Source of the DNA: Octopus bimaculoides
Taxonomy: Eukaryota
Direction: 5' to 3'
DNA length: 63,565 bases
NCBI RefSeq assembly: GCF_001194135.2
Contig: NC_068993.1
Span: forward strand, 17,201,420 to 17,264,984
Positions 1 through 63,565 of this stretch are shown piece by piece. The notes below the pieces were generated by a model. It did not search any database and had not been told where the DNA came from. It saw only the letters and a program-made list of their open reading frames with translations. The translations under genes were made by a program, and so were the position numbers. Positions within the stretch are counted from its first letter, which is position 1, and the number at the start of each line of letters is the position of its first letter.

Positions 1-32
1 ACCGGAGTAAGCACATAAAATGTGCTAACAAA

Positions 33-72
33 ACTGTCCGATGAACGGGAACGTGAAACTCAGAGTAACAGT
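33..72 (+). ncRNA. Type I hammerhead-ribozyme-like motif with variant core CCGAUGA, probably from a Penelope-like element terminal repeat
   Basis: Stem I ACTGT(33-37)/ACAGT(68-72); core CCGATGA (38-44); stem II ACG-GGAA-CGT; GAAA (55-58); stem III ACTC-A-GAGT; GUA triplet ending at 67. Preceded by an AGCACAT/ATGTGCT hairpin and followed by AATAAA and (TA)n. Confidence 0.6.
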
Positions 73-105
73 CTTTTGTTATATTTCTGCTGCTTTTAAA
101 TAAAG

Positions 106-138
<33 letters not shown>

Positions 139-1321
139 GTGTGTGTGTGTGTGTGTGGTTGTAAAATTTTTTTCATAACATAATAGGTTAGATAGGATGA
201 TGTCTACATTACAATATTACAATAACCATCATGGTGTGTATGTATAGTAATATTATGATCATGAAATTAGCATTAGCTTATCTCACCCTTTCTCATGGAA
301 CCCTTTTGCGGAACCCTAGGGGTTCTGGGGAACCCTGGTTGAGAAACTCTGCCCTGGAGGATGGCAAGGGAACTGCACCTGAACAACCACTCTGACTCAT
401 GGAGCTCACATTTGCAGATAGCCATCTCCACCCCACTAGCAGTGAGCAAAAATGTGGTCCAAAGGACAAGAACGCTGAAGGTAATCACTGTTTAAGTTCA
501 AAAAGATGAATACTAGTTGAGCACTGGAGTCGATGTAATCAACTTAGCTACTACCTGGGTAGGCATACAAGAAAACTGCATCCCTTTGCCAAACTGTCAA
601 GCCAGTGTGGCCGAGTAGGCTCATGAAACTAGTATGGTCTCAAGCGCAAATTCACAGCCTCCACATCAGACTGTGGTTGGTGAAGAGAACATCCTGAAGC
701 CTTCAACCTGCAATCCACATATATACACACACACACACACATATGTATACACATGGACACATACACGCATTTATATACACCCCTTAGTACGTATATACAC
801 ACGGTAGTTGTGTGGTGATTGATATTAAAGCAGTACTATATGTATAGAAAAATGATGCTTATATTAATTAGTAAGATACTAAATGATTGACAATTAATAA
901 AGGTAATGGGTTGTCTATTAATCTACAGAGATAAGGAGCAAGAAGAAGGGGTTGAATGAGTAAAAATTACTTGTAAAAACTAAGTTAATATTATTACCTA
1001 AGTTTACTTAGGTAATCACGTTCTATATCTGTTGGTGCAAGGGTTTTTTCCAAGAGATGAAATAAAATGTTATATTGTTCAGTAATTTATACGTCATAGA
1101 GCAGAGAGAGGAGAATATTTAAATGTTTTGGATTCATCTTTAATTCCAATTACGAAACTGATACCCGTAATGATATAGATATTAATATTGACAGCAACGA
1201 TAAATACAATGATCATTCTCATCATAAAACTATTGACGATAACAAACAATCAAACATTTCTTGACATTATAGGGGAAGTAACCGACAGTTTAAACCCTTT
1301 TTCAATAATAATAATAATAAA

Positions 1322-1528
1322 TTGAAGTTCTTTAGAAATAATAATAACACACATTCTAAACCCGAGTCTGATAAAAGTATCTGGCTGATAATTCCATTTG
1401 GAAAACATTTAAAATCAAATCTGGTTTCCCAGTTCGGAAATGCTGTTAATAAGAATTTTCCAAGACATTCTCACTATTTCCCAGTCATAAACACGCACAA
1501 GGTTAGATTCGGAGTAGCATCTATTTGA
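1322..1528 (+). mobile_element. Degenerate Penelope-like retroelement ORF fragment (RT-to-GIY-YIG linker region)
   Basis: SIWLIIPFGKHLKSNLVSQFGNAVNKNFPRHSHYFPVINTHKVRFG resembles the PLE linker pattern I-W-F-x-P-P-[FY]...KTN[IV]...[HN]FP...I[FI]NR.  Recognised from memory, not by search. Confidence 0.5.
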
Positions 1529-1639
1529 CATGGATTTGCTGTAACGTAGGTTATCTCCCTTATGTTTATGTAAAATGTCGTGCTGAATTCCCCAAAATAA
1601 AAAGCCAAAATTGACCCCTATTGAAGGAAAAAATGAAAA

Positions 1640-2160
1640 AATAAATAGCCGATTCCAGGTATTTTCGACCATAAGGAATCTATTGTTGCGAGTCCCAGAT
1701 TGCTATCTTGTAAGGTGTGGATTTCTATAGATGCAACACACACACACAAACTCACCTATACAATATGTACTGATATTGATACGGATAATTGGAAAACGAA
1801 GTTTCGTAACATTGTTTACAAAATAATAGGGGAGCAGTAAAAAGAGGAAATTTTATAAAAATCTGTTATCTCTGTCGCTCTCACTCTCTCTCTCTCTCTT
1901 TGCAACGTCGCTAGAAGGGGACTTAACTCATGTTTGCAAATAATGGCGACTTTAAAATTGTTAGAATTTATGGTTTAAAATTATTTTTAATGCAAAAATT
2001 CACGTGTTAGGAAGCAACCAAAACAAAAAAACAAATGGCCGATTTCGGGAATTTTCGACCATGAGAAATCCATTGGTGCGACTCCCAAATTGCTATCTTG
2101 TAAGGTGTGGTTTTCTATAGATGTAACACACACACACACACACTCACCTATACTATACTA
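1640..2160. repeat. Two diverged ~125-bp direct repeats (about 1640-1765 and 2030-2155), each ending in (CA)n
   Basis: Shared core GCCGATT..ATTTTCGACCAT..GCGA[G/C]TCCCA[G/A]ATTGCTATCTTGTAAGGTGTGG[A/T]TTTCTATAGATG[C/T]AACACACACAC..CTCACCTATAC. Confidence 0.8.
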
Positions 2161-2477
2161 TACTATATATATATATAAATATTAGTTATAGAATAAAAAC
2201 ACTGGGTTAACGACTCAACATATCACACACCCCTCAATAAACATATATAAGAAATACAACATAATCCATCAAAACATAAGGAATAAGAAGATACAACGCA
2301 AGAAGAAATAATAAATAAAAAATATAGCATATATAGTATAAAATTTTATACACGAATATACTTACTGAAATTGCAAATTATTTAAAATATAAAAATATAA
2401 TTTTCAACGGAGAGAATACAAATGAAGTTTGAAGTTAAGTTTAAAAATAAATGTGATACTTACGCTCCGTAGATATT

Positions 2478-3030
2478 TTATACTCTGTAATGTTTCAAAC
2501 GCATGGATATAAGGTGTCGAATTTGTTCCAATAACTTACCGAAGATTTCGGCCTTAAATTCATAACACCACATGAATTCAATGAGATGTGATTGAAGTAA
2601 ATTTCGGGCTGTTCCATTTTCTCTTTTGTTGCGATTCTTTACATGCTTCCATAAGCATTCTATGTGGTTGGTTGTGGCAAATGTTACCGGATCAACAAAA
2701 TTTATGGAATGATTTACAGTCAAATGTCTACATCCTAGCTGATTGAGCGTATTATATGAACGCCAGAGGTCAGAAATTATAGTCGTACCAGGCAATATAC
2801 GCTCTTGTATAATTTCTAAAAGAGTGTCTGCCACCAAAACACATCTTGTATCCCTTTCCAAAGCACCAAACACCCATTGCGTTTTAACCCGATGGCCAAC
2901 ATTGTATTTTCTTCTGACAAATGCACTTTCATGTATCTCCACAATTCGGTTTGGCCCTCCGAGCTTAATGTTTTGTGCAACATAATATTCTCCACATATA
3001 TCACGGCAAACATTTCGGTACTACTAAAGA
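2478..3030 (-). mobile_element. Decayed Merlin / IS1595(ISXO2)-like DDE transposase, C-terminal half
   Basis: In-frame reading extends upstream of the listed ORF: ..VCRDICGEYYVAQNIKLGGPNRIVEIHES..RKYNVGHRVKTQWVFGALER..ILPGTTIISDLWRSY..HLTVNHSINFVDP..TNHIECLW. The first catalytic Asp is mutated (EIHES for EIDES) and there is an internal deletion after GALER. Confidence 0.85.
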
Positions 3031-3310
3031 AGAGTGGTCCGCGACCGCGCTAGCTAGTCGTGAGTAGTCGATCCTACAAGTGCGAATGCGCGTTTGCAAA
3101 TGAAAACATTTACGCGTGCGCGCAAGCGCGCTCTTTTTACGGCTGAAATGACTGAATATATATAAAAAATACCGGCCTAGCTAAAGGCATCTGGAAAATG
3201 TAAAACTGGTGTCAGAGAAAAACCATTGTTCCAACGTGGGAAAAGTCCTGTTGTAGTGTTAATTCAAATTTGGCTATGGTGGATCGAATCTTCTTCATGC
3301 ATGCAAGATC

Positions 3311-3354
<44 letters not shown>

Positions 3355-3431
3355 GAAGTGTAATGATGCTTAACAAGCATCTACCTGCTAGAAATAAGAG
3401 CTAACTTCAAATCTCAGTGTTTGAATGTTTC

Positions 3432-3479
<48 letters not shown>

Positions 3480-3896
3480 ATCCATCAACATTTGTGTCTT
3501 AAACACAGCCTTAGTTTGACCTTGTGAGTGAAATCTGGTAAATGGAAACAGCACAGAGTGCTGTCGTGCACATTGCATGTATGTGTATCTCAGCAAAAAT
3601 ATAGAGAAAATTGCTGATAGGTGTCTCAAAGAAAGATACCTTACAATATTTATGACTCCCTCGAGTTGGTGACACTCACCTTTCATTGTTCCCTGCAATT
3701 GATTGGAAACCAACAATGCTTCACAAATGCCTATTATAAAAATATAGACATAAGTACCATTGATGATGCCTTCGTTAATTATATTTCAGACTTTTGGTAC
3801 CGAGATGATTACTCACAAAATGCATGTTAAGAAACAAAATAACTGCAACAGTGACTTTTTAGTCAAGCAGAGTTAAGGCCCTTGCCTTGAGATATT

Positions 3897-4279
3897 TTAC
3901 TCTTTTACTTGTTTCAGTCATTTGACTGCGGCCATGCTGGAGCACCGTCTTTAGTCGAGCAAATCAACCCCAGGACTTATTCTTTGGATGCCTAGTACTT
4001 ATTCTATCGGTATCTTTTGCCGAACCGCTAAGTTACGGGGACCTAAACACACCACCATCGGTTGTCAAGCGATGTTGGGGGGACAAACACAAACATATAC
4101 ATATATATATATACATATATACGACAGGCTTCTTTCAGTTTCCGTCTACCAAATCCACTCACAAGGCTTTGGTCGGCCCGAGACTAAAGTAGAAGACACT
4201 TACCCAAGGTGCCACGCAATGGGAATGAAACCGGAACCATGTGGTTGGTAACAAGCTACTTACTACACAGCCACTCCTG
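3897..4279 (-). mobile_element. tRNA-headed SINE family A (CORE-like ACCTTGGGCAAGT motif, internal microsatellite), CpG-intact copy
   Basis: Near-identical to copies at 6570-6983 and 48960-49400. The reverse complement starts GGAGTGGCTGTGTAG... with A/B-box-like motifs, followed by GGCACCTTGGG[T]AAGTGTCTTCTAC. Confidence 0.85.
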
Positions 4280-4679
4280 TTGTTTTTTTGTAATGGTCTG
4301 AAGGCAATTGTAAAGGAATATAACGAGAAGTTCAGTATTTCATTGAATAACTAATTAGAGTTGTGTAAAAAGTAATTATTGCATATAAAACCGATGCGCT
4401 CGTGTTTGTACTAACAGAACATGGGCTGGTTACCAAAAAAAAAAAAAAAAAAAAAATTAAGGTGGGCTCCATTGTCAGTTGCTTAACTGTTCAAAACCAC
4501 AACCAAATTTGCCTCATATTACAACCCTGTGATTTAGAAAAGAAAGAAAGCATACAACAGGGAGTGTAGTCCTAGATAATATTATACTTCAGATTGATAA
4601 AAAATGTGATAGCCACATCACAGGTCTGGTCGATCAAAGGCTGACCTGAGGTTAAACATTAAACAACTAACTGAAGAGT

Positions 4680-6037
4680 GGAGGGGAGACCAAAAGTTCT
4701 TGACAGAGGTTATTAGATGTCCTTAAGTGCTGTATCATGTTTCTGGTCAAGTCCACCTTGGACAATATTATTGCTGTGAATGACTAAGTGTATCTCATAG
4801 CACGTGGCTACTAGGTAGCTGAAACAATTTTTTCTGGTAAGTACAGTCTTTTTGGAGTATTCTTGCTCATTTTCATGATTCTGATATTTTAATTTTTTTT
4901 GTTGCAAATTTTTGAAAAAACAAGTGTCAAGGTTACAAGGAAAATGGAGAAAACTGAGTATCGTGCTGTCATAAAGTACCTTCATTTGAAAATCCATGAA
5001 GATATGGTGAGAACCTTAACAGACAATGCTCCTTCATATGCAACAATCAAACGCTGGGTAAATAAATTCCAGCGTGGCAGGAAGAGTGTGGAAGATGATC
5101 CCACACCAAGGAGACCTCCAACTGCAACCACCGAGGACAACACTGACCTTGCTCTTGGTATGATAATGCAAGATCGTCGAATATCATGTCGTCAGATAGC
5201 CGAGAGACTGGGCATCTCAACTGAAAGAGCAGACAACATTGTGACAAAAGAACTTGTGTTCTCGAAGGTTTCTGCAAGGTGGGTCCCTCGCCTTTTGACT
5301 CCTGAACAGAAATGCACCAGGTGCACTTTGTCCACGAGCAATCTGGAACTGTTTGAAGCTGATGAAGAGAATTTTCTTGCTCGTTTCATTACTATGGATG
5401 AAAGTTGGGTTCATCACTACCAGCCTGAAACCAAAGAACAAGCAAAGCAGTGGAAGCACACATCTTCTCCTAGCCCAAAGAAGACCAGGTTCATTCCTTC
5501 AGCTGGCAAGGTCATGGTGTCAATTTGTTTGGATTCTCAAGGTGTCTTGCTGATCGATTACCTTGAAAAGGGTCGCACCGTGACAGGGATGTATTATTCT
5601 CAGCTACTGAAATGCCTCCAAGAAGCAATCAAAGAAAAATGGCCGGGAATGCTCACCAGAGGTGTCCTTTTTCATCACGACAATCCTCCAGCCCACACCT
5701 CAGTGGTTGCCATGGCAACAATTCGTGATTGTGGATACAAACTTGTTCCCCATCCACCTTATTCACCAGACTTAGCTCCCTCTGACTTTCATCTATTCCC
5801 AAAAATGAAAAAAGCCCTGGCTGGTCACCATTTTGCCAGTGACAATGATGTCATAGATACTGTAGGAAGTTTCTTGGAGTCTCAAACAAAAGAGTTCCTC
5901 CACGCCAGGATAATGGTGCTTCAGCACCGCTGGAGAAAGTGTTCAGCCATCGAGGGGGACTATGTTCAAAGATAAATCATCAGAAGTCTTGTACTACGTT
6001 TTGTTTTTTTGAGGCTCAAGACTTCATACACCCCTCG
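4680..6037 (+). mobile_element. Full-length mariner (Tc1/mariner) transposon, about 1.36 kb, with diverged TIRs
   Basis: Left end GAGGGGAGACCAAAAGTTCTTGA versus reverse complement of the right end CGAGGGGTGTATGAAGTCTTGA. TA follows the right end (6038-6039). Encloses the transposase ORF. Confidence 0.8.
4944..5975 (+). CDS. Mariner DD34D transposase (uninterrupted but probably non-functional)
   Basis: ATG at 4944 (MEKTEYRAVIK). Motifs WVPRLL, ITMDESWV, HHDNPPAH, YSPDLAPSDFHLF, with 34 residues counted between the second and third catalytic Asp. Short apparent in-frame deletion in the first HTH region (LHLK^IHEDM). Confidence 0.9.
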   Translation: MEKTEYRAVIKYLHLKIHEDMVRTLTDNAPSYATIKRWVNKFQRGRKSVEDDPTPRRPPTATTEDNTDLALGMIMQDRRISCRQIAERLGISTERADNIVTKELVFSKVSARWVPRLLTPEQKCTRCTLSTSNLELFEADEENFLARFITMDESWVHHYQPETKEQAKQWKHTSSPSPKKTRFIPSAGKVMVSICLDSQGVLLIDYLEKGRTVTGMYYSQLLKCLQEAIKEKWPGMLTRGVLFHHDNPPAHTSVVAMATIRDCGYKLVPHPPYSPDLAPSDFHLFPKMKKALAGHHFASDNDVIDTVGSFLESQTKEFLHARIMVLQHRWRKCSAIEGDYVQR

Positions 6038-6217
6038 TAATTACATATCTATGAAATGACATTGTAGGATGAGAGGCCAGTTCTAGCCAGCTTGAACATA
6101 AAACAGGTAAAATATCTGGGCTGGTTTAAATGCTTAGAATTCACATAAAATGATTTATTTGTAAAAATCATTTCCATCTTGTACTGGAGATCAAGAACAT
6201 TATTCATGTACATATTG

Positions 6218-6783
6218 TAGGTACAGGAGTGGCTGTGTGGTTAAGAAGTTTGCTTCCCTACCTTGTAGTTTCATGTTCAGTCCCACAGTATGGCACCATA
6301 TGCAAGTGTTTTTTACTATAGCTTCAGACCTTGTAACTAGATTTGGTAGACGGAAATCGAAAGAAGCCAGTTTTATGCGTACATGTGAGTTTATGCATAA
6401 TTTTATCTTGATGTCATGTGATGATTGCAAATGTGCACCATCCTCATACACGTGAGGTTGTTTGTTTCCAGTCTTCCATGAAAAACCTGTCTGGCCAAGG
6501 GAAAATATCTTGTTTGGAAACAGGTGAGGGTTGGCAAGAGGAAGGACATCCAGTTGTAGAAACACTATTCTTTTACTCTTTTACTTGTTTCAGTCTTTTG
6601 ACTGTAGCCATGCTGGAGCACCGCCTTTAGTCGAGCAAATCGACCCCAGGACTTATTCTTTAGAAACCTAGTACTTATTCTATCGGTCTCTTTTGCCGAA
6701 CCGCTAAGTTACGGGGGACATAAACACACCAGCATCGGTTGTCAAGCGATGTTGGGGGGACAAACACAGACACACAAACACAT

Positions 6784-6816
<33 letters not shown>

Positions 6817-6983
6817 CGATGGGCTTCTTTTCAGTTTCCGTCTACCAAATCCACTCACAAGGCTTTGGTCGGCCCGAGGCTATAGTAGAAGACACTTGCC
6901 CAAGATGCCACGCAGTGGGACTGAACCCGGAACCATGTGGTTGGTAAGCAAGCTACTTACCACACAGCCACTCCTACGCCTGT
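6218..6983. mobile_element. Two adjacent SINE family A copies: plus-strand older copy (~6218-6560) and minus-strand young copy (~6570-6983)
   Basis: GGAGTGGCTGTGTGGTTAAG head at about 6226 and its reverse complement at about 6955-6975; both share the GGTAGACGGAAA body. Confidence 0.8.
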
Positions 6984-7812
6984 GTCAACAAATTCCATCT
7001 GACTAAAGCAAGCATGGAAAAGTGGATGTTAAATGATGATGATTCATTAACCAACATTAAAAAGAAATTAATTGCATTCTCTCTTCTCTCCATAACTGAG
7101 GCATTTTTCATTAGTGATGAAAATAAAGCAAAGATTAATTGAACAGAACCAACTTTGGGAAGAAAAAAAAAAAAAAAGAAAGCAATTTGGCTTTTGAAAT
7201 AAGAGCCTGTCAAAATTCTATTAATAAGGGAAATTCATTTGAAGAATTTGACTTAAATAAATAACTTTTATGACAGGAAGTAAGAAAATACGGGCTTGCT
7301 GTAGAAAATAAATGAATTTATGGTACAAATGTAATTTTAAACAAGAAATGAAAATTATTCAAATGTGATATGATTTATTTTCTTAGAATACACACATCTA
7401 CTTACAATGGTTATCTTTTTGTTTTGTTTGCTGTGGTGCTTTTTCTTGCTTTTTTTTTTTAATACATTTTTTTTGAACTTTTTTTAAAAATAAAATTGAT
7501 TTTAAAGATCTCATCAATGCATATGTCACTGTATAACATTTTGGTTGTGACCTTTCAATTTTCTACATAACAAAAACAACTTCTCAACTTTCTCTCTCTC
7601 TCTCTCTCTCCCATTCTCACCTTTTTCATTTTAACATTGAAGTACACACTATCATTCTTGCTTTACAGTTTTTTTTTGTTCTTTTTTGTTTGTTTTTTTC
7701 TTTTGAGGGGTGGGGGAATAACAAAAAAGATGAAAATGCCAACATTATAACAGCAGATGATATTTTAGAAAATAAATTTACGTGATTTCTCTTTAAGGGG
7801 GAGCGGGGGGGG

Positions 7813-7912
7813 NNNNNNNNNNNNNNNNNNNNNNNNNNNNNNNNNNNNNNNNNNNNNNNNNNNNNNNNNNNNNNNNNNNNNNNNNNNNNNNNNNNNNNNN
7901 NNNNNNNNNNNN
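7813..7912. other. Assembly gap (other gaps at 20902-20911, 33005-33278, 44675-44790, 62234-62553)
   Basis: Runs of N. Confidence 1.
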
Positions 7913-8559
7913 ACACATATATATACATACACATATATATACATACACATATATATACACACGTATATATATATATACATACATATATATATATACATAT
8001 ACAATAGTTCTACTTAACTGCACAAGCTGATTTGGAAAATGATAAACAAGTAGGGACAATATAAAACAAAACCTATGTCGACTAATTAAATGCTAACAGA
8101 TTTTGGTTTGATATGACTAGGCCCAAAGTTCCATGAATTTTGAAAATGAGATATTGTAATGTCTGTTTTTCTGAAAAGATTAACAACGTAGGTGAATGGA
8201 ATTAAAACTGGATTGCAATCTTGAATTTTTAAGGAGCACATCTCTCATTCCGTTGTGATTGACAGGAAAGGAAGGTTTGTACAGCAGAAGCTCTTGCTAT
8301 GTTCTTTCGGGAACATGTCATCCATCTTTGGTCTCCATTTGGAACCAAGCTGGCTACATCATGATGAAACACAGATGAGAGTAGTCACAGCATCTCTGAC
8401 CCTCAGTGAAGATTGACTCCACAGAACACAAAACACTTTAGAAATTCTGCTCAGCCTCTGTATACTGATACACTGTAAGCAGTCTTCCTCCCTAATCAAA
8501 ACAGGTTTGGAGAAGAGGGAGGTTAATTTTGTGCAACTCTCCCACACTTAAATCCAATT

Positions 8560-9770
8560 TCTGTGTAAATCAGCAGATGAAGATGTACTGAAAGCTGTGG
8601 TCACAAAATGCACAGTTGTCTATCGTCATATGATCATCCTTTACTGATATTGAATTAGTGATGGAGTCCAGCAGCCCCTTGGTAACTAAGTAGAGACTTC
8701 AGAGACTAAATAAACTGCGTATCTCCACAGTCCAAGGAAGAGTCTAGTAAAAGTGGCCTACACACCTTTACACTTATGTTTCTTAGCTTACTAGATGTCA
8801 AAGATACCAAACACATAAATGTAAAAACAAAAAACAACGCTCAGTCACATGGAATGTGCTAATGCTCATGGACAGCACCAAAGCAGAAAAACTGAAGAGA
8901 ATGGTCCTGATTGCTAGGGAGCCAGGTCACAGAAACAAGAGCTTCACTGGTTCATGCCACAACCACCAGCAACGCTAACACACTGACAAACCCTGAGGAA
9001 GTCAAGGTAACGCTATTAGATGAATTGAACTTCTTTGTCAAGTTTATGTGAAATCAAGACAAATTTATTGCTCTTAGTGATTTCAATGCCAGGGTTAGAT
9101 GTGACTATGAAAACCAGTGAGTGATCAATGACAATACTGAAATCAGAAGATACAACAGTTACAGTCTTAAGTAGAGAACATGTGCAGAGTCTCCTACTCA
9201 CAAATACAATTTTTGCCTGCTTCACTACAAGACATAAAGGATGCAGTCTCACTTGGAATGGCTACACACATCAAATCCAGATTCAGTGTCTGTATACAGC
9301 CTCAGACAAGGAAACCCTTAATCAGGAAGCTGAATGTCTTGATGCAGCTCTGTCTCTATCAAAGTGACAATCTAGAGACCAAATGCGAAAAGCTTCACCT
9401 CACTTCTGCTGGTGTCAAAGACCAACTCTATTAAATGACACTGGAATAACTTGGTGCCAAATTGTACAAGTGCAAGGTTAAGTACTATAAACCTGAGAAA
9501 CAGGCCTTCCTAGACCAGAGGCAGTCTTCTCAGAGCTCGTCACAATCCAAGGTGCTTTTATTACGATATGCAAGATAATCTAAGGAGAATTTCAAATGCA
9601 GGACTCAGAGTCAACAAGAGAGTGGATATTCAGTTGTATACAGATAGCGAGAATATGAGATGCTTTGCGAGCTATCTACAGCCCATAGCCAGCGTATTTC
9701 TGCTGCTGAGTACAGATAGATCAGCAGTGATGATGAACAAGAAGACCTCTGGCAAAAATTAACTGAGCAG
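8560..9770 (+). mobile_element. Degraded, internally deleted RTE-clade LINE (AP-endonuclease remnant plus 3' end)
   Basis: TLTNPEEVK..DEL..QDKFIALSDFNARV matches the endonuclease motif LGDFNARVG; LLTNTIF and RKLNV follow; many stops and frameshifts. Confidence 0.7.
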
Positions 9771-9799
9771 GTCCACTCTCCTGAAATGTCCCTTCACTG

Positions 9800-12129
9800 A
9801 CAATGGAGGCAATAAGTTACTTCAACAAGAGAGGAAAAATATATTAATCGTTAGTCATTCACAGACACAGCCATGTGTGATATTATGGTCATTATCCCTA
9901 AGCATGAATATTTCACGATTATTATTAGAGATGTGATGTGAAATGCTTACAATTAAGAATTGAAACCAAATTGCAGATTCAGTTTTTTTTAGAATTCACC
10001 TCTACATACAATGGTATTCCGAATGTTATTACTAATTTGTTCATTTTAATATCTCCAATTTAAAAGAATAGCCTATATAAATATCTTATAAAACTAACTT
10101 GACTGAAAAGAACATAAAAAAAAAAATGCATTTTTAAAAATAGTTTCCAACGAGGTCGCTATTTGTCAATTCATTCATGAGTGGATATGAAGAAGGAAAA
10201 AAACCAAGAGTTATTATTCCTTGACAGAAAGGAAGAGTAATGACAATTTGACTTCACTGACACAGCCACAACCTTGACTAGGATGATAAGAGGGTTTAAC
10301 CAAATGAAGTGATGCAGCTTAAAAAAAAAAAAAAGACTTATGCTGATGACTGGTTGGAAAACAAAGTGATCTACTTGAAGGACTTAATTGGCACCCTTTA
10401 AGGAAATACTCTTTATAAAAAAATTTTTTTTAATTTCCAATTAGCGCTTCTGAGTAAAAATTTTTTAATTTTTTGGTAGTGTAAGACAGTTACGAAAAAA
10501 TTCTAGCAAACTGAAATTTGCACTGAAGATAATTCTAAGAATTAATATAAGACAAACATTCTATCAACCTTTAATGCTGCCTATAAGTATTTTATATAGG
10601 GGCAAAAATAACATCACTTTATAACAGTATGCAGGCACCTCTTGATAGTTGTAAGTGGAAACTCTTAGCTCAAAGTTGGATGATAAATACTATCTTTGTA
10701 GTTAATAATTTCTTTCTTAGATACAAAGCAAGTTTAGTAGTAGAGAAATATAGTTGAGTCAATCTCAGCATATTTCTGTTATTTATTTTTTTAACCAACA
10801 TAGATTTTTTTCAAGTTCATTACATTTTATGGCCAAATTAAATATTTTGTTCAAAATAAACACCAGTTTTAAAGATGGAATGAAGAAAACAAACTACAAA
10901 TACTGTTCATGTCCTCTTGAGTATAAATGAAGACAAAATTAAAAACATAAATAAAATAATTAGTGTTGGACCATTTCTCCACACAATGAGATGATAAAAT
11001 TATACTTTACTACTAACTTACACTTTGCTGGAAATTTTCCCAGTAACTTTTTTTTTTCCACAATATATATTTTTTGTATTGTTCCCCATTAATGTTTGTT
11101 TTTTTTTAATATTTTTAAAATTTTTTTTTTCTTTTATACTAAATAAACAAATATTATTCCTAACAACTGGACTTGAAAAAACTTCAGGTTAAAAAAATAT
11201 TTGAGAGAAAACTCACCGGGTGTTTAATATCTATAGATAAAAACGAAACACATAATTGACATGCATGGCAAAGACTAATTCGAATAGCCAATGTTGTCAC
11301 ACATGAAAGGAAAGGGATGGGGGAAAGCTGGAACCAATAGAAAAGCAACAAGCATGTGAGGAAGCTAGCTATATGGTAATTGCAGACAAGACAAGCTGTG
11401 GAGTTGGTTAAACAAAACAGTAACCAAATCTCAATAATTTCCAAAAAAAAAACAAAAATGTAAGTTAAAAGTAAGCCCTGATTCTTATTGGTTAAAGAAA
11501 CAACAACGAAAAAAAAAAAACTTGATTTCCTAATAAGAAGAGTTAAATAGATATTCATGCCCTAGCAAAAGTCATAAAGTTATGTTAAATGGTTATGATA
11601 GACAATTGAAACTTGGTCAGATTCAAATCCCCTGGATGTACTATTGAACCAAGGTTGTAGTAACTAAGAGTATATTATAAATGCATGAAGCAAAGCATTT
11701 TGACATAACAAAAGCTGTGTGTGCTTTCAGTGAACAGGCAATGTAACAAAGTAGTTGAAACTGGAACTAAAAACCAAATTCAGTTTGCAGAGGAGAGAAC
11801 ATAGTGTCATATTACACAGAACTCGCTCACACCATAACAATAAGGCTTATCTCTTCAAGAAACAAAAAAAAAAGGAAAAAGAAAAGAAAAAAAACATGAG
11901 AAAAGAAACAAATGACTTTTTTTTTTTTTTATCAATATAAATATTGATGTACCCTAATAGTCAGTCTGCTGAAGAACAAGATTACAAGATTATATGTAAT
12001 GCCCAATATGTAAACCAAATAAATTGATCTGAATAGAACAACCATGTAGATATACCTAAATGTGTGTGTGTGTGTGTGTATAAAATGCATTATGTATACG
12101 TGTATATATACACAAACACAAATGTGTAT

Positions 12130-12186
<57 letters not shown>

Positions 12187-14816
12187 TGTACATACACAGA
12201 CGAAAAGTCCTATAAATAAGGCAGAGTATAAACTAAAATGGTGACTTATTTATAGGACACATGGTATATGTGCATGTGAGGGCATAAAATAAAATAAATA
12301 TGTTAATATTTTGATTGCAAATTGAAGTTTAGAAAGGCCTAATGTTAACATGTATGTGTACATGTGTAAAGTTTTTGTTTTATGTTGTACAAAAACATAA
12401 ATGCTCAATACTCCTTTGTGTTAAAAGAGTGTGTGTGTGTGTGTGTGTGTAGCAATAGTAGTTTCATTTGGTTTATACAAGTAACAAATTCATCAAACAG
12501 CAAAGAAAAATGTTCTGCTGATAGATACAAAACCATACAGAAACACAAGAACAAATGGATTTTTGTACCAAGATGGAAGAAGAGGGGAGGAGAAATAACA
12601 AAGAGGGTAAAAAATAAAACAATGATGAAACATCTTAAAACTAGATTTTTGCAATTGTACACCTGTTCCTATTAATGACTGAAATGCTTCACTATGTGGC
12701 ATTTTTCCTCGATTGCTTGATACAAATTGTCTATGGTAATTAGAAGTGGCTCTGAAGCTTTATTTTTCATTTTTATTTAGTATAGTTTCATATAATTTTC
12801 CTTTGTTTACAGTATTTTGCTGTGGACATTTTAACCACCCACTACATTTTTATTATTATACCTTAAAAGAAAAATCTTCAATTTTTTTTGTTTTAAATAT
12901 CAGCTTAAGTATCAATCAAAAGATTTTTGAAATTACAAAACGAAAATATTTTAATCATAAACCAATTTAGAGTAAGGATATTTACAAATGCAGTACATTT
13001 TTCTGCATACAAATCTAATTTGCATATTAAATATTTTGTTTGCATTTGTAATTATATTTTTGTCCTTTAAAATTTTTGAACAAAACAATGCTTTCAAGTG
13101 TAAAGAAAATATATGTATAATTAAAACTTAAACTGCAAACACAAAACATTTATATAGATAGAAACAAGTACTGCAGTTATAAATTATCTAACCCTAATCA
13201 GTTTTTGATTTTTAAAAATTAATTATTTTTCTGCAAATTCTGAATACCTGGTGTTCAAAGTATAAAAGACTGAAGAGTATAATAAAAAAATAGTTAGTGG
13301 TGTGGGAGTAATCCACACTGAAATGAATAAGTGCTTAAGTTTCTCAATAACAATATCTGTCCCTATATATTTGATCAATTGTGACCTTATAAGAAGCCAA
13401 AAAAATCGACGTAGTTATGTCCCTTTATTTGGATTCCTTGGTTACCCATATTTGAACTCGAAGCTTTAAAACTGTACTGAATTCACCACACACACACATG
13501 TCAAGCACAAAATACTGACATATATTATGTATCAATGGAAAAGAGTGTGATATTAGTTTTTGCTTATCCCCAAAGCCAGCTATGACTGAGGAGATATATG
13601 TATGGTCAATGCATATCTATCTAATCTTTTTGTAGTTGTATACTCAGAGTATTCTCTCCAATATGTCATTTTTGTTTAAGATAACAGTATGTGTTCGTGT
13701 GTGTGTATGTGTGGGTAAGCCTCATATTTATTACTGAACTGAAAACTCATTAAAAATGGATAGAAGTTTTGTAATAAATATTGATCCACCTGACAAAAAG
13801 ATGTCATAAGGTCATTACAATTCTTAAACCTACATCGAGCTGTACAAGTTTGTCTCCAGGCAAAGTCGAGCATCTACGATCAGCAAATCAAGCAGATTGA
13901 AGGTTCATTTGCATATTCTTCAGTCTCTTGGACAGTACATTGAAGAAAAAAAGTCTTAGTAGACTGCAACTACATAGTGTCTCTCTCTTTCTCTCATTTT
14001 TATCCCACCATCTCAACTGTTCTCCATTAACATGTACTTTCAGATCTAATCAAGATTATTCCACTTCGGATACAAAAAAAAAAAAAGACAATGTTAAATG
14101 AAACGCTACTTGTTTGCTTTATAGGTTTTATTGTTGTTGGTGATGATGGTGTTGATGTCATAAAATTCTAATAATAATTCTCCAGTTTGAATGATAACAA
14201 TATCTTTTATTTTATTATTTTAATAGTCCTCTTTTGGGTTTATTATAGCCTTTCAGAGATAAAATACTTCGACGACATACAAAACAAATGGGTTTAAAAA
14301 AAAACATAACCAAGCACAAGTGAACCAGCTTTACCTTGTTTGTTTGTTATCTAAAAATGTCAATTATCCCCAGTTACTCGTTGAATATGCTACGCTAACA
14401 TCCCTGATAGAACTACAAATACACTAATTGATGGGAAGTGTCTCTCCGTTCCATCCCTCTTTCTTTTCTACAATTACAAAAGTAATAATAGAACAGGAAG
14501 AGGGAAACAAAACAAAGAGAGATAGGGAAGATATAAGGATGCAGAAAGAGGGGGGAAAAAAAGGGAGTAAGAAGGAAAAGAGAGAGAAAGAGAGATTTTT
14601 TTTTCTCTAGAGACAAATGAGGTAAGTTTTTCTTCAGGTAAAAAATACTGCCAAAAATAATGTTTTGTGTTTGCTTGTTTTTTGCTTCATTTGAACTAAC
14701 AATGTGAAAGAAAACAGAAGAATGAAATGAAAAAAAAAAGAAAAATAAAAAAAAAAAAACGAAAGTGAAATAAAAATAAATGCATATATCACAGTCATCA
14801 AGAATGTTGAAGTTTA
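9800..14816 (-). other. Putative long 3' UTR of the 777-aa gene
   Basis: About 5 kb of AT-rich sequence downstream of the stop codon with no recognisable SINE copy. Minus-strand AATAAA candidates near 10782, 13424 and 14205. The real 3' end cannot be determined. Confidence 0.4.
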
Positions 14817-17150
14817 TCAAAGATTTGAAGGTGCTGTGCCTTGGTTGCTGCTAACAATAAGATCAAGCATATATTCAAGGTGCTCAGAAGATATCTGATG
14901 AAAAACTTCCTGGTGAAATGGGACGTTGGGTAGCAACACTTTGAGAAAGGTCATTGTCTTTTGCTGCAAGGATAAGAGACACTTCTCTGGTGACTTACAC
15001 AAACTTACTTTCATGTCCAGCAACATGGCTTGACCCTGTAAGGTATTAATGTTTATTTTATCCACACTGGTATTGTCTGCACCCATGGAACATAAAGAAG
15101 TGGGTAATGATGATGACGATGAAGACGACGACGAAGAAGATGATGATGATGATAATGATGAAGATGACAGAGGTAATGAAGTTTTTTCAGATGACACTGG
15201 TTTACCTGTCTCCACCAGAGAAATAGCTTCACTGATTAAAACGTCCACATCCTCTGAGTCAGTTCGAATAGACTCCAGAAATGGATACAGTTTTGGAAAT
15301 AATACTGAAAACAGCAAATGTAACTTGTTACGCAATGAGATTAGTCTTAATGTATTCTGAACAAAAGGCTGGGAGTTACCAGGCAACTTATAAGCACACG
15401 ACCGTGATCGCCGCCGCCTCTTTTTCTCTGGTGACGAAGACATACAGCATGGACACATACGCCTTCGCCGTATCCGAGGACCTTCCTGTTCGCAGTTGGT
15501 AAAATAGTTATAGGTATAAGACGGTCGTTTATTGGCCTTGCGTCGTGTCTCTTGCACTTTAGTAATTTTGTTTACGTGTTCTAGGGGGTCAACACTACAG
15601 TTGCTGCCACTGCTAAAGGCAGAGTCTTCAGAAAAACAACCCTGATGGGAGTTCTTGTCATAAGAATTACCAACAGGGTCGCTATCTAACTCGGATTTAA
15701 GTGTTTCAGAGTACATACTATGCTTTAAGCAATCAATGGACTGGTCAGCCAAGTTGACACAGATCTTAGAGTCAGTTGAATTTGCTACCTTCTCTTGATG
15801 CAATAAAAGGCTACCTGTGGTGGTCTTTGGACATTTTTTACTAGGGTCAACTGAGGATTCACTAGAGGCAACGTCATGTTTTTCATTCGCAACAGAAGTG
15901 TTTAGACGGTTTTTTACAGTCTCTGAGTTCTTAAACAGAGAGAATATATTTTTTTCTTCGGACTTCCAATGAACATCACCAGATTGTTGGTTTTCAGGAA
16001 TGCAATGTTCATTTTCAGAAATGGAATTATTATTATTATTATTGGTGCAAGAAGATTTTTTAGAACAAGAATCAGGAATAATTAAGTTTTCAGGTAATTG
16101 ACCATGTTGACATTTATCAGAACCTGGCTTGAAAACATCGCACAATCGCACATTTTTCAGAATGCGACGTTCCCCAGTGGATCCAGTAGACACAGGACAT
16201 TCAAGAGGTTTACGCCAAAAGCGAACATACTTTCGCCTAACAAGGCTGCAGGCAAGTTGTTGTAGTGACTTACTATTTGCTGAGTTGAGGTTTTCTGCAG
16301 ATATAGAGTGTGTTGAGTTATCATTACATTCATCATGGCTAACTTCCACGGAAGAATGGTCTTCCTCCATGTGTCCATTCAGTAATTTTTCTTTCAGTGT
16401 ATTGTCAAGTATGCTGTCGCTGGATTGCGTCACAGAGAAAGGAGTGGGCGATTGTTCAGGTGAGTCAGCAGAATACACAAACAACTTCCGTTTAAATTCA
16501 GTGCTTGGAGACTTTTTCAACTGGGAGTATTTTTTAACAACTCGTTTACAAGTCAATTGTTTGGGTGAGGTCTTACAGGGCACACGGGTCAGTTTCTTGT
16601 GTATGCCCTCTGATAGTTGCCACTCATCAAAACACTCACTAAGACGTTTGATACAGACAGTGGGACGGGCAGAGTTTAGGACACTATTAAAAGGCCCCCG
16701 GATGGTAGAAGTTTCAACAGCCATCACTGATAAAGGAGATCTGTCAGAATTATGGCCACATACAGACTCCTTCAAAGCACAGCTAACATGTCGGCTAACT
16801 TCAGCAGTTAAAGAGTAAACATCATATCGAAGGTGTTCTCCAGATCTTTGTAATTTCGTTATCCAAATTGTAAGATACAGCACAGGACTATACAGAACCT
16901 GAAGGATCAGGTGTTCATGTGCAATACCATGTAGATATTGCACAAGATTGTAAAAAGATGAACAATTTTGTAGTGATTCGTTTGAGTTTGTAACTGGAAC
17001 CAATAATGCTGCCACTTGTGCAAGCCAATGGAAACATGGCAACAGGAATTCATCAATAACAGAAGACAGATAAGCGAAATGGCAACAAGAATGTTGAGAA
17101 AGTTGTTTACAAGGCCATAAAGAGAAATGTTTTACACTTTGAATAGTCAT
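14817..17150 (-). CDS. Uncharacterised 777-aa Ser-rich, probably nuclear protein with two MORC-C-terminus-like helical motifs
   Basis: 2334-nt stop-free frame with first in-frame ATG at 17150 and in-frame stops just upstream. Basic NLS-like clusters (RIRRRR, KKRRRR), a CPCC motif, poly-Asn and poly-Ser tracts, and a strong acceptor (ctattttcag|G) at 17178. Confidence 0.85.
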   Translation of the reverse strand: MTIQSVKHFSLWPCKQLSQHSCCHFAYLSSVIDEFLLPCFHWLAQVAALLVPVTNSNESLQNCSSFYNLVQYLHGIAHEHLILQVLYSPVLYLTIWITKLQRSGEHLRYDVYSLTAEVSRHVSCALKESVCGHNSDRSPLSVMAVETSTIRGPFNSVLNSARPTVCIKRLSECFDEWQLSEGIHKKLTRVPCKTSPKQLTCKRVVKKYSQLKKSPSTEFKRKLFVYSADSPEQSPTPFSVTQSSDSILDNTLKEKLLNGHMEEDHSSVEVSHDECNDNSTHSISAENLNSANSKSLQQLACSLVRRKYVRFWRKPLECPVSTGSTGERRILKNVRLCDVFKPGSDKCQHGQLPENLIIPDSCSKKSSCTNNNNNNSISENEHCIPENQQSGDVHWKSEEKNIFSLFKNSETVKNRLNTSVANEKHDVASSESSVDPSKKCPKTTTGSLLLHQEKVANSTDSKICVNLADQSIDCLKHSMYSETLKSELDSDPVGNSYDKNSHQGCFSEDSAFSSGSNCSVDPLEHVNKITKVQETRRKANKRPSYTYNYFTNCEQEGPRIRRRRMCPCCMSSSPEKKRRRRSRSCAYKLPGNSQPFVQNTLRLISLRNKLHLLFSVLFPKLYPFLESIRTDSEDVDVLISEAISLVETGKPVSSEKTSLPLSSSSLSSSSSSSSSSSSSSSLPTSLCSMGADNTSVDKININTLQGQAMLLDMKVSLCKSPEKCLLSLQQKTMTFLKVLLPNVPFHQEVFHQISSEHLEYMLDLIVSSNQGTAPSNL

Positions 17151-17358
17151 ATGAAGATGCAATCATGTCTAAAAAGACCTGAAAATAGAAAAAAAAAAGG
17201 AGAGGAATGTAAAACACCAATAGCAATAGAAAATAAAAACTTTATTTAGCAAACTAAATAAAGCTTAAACAAAATCAACAATTTTTTTTGTCATGGAAAA
17301 GAAGACTGTGTAAATTAATGTTCTTCCACCTTAGTATGTTATAGCTTACTTTCTGCAC

Positions 17359-17435
<77 letters not shown>

Positions 17436-17460
17436 CTTTTGTGAAAAACAATACACACGT

Positions 17461-17760
17461 TGCTTGTTTTCACTTTTTCGAGATCAGTGAATAATTTCAC
17501 TGGAAAAAGCTAAATATATATTTGCAAAGAAATATCTTTTGCATCGAAGGTCGGCGATTGTCGTACGCTGAGGACGGGAAAATACCCAGAAACTTGAGTC
17601 CGTACGTATCGCAGATCAAGATGGGAAAGATAACTTCCCTTTGCAAATATAGACAGGACACAGATGTGTGTCGATAGCCAGCTGGAGGAGATGTTCTCCT
17701 GGGGCTAAAAGCAACAGTAACATCCACCCTTAGGGGTCAGCCACATTTAAGTGGCAAATA
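17461..17760 (+). mobile_element. Retrozyme-like structured ~300-nt insert containing a hammerhead ribozyme
   Basis: Series of hairpins plus a long-range stem (17517-17529 with 17639-17651) enclosing the hammerhead. Many CpGs retained. Adjacent to a (TA)n tract. Confidence 0.55.
17554..17612 (+). ncRNA. Type I hammerhead ribozyme with near-canonical core
   Basis: Stem I GCGAT-tgt-CGTACG (17554-67) pairs with CGTACG-t-ATCGC (17601-12). Core CTGAGGA (17568-74); stem II c-GGG-AAAATA-CCC-a; GAAA (17589-92); stem III ACT-tg-AGT; GUC triplet with predicted cleavage after 17600. Confidence 0.8.
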
Positions 17761-19766
17761 TAATACACAAGAGTTTACTCATTAATTTGATGCTAAAGTT
17801 TTGATCATAATTTTTTCTGTAAGCATTTGTGATGCTGTAACCTTCCTACACCTGGGTCACTGTGTCTAACTTTACTCTCTGTCTGGGCTCCCAAGCAATA
17901 AAGTAAACAATTGCATATACAGTTCAAGAGTAAGGATTTCTGGCAAACTAATCGACAGAATCTGCTGCATCTTTTTTTCTATGTGCCAGTAATCCAGCAG
18001 AGATGGCATTTAACTTATTCCCACTATAGCAGGAAAATGGCATGACTGGATTAACTTTCAATACAAGCAGGAGTGTGTGTATGCATGTGTGTGTTAAGCA
18101 ATGCTCTACCCTTTGTCTTTTACTAGTTTCAGCCAGCACTGGTTTTTAACCAATTGTAGCAATCCCAGTATTTTTTATAGTTCTATATTTACTGATTGGT
18201 AAAGTTACCATTATGATTTAACACTGATTTTCTTACTAAGAAGATACCAACTAAACCAGGACTATAGTAAAAGACATTTATCCAATGCGCCACACACTGG
18301 GAATGAACCCAGAACCACTTGGTTACAAAGTGAACTTATTGACCACAGCCATGTTGGTATTAAAGTTATTTTGTAATATTTGTATTGCTTGTAGGTTCTG
18401 ATAAGTTATAACATACTAACAAGTTACTCTTTACTACTTCTTCATTATACATTCCTTATGATTTCAAGAAAATCTTAGCATAGAGGTATGGCTATGTGGT
18501 TATGAAATTCATTTCATAAATTTGTGATTGGGTTCAATCCCACTGTACTGCACTTGAGGCACATGTCTTCTATTATGACTCAGAACTTTGTGATTCTAAA
18601 ACTTAAACATTTGGCTATGTGTATGATATCTTAATATAAAGTACTTTGTCTTTTAGAGCTGCAGCTGACATAAGTATCCATACTTTGTATCCTATAAGTA
18701 CATATCATAATTACAGTCTTAACTAACTCATAATCACAATTACACTTAACTCACTTATAACCCAGCCCACGGAAAGTGGAATTTGGGAAATAGAAACTGC
18801 GCAAAAGCTGTTGCATGTGTTTACATCTAAAAGCTTGTGCTGTTTATGCCCTGTAACTTAGCTGTTCAGTAAACAGTGGTCAATGAAATAAGTTACATAA
18901 AAAGTTGGCTCAAAGACATTGCCTCAGTATGGGCACATTCCAGTAACAGGCTTTCAATGACAAGTGCTCCAGTTGTTCAACCAACAAAATTATCTATTCA
19001 TTGGATTACTATGTAATCAGCCGAGTATTTCAGATGCTCAAACATCTGGTCATGAGAAATATTACTTTACTTGGAAAACAGGTAAGAGTTGGTGACAGGA
19101 AGGGCATCTTGCTGTGAAAAATCTGCCTCAACAAAATCTGATTGATGCAAGCATGGGAAAGTGGACATTAAAATAATATATGTATGTATGTATATATGTG
19201 GTGATATCACGTAAAAAGCATTCTGTACATTCTGTGAAGTGGTTGGAGTTAGGAAGAGCACCCAGCTGTTGAAACTATGTCTAAAAAGAATATGGAACCT
19301 GGTGTGACTCCTGTCAAACTGTCCAACTCATGCCAGCATGGAAAACGGACATTAAATGATGATGATGAAACTCTTAACATAATCCTCAAGCAGAATCAAT
19401 ACGAAAGTATTACAAGGCTGGACCTTTCAGTTAGATTTCCAGTGCATTCAATGGGCTTCGGACAGCTTACATTCATCCCACCACTTTAGCAGAAAGCATA
19501 TGCCCAAGGTGCCACACGGGGATCCAATACAGGACCCTGTAATTCTAAACAAACTTCTTTATCATTTAGCAACACACATACAATCTTAGGTAAAAGTAAA
19601 TATTTTCTCTTTTAGAGCTGCAGCTGATGTAAGTGTCCACATTTTGATCCTGTCACAAGTGCATTTCACACTCACAGTCAACACTTAACATCCAGCCCAC
19701 ATAACTGTATATAGAAACCCACATCATGTTAAGTAACATTTGTACAGTGTAGCTGATGAGTGTTTC

Positions 19767-19998
19767 TCATTTCTTTATTGCCCACAAGGGGCTAAACATA
19801 GAGGGGACAAACGGGGACAGACAAGGGGATTAAGTCAATTACATTGACCCCGGTGCGTAACTGGTACTTAATTTATCATCACCCGAAAGGATGAAAGGCA
19901 AAGTCGACCTCGTTGGAATTTGAACTCAGAACCTAACAGCCGACGAAATACCGCTAAGCATTTCATCCAGCGTGCTAACATTTCTGCCAGTTCACCAC
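19767..19998 (-). mobile_element. SINE family B (Meta-domain-like) flanked by a 15-bp target-site duplication
   Basis: CTGATGAGTGTTTCT (19752-19766) and CTGATGAGTGCTTCT (19999-20013) flank the copy. The body carries the TTTGCCTTTCATCCTTTCGGG...AAGTACCAG motif on the minus strand. Confidence 0.8.
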
Positions 19999-20816
19999 CT
20001 GATGAGTGCTTCTGTCAAGTGAAATGCTTGAGTTGAAACTCATGTGATAGGAGATGTAAACTAACTAACTTTCAATACACCAAGATATTAAAAGTTCAAG
20101 AAACTCTTGCATTCCAGTTTCTAATGGGACTTGTTCATCTCTTGATCTTCAGTAGAAATTTTATGAAGTTACTGTGTGGGATTCTTTGTATATGTCATGC
20201 TATCAAATTATATACAATCTAAAACAGTTTAAATGTTGATCCACTTCTCGATTACACTAAAATATCTGGAAGTCAGCCAACTGCTTTTGTAGAATTTTGC
20301 TCGGAAAAGGTCTTATATGCACACAATTGTAGAAGAAACATTATACACGGTGGTGCACCAGCATGACCGCAGCCACTTGGCTGAAACACATAAATAAATA
20401 AATAAATATAATAGGTGCAAACATTGCTATGTATTTAAGAAGTTTGCGTCTTAACCATGTTTCTGGGTTCAGTCCCACTGCATTGCACCTTGGGCCAACC
20501 AAAGTCTTATGAATGGATTTGGTTGATAGAAATTGAAAAGAAGCCTGTTGTGTATGTCTGTGTGAGAGAGAGAGAGAATGTTTGCATCCTCTTGTCTTGG
20601 TATCACATGATAATTGTAAATGGGTGTCACTGTCTTTCATTTTCAATATTCAAAGAGGACATGTCCAGCCATGGGGAAATATTACCTTGCTGGGAACACC
20701 TATGGGTAGGCAACAGAAAGGAAATCCAGTTGTAGAAAATTTACGTCAGTTATCTCCATCTGACCCATGCAAGGATGGAAAAGTGGACGTTAAAACAATG
20801 ACAACGATTTTATATG

Positions 20817-20848
<32 letters not shown>

Positions 20849-21029
20849 TGATGCCTTTTGCTTTTAAACTCAGTGACTCATCATTACATAATACTAATAA
20901 ANNNNNNNNNNCCATCCTTGTTAACTTTGTATCGTCTGTTTGGATGGTTTTTTTTTGTCCCTTTTTTGTATCACTTGACTGTCTGGATGTTTTGCGTTCT
21001 TGTCCCATTTTTGTATTTTTTATATATAA

Positions 21030-21060
<31 letters not shown>

Positions 21061-21816
21061 TGATGCCTTTTGCTTTTAAACTCAGTGACTCATCATTACA
21101 TAATACTAATAAAATTGTGGAACAGGTATCATAGGTAAGGTCCTAACGAGCTTAGTCAATGATAGTTTCAATTCCCAAGTGTGGACGTTTTACTTCATTT
21201 GACTGTGTGTATGGCAATACATAGAAGTGTGTAATGCCCTACACACATATAACGGGGTTCTGATATGAGAGTTCCAGTGTTTTGAGAAATGTGGAATTAC
21301 CAGGTTCTCAGGTTTGCCCTGTCACAGAGTAGGAGCACCTGTGAATGTCCCAGCTAAGGGTTAATTAGCACGATTCACTAAGTGTGCGGGATCCCTACTT
21401 CTCGTTAGAACTTCCTTCTAAAAAAACGTCAAGTGCTATTTCTAGCAGTCTCAACCTCTGCTGTGCCACTGGCTTTATAGCTGATTGCCCTAAAAATGGA
21501 TTCAGTGCTGTGCAACACTTTCTCCACTCACAACAGATTCACACACAAGGACTTCCTAGACATTTGCACAGACTTACTGGGTTGAGGAACTGGTCTTGCT
21601 CAGTCGCAAGTTGACGTCCACCATATGCATGCATGTACATCAGAAAGTAAAAGTATTTCAAATTTCATGTCAATTAAGGATTTTTCATTTGGATGAACCC
21701 TAATTCAAGCCCTCTCTCTCTCTCTCTCGCTCTCAGTGAACATTCTCATCAAATCACACAAATCAAATTATCGAATCAGTATTAAAGAAAGAAAAGATAA
21801 CGAATTAATTTTTTAC

Positions 21817-21869
21817 CTTGGTGAATACCAAAGACGTTCAGAGCAGCAACAACACTGAAATTTAATTTC
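21817..21869 (-). other. Probable 5' UTR exon (53 nt) of the 777-aa gene
   Basis: Strong acceptor tcttttttttctcttttccttttacag|G and donor CAAG|gtaaaa; no ATG. Confidence 0.7.
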
Positions 21870-21999
21870 CTGTAAAAGGAAAGAGAGAAAAAAAGACAAC
21901 CACATGAGAAGCAATTCAAATTTTAATCGGATATTTTTATCCGACGAAATAACGTGATGAAGAGGGAATGATTGACAGACAATATTAATTTAAGAGATA

Positions 22000-22247
22000 T
22001 ATGAACCACGTGGTATTCAATAATTATTGCATTAATAAAAATATATATATATATATAACCTAATGTATGTCAGAGAAACAGAATTTATCCGTTACATGTT
22101 CAAGTTTAAAGACCAGTGAGGTGTCCCCATCGTAGATAGAACAAAATACAATCATTGGATATATGAGCGGTTTTCTTAGCATTCAATGAGATTGGTTTAC
22201 AGCTGTTTGTCCATTCTTAATGCAGATAACGTGGACGCACACACACA

Positions 22248-22290
<43 letters not shown>

Positions 22291-25200
22291 TACTATTCAT
22301 ATATATATGAAATACATACGCATGCACGATACATATACACATAAGCACGTTTATACAAACACACACGATTCACTGATCTGTTAAAACACTGAAATAAGAT
22401 TTCATTCACTTCCTCCGCCAGCATCCAAGTGTTTGCAACATTTCACGTGTTTGTCCCACCTAGTCCCACAGAATCCCGCTCTTGGACCAGTGTCATGCGT
22501 GGTCTTACCCAAATGCAGTAATTGCAGTCTCTATAGTAAGCTTTAAAAGCCCACCCGAGGCTACAATGTATATGTATATATATATATATATATGGAAAGA
22601 GTAAGCAGAATATGAAAGGAAACCTTACCTAGACTGTGTAAATTTTCGGTAATGTTGGATGGGAAACTACGGAAAATGAAAGGTCTCCTTTGCGAAGTAC
22701 CTGGAAGGATATGCAAAGAAGATTATTTACAGAAAATACCTTCAATATCTCGAATTGAAACATACAGAAATCATAACATTTCTAAAGAGAAATAAATAAC
22801 TATACATATATATAAGCACCAAGGTAAACGGGATCGAAGGATGTGGACTTCTGTTGCGGTATATAAATAAAATTTAAATGAAAAAAAAATCCGAGCATCG
22901 TGATAGTACCGGGCTTCTATATACATATATATTTTTTTATAAATATCTATAATACTGCAGAAATTTAAACTCCTATAACATATATATATACATACATGAG
23001 TTCTTATTGATCGTCTTCTAGCAGGTGATAATGAATGCCACGGCTGAAATTAGCCGTCATTTTAAAAATAAAAAGACACCTTCGTCATCATTAGAATAAA
23101 TATTACAAAATGACGTTACTGTTCAAATCTGAAATTTAGCGACTTCCTGTAGACACGAAAACAAACAGGAGTTATTCCCCTTGCTGACAGCGCACCCCCT
23201 ACCTCTCTCTCCACATAAAGTACTGTGTATATGTGCGCGCGCGAGTTTTAGGGGATGTCCTGAAAATCGAAGAGGCTGTATGGTAAGACCTCCCAACTAC
23301 ATAGTTCTGAGTTCAGTCGTACTTCATGGCAACTTGGGCGTCTAATCTTTTACTATAACCCTGAGCCGACCAAGCCATGTGATGGATTTCAAACAGAAAC
23401 TGAAAAAAAGCCCGCCATATATATGTATGTATACATCTATGTGTGTATCTTAGTGTTTTTCTCATCACCACCGCTTGACAATCGGAGTTAGTTTGTTCAC
23501 AGCAATTCGGCAAAAAGAGACCCACAGAATAAGTACAGGTGTCGATTCTTCTACGAAAGCATTGCACGGTCAGAGCCCCAGTCGAAAGACTAAAACCAGT
23601 GAAAGATAAAAGACAACTGTACCCTGTATTGAGTCAACAGACTGTTTTTGAAATTGGCTAATTTGCATAAGGTGTTAAAAATAGTTTCCCTCATTTTTTA
23701 AAGTTGATTGCTAAAAATTAAACATACTGTTTTAGAAGTGTATTAATTTTTGTACCTATATCTTTTATATAAAATATATTCTTTGCTTTTCTTCGTTAAT
23801 TTTCATCCTGTAAACGCTATATATGGTACAATATGATACATTTTAAGAATTTTAGGTGGATTAATAAATATCAAACAGACTTTGCAACAGAAGTTAATTT
23901 GAATCTGTTAAATACAATTTAGTTCTTTAATTTTCATAGTTTATTTTATATTTTAGGTATATATATTTAGACTGCTTCCAGAAGTCTGGTCCTATAGTAC
24001 CGGATAATTGGTCCGGTACTGTTGATAGAGCCGCAACGTCAAGGGAGAGCAGTAGTATCTAGGTCTATTTTTGTTGGTTCTTTTCGTCTATTACGTTTTA
24101 AAGAATGTCAGATTAGCAAAAAAGGGAAAGAAAGAAACTGAAACCATATCTTTTATATTTTACTTGTTTCAATCATTGGACTGCAACCATACTGGAAAAT
24201 CATCTAGAAGGGTTTTAGTCCAACAGATAAACCCCCAATATTTCTTTTCTCTAAAGTCTGATGATACTTATTCTGTCGGTTTCTTCGCCAAGTCACTAAG
24301 TTATGGGGACGTAAACAAAACGGTACTGAGGGACTAACAAAGACAAGCATATCTCTCTCTTTCTCTCTCTCTCAGATTAGATAAATAGATATGCGCGCGT
24401 GACAAGCTTCTTTCAGTTTCGGCCATCCAAATCCACTCAAAGATTTCGTCGGCCCGGGGCAACGGAAGACACTTGTCGAAGATGTTACGCTGTGAGACTG
24501 AACCCGGAATCACGTGGTTTAGAAAACAAACAGCATATCACCCCCACCCCCCCACGTGTATAATATAATTTATAAAAAAAATTAGACAAATCACTCGGGG
24601 ATGCCATAAGTAGTTGAGGTAGTATAACAATATTTAATTGCAGGGAGGCTCACCGCATTAAATGTCTGAAACACACACATGGATCTATCTGTGTGTGTGT
24701 CCCCTTTCATTCTTTTATTTGCTTCGGCCATTGGACACTGGTCACGCTGGGGCACCGCTTTGAAGGGTTTTAAGCCAACCAAATCGAATCTAGTATATAT
24801 TTTAAAGTCTGGTGATACTTATCGTAACAGTATATTTTAACCGAGTCGTTAAGTTAGCGGGGCGTAAACAAACCAACACCCGTTGTTAAGTGGTGATACA
24901 CACACATATAGAACAGACGTACATTATTATTACTTGTCATTTAAACCACCAAAAATTAACACTGAAAATAATAACAATCAAGTGTATGTATGTGTATATA
25001 TATATATATATATATATAGCGTTCCTACATAAAGTCGGAAATTATTTAGTGCGTCGTATGTCTTTAGCATTGTAAATGACGGTTCTCAAAAAAAAAAATA
25101 ATAATAATAAATGTGGGTGTGAGAGAGCGACAGATTTGCCCCACACGCGTTTTCATATTTTTATCATTTTCGATTTCTTTTAAAAACGAAAAGAATTACG

Positions 25201-25400
25201 TTTTAAACGTCCGAACTTATGATTCTTGAAAAACATGCGAAACTTTTGACCGGCAACATCAATATCCCCACAACCACACAGAATCGTAATCTGCGATGTT
25301 TAAAATGTATCTAAAGAAATGGTTTTTGACACAAGTTAATTTCTTTAGGAATACGTGTGTGTGTGTGTGTGTGTGTGCGTGCATTCATATACACATACAT
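22000..25400 (-). promoter_or_regulatory. CpG-retaining interval, candidate promoter / first-exon region
   Basis: CG dinucleotides are visibly frequent here, including in diverged SINE copies at 23270-24530, whereas both flanks are CpG-decayed. Lies directly upstream of the two UTR exons. Confidence 0.45.
22629..22700 (-). other. Probable 5' UTR exon (72 nt) of the 777-aa gene
   Basis: Acceptor tcttctttgcatatccttccag|G and donor CTAG|gtaagg; no ATG. Confidence 0.65.
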
Positions 25401-26216
25401 ACACACACACACGGGTGTCTACTCTTTTCGTCTACCAAAGTCATTCACAGGGCATTTAGATGGTTCAGAACTATAACAGAAAACACTTGCCCCCAAGTGT
25501 CGTGCAGCAGAATGAATCCATGTGATTGCGAAGCAAACTCGTTGACCACAATGCCATAATAGCATCATATATTTTTCTCATAATTATAGTGTGTGTGGAA
25601 TAGTGTGAAACACTGTGCCACCGTACAATGAAAAATATACACTCCTTAACTAACATTGTCAAAATGTAGATATTCTATATCTTTTTATTTATTGTTAGCG
25701 TACTAAATGCTACAGCTGGCCAGACAAATAGATGTCATTTGTGTGACATTAGTATCCCAAGAAAAGACACTGAACACCTGCTGGTTCTATCCACATGCCT
25801 AACAGAGAGCTCACATAAGGTCATAACAACTGCTTTAGTAATGAGAGTAATGACATATAACAGAGAGAGGTTTGTACCTCAAAAACTAGATAAGTCGCAG
25901 CTGTTTCAAACTGCAATATCATCCAGTTGTTTGTTGCATTTTGGAAATGTCTTCTTTACCGCTAATTAAACATGTAAGCTGATCACAATTATTTTCACTC
26001 TTTTATCATTATTTACTTTAGAGTATCTAGATAGGCACAGGCGTAACTGTAATGTTAAGAAGCTTGCTTTCCAACTATGTGGTTTCAGGTTCAGTCCCAC
26101 TGTGTGGCACCTTGGGCATGTCGTTTAATATAACCCCTGGCTGTGAGTGGATTTGGTAGATGGAGACTGAAGGAAGCTTGTATATGTACATACATGTGTG
26201 TGTGTATATGTATATA

Positions 26217-26590
26217 TGTGGAGGCGCAATGGCCCAGTGATTAGGGCAACGGACTCGTGGTTTCAATTCCCAGACCGGGTGTTAGTGTTTATTGAACAAA
26301 AACACCCAAAGCTCCACGAGGCTCTGGCAGTGGGGGGAGGAACCCTGCTGTACTCTTTCACCACAACTTTCTCTCACTCTTACTTCCTGTTTCTGTTGTA
26401 CCTGGATTTCAAAGGGCCAGCCTTGTCACACTCTGTGTCATGTTGAATCTCCCCCAAGAACTACGTTAAGGATACACGTGTCTGTGGAGTGCTCAGCCAC
26501 TTGCATGTTAATTTCACGAGCAGGCTGTTCCGTTGATCGGATCAACTCAACTGGAACCTTCATCGTCGTAACCAACGGAGTGCCACAATT
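26217..26590 (+). mobile_element. tRNA-headed SINE of a separate family, inserted in the microsatellite of a family A copy
   Basis: Head GGAGGCGCAATGGCCCAGTGATTAGGG...GGTTTCAATTCC, unique body, ends in (TA)n. Family A head lies at 26035-26190 and the tail resumes at about 26620. Confidence 0.6.
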
Positions 26591-26619
26591 ATATATATAT
26601 ATATATATATATATATGAG

Positions 26620-29439
26620 TGCATGTTTAAGTGTGCGCATCTCCTGTTCTTAACATTGCAAGACAGATGTAAATGAGTGTCACTATAAAAGCATTGTCGT
26701 TCATTTCTAATCTTCTACAAAAACATATCTGACCATGAGAGAATATTACCTTACAAGGAAACAGGTGAGGATTGGCAACAGGAAGGGTATCCAACCAATG
26801 AAAATCTGCCTCGACAGCCTGTCTGACCCATGCAAACATGGGAAAGAGGATGTTAAAAGTGATGATGATGATATCAAAATCTTTCATCAAACACCTGTAA
26901 TTTCAGCACTAAATTGTATATGACATCTATTGGAGCTTTATCGTCTAAGTTGGTCAACAATTTATATAGGACAATGATGATGCTGCCTCATGCACATGAC
27001 CTAGACGCTAAATTCTTGCTAATTCAGCCTACCTAACTCCATGAATAGATGTCATCATCATTTTAATATCTTAATTTTCCAAGCTTGCATAGGTCAGATG
27101 AATTTGTTGAGGCAGATTCTCTACAGCTGGATACCTTTCCTGTCACTAACACTCACCTATTTTCAAGCAAAGTAATATTTTCCCATGGCCAGACACATTT
27201 TTCATGGAAGACTGGAAATGAACAGCCTTGCTTGTATAATGATGATGCACATTTACAACCATCACATGATGTCTAGAATGTGGTACAAATACACACACAC
27301 ACACAAATGCATGCAGAACAATCTTCTTTCAGCTCCTGTCTACCAAATCACCCACAAGGCTTTGGGTGATCCAGTACTATAGTAGAAGACACTTGGCCAA
27401 AGTGCTGCAGAGCTGGACTGAGCCAGAGACCACATGGTTGGGAAGCAAGCTTCTTAAACAACACAGTCTTATCTGCATTGTAAATCATGTTTCATGAACT
27501 GGCAGTAAATGGATTTCATATAGGTTTTTGACAATAAATAGTCGAGTTGTTAGATCAACAAAACTATCTTCTCGTCAAATTACTACTGTACAAGACATTG
27601 AGTAATTCACAGACACTTGTACTCTTAACCTTTCTGACAACATGTTTTAAAGTGATCTAAATTAGAACTTTCTATCTTTTATCTTTCACTTGTTTCAGTT
27701 GTTGGACTGTGGCCATGCTGGGGCACCAACCTGAAGGATTTAGTCGAACAAATCGATCCAGTATTTTTGTTTTTGAAGTCTGGTACTTGTTCTGTCAATC
27801 TCGTCTGTCAAATCACAAATCTACAAGGATATAAACAAACCAACACTGGTTGTGAAGTAGTGGGGGAGGGGGACAAACACAAAGATACATAACACACAAT
27901 GGGCTTCCACACAGTTTCCATCTACCAAATTCACTCACAAGGCTATATAGTAGAAGACACTTGCCTCAAAGTGCCATGCAGTGAGACTGAACCCAAAACC
28001 ACAAGGTAGCAAAGCAAGCTTCTTAACCACTAAGACACCATGTTAATTTCATGTAGAATAGAAGTTATTTTACTAATTTCATTATCTTCAAAATTAAATG
28101 AAATAAAGGCAATGTATTTCAACAGAAATATGGCAACAAAAGGGTTAATGATTCCTCAAAGAGGAGAATCAAAGTGTGACATTGTGCAACAAGGCTGTCC
28201 ATTCAAATTATAGGCATACTCCAACCAATAAGCTTCCACAGTTTCCCTCAACCCAATTTCGCTAATCAGAAAGGTTTGTATCAATCAGAAGGTGCAGTAG
28301 AAGAAACTTGGCTGAGGCACAAGTCCCTTAACCCCTTGGGGGTTGTTGCAGCCATGCAGCATATGTAGAACAAGAGAGCCTGGCAGAGCCCATCCCTCTC
28401 CAGGCTAAACTCATTTCTACAGCTGAGAGGACTAGAGCAACATGAAATGAAGTGTTTTGCTCAAGAACACAATGCGTTGCTCTGTCCAGGGACTGAGACC
28501 ACAATCTTACGATTGTGAGTCCAACACCCTAACCACTAAGCCATATACCTCCACTTACATTACAGAGATAGAAATATTGTTTCTTACTGTACTCTTCCCT
28601 ATATAGAATCTCAACACAAAAAAGACCAATAAGTCCAGTCTTCTTCACAATACCTTCAATAGTATGAAAGAGAAGAAAAAAAATTCAGGTTTAGATATTG
28701 ACTTAACAGTGCTTTTAGTTCAATTAAAGTTGACAGTCAAGTTCATATTTCATGGAGTTGATAATATTATTTCACATTCTCCAACCTACAAACTCCAGAA
28801 TAAATGTTTACTCTTACAAGGTTGTGCTGACATCATTTCAAATGCCCAAAAATTAGCAGTACTATATAAATATATCTACACACACACATGCCCACACACA
28901 CTATACACAAGTATAAATACATATACCCTATATGCGTGTGTGTGTGTAATATCTATATAATACCTCCAAACAAGCAGGCATGCACACACACACACTTATA
29001 TAAAAACACACACACACACCTACATACATGCACACACATACATTTGTATGATACAGTTGGCCAGTTTTCATTATTAGTATCTTAGTATTATTAATAAACA
29101 ACTCACACAGATGACACAGTTTAATGACAAAGCACGGTTGCTAAGCTACTGTCCACACAGAGTAATTAGATACAATACAATTAAATATAGATCCTTTGTG
29201 GATGCTCAGACATAATAAAGCTGCAGTGAATGATGAGGAAAAAAGGAGAAAAAAAATCACCAGAAACGAAAATAGCAACTAAGAATTGATGATTATAACC
29301 ATTTCTCTAGTAGCCACATGATTATTAAACCACAGGATGTCCATCTTGCATACACACCTGTCCTAATATAAAAGCTTAATAGGCAAGGAATTAAAATACC
29401 AAACTGTTAAAGCTTAAACCAAACTGGTGATATTTCATT

Positions 29440-29472
<33 letters not shown>

Positions 29473-29704
29473 GAAAACTTACTTGAGCTAATCATAGACC
29501 ATCTACGTGGCCGTTCAACTTGCTAGATACAGAAGCCAAATGTCTGTCAAATAACACCCAAGCATCTTGGAAAAAAAAGAACAGATTGAAGAATGAAGTC
29601 TTAGATATACTAGGTCTTAAAATTAGAAGAGATAGTCACAGCTGGAAGGCTTTTGACAAGAGATTTACACAGTCAGAACTGACCTGGGCTATCTCTGAAT
29701 AATG

Positions 29705-29750
<46 letters not shown>

Positions 29751-30622
29751 TTTATCTTTTACTTGTTTCAGTCATTGAACTGCAGATATGCTAGAGTATC
29801 ACCTAGAAGGGCCTAGTTCAGGGGTGGGGAAACCCCTGCCCGTGGGCACAATTGCGCCCACAAGCCCATTTTATTTCACCCGCAGGCTGATATACTCGTA
29901 TGTACAAAATATAGTAAATTTTTCAATTATAAAATTTATACAATATTCGTATGTCTATTTCCGATATAGATCACATTTCTACTACGGCTTAAAACGGTTA
30001 GACTTGCATAGAGAATCGTCTGGTAGTTGCCATTTGAATGGAAATTTTGTTTTCCCTATAAAACATATAAATATAGAAACCTCATAAGTAGTATAAATGT
30101 CCTGAAGTCAGTGGCGGCGTTAATGAAGATTTACACAGATATAAGAGTTAAAACTTGTGATCTGCCTGTGGACAGTTTTTTGGGGGAGGGGAGGGATTTT
30201 TGACCACTGCACTAAAAAGTTTTCCTACTCTTGGTCTAGTTGAATAAATCAACCTTTGTACTTAATATTTTTAAGTCTGGTGCTTATTCTATCGGATTCT
30301 TTTGCTGAACCATTAAGTTGCATGGACGGAAACAAACCAACACTACACTGGTTGTCAAGCAGTGGAAGGATAAATATAAACATATAAACATAAAAACATA
30401 CAAGCACAAACACACACACACACATGTGACAAAGATTTTGTCCACCAAATTCACTCACTTGGCCCAGGGCTACAATAGAAGATAAACAAGATTTCATTAA
30501 ATATGAAGATTTAAATTAAAACAAGTTGTTAAGAAGCTGTGTGCAGCACATGGGACAAATGAATTCTACCAAAGCCTTGTGAGTCGATTTGGTAGACAGA
30601 CAGACACTGAAAGAAGCTAATA

Positions 30623-30653
<31 letters not shown>

Positions 30654-31510
30654 TATATATATATATATATATATCATCATCATCATTTAACATCTACTTT
30701 TCCAAGGTTACAGGGGTCAGATTTTCTACAGCAGGATACCTTTCCTGTTGCCAACCTTCGTCTGTGTCCAAGCAAAGAAATAGACGTTTTTCATAGAAGA
30801 CTGGGAATGAACAACCTTACTTGTATGACAGTGATGCTCATTTGCGATGTCTAAACAGGAGAACATACAAACACACACACGGAGAAAGAGAGAGAGGTAG
30901 ATAGGTTTCTTTCAGTTTTCATCTACTAAATCCACTCACAAGGCTGCCCGAAGAGTATTTTACAAGGCACTTGCCCAAGGTGCCATGCAGCAAGACGAAG
31001 CCCAAGACCACATGGTTGGAAAGCAAACTTCTTAAGCACAGAGCCACACACACATATATATGTATGTGGGGGGGAGGCAATCCCTTTGTTTTGATATTGC
31101 AGGATGGTTGTAAATGGGCACCATACATTTTCAATCTTTGATGAAAAATATATTTGGAATCAGGTGAGGATTGGTAAGAGGAAGGGTCTCTACCCACAGA
31201 AAATCTGCCTTGACAATTCCATCTGACCCATACAAGTACAGAAAAGTGAACATTAAAACAATGAGGATGGTAAATGAATAACGAATAGACAGACAAGCAG
31301 ATTGACAGAGATATAACCAAACAGAGACTAATGTATAATAATTTCTTTACTATAGGCAGAAGGCCTAACATTTTAAGGGAGGGGGCTAGTTAATTACAGC
31401 AACCCCAGTGCTTCACTGGTACTTATTTCATTGACCCCGAAATGATAAAAGGCAAAGTCAACCTCAGCGAAATTAGAACTCAAAAAGTAATGATAGATGA
31501 AATGCCAAAA
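26620..31510. repeat. Dense cluster of CpG-decayed SINE copies (families A, B, C and D)
   Basis: Recurrent AGAAGACACTTG, GGAAGGG[C/T]ATCCA, AAAGGCAAAGTC and GCTCAAGAACAC motifs. Confidence 0.75.
29819..30233. mobile_element. hAT-type MITE nested in a family A SINE
   Basis: Diverged TIRs CAGGGGTGGGGAAAC / GTTTTCCTACTCTTG; 8-bp TSD GCCTAGTT / GTCTAGTT; SINE sequence continues on both sides. Confidence 0.75.
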
Positions 31511-32224
31511 CTTATGTATAATTTATTTGCTATTTATTGTAACCAGAACTAAATTATTGAAATAATTCCAGACTTATTTTCCTTCGTATATCACAACATC
31601 TGAAAGTAAAGTTCCTATGTGATTGCTTAACCTTCCAGATGTAGTAACAAATTCTTCAACTCAAACCCATAATTATTTTTAAATGGAAGCAAAAAAACAA
31701 ACATGGGACAATCATCACCAGAAACCCCTTCCTCAAATGTCTACTCAATCAAACAACCCTGAGGTAAAAAACAATATCCGAAAGAGTTAGACAGACAGAG
31801 AGATGGATAAAAAAAAAAGAGTGAAATAAAAAGAAGTGAGATTAAAAAGTGCAAAAGATTGAAAAGGGAGAAAAACTAGGGAAAGAATGAAGAGAAATTG
31901 CAAAGAGAGAACAATGAAGTAAAAATAGTAACAACAAAAAACACTTTTAAATTTATGTTTTCAAATCCTGATGAGAAATTTTGAATGTTATTTTAGTAAG
32001 TGTCAATGAGAACAGGATAATACAAATAAACAATGATGGTGTGAGAGTATGCGTGTGTGTGTGTGTGTGTAGTTGTCCAACCGATGTCTACAAGGATATT
32101 AAATGATGATGATGAGATATATATATCCAAGTACTGCAGAAAGGAAGAAGGAAATACATTAAATAGCGCTGGTGCAATAAGGAACCCAGACAGAGGTAGT
32201 CATTAAAAACTACTGATATATATA

Positions 32225-32415
32225 TCATCATCATCATCATCATCGTTTAACGTCCGCTTTCCATGCTTGCATGGGTTGGACGATTTGACTGAGGACTGGT
32301 GAAACCAGATGGCTACACCAGGCTCCAATCTGATTTGGCAGAGTTTCTACAGCTGGATGCCCTTCCTAATGCCAACCACTCCAAGAGTGTAGTGGGTGCT
32401 TTTACGTGCCACCCA
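32225..32415 (-). mobile_element. SINE family C (V-domain-like GGAAGGGCATCCAGCTGTAGAAAC, (GAT)n tail)
   Basis: Similar copies at 36355-36780, 40880-41100, 45540-45725, 46140-46410 and 47570-47800. Confidence 0.7.
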
Positions 32416-32716
32416 ATATAAATAATATATATATACATATAATGCAGATTAACACTATCCCTCCATGTGATCAACTTGAAAAAAAATTGTTAAAATATTT
32501 TTCTTAATATGAAACTAATAGTAGCCTTAATACACAAATAAAGAAATTTTATCCACCAATGTGGTGTTGGGCACTCATTCGTTTACATCACATTCACTCA
32601 GAAGACATTGTTTGACCCAGAGCTATTGTAGAAAACATTTCCCTAATGTCCCACACAGTGAGAATGAAATCAAAACCACATGGTTGGAAAGTGACCTTCT
32701 TAAAACCACACAGCTA

Positions 32717-32757
<41 letters not shown>

Positions 32758-33544
32758 TATTAATGAGGGTAGAAATTGATATTGATCAATTAAAACCAGT
32801 GGTCTAGCATATTAAAAAATCCGAAGATTAAAATTATATTACATACAAGAATAAGAGGAATGACCAGCAAATGTGGATTCCTGAATGCTAGAAATAGATG
32901 CCGAATCATCCGACCACGAAAAAGTATGCTCTCAGTAGAAAAATCAGCGACACAACAGACTGTCTTACTCATTTACAGTCTGTTGTGTCGCTGATTTTTC
33001 TACTNNNNNNNNNNNNNNNNNNNNNNNNNNNNNNNNNNNNNNNNNNNNNNNNNNNNNNNNNNNNNNNNNNNNNNNNNNNNNNNNNNNNNNNNNNNNNNNN
33101 NNNNNNNNNNNNNNNNNNNNNNNNNNNNNNNNNNNNNNNNNNNNNNNNNNNNNNNNNNNNNNNNNNNNNNNNNNNNNNNNNNNNNNNNNNNNNNNNNNNN
33201 NNNNNNNNNNNNNNNNNNNNNNNNNNNNNNNNNNNNNNNNNNNNNNNNNNNNNNNNNNNNNNNNNNNNNNNNNNNNNNGGGGGGGGGGCTCTGAACAACA
33301 CCATTTAAGCAGCATTTTGTTTGCAATGACTGCTGAGGTGGATAGATCATCCCAAAACCTCATATGCCAGACATCCTGGTCCTCTGTCATCTCCTCTGTT
33401 GAGGTTCCGGGTCTTGCGGCCAGTCTAAATTAAATAATTACCAGACTCAGTACCAAGGTCGATATAATTGCCTAAAACCATGAAGCCAGTACACCAGTGT
33501 GGCTTGAGCCTGAAGGCTGAAACCAGTAAAAGAAGGATGGATGG

Positions 33545-33588
<44 letters not shown>

Positions 33589-35352
33589 GAACACAAAGAA
33601 TGAGAGAGATGTTCACAATTATATAGTTTTCAATTCACTTGGGCAAGTATCTTGAACTATAGCCCTGGTTTGACCAATATCTTGTGAATAGAATGCAGAT
33701 GGGAAACTGTACAGAAGCTTGTTACACTTATTATGTGTTTGTATGCATTTATATCTCCATCAGCCTGGTGTGTGGGTGTTTTGTTTTGTTGCTATTTGTT
33801 CAGTCACAACACAACAGCAGTAGTATGAGATAACCTGATGACAATGTAGTCAGAAAGTAATCCAGTAACTTCAGTCACATCTGTTATAATATAGAGATAT
33901 ACCACCCATACCAGATAATAGAACAATGAGATCTAAACAATAAGTCTTAATGCCCACACACTTTCCAAGGTTTTAATTTATTTGCTGTGTGTGTTTTATG
34001 GCCTACATTGGCAGGAAGACATTTCATTGGAGATGCTTTTATTGTTTATCTCCTTATCAACCCTGATCCAGTAGACTTTGGTAAAAGGTACTGAAGCATC
34101 TGGCCATATTCTCTGACATAGTATATCTAAGATTAATGTGTCCATTTTTTCAAGTAGGTAAGGTATTGAGAAAGATTTCACAGTTGTTTCTAGCAAGTTC
34201 GGAAACCCTATAGAAGTCATTTAGTTGGCTTTAAAATTAGCTTTCTATGCTATGAATTGATCTCTGGCTGTATGGAGCTGTTATTTTTTCAACTGGAGAC
34301 CCCTCCTATCATTTCCCAATGTTTATAAGAATGACTGAAGCAAGCAGAGTTATGTGCCTTGCCCAATAGCATAACACAGTAGAGATATCTTAATATCTAC
34401 ACATGGTGACAGCTTTACAAGCTCATATTTTCGCTTAATACATTTATGTACGCATGCATGTGCACACAGACTGATAGGTGTGAGCATTGTAGAGTTGTGG
34501 TAGATTAAAACTGACAAAACTTCATTTTCAGATGAAGTACTCTGGTGCCTATATATATATATATATTATCTTCGAAACGTCTAGATAGAATAGAGACAGC
34601 TGATGAAGGGATATTCCAAGTGGCTTTCCGTTTTCCTATATGTTCGTTCCGTTGTCTGTAGTTTATTGTTCTAACGTCCTGTACCCTGATATGCATGTAT
34701 ATACACATGTAGATGTAAGTATGTACATATATGTGTGTATACATGTATATATATTCTTTGTATTATATATATATATATATATATTTCGTATGTGTATTTC
34801 GTGTGCAAGATTCTTGATGTGGATACGTGTGTTGAAAGATCATATATTCAAAATAAATGGAAGTGGAGAGACAAGTTACTGAAGAGATTGCAAGAGTGCA
34901 ATGAAATAATTTAACAAAAAACTATATAAATTAATAAAGGACTAAACCAGTGCGTGTGTTTATTACCGGCATAATGCCTCTCCCAAGGTTTAATTGTATA
35001 TATATATATATATATATATATAATTATATGTATTTATTTTCTCTTAGTTAACAATTAACTCTGACAAAATAAATTGGTTAATAGTTACCAGGGTAGCAAA
35101 GTTCACAAAATAACTTTGGTGCAGCTCCTGTTTACGAGGTAGAAACTCCCTGTTAATTTGAGGTATTTTGAATAAATATAAAATTTACATGCGTATAACT
35201 CCATTTATTAAATAAATATATATCATCTTAGCATCTACTTTTCCATGCTTGCATGGCTCAGTACTCTGGTACCTATAATTCCCCAACCACTGTCAATAAT
35301 CTGGGTGAAGATGGACTCCTTCAAACATTCCAGTTTATGGTTCAGTCTAAAG

Positions 35353-35890
35353 CAGTGGCTCTTAACCAGGGTCCATATGACCATTGGAGGTCCATTCTAA
35401 GATTTTGCTGTTAAATTTTATGTGTAATAAATTGGTTATACTTCTACAATATACAAAATATTTTTTTCATACAATTCCTAATATTTAATTATAAAAATAT
35501 AAATAGGATTTTTTTAAACATAGAATGGTTATGAGAGTCCACCTGAGTGAAATAAGGATAAAAGGAGTCCATAAGCAAAAAAACAGTTGAGAAAACCATT
35601 AGTCTAGAACATGGATTTTCAAAGTGGGTGCTCCCCCCCCCCTTGGGTTGGCCTTGAGACAGTCCAGGTGGGCACTGGTGCCTAAGGGGGCGGTAGAGAA
35701 AAAGGAAGCAGTGGATTGGGGGACACAATGAATTTATTATATTATTATAGTATTGTATAGAAATTATATAATATATTAAATATCAAATTAGTAAAATATA
35801 AAATATTTATTAATACATAAAAATAAGGGGAGCTGGGGGTATTATGTGGCCATGAGGAGGGGGGTGGCCCAAAAAGTTTGAGAACCTCTA
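35353..35890. mobile_element. Two hAT MITEs in tandem (35353-35601 and 35610-35890)
   Basis: Ends CAGTGGCTCTTAACC...GTTGAGAAAACCATTA and CATGGATTTTCAAAGT...AGTTTGAGAACCTCTA, bounded by 8-mers GTCTAAAG, GTCTAGAA and GTCTAGAG. Confidence 0.7.
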
Positions 35891-36529
35891 GTCTAGAGGG
35901 AGTAATTTATCCCCAACAAACCCTTTTACTGACAACTCAACAATCTTTTAAGGGCTAAGGGGACATATTTATGCACAGATAAATAGTGAAATTGTGTAAA
36001 TTATCCACAGAATATGCTCAGTATTTGTATTTAAGTTTGTATATATTGTTTAAACATAAATCATTACATCATCATTACTTTTAGTTTCTGAAAAAGCAAA
36101 ATAGATGTGTTACTGGATATTGTTGTTGTTATTGTTTTGTAAATGTAGTGAGCTAGTGAAATCTTTAGCAAGTTAAGACAAAACACTTGGTGGCATTTCT
36201 CCTGGCTCTTTACGGTCTGAATTTACATCCCACTATGGTCTTATGGTCAACTTCGCCTTTCACCCTTCCAGAGTCAATAAAATAAGTACCAGTCAAGTAC
36301 TGGAGTTAACGCCTTCTCCTCTCAAGACTGCTGGCTTTGTGTTAGAATTCATCATCATCATCATTTAAGGTCCATTTCCCATGCTGGTATGGACTGGACA
36401 GCTTGACAGGAGCTGGCAAGACGAGGGGTCACACCAGGTTTTACAGTCTGTTTTGGCTTGGTTCCTACAGCTGGATGCCCTTCCTAATGGCAACCACTTT
36501 ACAGAGTGTACTGAGTGCTTTTTACATTG

Positions 36530-36775
36530 CGGCACCATCAGTACTTTTTATGTGTTGCCAGCACCAGCGCTTTTAACATGGAACCAGTGCCAGTGTTCTT
36601 AATGTGGAACCACCATCAGTGCCTTTTATGTGACACCACCATCAGTGTTTTTAACATGGCACTAACTCCAGTACTTTTAACATGGAACCAGCACCAGTGT
36701 TCTTCATGTGGCACCACCATCAGTGCCTTTAATGTCACACCAGCACCAGCACCAGTGCTTTTAACATGGCACCAG
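36530..36775. repeat. Minisatellite of about 9 degenerate ~26-nt units within a family C SINE
   Basis: Unit approximately GG[C/A]ACCA[G/C]CA[C/T]CAGTG[C/T]TTTTAA[C/T][A/G]T; related arrays at about 46160-46280 and 47590-47670. Confidence 0.8.
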
Positions 36776-39348
36776 AAGTATTATAATCATTATTTAATAA
36801 ATGTGGGTGAGCTGGCAGAATCATTAGAGTATCAAAAAGTGCCTTGTAGCATTTCTTCCAGTACTTTACATTTTGGCTTCAAATCCAGCTGAGATCAACC
36901 TTACCTTCTACCCTTTCAAGGTCAATAAAATAAAAGTACCAGTCAAATATTGAGGTTGATGGAACTGAATAACACACTCCTCTCAAAAACTGTTGGCCTT
37001 CTGTCTAAATCAAAAACTATGATTATTGTTAAGGGATAGTGCCAATAACCATTTCAGTACCACCCAAAATGGTGAGTTCAACGTATTTGTATGTTGATAT
37101 ACAATTTCATATTCAGTTTTCCCAGTAGATGTCAACATCTACAGGGAAAACACAAGTCAGAAGAAATTTCAGAGGATCATAGTTCTGAGAGTGAGAAATG
37201 ATTGGGTAAAACGTTGAGAGAGTTGTGGTTTGAGGCAGGGGAGAGCAGTATGCAGTTTGTTAATTCAGAAAACCAGAGATTGTTGCAGTAGGAGAAACAG
37301 AGAGAAGAAACAGTGCAGCTGAGTCCAGTAAACTGTAGCATGTTGTTGAGTGAGTCATTGCCAATCAGCCAAAATGGCCTTATTTTAGATGCAGTCTAGG
37401 ATATGTGTGTGTGTAGCAGCAGCAGTACTGTCTCAGATATGTCAGCAGCACTTTAATATGGGTCATACACGAGCTTTGTAGTGGGTCAGCAACTGACTGA
37501 AGCTGAAGTATTTTATGTGAAGCTGCCATGAAAGAAAAACAGAGAGAAAGAGAAACCTAATATGCATGTTATTTAATGTTGTTAACGTTTAGCTTCCATT
37601 TTGAGTGATCAAGCAAAGGCATTCCAACCATGACTGTCATGTCCTTTTAAGGATAACTAGGACTAAATTATCATTTATTTTTAAAGTTTCTAAAGACAAT
37701 AGTGGAGTTGAAAGGTCTGGCTGTTATTTCTAGCAGGTCAACCAACCACCTTGTAGGCTTATGCTGTCCATGCACAGAGAGGGTGTGGTACAAGATTATT
37801 CCATTGATATGAGATTCTTTTGATACTGTTCAAGGAGATTGTATTGTCATGCTCATATTTTTACCAAACACACACAAATTCAATCAATGCAACATATTTT
37901 ATATTTGTTTTTGTTTTTTAAACCTTATATTATTACTTTTAAATGTCTTAGACTAAGTGGTTTTTTACTTTGTGTTTTTCTTTTCTTCCCTGTAAATTCA
38001 GCTTTATTCCATAGTTTGTGCTATTTTATATTACTCATATGATATTATTTCAACTTAGAAACTAAACGCTATATAGCCACTAAATCCTGTCCACAAACTC
38101 AGTAATAATTACAACAAAAGGCACTGGAGTGGTGAGTTCAAATCCTATTGAGTTGAAACAATTTCATCACCTATACCTCTCTTCCTCGTAATATAGCTTT
38201 TTTAAATTCAACTAATATAAACGTTTTTGCATTACATTATAGCTGATAATAGTCAAAATATAATATTTAAATCAAAACAATTCTTACTCCTGGGCAAGGC
38301 ACATAACTCTTGTTACCTCAGTTCCTGGATCACGCTAAATACGTCTCCTAATGGTTAGCAAGCAGTATTCCAATATTCAAATGGAAACTTTTTGCACCCT
38401 TCTTTCTGTGTATTATATATAATACACACACACATCCCTTTTTCTATGATTGTGTAAACTAGATGAATATATCATAGAGGTATCATTTTACAGCCAGATG
38501 CTCATTTTGTTGCTAACTCTTACTTGTTTACCAAGTAAGGGATCTCTTATTCCACCTCTTCAAGGGTGAAAAGCCTGCAGATGATTTATAGACAGGAGAA
38601 ATGACAATACCACTGTTAGTAGCTCAGGGATTTTCAGTGCAAATGCAAACAAACACAACAGGCTTCTTTCAAATTTCCATTAATCAAATTCACTCACAAT
38701 GCTTTGGTTGATCCTGGACAACAGTAGAATACATTTAACCCAAAGCACCATGCAGTGGGAGCTTAGTGATCACGCACACGTGTGTGTGTGTGTGTGCAAG
38801 TGGTTGCTTTCTGAGTGTCTTCACATCTGTAAGTAATATGTTCTGTAGCTCAATGATGTCAATATGTGAAGGCTAGTGCAATAAAAATACCTTATAGTTC
38901 TAAAACAAGGGTTGGCAACAAAAAGGGCATCCAGCCATAGAATATTAACTTGATATGTCTTGCTCAATACAGTACAGTAACAATAAAAGGCAAGATATTA
39001 CCAGCAACGGTAATATCAGATATTACCAGCAACTGATACATGGGTCGAGTCCCAAAGGTAGATTGGTTTGTTTTTTCCATAAAATTGCTGCTTATAATGT
39101 TTAATAATACTTATGGTCCAAAATCTTATCAGTTATTTCATTCACATATATTATTTTAATGCTCGCAAAAGCCAGGACAGATTTTCTACAGCATGATGCC
39201 TTTCCTGTCACTAACTCTTACCCGTTTTCAAGCAAGGTGGTATTAGCCCATAGCCAGACATGTTGCAGAATATTAGAAATGAATGACATTCATTTACCAC
39301 ATGTGATGCTAAGACAAGGAAACACACACACACATGCTTGTGTGTGAT

Positions 39349-39442
<94 letters not shown>

Positions 39443-40711
39443 CAAAAGGCTTCTTTCTACCAAATTCACTCACAACAGTTTGGGCAGTCTAGGGCTATAG
39501 TAGTAAACAGATACACACGGTGCTAAGCAGTGGGACTGAACCCTAAACCATGTGATTAGGCAAGCTTGGAATATGGACACTAAATGATGATGATCATCAC
39601 CAGCAGAAATAATGGGTAATATTACCCCTCTGGTTTAACAGCAATGCTGCGTTCAAAAAAACATCACCTTGTTTGTATCATACAATACACATTCGACACT
39701 CCTAGTAAAAATAAATATAAGTTAGTTTATGTGTGTGTGTGTGTTTTAATTAAATATGGCTTTATTGTAAAGCAGACTAATGATTGTTGCAGCTGTCATC
39801 ATTAACAGAGTGCCACTGGTGCAGCAGTGTCGCAGCAAAGAGACTCAACACATGCTGGCTGTACCCTCACACATTGCATATTTGCATATTTTCTATTTTT
39901 GTTTTCTAAAGAGATGAACCTTGATCTAACTTCAGTGAGATTTAAATTTATGAATGATTTTTACAAGATAAAATAAATTATGTAGGAAATTGACCCTACC
40001 GAATTTCTAGACAGTCACTCAGTCTGCTAGAAACAGCAGTCCTTCAAATTACACACTATTGTCTAAAAAAGAAGGAACATAATAGATGATGTGATCCTGG
40101 ATACAAAATGTCAGAGAGAAAAAAATGTAATAGTCATGACTGGAATGCTTTTGACCATGTCAGCTCAGTCAAACCAAATATCCTGGGCTCAACAACAAGT
40201 GGAACAACAGGCCAACGAAAGAACCTCTACCTGATATGCTAAAAATAACAGCCAAATTCCGCATGAATCACATCTTTTCATCTTAAAAAGGAAGGACTTT
40301 TGAATATCACAATCCTAGTTATAGTTTGTGAATGAAATTTGATAGTTAAAAACTGTGCCCCTCATATATACAAGTGTGTGTGTGTGTGTGTGCATGCATA
40401 CCATAATCATCATTTAATATCTGTTTCCCATGGTGTCATGTACTGAACAGTGACAGGATCTCATGAGCTGCAGCGCCAACCACTTTACAGTGTAAATTGG
40501 ATGCTTTTTTCGATGCCAATGGAACTAGTAAGGCTGTAAGAACTAGTATGACAAAAAGAACTGAAAAAGAAAAACATCCCCACTAACGGTGGGGGTGGGA
40601 AGCTTTATGTTAGATGCTGAGAGGCTGAAGAATGAGATATGTATGCGTTTGACCGTTGACTGAACACTATTCAAATTTTTTTTCTCCGTGTTTTTCTCCT
40701 TGTCTCCGTAT

Positions 40712-40748
40712 TCTTTCTGTTGAAGAGCGTAGCTCGAAACGTTAAAGA
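40712..40748 (+). ncRNA. Minimal type I hammerhead-like motif with variant core CUGUUGA, Penelope pLTR-like
   Basis: Stem I TCTTT(40712-16)/AAAGA(40744-48); core CTGTTGA; extra A; stem II GAGC-GTA-GCTC; GAAAC; palindromic ACGT stem III; GUU triplet. Confidence 0.55.
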
Positions 40749-40837
40749 CTTTCCGTATTCCCGAGCGTCAAACTAATACATGCTTTTGTTGTTTACACCA
40801 CCTGTCCTCGTCTGTTGTTGTTTTTTCGTACATTCTC

Positions 40838-40877
<40 letters not shown>

Positions 40878-41478
40878 TCATAATCATCCTCATCATTTAA
40901 TATCCGTTCTCCATGCTGGCATGGGTTGAATGCTTTGAAAGGAGCTGGCCAGTCACCATTTGTCTGTTTTGGCATGGTTTCTATGGTGAGATGCCCTCTC
41001 TAGTGCCAACCACTTTACAGTGCACTGGATGCTTTTACGTGAGACTAGTACAGGCACATTTATGTCACACCAGCATTGGTGCTTTTATGTGGAACCAGCG
41101 TCCAGGATCTCTTGACTGAGAGAGGGATGTAGAGGACATGCTTGTATGCATGAACAGCCGTGATCTTACTTAAGTTGACATATCTTCTCAAGCACAGCAA
41201 ACCACCAGAGAGATTTGTGTGTCTGTATCCATGTTTATGTTGTTATTTGAGTTATGTCCCTTTGTGTTCTATAATTTAGTAGTTTGACAAATAGAGATCA
41301 ATAAATTAAGTACCAGCCTGGAACAATACTGAAATCAATATGATCAACTGAAACCTTTAATAAAATAGTGCAACTAACAAAACTTTAGGTTTTACAGAAG
41401 AGAAAATAAACGGGATTGTGGGACATTCATACTTTTCCTAAAATGAGCCAAAGAATCAAGCATGCATCATATGAGTGA

Positions 41479-41530
<52 letters not shown>

Positions 41531-41750
41531 CTTCCTCCTTGCCTTGACATCATGTGATAATTGTAAATGAGTATCACCCTTTGCAATTGGTGTCCTTCAT
41601 ATCTAATCTTTTGTGAAAAATGCATCTGGTCATTGAGAACTATTGCCTTACTTAGAAACATGCAAAGGTTGGTAACAGGAAGGGCATCTAGCCTTAGAAA
41701 ATCCACCTCAACAAATTCTGCCTGGCCTCCCGTGAGCATGGAAAAATGGA

Positions 41751-41784
<34 letters not shown>

Positions 41785-42624
41785 GTGATTGTGAATATTA
41801 GAAACATAATCATGAACATGACCTTTCTCCCAGTAAACCAAATCCATCTAATTCAGAAAATAAATTACAATAACTGCTTTACAGTAGGATGTAGTCTTAA
41901 AGACTAGTTATCCAGCTGTAGTTAATAATCTCAATGATTGCTGCTGCACCTCAAATATAGGATTAGAAATTTCACAGTGATTTTTCTCTCTGAAGCACAA
42001 GGCCCTGTTTTTGTAAGTGGGAGGGAGAAAATATTGATTTCTCACACTGGTGCAAAGCTGAAGGTTTACAGAGGTGTGGTGAGTGGGGTATAGCCAATTA
42101 AACTGGCTCAAGTGCATGACTTGAGTTATTTTATCAATCCTGAAACACAGAAGAACAAGTCTAGGTACTGAAAAGCACTTAGTTTGCACAACTGTTCCTG
42201 CCAACTGTCAGTCATGTTAGTAATAAACATGATGATGATTACTGAGATTGGCACAAAGCCATACATTTGTGGAGAGGTGGAGGGTGAGGAGAACAAAGAT
42301 GTGGTCAATCTAATCAATGCAAGTACTTGATTGGCATTTAATCATGGAAGGATCAAACCAATGAACTAGTTTCTATGAAGTTGTTAGACCTGCAGCCAAA
42401 TTCCTTTAAATCGCACCCTGCTGTTTTAAAAATAGACATATTAGACAATATTAATTGAAGGGTCAGTCAATACATTTGAGTATCAAATATATGAGGGAAA
42501 AGATTGACAGTGACTTCAAAGTCTCACCACTGTTGGCATCATTAGATTGTCTGATGAAGTCAACGGATAGCAAAACTTCGAAGTTACTATCAACCCTTTC
42601 CTTGTAATAATATATTAGATGCCG

Positions 42625-42845
42625 AAGGTGGCGAGCTGGCAAAATCGTTAGCACGCCGGGCGAAATGCTTAGCAGTATTTCGTCTGTCTTTATGTTCAGA
42701 GTTCAAATTTCACCGAGGTCGACTTTGCCTTTCATCCTTTCAGGGTCAATAAAAGTACCAGTTGCATGCTGGGGACGATCTAATAAACTGGCCCCCTCCC
42801 CAAAAATTTCAGGCCTTGTGCCTAGAGTAGAAAAGAATATATTAA
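42625..42845 (+). mobile_element. Near full-length SINE family B (Meta-domain-like)
   Basis: GGCGAGCTGGCAAAATCGTTAGCACG...GAGTTCAAATT...GACTTTGCCTTTCATCCTT..GGGTCAATAAAAGTACCAG...GCCTTGTGCC. Other copies at 31340-31510, 36140-36340, 36800-37030, 51310-51750, 53075-53640 and 54620-54740. Confidence 0.85.
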
Positions 42846-42924
42846 ATACCGAAGTGTTTGATATACCATACTTGAACAGAGATGGGATGGTCATAACTGG
42901 AGTAACTCTGATCATTCGTCTGTC

Positions 42925-43277
42925 TCATCAATCAGGATTGAGAGATCTCCTTCGGTCATGACTGACCATGGGATTGCACCTAGAAAGTTACCCTCCCAGG
43001 CACAAGTCCAGGCAAGGTTGTTTATGGAAGACCAGCACTCGCCCATGCATACCAGCTTCCCTTCTCCACGCCACCAGTGTTATCCAAGGGAAAGGTAAAG
43101 GCCGATACAGCTTGGCACCAGTGACGTCGCAACTTGTTTTTACAGCTGAGTGAACAGGAGCAACGTGAAATAAAGTGTCTTGCTCAAGAACACAACATGC
43201 AGCCTGGTCCGGGATTCGAACTCACAACCTCATGATCGTAAGCTCGACGCTCTAACCACTGAACCATGCACCTTCAC
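42925..43277 (-). mobile_element. tRNA-headed SINE family D
   Basis: Reverse-complement head GGTGCATGGTTCAGTGGTTAGAGCG...GAGTTCGAATCCCGGACC (A and B boxes), followed by GTGTTCTTGAGCAAGACACT; diverged copy at about 28370-28555. Confidence 0.75.
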
Positions 43278-44610
43278 AATCAAGACTAACCCAGGACTAA
43301 ATAAGAAGAACCAAGAAAGGATAGAAAACACAGCTGAGCCTGGCAGAAATTGAAATCACAATGTAAAGGAGTATACAATAGAGCATTTATGGTCACCTTA
43401 AGACAAATGACAAACAGTTAAGCTCAGTATCAATATAACAAAACCCTTTTAGCAAACACTGCAGAAAAATTTATCAACTGAATGACCTAATGCAATATAT
43501 TCTATGGATGATGATCAAATGCTAGTGTTATATAAATTCTTAATTCTTTGTTTAACCCCCATACCAACTCCTACTGAATCAAAAACTATATACAAAAGGA
43601 TCATTCTGACTTTGTTTCAGAGATAATGCTTCTTTCTCTTTATAAGCTTGTAAGGTCTGAATTGGAGATTTAGTGTCTATTTCTAACTGGTTGGACCATC
43701 CTGTAGAGGTCCCTCTCCCACTATCATGAACTGTTGCATTATAGCTTAATTTCCTTAATTACATATTTATTATGCTGAATGCCTGCAGAAGAGGGAGAGG
43801 GCTTTCAGAATGTTTAAGTGGGTGTAGTTAGAAATTTACATTACACATCTCTATGAATTTCTTTCTCACTCCAGACAACGAAAATATTCCAATGCAATAG
43901 TTACAATTATAGTTCCACATCATATTTCAAACCTTGTGCCTATAGTAAAAAGGATTATTATTATTGTTGTTGTTGTTGTTAATGTAGTGATTTATGTGTC
44001 CCATTAAATAATTAGATTCACAATACTAACTATTGAAAACATTAGTAATATACAAAATAGATTTTTAAAATTCCTATAAAGAAAATTAAACCAGGGTTCC
44101 TAAAAGTGAAATAGAATATATGACCAGAGCTGCAAGGAATGGATGGGAAGAAAGATTTACCATAATTGAAAAGAAAAATGTTATTGAAAGGCCCATGTTG
44201 CTACGTACAAACAAATCATTTGAATTAGTAGGCAAGAAAGAAACTGGTTTAGTCTTTTATATTTGTATCGTAGAAAAGATTTGCAAAACTGCAGAAATAA
44301 ATATTGCTGCTTAAAAACCAGGTCAATCTAAATCAAATAATCTTTTGATGAAGACATTCCAGTGGTGACCATTCCATATATTTTTAATGTCCAATAAGTC
44401 CTTCCATTTTTTTCATAATGGTTGAATGGGAGAGCTATATCAGGAAGATTTGGCTGCCATTTCTAGCAAATTAACTGAACACATAAAAGCTCCTTCCTTA
44501 GCTTGGTGTAGATTCATTAAGTCATAATTAATTTCCAACCTTAGGAATAATAATGTGGAGTTTAATTCTATAAGATGGCTCCCAAAAGAGCAAAATAAAA
44601 TAATAAATAT

Positions 44611-44656
<46 letters not shown>

Positions 44657-44905
44657 AGCAAGCTGGCAGGATCGNNNNNNNNNNNNNNNNNNNNNNNNNN
44701 NNNNNNNNNNNNNNNNNNNNNNNNNNNNNNNNNNNNNNNNNNNNNNNNNNNNNNNNNNNNNNNNNNNNNNNNNNNNNNNNNNNNNNNNNNCCTTTCATCC
44801 TTCTGAGATCAGTTAAAAAAAAAAAGGACCAGTCAAACACTGGGATCAATGTAATTAACTAATCCCCTTCCTCAAATGTCAGGTCTTGTGCCTATATCAG
44901 AAACA

Positions 44906-44949
<44 letters not shown>

Positions 44950-45729
44950 AGCAAGCTGGCAGGATCGTTGCCTATTCTGTTACTACTACAACTGTCTCTG
45001 TCCCATGGAACTAGCTGCATGTAGATGCATACCACCTCCATCCAGGACCACCCAAAACAAACCTGCCTTCTCTTGTCAGCTGACATTGTGAATTACTTTC
45101 TCAGGTACTACATTAATCGCTTTAGTCAAACCTCCCACCTCAGAGAGTCTCGCCCACTGGAATTCTTTTTCCCCAGACATCAACTGAACATCAACCTACT
45201 TAATCAATAATCTCACCTGTCATAGAGGCCTGTGAAGGTCAAGGTTACTGGTTCGTTATTTCTGACTAAACAGTAAAAAGAAAATGCTGCTTGAGGATGA
45301 CATCCTCATACTATCACCATCATCATCATCGTTTTAATGTCAACATTTTCCATGCTTGCATGAGTCAGGTGGAGTTGTATTGAGGCAGATTTTCTATGGA
45401 TGGATGCCCTTCCTCACCTGTTTCAAAGCAAGGGGGTCAGACATTTCACATTGAATACTGGAAATAAATGACACTATTTGTATGAAAGTGACACTGGTTT
45501 ACAACTATCATGTGATGTTTAGACAATGACACCACACATATCATCATCATCATCAGCATCATTTAATGTCCGTTTTCCATGCTGGCATGGTTTGGACAGT
45601 TTGACTAGGCTCCCTTGTCTGTTTCGGTTTTAGTTTCTACTGCTGGATGCCCTTCCTAAGACCAACTACTCTACAGAGAGTACAGGTGCTTTTTATGTGG
45701 CATCAGTGCTCTTAACCTGGCACCAGTAA

Positions 45730-45760
<31 letters not shown>

Positions 45761-46479
45761 ACAGGCTTCTTTCAGTTTCTCTTTGCCAGATTTACTCATA
45801 AGGCATTGGTCAACCCAAAGCTATTATAGTACAAGACACTTGCTCGAGGTTCCATGCAATAGGACTGAATTTGTAATCATATGGTTGAGAAGCAAACTTC
45901 ATAATTATATGGCGCTGCTTAGATATGATATTATCATAATGTGGCCACATATTCATACTTTAAACAATGTGTTATTCAGGCCACATTGGAGATATGCCTA
46001 CACCATACTCTTATGTAGTGGAGTAACCAGGAAAAGAAATATCTATCATGAAAACCCCTTTTTTTGAGAGCAACTTGTTTGAGATCTCATAATATAAATG
46101 CTGTCCTTGCATGCAGGCATGTCCCCTACAGCCTTCCTTAGCTGAGTGATACAAACCTTGCAGGTTCATGGGTGCTGGTGCCATGTAAAAAGCACCCATG
46201 TCAATGCTGCAAAAAGGGCACCTGTGCCAATGCTATGTAAAAGCCCCCTGCCATTGCCACATAAAAGCACCCAGTACACTCTGTAGAGTGGTTGGTGTTA
46301 GGAATAGCATCCAGCTATAGAAACCATGCTAAAACAGATATAGAGCCCAGGCAGTTCTTCATCAGGCTAGCTTCTGTCAAGTTGTTCAATCCATGGAAAA
46401 CAGAGGATGAATGATGATGGTGTGAAATTTCAGTTGATAATGCCAATATTACACACACACACACATTATGTATATGTAT

Positions 46480-46775
46480 ATAAAGTTCCAAAAGTTAGCG
46501 AGAAGATCAGGCAAAGACGGATGTGACTATCTGGTAACTGCATGCACCACCCTGAACTGGAAGCACCCAAATTAGTCTTGTGGCACCCACTTCATAATGA
46601 TGTAAGAAGAGGAAAATGTCATCACACTTACATCGACAACTTAATTGCAGACACTGGCCTGGCCTGGAATGTATCCAAGATCTTGAGGCAGTGATGATGA
46701 ACCGAGAAGTGTGGACTTCGTTGCTGTGGCCCGGGTTGGAACCTGGCCATAATAATAATAATAATAATTGAAAAT
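46480..46775 (+). mobile_element. 3' end of an RTE-clade LINE with a (TAA)n tail
   Basis: Translates ..LSGNCMHHPELEAPKLVLWHP..RRG..HTYIDNLIADTG..NREVW, matching the typical RT C-terminal L-A-G-H...L-W-x-P...R-G-R...Y-I-D...D-T-G...D-R-x-x-W pattern. Confidence 0.65.
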
Positions 46776-48149
46776 TAATTGAAACACATAGGCTTGGCTT
46801 GTTAGAAATATAGTTATGAAAGAATTACCAAAAACAATTTTAAAAAAAGAACATAGAATTGGCAACAATGGTGGCTTGTATCAAGGAAATCCTATAAGAA
46901 ACCCATTTTATTCTAATGTCCTGAGAGAGAAGTTAATAACTTTAGCCTAGCCAATCCAACACTCAGTCACATAGAAGTATGTAAATGCTTTCATAAAACA
47001 AAAGCACACAGCATACAGGATTTTAAAGTCAGTGACTATTCATTACTCATTAGGAAAATCAACCGAATTTTCAGTGTTGTGTTATTCCCTGAATGGTAGG
47101 ATTATTATACATAGATAGTTTAAATGTTTATAAAATAAACAAATTTCCCCCTATTTTTTTTTTTATATTATTTCTTTTTCTTTATTTTATTCATTTCAGT
47201 CACTGGACTTCAGCCATGCTGGGACACCATCCAGAGGGTTTTAGTCAAACAAATTGCCCCACAGGACTTACTTTTTTTTTTTAAAGGCTGGTACTATTCT
47301 ATTGGTCTTTTTTACCAAACCATTAAGCTATGGGGACATAAACAAACCAACAACAGTTGTCACTTGGTGGGAGGAGGATATCAAACACAGAACACACACA
47401 CACACACACACACACATGGTGGGCTTCCACAAAGCTTCTGTCTACCAAATTCACTCCAGAACATTGACCGGCCTTGCTTCAGTAGAAGACACATGCTCGA
47501 CATGCCACATTTTGAGATTGAACCCACACAGCCCTGCCTCCATCTATGTTACAATTTTTCTTTTTCAATCTGCCATGTCCAATCATGCTGGCACCATGTT
47601 AAAAGCACTGGAGTTAATGCCACATTAAAAGCACTGTGCTGGTGCCAGTTTATGTGGCACCAGCACAGTGCACTCAATAAAGTTAGGAAGGACATCCAGC
47701 TGTATAAACCATGCCAAAACAGACAACAGAACCTGGTGCAGACCCTGGTCTTACTAGCTCCTGTCAAACTGTCTAACCCATGTCAACATGGAAAATGAAC
47801 CTTGAATGATGATGTTTGATCCAGGCATTAATTACACAAATCTGGATTTTTGGAGCACATGTTGTCATTTCACTCCAAGACTGCCCTGTTTCAACAAAAT
47901 TATGATCAAAGGTGTTCCAACAAAGAGAGCATTTTATCTCTTTGTATATTTAGGTCTACACTGTCCAATGTGTTCTTGTTATTTTAAAGACAGCATGATG
48001 TGATTTGATAAGATTTATCTGTTATTTCTAGCAAGTTGTGTGACTATATAAAAGTTCCTTTGTTGGCTGACAATTCCTAGATTTTATTACAACCATGAAG
48101 TAACAACAATGTTGGCTATTGCAGAAATAAATTAACGAAGAAAGCTTAA

Positions 48150-49750
48150 CCAGGCAAGGCTGTATGGTAATAAGCTTGATTCCCAGTCACACGGTTCTGG
48201 GTTCAGTCCCACAGTGTGGCACCTTGGGCAAGCATCTTCTACTATAGCTTCAGGCCAATCAAAACCTTTTGTGAGTAGATGTGGTAGGCAGAAATTGAAA
48301 GAAGCCCATTGTATATCTAAAGGGTGGGCCAGAATTCATGACTCACTTATTATATTTATTAATACATTAATATTTATTAATAAGCATATTAAGAAATATA
48401 ACTAATGAGTCATGAATTCTGGCCCACCCTATATATATATCTGTGTGCGCCTTTGTGTCTGTTTGTCCACCACCACTTGACAACTGGTGTTAGTTTGTTT
48501 ACATTCCCGTAACTTAATTATTTGGTAGAAGAGACTGATAGAATAAGTTACCAGACTTAAAAAGAAAATGAAAGGACTGGGGTCGATTTATTTGACTAAA
48601 AATTCTTCAAGGCTGTAGTCTAGTGACAGAAACAAGTAAAAGAAAAAACATAAATAAAACAAAGAAAGAAATATTAGTGCTTAGGTATGTTTGGAATTAT
48701 CGACATCATGTTACATTTGCCTTCCATGCTGATGTAGGTTATACAGGTCATCACACACCGAGTCAGCCCTTATTCAGAGTTACTGTCCTCCTTTAAGGGT
48801 CAAGGGACTACATCTCACTCATACATTCCATTCTGCCATGGTTTCTACACCTTAATGTCCTTCTTGATTCTAACCACTTTACAACATGCACAGCATGCAT
48901 TTTATCATGGCACATGAAGAGGATGTCATGTCATCATCACTATCATCATCGTTTTAATTTATTCTTTTGTTTCAGTCATTTGGCTGTGGCTATGCTGGAG
49001 CACTGCCTTTAGTTGAACAAATTGACCCCAGGACTTATTTTTTGTAAGCCTAGTGCTTATTCTACTGGTCTCTTTTGCTGAACCACTAAGTTACGGGGAC
49101 GTAAACACCAACATCAGTTGTCAAGTGATGGTGAGGGTGACAAACACACACACATATTTATATATATATATATATATATACCACGGGCTTCTTTCAGTTT
49201 CCAAACACAGACACACAAACATATACACACACATACATATATATATACATATATACGACAGGCTTCTTTCAGTTTCCATCTGCTAAATCCACTCACAAGG
49301 CTTTGGTTGGCCCGAGGCTATAGTAGAATACACTTGCCCAAGGTGCCATGTAGTGGGACTGAAGCCGGCACCATGTGGTTGATAAGCAAATTACTTACCA
49401 CACAGCCACACCTGCGCCTGTCCACTTTTCCATACTTGTATGAGTTGGACAAAGTTTATCGAGGCAGATTTTCTGGAGCCAAATGGTCTTCCCGTCACCA
49501 AATTCAAGTGTTTTCAAGCAGGGTAATATTTCTGTGTTTTCACAGAATATTGGACATGAACACACACTGCATGTGTGTGTGTGTGTGTGTGTAACAGGCT
49601 TCTGTTTCCATTGACTAAATTCATTTACAAGGCTTTGGTCAGCCTGGGGCTATAGTAGAAGACACTTGCCCAAGGTGCTACCACAGAAGGATTTAACCCA
49701 GGGCCACACAGTTACGAAGCAAGCTTCTCAACCATACAGCTATGTCACAA
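48150..49750. repeat. Cluster of family A and C SINE copies with CpG-to-TpG/CpA decay
   Basis: For example CACTGCCTTTAGTTGAACAAATTGACCCC here versus CACCGCCTTTAGTCGAGCAAATCGACCCC at about 6620. Confidence 0.8.
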
Positions 49751-49821
49751 TCTTGATTAAATTAAAGAATCCTCTCCACTCTACATCAACTTTATTTATT
49801 CACCAACCTCTTTACAAAGCA

Positions 49822-49870
49822 TAGGGTTAGGGTTAGGTTTACCCTAACCCTAACCCTAGCGTTAGGGTTA
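49822..49870. repeat. Interstitial telomere-like TTAGGG repeats arranged as an inverted hairpin
   Basis: TAGGGTTAGGGTTAGG (49822-37), loop TTTAC, CCTAACCCTAACCCTA (49843-58), then GTTAGGGTTAG. Confidence 0.9.
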
Positions 49871-52800
49871 GAGTATTAGATGATTTCTGTTTCACTCCTG
49901 TGACCGGACGTTGAGATTTAGTGCTCGGGTTGTGTGAATTTTCCGAGCCCTCTCCCCACCCCCCACCCCGTTTGCCAGCGTGCATTTTTTTCCTTCATAT
50001 TTATTTCATATAAGGTGCACTTCAACTACTACACTATTTTTCTTTCAATTTTTCCACCGGGTGTGGATCTATATAAAAACCAGAAACTTACATTTGATTG
50101 GCCAACCAACATCCTATCCAGAAAGAATAGGGTCTATTTCACCTTATTCCACAATATAAAACAAAAACTACGCACAGGACTGGCTCTTTAAAGTTCTAAG
50201 AGATTACTATAGCTGTTAGAGTTACTTGAGTACAGAATGCTCTTCAGAAATGTACAAACATCACAGGGAGACTGAAAAGATGGTCTGAGTTTAGTCCACT
50301 ATTATTAATGATGGTTACAGATTATTCTTTATCAGGACATTACTTAATAAACTCGTCAGTGCTATTGAGTTACTTTTGGCTTGATATGATGCTGAATAGA
50401 CTTATATAAAGCAATGGCTGTTGTGCTGCCTTGCATAATATGTATGTAGGAGGCCTTTTTTTTTTTGTTGCAGAAGCCATCCTGTATTCATTGAGAGTTG
50501 TGTAATGTTTGAATATAGTGGTTTGCATCCATAATCTGATTTAGAAAAGGGAATATGTGGACTGGCGCTACCAAGAATGAGTGTTTCTAGGAAAGAGATA
50601 GATGAGTCTGTGTGATGTTGTCTTGTTTTAATTCTGCATATTTACTAGATAACGAAAAATTGGCAAGCATTCAAATATACAAACACACACACACATACAG
50701 AGGGACAGAAGAGCCTCAACGCAGTCATTCAACCTGCAAAAGATAGCAGCCAGATCACATCATATTAGCTTTTCAACAATGGACACATTGAACAGTTTAG
50801 TCCTAGATACCTTATGCTGAATAAAAGGCAAGATGGTTATGGTTGGATACCTTTGATAGTGTTGTTGCTGTTATTTCTACTGTTTAATTTTTATGGTTTG
50901 TTCTCTCTCTCTCTCTAATGAAATCTTTGAATTCTGCCTTCAGCAAGAACTTTCACTCAACCATGACAAGCACCATCATCATCATGATGTCTCCTTACCC
51001 ATCCAGGCTTTTAATTATTATTATACATATATATATTTTTTTTTTTTTTTTGTTATTGAAAAAAAATGTCCTCACACACACATACATACATTCATTCATA
51101 ATTCACAGCAGGTGAGGTGAAAGGAGGGGAAAAAAAAAGGAATAGACCTGTTTGATTAGGGCTGACCTGCAGCTAGACAACAACACACATTATTATCAAG
51201 AGTAAGTCAACATGTCAGAACCTTCTCTCACCCCACTCCAAGCTTTATCCACAGAAGGTTTTGGATTCAACACTGCAAGATAACAAACACTTATCAATTA
51301 TAAACTCATCTAGGACAGTGAACCAGCAGAATCATTACTGCGCTGGGAAAAATGCCAAGCAGCATTTCATCCAACTTTTTCACGTTCTGAGTTCAAATGC
51401 CACCAGGGCCCACTTTACATTTCATCCTTTCAGGGGCTAATAAAATAAGTACCAGTTGAACACTGGGGTCAATGTAATCAACTTCTCCCCTCCCACGAAA
51501 TTGCTGGCCTTGTGCCAAAATTTGAAATCAATTATATATTCATCTTAAGAAGGTGAGCTAGCAGAATTATCACCACATCGGATAAAATGCTTAGTGACAG
51601 TTCTTTACATTCTGAGTTCAAATTCCACCAGGGTCAATTTTGCTTTTCATCCTTTTAGGGTCAACAAAATAAGTGCCGTGGAGTACTGGAGCTGAATCGA
51701 CTTTCTCCTCCACTCAAAGTTTTGAGCCAAAATTTGAAAGAATTATATATTAATCTTGAGAATTTTATCTCAGACCAGTAGCTACTAATAACATATACTA
51801 AGTGTTCTCAACCATAGGATACAACACAGTGCCAGTGATACCCACATGGAAACTGTCCTGTAGCAAAATCTTTCACTGAAGAATTTTTCTTAATCTATCC
51901 TCTCTCTGGATTTTAACAATCTGGAACTCTTACCAACCAGATTTTTCCTACAATTGTTCAATCTGAATCTGAACCACATCAATTTCAAAGACTCTGTTAA
52001 AAATCAATCATGGACTGTCCTTCTTTCACTGACCAAGTTATAGATTTAAAAAAATTTTTTTTTATATAACCTGCAAATTTTGGTCAGTGTTTTGATGCTG
52101 AACACCTCTATTAAAACTTTAAAAAATAACAATTTCAGTTATGCTAACTAGCAAAAGAAGGCTTCCTGACAATCTCCATATCACTAAAAATGATTGTTTT
52201 GGGAAAGTGAAATACATCTAAATTTTACATACACATACAGAACCTCCCCACTCCTTCCCGCAAAAGGAAAAGTGATCTGCCAAAATGCATTCAAATTACA
52301 TCCTGAATTCTTTTTTTTTTAAGGGACATTAAATATTGTACTTGTAGATACACTGAGGTACAATGTCAAAAAAAAAAAAAAAAGATCGCTTCTGGAACTC
52401 TTAGAACATAGATCATAAAGCAGAAGTCTTGTCCGGACAATAAATCATTTATATGAACAACGGGAGGGTAGTTTAAGATTTTAACCTACACCTCATAGAG
52501 GAAACCTTTCAAATAATCTCATTTTTTCCCAAGTAGAGTATTTACAATACCAGACCTGCACGCTACGTGAGTGGGCAGAATATCCGAATGGTCACTAGAC
52601 TCAATATAACCAGATTTAACACTGACGCGATTTTTAATTAACAGAGCTGACAGGATAGCATGATTTACTGAGTTAACTACCATAATATGGGATATAGGTA
52701 AGCAAGCAACACAGCAGACAAGCATGAGAACTACAGTTAACTAGAAATGAATTAAAATATATCAAAGTAACAGGAAAATTGTATTGAAACTATCGTCGTC

Positions 52801-54046
52801 AGCTAAGCAAAAGTGCATTTAATATTCTAGCACTTCAGAGTAAGAGTCCTTTCAAGGACAGTCAAACCCTGGTTGTTAAATAAGAATACCTGATCAAACG
52901 CCCCACCGCGTATATATATATATATTGATAGATGCATGCATGTATGTTTCATTATGGGAGTGACAGACAGATGAGAGAGAGAATTAAACCTCTGTATGCT
53001 TTATGAAACGAGTTTACAGTAACGGAATTACAGTAACTTAAACAAGTTGCAGAAAACATAGGGAAGTGATGATAATCCTTTTCACTATAGACACAAGGCC
53101 TGGAATTTAAGGGGATGGGGATAATCGATTACATCACCCTAGTACTTGACTGGTACTTAATTTATCGACCCCAAAAGGATGAAAGGCAAAGTCGACCTCA
53201 GCGGAATTTGAATTCAGAACGTAGTGACGGGCGAAATACCGCCAAGCATTTCTTCGAGCGTGCTAACGATTCTACCAGTTCGTCACCATAATAATAATCA
53301 TAATAATAATTAATTCTGCTTTTTTAATAATTAATTCAATCCTTTCTTACTAAATTCACAAGCTCTGAAATTCGCGAGAAGGGAACTAGTCGATTACATC
53401 GATCCCAATGTTTCAGTGGTACTTAATTTATCGACCCCGAAAGGATGAAAAGCAAAGTCGATCTCGCCTCGGCGGAATTTGAACCCAGAATTATGCATTT
53501 TGCTAACGATCTGCCAGCTCGCCGCCTTTCACAAGATCATTAATTTTGAGGGCATAGGGTTAGTCGATACCAACGACCCCAGTACTTCACTGGGACTTTA
53601 TTTTAAGCCCGTGAGATTGAAAGGCCAAGCTGACTTGCGATAACAAAATTAAATACCACAGAAATACATTTAGATTAAATCTTACCGCCAAAACCATTTA
53701 TTCGGCAGGCAGTGCAACCACTAGCCCGTGTCTCACAATTGAAATATCTGAATAAAAGAAACAATTGCAGAATTCACCACTAAAGATATGGTGCAGTGAA
53801 CTTTTTAAAAAGAAAGAGAGAATAATGTTATAGACTCAAATTGTTATATGAGAATGTTAAATGAAGTAAAGAGAGGACAGGACGGCTACGTAGGTTATGT
53901 TGTTGAAGGTGGTGGCAATATGACACAGCAATAATGGTTAAATTATCAACAAGTGGGTGGATGTTTGTGTCGGCAAGGAAACCCCGACACGGTTGCTCGA
54001 ACTGCTAGAAATAGTAGACAAACTTCCTTCAAATTAACATATAGAG

Positions 54047-54331
54047 CAGGGGTTTTCAAACTGTGGTCCGCGGACCACAGGGGGTCCGCAAGGACAAGAC
54101 AGGGGGTCCGTAGACAGCAAATACTTTTTATGCGCAATTTGATTTTATATATGTTTTTTAATCGAAATCTTTTAATTGACAATAAACCTATTTGTTAAAT
54201 ACTGTTAAATAAATAAATGCAAAAATATATGTTATTTTAAGCAAATATTTATGTATAAATTTCATAAGCGTTTATAAGCTAAAGCCTGAAATATAAAGGG
54301 GTCCGCAAGTCAAAAAGTTTGAAAACCCCTG
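54047..54331. mobile_element. Intact 285-bp hAT (Charlie/MER1-like) MITE
   Basis: Perfect 16-bp TIR CAGGGGTTTTCAAACT / AGTTTGAAAACCCCTG and perfect 8-bp TSD ATATAGAG (54039-46, 54332-39). Confidence 0.95.
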
Positions 54332-56596
54332 ATATAGAGTAATGTGATCCGAGGTGCACAATATGTGGACGAAAAGGAGAGATAGATGTCACAGTAAGGG
54401 GAGCATCCCAAGGACAGTTTGTGTGGGGATTTACATAAAAGGATGAGAAAGAAATGGAAAAGACGGTGAAATGCGATAAAAGTATGCATAGTATACAAAG
54501 TATGTGGTAACATGAATGATGCAGTCCTCCCAATACAGCAGAAACTCCAGCTAGGGCCAATCAAGGAACCTCACAGATCCGGGATTATCCTGACCACCAA
54601 TAATACGAAGCCTCTCCCATACTCAATCCTTTCTACTATAAGCACAAGACCTGAAATTTGGGGGAAGGTGCTTTGTCGATTACATCGACCCAGTGCTCAA
54701 CTGGTACTTATTTTACGAACCCCCAAAGGATGAAAGGCAGAAGCGCAGTTTGGTTTCCGCAATAAACCCCCAACTCTCACAATACCAACCACCACTACCT
54801 GCCTGTTCGTAAACATCCTGACATATCTACAACACTCGAGAACACTACCATTCCCACTTAGTCCAACACACACACAAACAATTAGCAGCGGCAACAATAA
54901 CTTTTTTTTCTAACAATAACTTTATTATTTCTAAACGCTGCTGTGGAGCAAACCGCCGCCAACACCAATATTAAGTTCAGAGAAACAGAAGCTGTCACGC
55001 TTCTTCTACTGAGGACATCAAAACATTAAATGACAAACTAGACAGTGAAGGAAAAGCAAACATGCTTAGACAAATAATACGCTGCATAGCAGGTATTAAA
55101 ACCACCTGAAGTCGGTCGGTCGGAGTGATGCGTGTGATCACTAGAGGAGAGTACAAGAATCGCAGCTAGCCCGTGAAATGCCGTTGTGCCATTGCCTGGA
55201 CAGAACTACCCCTGTTACTCTGGTTCTTGGAGAAAATTAGCAATGTGTATCATAATATGATGCAGGATATACAGGACAGGCAAAGGGTGATTATAAGCCA
55301 ACGGGTGCGCGAAGTATTGTAGAGTAAGATTTGTCGGTGAACTGAATGTGATGGTTGTAATGTACCCAATTCGATACCTCATTGTTGACATCGAATTGAG
55401 GCTAAATGTTGGTCCATCCAAAACTGAATAAAATCAGTGTTGCATGGAAGAAAGGAAGATATACGCACGATTTAATGTGTGATATGGTGATGTGACATTC
55501 TGAATGTAATACGACACGAAGTATGAAGCGTTCCATACATAACATCAATAACCTACTCATCACCGCGGGCTGTGGAATTTTTTAAGAACAATGGGAAGGT
55601 ACATGTTTGCCAAACCTCAAAACACAAGAAAAAAAACCAGCCAAACGTATCTTATGAAATAAATGATCACTTTTTTTAAAACTTCGGTAAAATTTATAAA
55701 TTTAAATTTATGCAGGCATAAGTAAAAGGAAAGCTTACAAATAGAAATGCAACCCTTATCTGGGGAATCCATTTAACTACGTCAATATTTATTTGTAATG
55801 AGATAATAATTTAGAGAAAGCTGAAAGGAAAAAGTTAAGACGAGCAGAGAGGTTCGTCCCCGACCGAGGTTTGTGGCCAACCCACTTTTGCTTGTAAGAC
55901 TTTTTTTAAAGAAATGACGCAATGTCATTTTTTGCTTAAGACATTAGTGATGTTTCAGGGAAATTTGGCTGTTATTTCTAGCAAATCGATCGTCTACTTA
56001 CAGATTTCCTCGTAAGAAAAAAAAATAGTATTTTAGGATGATGCAACAAACAGAAGCTGTTTATTTTTTAAAATGGCAATAGCTGTTTGTAAAATTGTTT
56101 TAAGTTAAAAGGGAGTATATTCAGTTAACTAAATAAAAGACAAAATATTACTGAAAAATTATCAACCTATATATATATCCATGTGTTAAGGGTTAATACG
56201 TGAGTTTCACTACGAATGTGTGTAATGAAAGTGCGTGCGCGCGATTAAGATTTTAAAAAAGAAAAACTTGTGAGTATCAATGAGTAGGAGAGTGTGTGTC
56301 TGTGTGTGCGAGAGAAAGAGAGAGAGAGAGGGAGGAAGGGCTATGAATGAGTGAAATTGTAAGTAATGTAGAGGAGGAATGGGATAAAGAGAGAAATGTA
56401 GGAAAGAATAAATGAATGAAGGAGGTGGAGCAAATATGAATACGAGATGTGTGTGGGCCGGATGTGCGACTGAAAGAAATGTATGTCACTGAGCGAAGAT
56501 ATATTTGTGAAAGCATGTGAGTTAATCTCGAGGTAAATTCGTAGGGCAACGAGAGAGAAAGATTATCTAATTACTTATCGCGCACGCCTGTATGTA

Positions 56597-56647
<51 letters not shown>

Positions 56648-57379
56648 GTGTGTGTGGAGTAGTGTGTACATATAATTGCATTCAGTATATGAACGTGACG
56701 GTATACAGTATGTATGCATGCGTGTTGTTTAAAAAATCCCTTATGTCAACTCAGATCGAAGGGACTTATGATCAAGAACATTCTATCCCCATTCCGTCGA
56801 GGACTATATTATCCAATTGTTCTTTCTTTTCTTTTCTTTTAAAATGGTTGGATGCGATTTGAACAGTACCAAGTTGTTATTTCTAGCAGGTCGAGCGACC
56901 AGATAGAGATTCTTAGTGTGTGGGAGGGAAATAAATAAGCGCAAGTAAACGTGACTATGAAAGCGGAGGGGGGGGGACGTATGTATATAGGTGTGCGCGC
57001 GAGAACGAGTGTGTGTATGCATGTATAAGGTGCCCAGAACTAGATTATATCTAAGAAGATATTTATGTGTATTTGTAGTCGTGTAAACGTGCGTTCTGTC
57101 AGCGTGTAGCATTCACTGCTGCAGCATAATATTCAAGGCAGAAGTGTGAGAACAAGAATGACCGTTATAAATTTCCCTCCAGTTTTACAACCAATTGTTG
57201 AGAGCTGCCAGGTCATCCCTAACAAGCTACTACCGAGTGACCTAACTATGCCTACCATCGCCACCGCCATCATACAACGAAGGGTGACAGGCGAAAGTAA
57301 AGAATACGCACACCCAGTGATTAGGGTTAGTGTTTTTGTTACGTCGAAAACGGGTGGTGTACGTATTCTTTACCTCCAC

Positions 57380-57421
<42 letters not shown>

Positions 57422-58089
57422 CATAGACACAAGCACTTAAATGCAAAACAAGAGGGGGAAAAATAGTACTCGAACACCAAAAGGTAGAGTAATATGCTTT
57501 TATTAAAACTGCAAAATTATCACAAAGCTGTTAGAGTTTCACGTCCCCGTTCGTCATAGTTGTGAAACTAACAGCTTTGTGATAATTTTGCAGATTTAAT
57601 AAAAGTATATATGAGTGTGTATCTATATAATATTGCAATGCTTCTCGTTGACATGGGATAAGTTCAACTGCAAGTTGGAATATTTTCGTTAAGTGATTGT
57701 TAAAAAAAATTCCAAGAGAGAGGAATTTAAAAGGATGGGTGCTGCACTTCAGAGAATGTCGAACACACACAGCCGTATGTGTCTAAGACACTTTGCAATG
57801 CCTCCATCATATGCTAGCATTTTCTTAAATGCTTCCCCCCACCACCACCATTTCTTTTTAGTTCACTTTATCAGGCCAACTTTACATGCAGAGAATTTAG
57901 ACATTCTTGCAAAGAATGTAGAGCAAGTCAACTTAAAAACCTGGTCTCATTGACGGCATGACAAGCATTGACTACTGGGGTCGACTAAAAATATCTCAAT
58001 CTCTGCTCTCTCCAACGCCGCCGTCAGCGCTACATCATTTGTGTGATGTGGAAAATATTCCATCAATATTGCACAAATGATGTTGGCAT

Positions 58090-58420
58090 CAATTTTAAAA
58101 CCACCCACTAGAAAAAATCGAACTCAAGAAACATAACATTATGACACAACAACTTTGACCAGTCCAGCTCTCTTTAATATTATACCAAAATACATCAAAA
58201 CGGAAACAGATCCCATAAAATTCAAAAGTTCTCTGGACAAATTTCTCAAAAAAAATCCCAGAACAACCTCCTACACTCGGATGTCTCCAACAATAACTCC
58301 TTGCTGGAGTGGGCCATGGTGTCCCATATATAACTGAGGTGTGAGTCACGATCTAAAAGACTTCACCAGGTGGTGCTACTAAGTTAGACATGGCCTGGTC
58401 CTATACTAGCCGAAACCTTT
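58090..58420 (+). mobile_element. 3' fragment of a CR1/L2-type LINE
   Basis: PALFNIIPKYIKTETDPIKFKSSLDKFLK matches the C-terminal FN-x-LP...FK-x-x-LD-x-FL motif of non-LTR RT ORFs. Confidence 0.6.
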
Positions 58421-60376
58421 CCATCAACTTTTATTTATTAACGAACAGAACAAGATATTTAACCGAGGTTAATTATTCGGTGTCACCATCCGCATGAAAA
58501 TCACTACATCAGATATCTTCTAGAAGAGGAGGATTACTAACGCTGTGACTTCAATCCTTTCTGCAAGTACGGGAGATAACTCCGAATATGTTTTAACCTT
58601 ATTAAGACCTCCCCAGTGAAGCATACACTTCATTCTTGCAGAAAGAAATATACTAATTAGAATACAGTATTGTCACCCATTGGTACATTCGATTTTTTTT
58701 AATAGATAAATTACCCAGACATCACTATTATACCCTTTTCCTGCATTAGTATGTGTACTGTGCGTTTTTTTTTTTCTTTGTTTTCATGTTCTACATTAAA
58801 ATATGTTAACCTACCTCTATACTATTTTTGCAGTTTCATTGTTCCGAGTTCAAATCACGTATCAGTCGACCGTGCTTATCTTTTCTATAAGAGAAGTTCG
58901 ATAAAATAAGTAACGGTGTATGGTCTAGAGATGATCCAAATTGATTTTGTACACCCCACTTTGTAGGGGGAACCTGCTATATGGTCTGAGCAAATTAACT
59001 TCTCGTAGATGACAACCCTTCACAGCAAACTCATGGTAGCGTCAATTCTGACCGAACAGTCCTATAACTCGAAGGTAGAAGACAATCATTAAGCATGATC
59101 CACAGATCTGGTTTTCCACTTATACTTTGTCTCCGCCTGTCTAGCTGATAACCATATACAAATTACGACATGCAATAATGAGTCGTATTGGAGTTGCAGT
59201 TAGGTGTGTTGCTAAGCAAAGCGTTGTAGCTTTGCCCTAGACCTATGGTTAAGTGCGTTTGTTCCAAGTAACCACTCATCTTTTTTTAAGACAACTCTAT
59301 TCAACATTATCCAGTGTCACTTCTATAACAGAAATAGGTTATGGTTTGAGGAAGGGATGGCTGCTATTTCTACTAAGCCGAAGTTCGCTTACTGGCTAAT
59401 GAGAAGTAATTAGCAGAGTCCACAAACCATATTCCACTCTTAAAAAGAAATCCTTTCACCTATGTTACTAATTCACACGGGAGAAAAAAAAATGTCACGT
59501 CTAAAATACGAAAGAAACTTGCGTATCTGCAATCATTAATATTGTCATCATTAATTAATAAGACATCAGATGATGGCTAGCAAAAGGGAGGCGACGCAGC
59601 GGATAGCACTGAATGAAATGCATGTGAATACGAGTTTCGGTTGGGACAAGTGCGTGGGAAAATTCTAAGATGATGCTTTGAAAGAAGGGCCGGAGTCGGC
59701 GATGAGGGGGGATCGAGTCTTAGATCTTTAATGAACAGGAGCTCAGCATCAAATCTTGTAAAAATGTGCGTAGATTTTCCTATTTCTTATAGAGAAAATA
59801 GGTTGTAAAACTGGCGTAAAATCTTCCTCTATGACCAGCGTGTAGTAAATTAAAACCAGTTGGCGAGTTAGAAAATTGGATGAAAATGATAGTATGCTGT
59901 GGTAGCAGGCTGTATAGTGGAAATATGTGTGTGGAAAGACCGACTGACAGCTAGCTCAATTAGCCCACACACAACAGAGTCGCCTACATATACTAAGTGT
60001 AGAAACACATGCAACTATGAGCAAATATCTACCTGACCGACATTATCAATGCGTGTGTATTCCGAATAAAGTGCTCGCGTACGTACACACACACACACAC
60101 ACAGATATAACACGAAAACAATAAAAATAACACCAATTAAAACAGATTTTACACCGTTCTTTAATCTCAGTTTCGTGTTCCCGCTTTTCGACAGGCACAC
60201 ACACATGTATACTTCGAAATTTTAGTCCTATTTCTCATTTCATTCTTTTAAAAAAAGCATTAGAACGCACTCAATATCTGTAGATTAGATGAAAATATAT
60301 ACATATATATTCTAAATAATTTTAGCTTATACCTAACTGACAAACGCAGAGTATAATATAAACATCTCACAGATTT

Positions 60377-60407
<31 letters not shown>

Positions 60408-60953
60408 ATTTGTCAGTATATCTGTATGTGGGCGTGCGCATAGGTTGGAGAGAGAGAGAGAAAGAAAGAGACTAACTGTTTCCCAAGCTGGGAAATATTA
60501 CAACGCAATAAAATTTTCGAAAAGGGGAAACCAACACAAGACAAACGGACAGACAAAAAAGAAAAAGATATTCTAGTTTTGTTAATGTTGTGTATGTATG
60601 AAATGGCGAAATGACATGTAGCAATAACAATGTAAAATGTTGATTTTTTTTTTTTATCTCGTTCTGTAGTTTTTAAGAAAAAAAAAGGCGGGTAATGGCA
60701 GGGGAGGAGAAAGAAAATGATTAACGAAGCTAGACATCAAATCAGATATGTTTATTGGAATTTCTCTTGTTTATTGATTCGATGTGAAAATGGGTCTCAT
60801 TGTTTTTTTTTCTTCTCTTTTAGACTAAACTAGAAAACAATAATACCCAGACATCATCAGTGCGACTATGTGTGTGTGTGTATATAAATAATTACTCTAC
60901 TGCTCTATAACTTAGTGTGATTCTTTCGGATTTATAATCTACTAACTATATAT

Positions 60954-60992
<39 letters not shown>

Positions 60993-61689
60993 CAGTATTC
61001 ATACTTACAGCTAATATCTCCATATTAAATAAAATACATTAAACATTTATGTCAGAATTGTTCTACTTCCACATATCAATCTGTGTGTTTGTGGACAACT
61101 GCAAATTACAGTAATTATATATACATATATATATATCTATCTATCTATCTATATATATATATATATATATATATACAGAGAAAGAGCAGCACATAATTAA
61201 TATGTACACCTTCGGTAACTGTATGTTAGCTGTCTATTTTATTCGCAACTACACACGTTAGTTGTATATACTCTTGCTAAATAACAATTCACACAGCTGT
61301 GAATAACAAAAAACAGCATTTAACTACATCGACTATTTTAGCTTGGTGTGTGTGTGAGAGAGTATATATGTACATATATATATTTGTATGCATACAAACA
61401 TACTGTTGACATTATACATATGTTACACACTACCTCCCATATATACGTACGTAAACACACAAATATAAATATATATCTGCGCACATTGTAGCTATTTTTG
61501 CTAACTGTTGTAGCTACACACATACTGTATCGCTGCATATACAAACATACATATATACGCTATATATATATATAATTTTCAATTAGTTTTCCCATCCTGG
61601 CATGAGCTGGATGGTGTTGTGTATGTATGTATATACAGAGAGAAAGAGATATCATGAACGAGAAAATGCATCATGGATGGATGCACGAG

Positions 61690-62000
61690 AGAATGAGACT
61701 AAAGTAAGACACTGGAGGGTAGAGTAGTTCCAGCTGCATGATGGATGGAGGGAAAAGCGTGCTGCATTGTGGGTCAAACAACCCAGCTCTTCGCCTCGTA
61801 GCATCCAGTACTGATGGGGGGAGAGAGTGCTGTCGGGAGATGCTAAAATTCTTGTGATCTCCAGTCGACAGCTGACGATGGGAGTGTCCCACAGTGCAAG
61901 CTGTATGGAACATCGTAAATGATGGACTCTCCCGCCGATCCATTCAATATAGTCGACCGACTCCTTGTTAACAAACGAATTGACTGGAGGATTCCACAGA
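61690..62000 (-). mobile_element. Highly degraded CR1/Jockey-like LINE 3' fragment
   Basis: Frameshifted remnants resembling the terminal WN-x-LP-SSV motif, GC-richer than the flanks. Confidence 0.35.
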
Positions 62001-63521
62001 TTCGTGTACCATTAAGTAGAATCAGTGGGACATGGCTGGATGCTTGAATTGAGGTCTATACGACAAGCTTCTATACAATTTCCAAATTAAATCGCAAGAT
62101 TACGCCGATTCGAGGTTACGGTAGAAGCACTTGTTCCAGGTGCCACACAATGAAATCGAACCCAGAACGTTCATGTTCGTGAAGTGAACTTCTTAACACA
62201 GTTATGCCTGCCTACTATATATATATATATATANNNNNNNNNNNNNNNNNNNNNNNNNNNNNNNNNNNNNNNNNNNNNNNNNNNNNNNNNNNNNNNNNNN
62301 NNNNNNNNNNNNNNNNNNNNNNNNNNNNNNNNNNNNNNNNNNNNNNNNNNNNNNNNNNNNNNNNNNNNNNNNNNNNNNNNNNNNNNNNNNNNNNNNNNNN
62401 NNNNNNNNNNNNNNNNNNNNNNNNNNNNNNNNNNNNNNNNNNNNNNNNNNNNNNNNNNNNNNNNNNNNNNNNNNNNNNNNNNNNNNNNNNNNNNNNNNNN
62501 NNNNNNNNNNNNNNNNNNNNNNNNNNNNNNNNNNNNNNNNNNNNNNNNNNNNNTGTTGTTATTAAGTTACATAACTGACATAAGGACATTAAAAATTTCA
62601 TGCATCGCACAAGAATCCCTGGACCCTTGAGTTACTTAATTTTACATCCAAATTAAAAAAAAAGGCATATAAATGTAAACATTGCGTTCTGTCTCTCCTG
62701 TTTCTTCCATCAAACCTACAACACATACATCATACATACATACATAGAGAGAGAGAGAGAAAAAGAGAGAGACACGCGCGCAGATTCATATAAAAACCTC
62801 AGTCACTGTGTTTATAACTGTCTGTTTACATACTCTACTGGAGATAAACATGGCTATAACTGCGTGTATACACACACACACACATATATATATATACAGC
62901 TACAGCTGAATGTGAACTGCAAGTAACTGTTTATACAGCTGTATGTGTATGTTGGTGCGTGCGTATGTATGTCTACATATGTGTGTGTTACTAGATACGT
63001 ACACACATGCGCGCGCGAGTCGACCATACAAATGTGTACTTGGTACCACTGGGTATGTGCACTTTACTGGCGAACATGTTTTCTCTATCTGGTTGTGTGT
63101 ATGTTCATTTTTGCACTACTCGACCATGAAAAATGCTAGATAAGAAAATATTTCTGCATTTTCACGTATGACATTCTAGGAATAATGGATATTTACAAAG
63201 TGAAAGTATGATTAATTTAGACACTGCGAAATAAGTAACGAGTATATATAATGAGAAATAAGTAACAAGAGTATATATAATGAAAATTATGATCTTAAAT
63301 GATTTCTAATCATTATTATTATTATTTTTCTTTCTTTAGTTATTTTTGCTAACATTTCCATCAGTTCAAATATACGACTACGTTCAAATCACATCTTTTA
63401 ATGTGTATTAGTAGTCAGGAACAAATACACACACGTATGTATAAATTCAAACATACAAATAAACATATGTATACATATATACTTATATATATATATATAT
63501 ATATACGTATACACATATATA

Positions 63522-63565
<44 letters not shown>

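What the first reader, a model, noticed from the sequence alone, without database searches (positions are those of the whole stretch)
14840..15360. ATPase-less protein with a tandem pair of MORC-C-terminus-like helical motifs
Seen: two related motifs at the end of the 777-aa ORF, separated by poly-Ser: TLRLISLRNKLHLLFSVLFPKLYPFLESIRTDSEDVDVLISEAI and CLLSLQQKTMTFLKVLLPNVPFHQEVFHQISSEHLEYMLDLIVSSN. From memory, the extreme C-termini of vertebrate MORC3/MORC4 follow the same pattern (L-x-x-LR-x-x-V-x-x-LL-x-x-[IV]-x-P-x-L...I-x-Y-D-S-E-x-VD-x-IL). This tail region is associated with MORC dimerisation. No GHKL ATPase, S5 or CW domain is visible; the rest looks disordered, with NLS-like clusters and an RRRRMCPCC motif. 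Inference: a lineage-restricted adaptor or decoy that could bind or bridge MORC transposon-silencing ATPases, which would be notable in such a TE-rich genome.
Basis: partly seen in the sequence, partly recalled or inferred. Interest (0 to 1): 0.7.

Follow-up and report, generated by a model that had tools for sequence, protein, structure and literature searches.

The report
Duplicated MORC3-tail-like helical domain protein
An octopus gene encodes a mostly disordered nuclear-looking protein. It ends in two copies of a small helical unit that is shared by uncharacterised proteins across molluscs and probably also forms the last exon of vertebrate MORC3, and its function is still unknown.

Summary
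The minus-strand ORF 14817-17162 ends in two helical motifs at the stated coordinates, separated by poly-Ser. Pairwise BLAST does not relate them (E=11), but profiles do. A profile of first copies finds the second copy in all 40 two-copy family members (window 2.5e-8), and the reverse search also works.

An exhaustive HMMER search found 42 proteins (E<=1e-3). All match only the C-terminal module: a basic-CxCC stretch, R1, a variable linker and R2. Every named hit is an uncharacterised mollusc protein (cephalopod, bivalve, gastropod, chiton). A separate clade of 11 comes from unnamed invertebrate sources. None has a Pfam domain apart from one with C2H2 fingers.

With the family alignment, AlphaFold gives pLDDT about 90-97 for both repeats and pTM 0.65, which suggests one six-helix unit. 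Nothing in the PDB resembles it.

The MORC link is supported but not proven. Family profiles hit the verified MORC3 terminal exon end to end (E about 1e-7 for a single comparison, 0 of 20,000 shuffles). It scores 15-18 bits against 11.9 for the best of 177,635 PDB sequences, and hhalign gives P=2e-5.

The protein has no GHKL ATPase, S5 or CW domain, so it is not a MORC. A role as a MORC adaptor or decoy remains untested.

The parts
14817..17162 (-). Whole ORF including the stop codon: 781 codons from TTG, 777 aa from the ATG at 17150, or 635 aa if translation starts at the ATG at 16724 (MAVETSTIRGP...). It is a single uninterrupted exon.
   Evidence: Full-length orthologues exist in Argonauta (65% identity), O. 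vulgaris (an intact 783-codon ORF in the genome) and a decapodiform-like transcript (44%). dN/dS is 0.15 against O. vulgaris.
16725..17150 (-). N-terminal extension of 142 aa. It is weakly conserved but stays open in all four cephalopod sequences, so the true start codon is uncertain.
   Evidence: The alignment shows conservation rising sharply at MAVET, yet 'MTI' at the start is shared. dN/dS is 0.17, from only 8 substitutions. The O. vulgaris annotation starts at MAVET.
16458..16724 (-). N-terminal block that is invariant in cephalopods (MAVETSTIRGPFNSVLNSARPTVCIKRLSECFDEWQL...KKSPSTEFKRKLFVYSADSP) and carries basic, NLS-like clusters.
   Evidence: It has no match in non-cephalopod family members.
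16074..16268 (-). Two more short blocks conserved in cephalopods: LVRRKYVRFWRKPLE and RRILKNVRLCDVFKPGSDKCQHGQLPENLIIP.
15603..15650 (-). Invariant acidic and Ser-rich motif, SHQGCFSEDSAFSSGS.
15399..15518 (-). Basic-CxCC element (YTYNYFTNCEQEGPRIRRRRMCPCCMSSSPEKKRRRRSRS). The family-wide similarity begins here.
   Evidence: Hits from the exhaustive search start at query positions ~251-260, which is this element. Most members carry basic residues followed by C-x-C-C.
15201..15389 (-). Repeat R1 (KLPGNSQPFVQNTLRLISLRNKLHLLFSVLFPKLYPFLESIRTDSEDVDVLISEAISLVETGK): a long helix, a Pro-started short helix, then a third helix. This copy is the one most like the MORC3 terminal exon.
   Evidence: In the AlphaFold model, residues ~11-70 have pLDDT 88-97. 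BLASTP against the MORC3 tail gives E=0.002; the R1 HMM against MORC3 gives 1.4e-7 to 6e-7; hhalign gives P=1.9e-5.
15021..15200 (-). Variable linker containing the poly-Ser run (15108-15167). It is predicted to be disordered.
   Evidence: (pLDDT ~50). Across the family the linker ranges from ~20 to ~410 aa.
14838..15020 (-). Repeat R2 (LDMKVSLCKSPEKCLLSLQQKTMTFLKVLLPNVPFHQEVFHQISSEHLEYMLDLIVSSNQG). It has the same three-helix unit plus an R2-specific V-x-L-C-x-x-P-x-x-C-L lead-in, and it lies at the C-terminus.
   Evidence: In the AlphaFold model, residues ~140-195 have pLDDT 87-96.

Best explanation
The ORF is a real, expressed cephalopod gene. It encodes a largely disordered protein with NLS-like basic clusters, so it is probably nuclear.

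Its only anciently conserved part is a C-terminal module made of a basic-CxCC stretch followed by two diverged copies (R1, R2) of one ~45-60-residue three-helix unit. The two copies are predicted to pack against each other into a single six-helix domain, in effect a covalently linked pseudo-dimer.

The same unit probably occurs once, as the final exon of vertebrate MORC3, directly after MORC3's dimerising coiled coil. There, two chains would have to supply the two copies. The unit is therefore best read as a self-pairing helical module.

In the octopus protein it forms a closed single-chain version. This most likely serves as the folded docking or anchoring domain of a nuclear scaffold, whose lineage-specific disordered N-terminal part carries short interaction motifs.

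Shown: gene reality, the repeat relationship, the family distribution, the absence of MORC enzymatic domains, and a statistically supported resemblance to the MORC3 tail.

Inferred: intramolecular R1-R2 packing (from pLDDT and pTM only), homology rather than convergence with MORC3, nuclear localisation and the scaffold role.
For: - Orthologues and constraint.
- The exhaustive phmmer search gave 42 hits at E<=1e-3, all confined to the basic-CxCC/R1/R2 region. R1 always precedes R2. Every member has two copies except one truncated sequence.
- Cross-repeat profile hits are 40/40 in both directions.
- AlphaFold with the 42-row alignment gives mean pLDDT 77 and pTM 0.65, with both repeats mostly above 90 and the linker near 50. 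With only 4 sequences the same helices appear at lower confidence.
- The MORC3 tail sequence was verified: 100% to P0005 and 98% to 'MORC3 isoform 11 [Pongo abelii]'. ORF fragments show the tail starts exactly at an exon boundary, SLKLRSLRV.
- Family HMMs that contain no MORC sequence align to 41-46 of the 51 tail residues, including the invariant Pro. Per-sequence E is 5e-8 to 1.6e-5. No shuffle out of 20,000 reaches the real score for R1 or the combined profile, and 3 of 20,000 for R2.
- hhalign gives P=1.9e-5, probability 78%.
- The R1 profile scores MORC3 tails at 15.4-17.6 bits, against 11.9 bits for the best of 177,635 PDB sequences.
- The single MORC3 tail matches R units from both copies and from both clades. 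Moving from a single sequence to a profile improved the match from E=0.002 to about 1e-7.
Against: - The MORC3 match is short and scores only 15-19 bits. At PDB-database size that is E=0.02-0.1, and no MORC protein reached E<=1e-3 in the 1.84-billion-protein search.
- Only amniote MORC3 tails were available (Neff ~1.1). MORC4 and invertebrate MORCs were not tested.
- I had no coordinates or PAE for the model, so R1-R2 packing is inferred from pTM alone.
- No experimental datum bears on localisation, partners or function.
Confidence: 0.55

Rival explanations
1. First reader's model. The protein is an ATPase-less adaptor or decoy whose tail units pair in trans with the C-terminal tails of cephalopod MORC ATPases. 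It would bridge or poison MORC dimers and so modulate transposon silencing.
For: The R unit resembles the MORC3 terminal exon. [quoted passage not shown] The window is TE-rich: it holds a mariner and an IS1595-like transposase ORF.
Against: AlphaFold places R1 and R2 in one confidently predicted unit (pTM 0.65), so the units look self-satisfied rather than free. It was not shown that any cephalopod or mollusc MORC carries this tail. None of the 42 family members has a MORC domain, and no MORC appeared in the search. The module is conserved over several hundred million years in proteins with very different N-terminal parts, which fits a general docking domain better than a MORC-specific decoy.
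Confidence: 0.12
2. The R1-R2 module is a genuine, undescribed invertebrate domain, but its likeness to the MORC3 tail is convergence or chance between leucine-rich helix-Pro-helix segments. In that case nothing about MORC biology carries over.
For: The scores are modest (15-19 bits). R2 aligns with MORC3 over only 22 columns in hhalign (P=1.2e-3). The MORC3-tail HMM run against the cephalopod proteins reaches only E=0.04-0.07 per sequence. The resemblance was the reason for choosing the target.
Against: The match runs end to end over the MORC3 exon with the invariant Pro in register. It exceeds all 20,000 composition-matched shuffles and all 177,635 PDB sequences. It improves as family diversity is added, and it is seen with units from both copies and both clades. 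The unit is C-terminal in MORC3, and the module is at or near the C-terminus in many family members.
Confidence: 0.3
3. The module is a zinc-stapled nucleic-acid-binding or protein-binding domain. The CxCC triplet ahead of R1 and the two cysteines of R2's lead-in (LC-x-x-P-x-x-CL) would together bind a metal ion, and the flanking Arg/Lys clusters would contact DNA or RNA.
For: C-x-C-C preceded by basic residues is present in most members, and the C-x5-C pair in nearly all R2 copies. One bivalve member also has C2H2 fingers.
Against: Several members (P0054, P0055, P0061, P0063, P0064) lack the CxCC, and one R2 (P0059) has only one Cys. The CxCC was outside the modelled fragment, so there is no structural support. 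There is no match to any zinc-finger family. This rival does not exclude the best explanation.
Confidence: 0.1
4. The ORF is not a functional host gene. It would be a pseudogene, a chance ORF or a domesticated or decaying transposon gene in a TE-rich region.
For: It is intronless, low in complexity, has no known domain, and has TE ORFs nearby.
Against: Full-length ORFs are conserved in octopus, argonaut and decapodiform-like sequences, and 51 short contigs are consistent with transcripts. dN/dS is 0.15, and the ORF carries only 52 substitutions over 2,343 nt, against ~93% identity for the aligned segment that includes its flanks. There is one copy in the window, and no transposase or other TE domain.
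Confidence: 0.02

Closest known systems
Vertebrate MORC3 (NXP-2), extreme C-terminal exon ([51 protein letters not shown])
   Same: Both share a ~45-residue pattern: L-x-L-x-x-L-R-x-x-V-x-x-L-L-x-x-[IVL]-x-P-x-L, a short spacer, then D-x-x-V-[DE]-x-[IL]-[IL]-x-x-V-[IV]. The Pro is in register, and the unit is C-terminal in MORC3, as the module is in many family members. The profile match is supported by shuffles and by the PDB background.
   Different: MORC3 has one copy, placed after a GHKL ATPase, S5, CW finger and long coiled coil. The octopus protein has two copies and none of those domains. MORC3 lacks the basic-CxCC element and R2's Cys-containing lead-in. As far as I could find, the MORC3 tail has no Pfam or literature description as a domain.
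Uncharacterised mollusc proteins: Patella LOC126818884, Pomacea LOC112573385, Lottia LOTGIDRAFT_157401, Gigantopelta LOC121373935, Argopecten, Mya LOC128213731, Potamilus CHS0354_011324, Liolophura LOC135481237
   Same: They have the same C-terminal architecture, basic-CxCC then R1, linker and R2, at E 4e-20 to 7e-4 in an exhaustive search. The gastropod proteins (570-887 aa) also carry the module at the very C-terminus.
   Different: Their N-terminal parts are unrelated to the cephalopod protein. Lengths run from 570 to ~2,200 aa and linkers up to ~410 aa. Bivalves have two paralogous clades. None has an assigned function.
MORC family GHKL ATPases as a whole
   Same: At most the tail unit.
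   Different: No HATPase_c_3, Morc6_S5 or zf-CW match at E<=10, and none in 17 family members scanned. It is not a MORC.

Membership tests
MORC ATPase family | N-terminal GHKL-type ATPase domain | tested here: not met
   Pfam scan of the 781-aa ORF returned 0 families at E<=10. The PDB sequence search found nothing relevant.
MORC ATPase family | S5-fold domain following the ATPase | tested here: not met
   No Pfam hit.
MORC ATPase family | CW-type zinc finger | tested here: not met
   No Pfam hit. The CxCC stretch is not a CW finger.
MORC ATPase family | C-terminal coiled coil(s) | tested here: not met
   The AlphaFold models show only the short helices of R1 and R2 and no long coiled coil. 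The full-length model has low confidence.
MORC3 terminal-exon unit (not a curated family) | Sequence-profile match over the whole ~45-residue unit | tested here: met
   Family HMMs built without any MORC sequence give E 5e-8 to 1.6e-5 per sequence. No shuffle of 20,000 reaches this for R1 or the combined profile. hhalign gives P=1.9e-5. Scores are 15.4-17.6 bits against a best of 11.9 among 177,635 PDB sequences. At proteome scale the match is borderline (E ~0.003-0.1).
MORC3 terminal-exon unit (not a curated family) | Same three-dimensional fold and pairing mode as two MORC3 tails in a dimer | not testable with these tools
No coordinates were available, and no solved structure covers the MORC3 tail.
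MORC3 terminal-exon unit (not a curated family) | Presence of the unit in MORC4 and in invertebrate (including cephalopod) MORCs | not tested
Only amniote MORC3 tails were retrieved.
Molluscan basic-CxCC/R1/R2 protein family (defined here) | Two R units in fixed order R1 then R2, each recognisable by the family profile | tested here: met
   The window ORF scores 55.7 and 59.9 bits, although its own sequence is part of the profile.
Molluscan basic-CxCC/R1/R2 protein family (defined here) | Basic cluster plus C-x-C-C immediately upstream of R1 | tested here: met
   RIRRRRMCPCC lies at 15399-15518, and the element is shared by most members.

The most novel reading that the evidence does not exclude
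The R unit is an ancient, autonomous self-pairing helical module. Vertebrate MORC3 would have captured one copy as its last exon, while molluscs keep it as a tandem pair in ATPase-less nuclear proteins. Because single units pair, the octopus protein (or an opened form of it) could exchange partners with MORC tails and so tune MORC-dependent transposon silencing in a very TE-rich genome.
Probability: 0.1. Interest if true: 0.8.

Novelty: new variant of a known kind. Interest (0 to 1): 0.5.

Why it matters
If the link holds, the final exon of MORC3 stops being an anonymous 'end of the coiled coil'. It would be one copy of an independent folding and pairing module whose natural two-copy form can be expressed and solved on its own. 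That would give a concrete structural hypothesis for how the MORC3 C-terminus closes its dimer.

It would also define a conserved domain for a set of mollusc-wide proteins that are currently all labelled 'uncharacterized'. For cephalopod biology, it flags a strongly constrained, probably nuclear scaffold protein with a lineage-specific N-terminal half.

None of this yet says what the protein does.

Tried and rejected
- Pfam on the ORF and on 17 family members: nothing except C2H2 fingers in P0027.
- PDB sequence searches with the ORF, the module profile and the R1 profile: only noise.
- Foldseek of the confident module model: 0 hits against the PDB at E<=10 and only noise against viral structures.
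- Word-indexed protein searches found only cephalopod sequences. The family appeared only in the exhaustive search.
- An HMM of the near-invariant amniote MORC3 tails run against the cephalopod proteins picked motif 1 as the best site, but only at E=0.04-0.07. It is too shallow to be decisive.
- Motif 2 against the MORC3 tail by BLASTP gave no alignment.
- I tried to name the organisms of the unnamed 'group 2' clade. Cluster look-ups gave no names, Rfam found nothing on two loci, and one contig's neighbouring brm/BRG1 exon is 79% identical to human, so that source is a non-vertebrate animal. There is no such neighbour in the window.
- The cephalopod N-terminal profile against the other members: no hits.
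- Literature: a DAXX-MORC3 preprint concerns DAXX's SIM, not the MORC3 tail. I found no paper describing the tail as a domain.
- A bacterial promoter/terminator scan was irrelevant to a eukaryotic gene.
- The O. vulgaris 462-aa annotation that lacks R1-R2 does not reflect a truncated gene. The genome there has the full ORF, and the substitute terminal mini-exon lies in the 3' region, where its reading frame is not kept in the window.
Full report
**What is there**

The finding lies in a minus-strand ORF at 14817-17162. It has 781 codons from a TTG, or 777 aa from the ATG at 17150. Pfam gives no family at E<=10 and the PDB sequence search gives only noise. 'ATPase-less' is therefore correct.

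**Is it a gene?**

Word-indexed searches found full-length relatives only in cephalopods:
- Argonauta hians: 857 aa, 65% identity.
- Octopus vulgaris: a 462-aa annotated model, 95% identity.
- An unnamed 824-aa protein seen on 51 short contigs, 44% identity, probably decapodiform transcripts.
- One fragment.

The alignment shows blocks that are invariant across these species, set in otherwise variable, low-complexity sequence. The blocks include basic clusters, SHQGCFSEDSAFSSGS and YNYFTN.EQEGPRIRRRR.CPCCMSSSP.KKRRRRS.

The O. vulgaris genome carries the complete 783-codon ORF. The short annotated model splices from a GT at the first codons of R1 (CCTG|GTAACT) to a mini-exon ~340 nt past the stop. 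That mini-exon's reading frame is not kept in the window.

Against O. vulgaris the ORF has dN/dS 0.15 (34 synonymous and 18 non-synonymous changes), with none non-synonymous in R1 or R2. Conservation rises sharply at a second ATG (MAVET, 16724). However, the 142 codons upstream stay open in all species and have dN/dS 0.17 on few substitutions, so the start codon is unresolved.

**Are the two motifs related?**

BLASTP of one motif against the other is not significant (E=11).

I ran an exhaustive phmmer of the window protein's conserved blocks against 1.84 billion representatives. It returned 42 proteins at E<=1e-3. Apart from the cephalopod orthologues, every one matches only query positions ~251-418, which cover the basic-CxCC stretch, motif 1 and motif 2.

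Within this set, a local jackhmmer run from either motif recruits the other in each two-copy member. An HMM built only from first copies hits all 40 second copies (E 1e-13 to 9e-4; window 2.5e-8). The reverse HMM hits all 40 first copies, the weakest at E=0.019 (window 8e-7).

The motifs are therefore two diverged copies (R1, R2) of one unit, always in the same order. Every member has exactly two copies except one truncated sequence. The linker ranges from ~20 to ~410 aa. The window holds no other copy.

**Who has it?**

Every member that carries a name is an 'uncharacterized' or 'hypothetical' mollusc protein:
- Bivalves: Potamilus, Mya, Argopecten.
- Gastropods: Patella, Lottia, Pomacea, Gigantopelta.
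- Chiton: Liolophura.

A neighbour-joining tree of R1+R2 groups them by class, with two bivalve paralogue clades. It sets apart a clade of 11 unnamed sequences from ENA, JGI and Logan assemblies. One of those sits beside a brm/BRG1 gene whose SnAC exon is only 79% identical to human, so its source is a non-vertebrate animal.

None of 17 members scanned has a Pfam domain, except C2H2 fingers in one. The cephalopod N-terminal ~400 aa matches nothing in the other members. The module is therefore old and widespread, and only the N-terminal half is lineage-restricted.

**Structure**

With 4 sequences AlphaFold gave pLDDT 35, with helices only at the two motifs. With a 42-row family alignment of the last 200 residues it gave mean pLDDT 77 and pTM 0.65. 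Both repeats are at ~87-97 and the linker near 50.

Each unit is a long helix, a Pro-started short helix and a third helix. A pTM of 0.65 for a 200-residue chain with ~75 disordered residues implies a confident relative placement of R1 and R2, that is, one six-helix domain. I had no coordinates or PAE to confirm this.

Foldseek finds nothing in the PDB (0 hits at E<=10) or among viral models. Profile searches of PDB sequences give only noise.

**The MORC claim**

I recalled the human MORC3 C-terminus from memory and checked it. It is 100% identical to a database protein and 98% to 'MORC3 isoform 11 [Pongo abelii]'.

The last 51 residues ([11 protein letters not shown]...EISST) are nearly invariant in the retrieved sequences, which include primate and bird entries. 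ORF fragments that begin in the preceding intron show that they form a separate final exon.

The evidence for a match between the R unit and this tail is:
- **BLASTP.** Window R1 against the tail gives E=0.002 (29% over 55 aa). R2 gives nothing.
- **Family HMMs.** These contain no MORC sequence. They align to 41-46 of the 51 tail residues with the invariant Pro in register: R1 E 1.4e-7 to 6e-7, R2 1e-6 to 1.6e-5, combined 5e-8 to 5e-7 per sequence.
- **Shuffles.** None of 20,000 shuffles of the MORC3 C-terminus or of the tail alone reaches the real score for R1 or the combined profile. Three of 20,000 do for R2.
- **hhalign.** P=1.9e-5, probability 78% for R1, and 6.3e-5 for the combined alignment.
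- **Real-protein background.** The R1 profile's best score among 177,635 PDB sequences is 11.9 bits. MORC3 tails score 15.4-17.6 bits, equal to E 0.02-0.11 at that database size.
- **Breadth.** The single MORC3 tail matches units of both copies and both clades.

Against this, the score is too low to surface in the 1.84-billion search. The shallow MORC3-tail HMM reaches only E=0.04-0.07 on the cephalopod proteins. The target was also chosen because the resemblance had already been noticed.

I rate true homology at about 0.6. MORC4 and invertebrate MORCs could not be tested.

**How it most likely works**

A unit that occurs as a tandem pair predicted to fold on itself, and probably as a single copy right after a dimeric coiled coil in MORC3, is most simply a self-pairing helical module. 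A review reports that MORC3 homodimerises through its coiled-coil and ATPase domains (PMC8627505).

In the octopus protein the pair would form a closed, folded C-terminal domain on an otherwise disordered, basic protein carrying conserved short motifs. That is the anatomy of a nuclear scaffold or adaptor.

Whether its partner is a MORC is unknown. The self-satisfied pairing and the great diversity of N-terminal regions attached to the module argue mildly against a dedicated MORC decoy.

One further feature needs testing: the conserved CxCC and the two cysteines at the start of R2 might bind a metal. Several members lack the CxCC, however.

**Verdict**

This is not a MORC. It is a member of an undescribed, mollusc-wide family, also found in a further invertebrate clade, that is defined by a duplicated helical unit probably shared with the MORC3 terminal exon. 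Its function is unknown.

Noticed in passing
window 4899-5975 (+): A 358-aa ORF with mariner-type transposase features: Transposase_1 (E=3.6e-17), plus HTH_48 and HTH_32. It is a TE copy or remnant ~9 kb downstream of the gene.
   Followed up: partly
window 2478-2942 (-): A 154-aa ORF matching the ISXO2-like/IS1595 DDE transposase domain (E=5.6e-13). This is another TE-derived fragment.
   Followed up: partly
window ~15380-15390 (-) and 14385-14523 (-): A GT donor-like site (CCTG|GTAACT) sits exactly at the first codons of R1. The O. vulgaris annotation uses it to skip R1-R2 and join a mini-exon ~340 nt past the stop. The mini-exon region is 94% identical in the window, but its reading frame is not preserved. 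This could be a minor tail-less isoform or an annotation artefact.
   Followed up: partly
window 16725-17162 (-): The 142-146 codons upstream of the strongly conserved MAVET methionine are open in all four cephalopod sequences and begin with a shared 'MTI', but they are much less conserved. The true start codon (17150 or 16724) is unresolved.
   Followed up: partly
window 15049-15360 (+) and 16129-16818 (+): Antisense ORFs of 103 and 229 aa overlap the gene. The first is an Asp/Glu run that mirrors the poly-Ser codons, and the second also appears in O. vulgaris because it overlaps conserved coding sequence. They are most likely not genes.
   Followed up: no
window 15399-15518 and 14990-15020 (-); family alignment A4: A conserved C-x-C-C lies ahead of R1, and a C-x5-C pair at the start of R2 (V-x-L-C-x-x-P-x-x-C-L). 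This is a possible metal-binding site linking the module's two ends, but several members lack the CxCC.
   Followed up: no
window 15603-15650 (-): The stretch SHQGCFSEDSAFSSGS is invariant in all cephalopod orthologues. It is an acidic, Ser-rich motif that looks like a phosphorylation or degron-type short linear motif. This reading is my own and was not tested.
   Followed up: no
P0028-P0051 (bivalve-type long forms) versus P0035/P0047/P0043/P0036/P0030: Bivalves appear to have two paralogous lineages of the family. One is a 1,600-2,200-aa form with R1 and R2 ~300-400 aa apart and more sequence after R2. The other is a 740-980-aa form with R2 at the C-terminus.
   Followed up: partly
L003 20451-21503 (-): In one unnamed 'group 2' genome the family member lies next to the 3' exons of a brm/BRG1 (SMARCA2/4) homologue, with SnAC and bromodomain exons. 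No such neighbour exists in the octopus window.
   Followed up: yes
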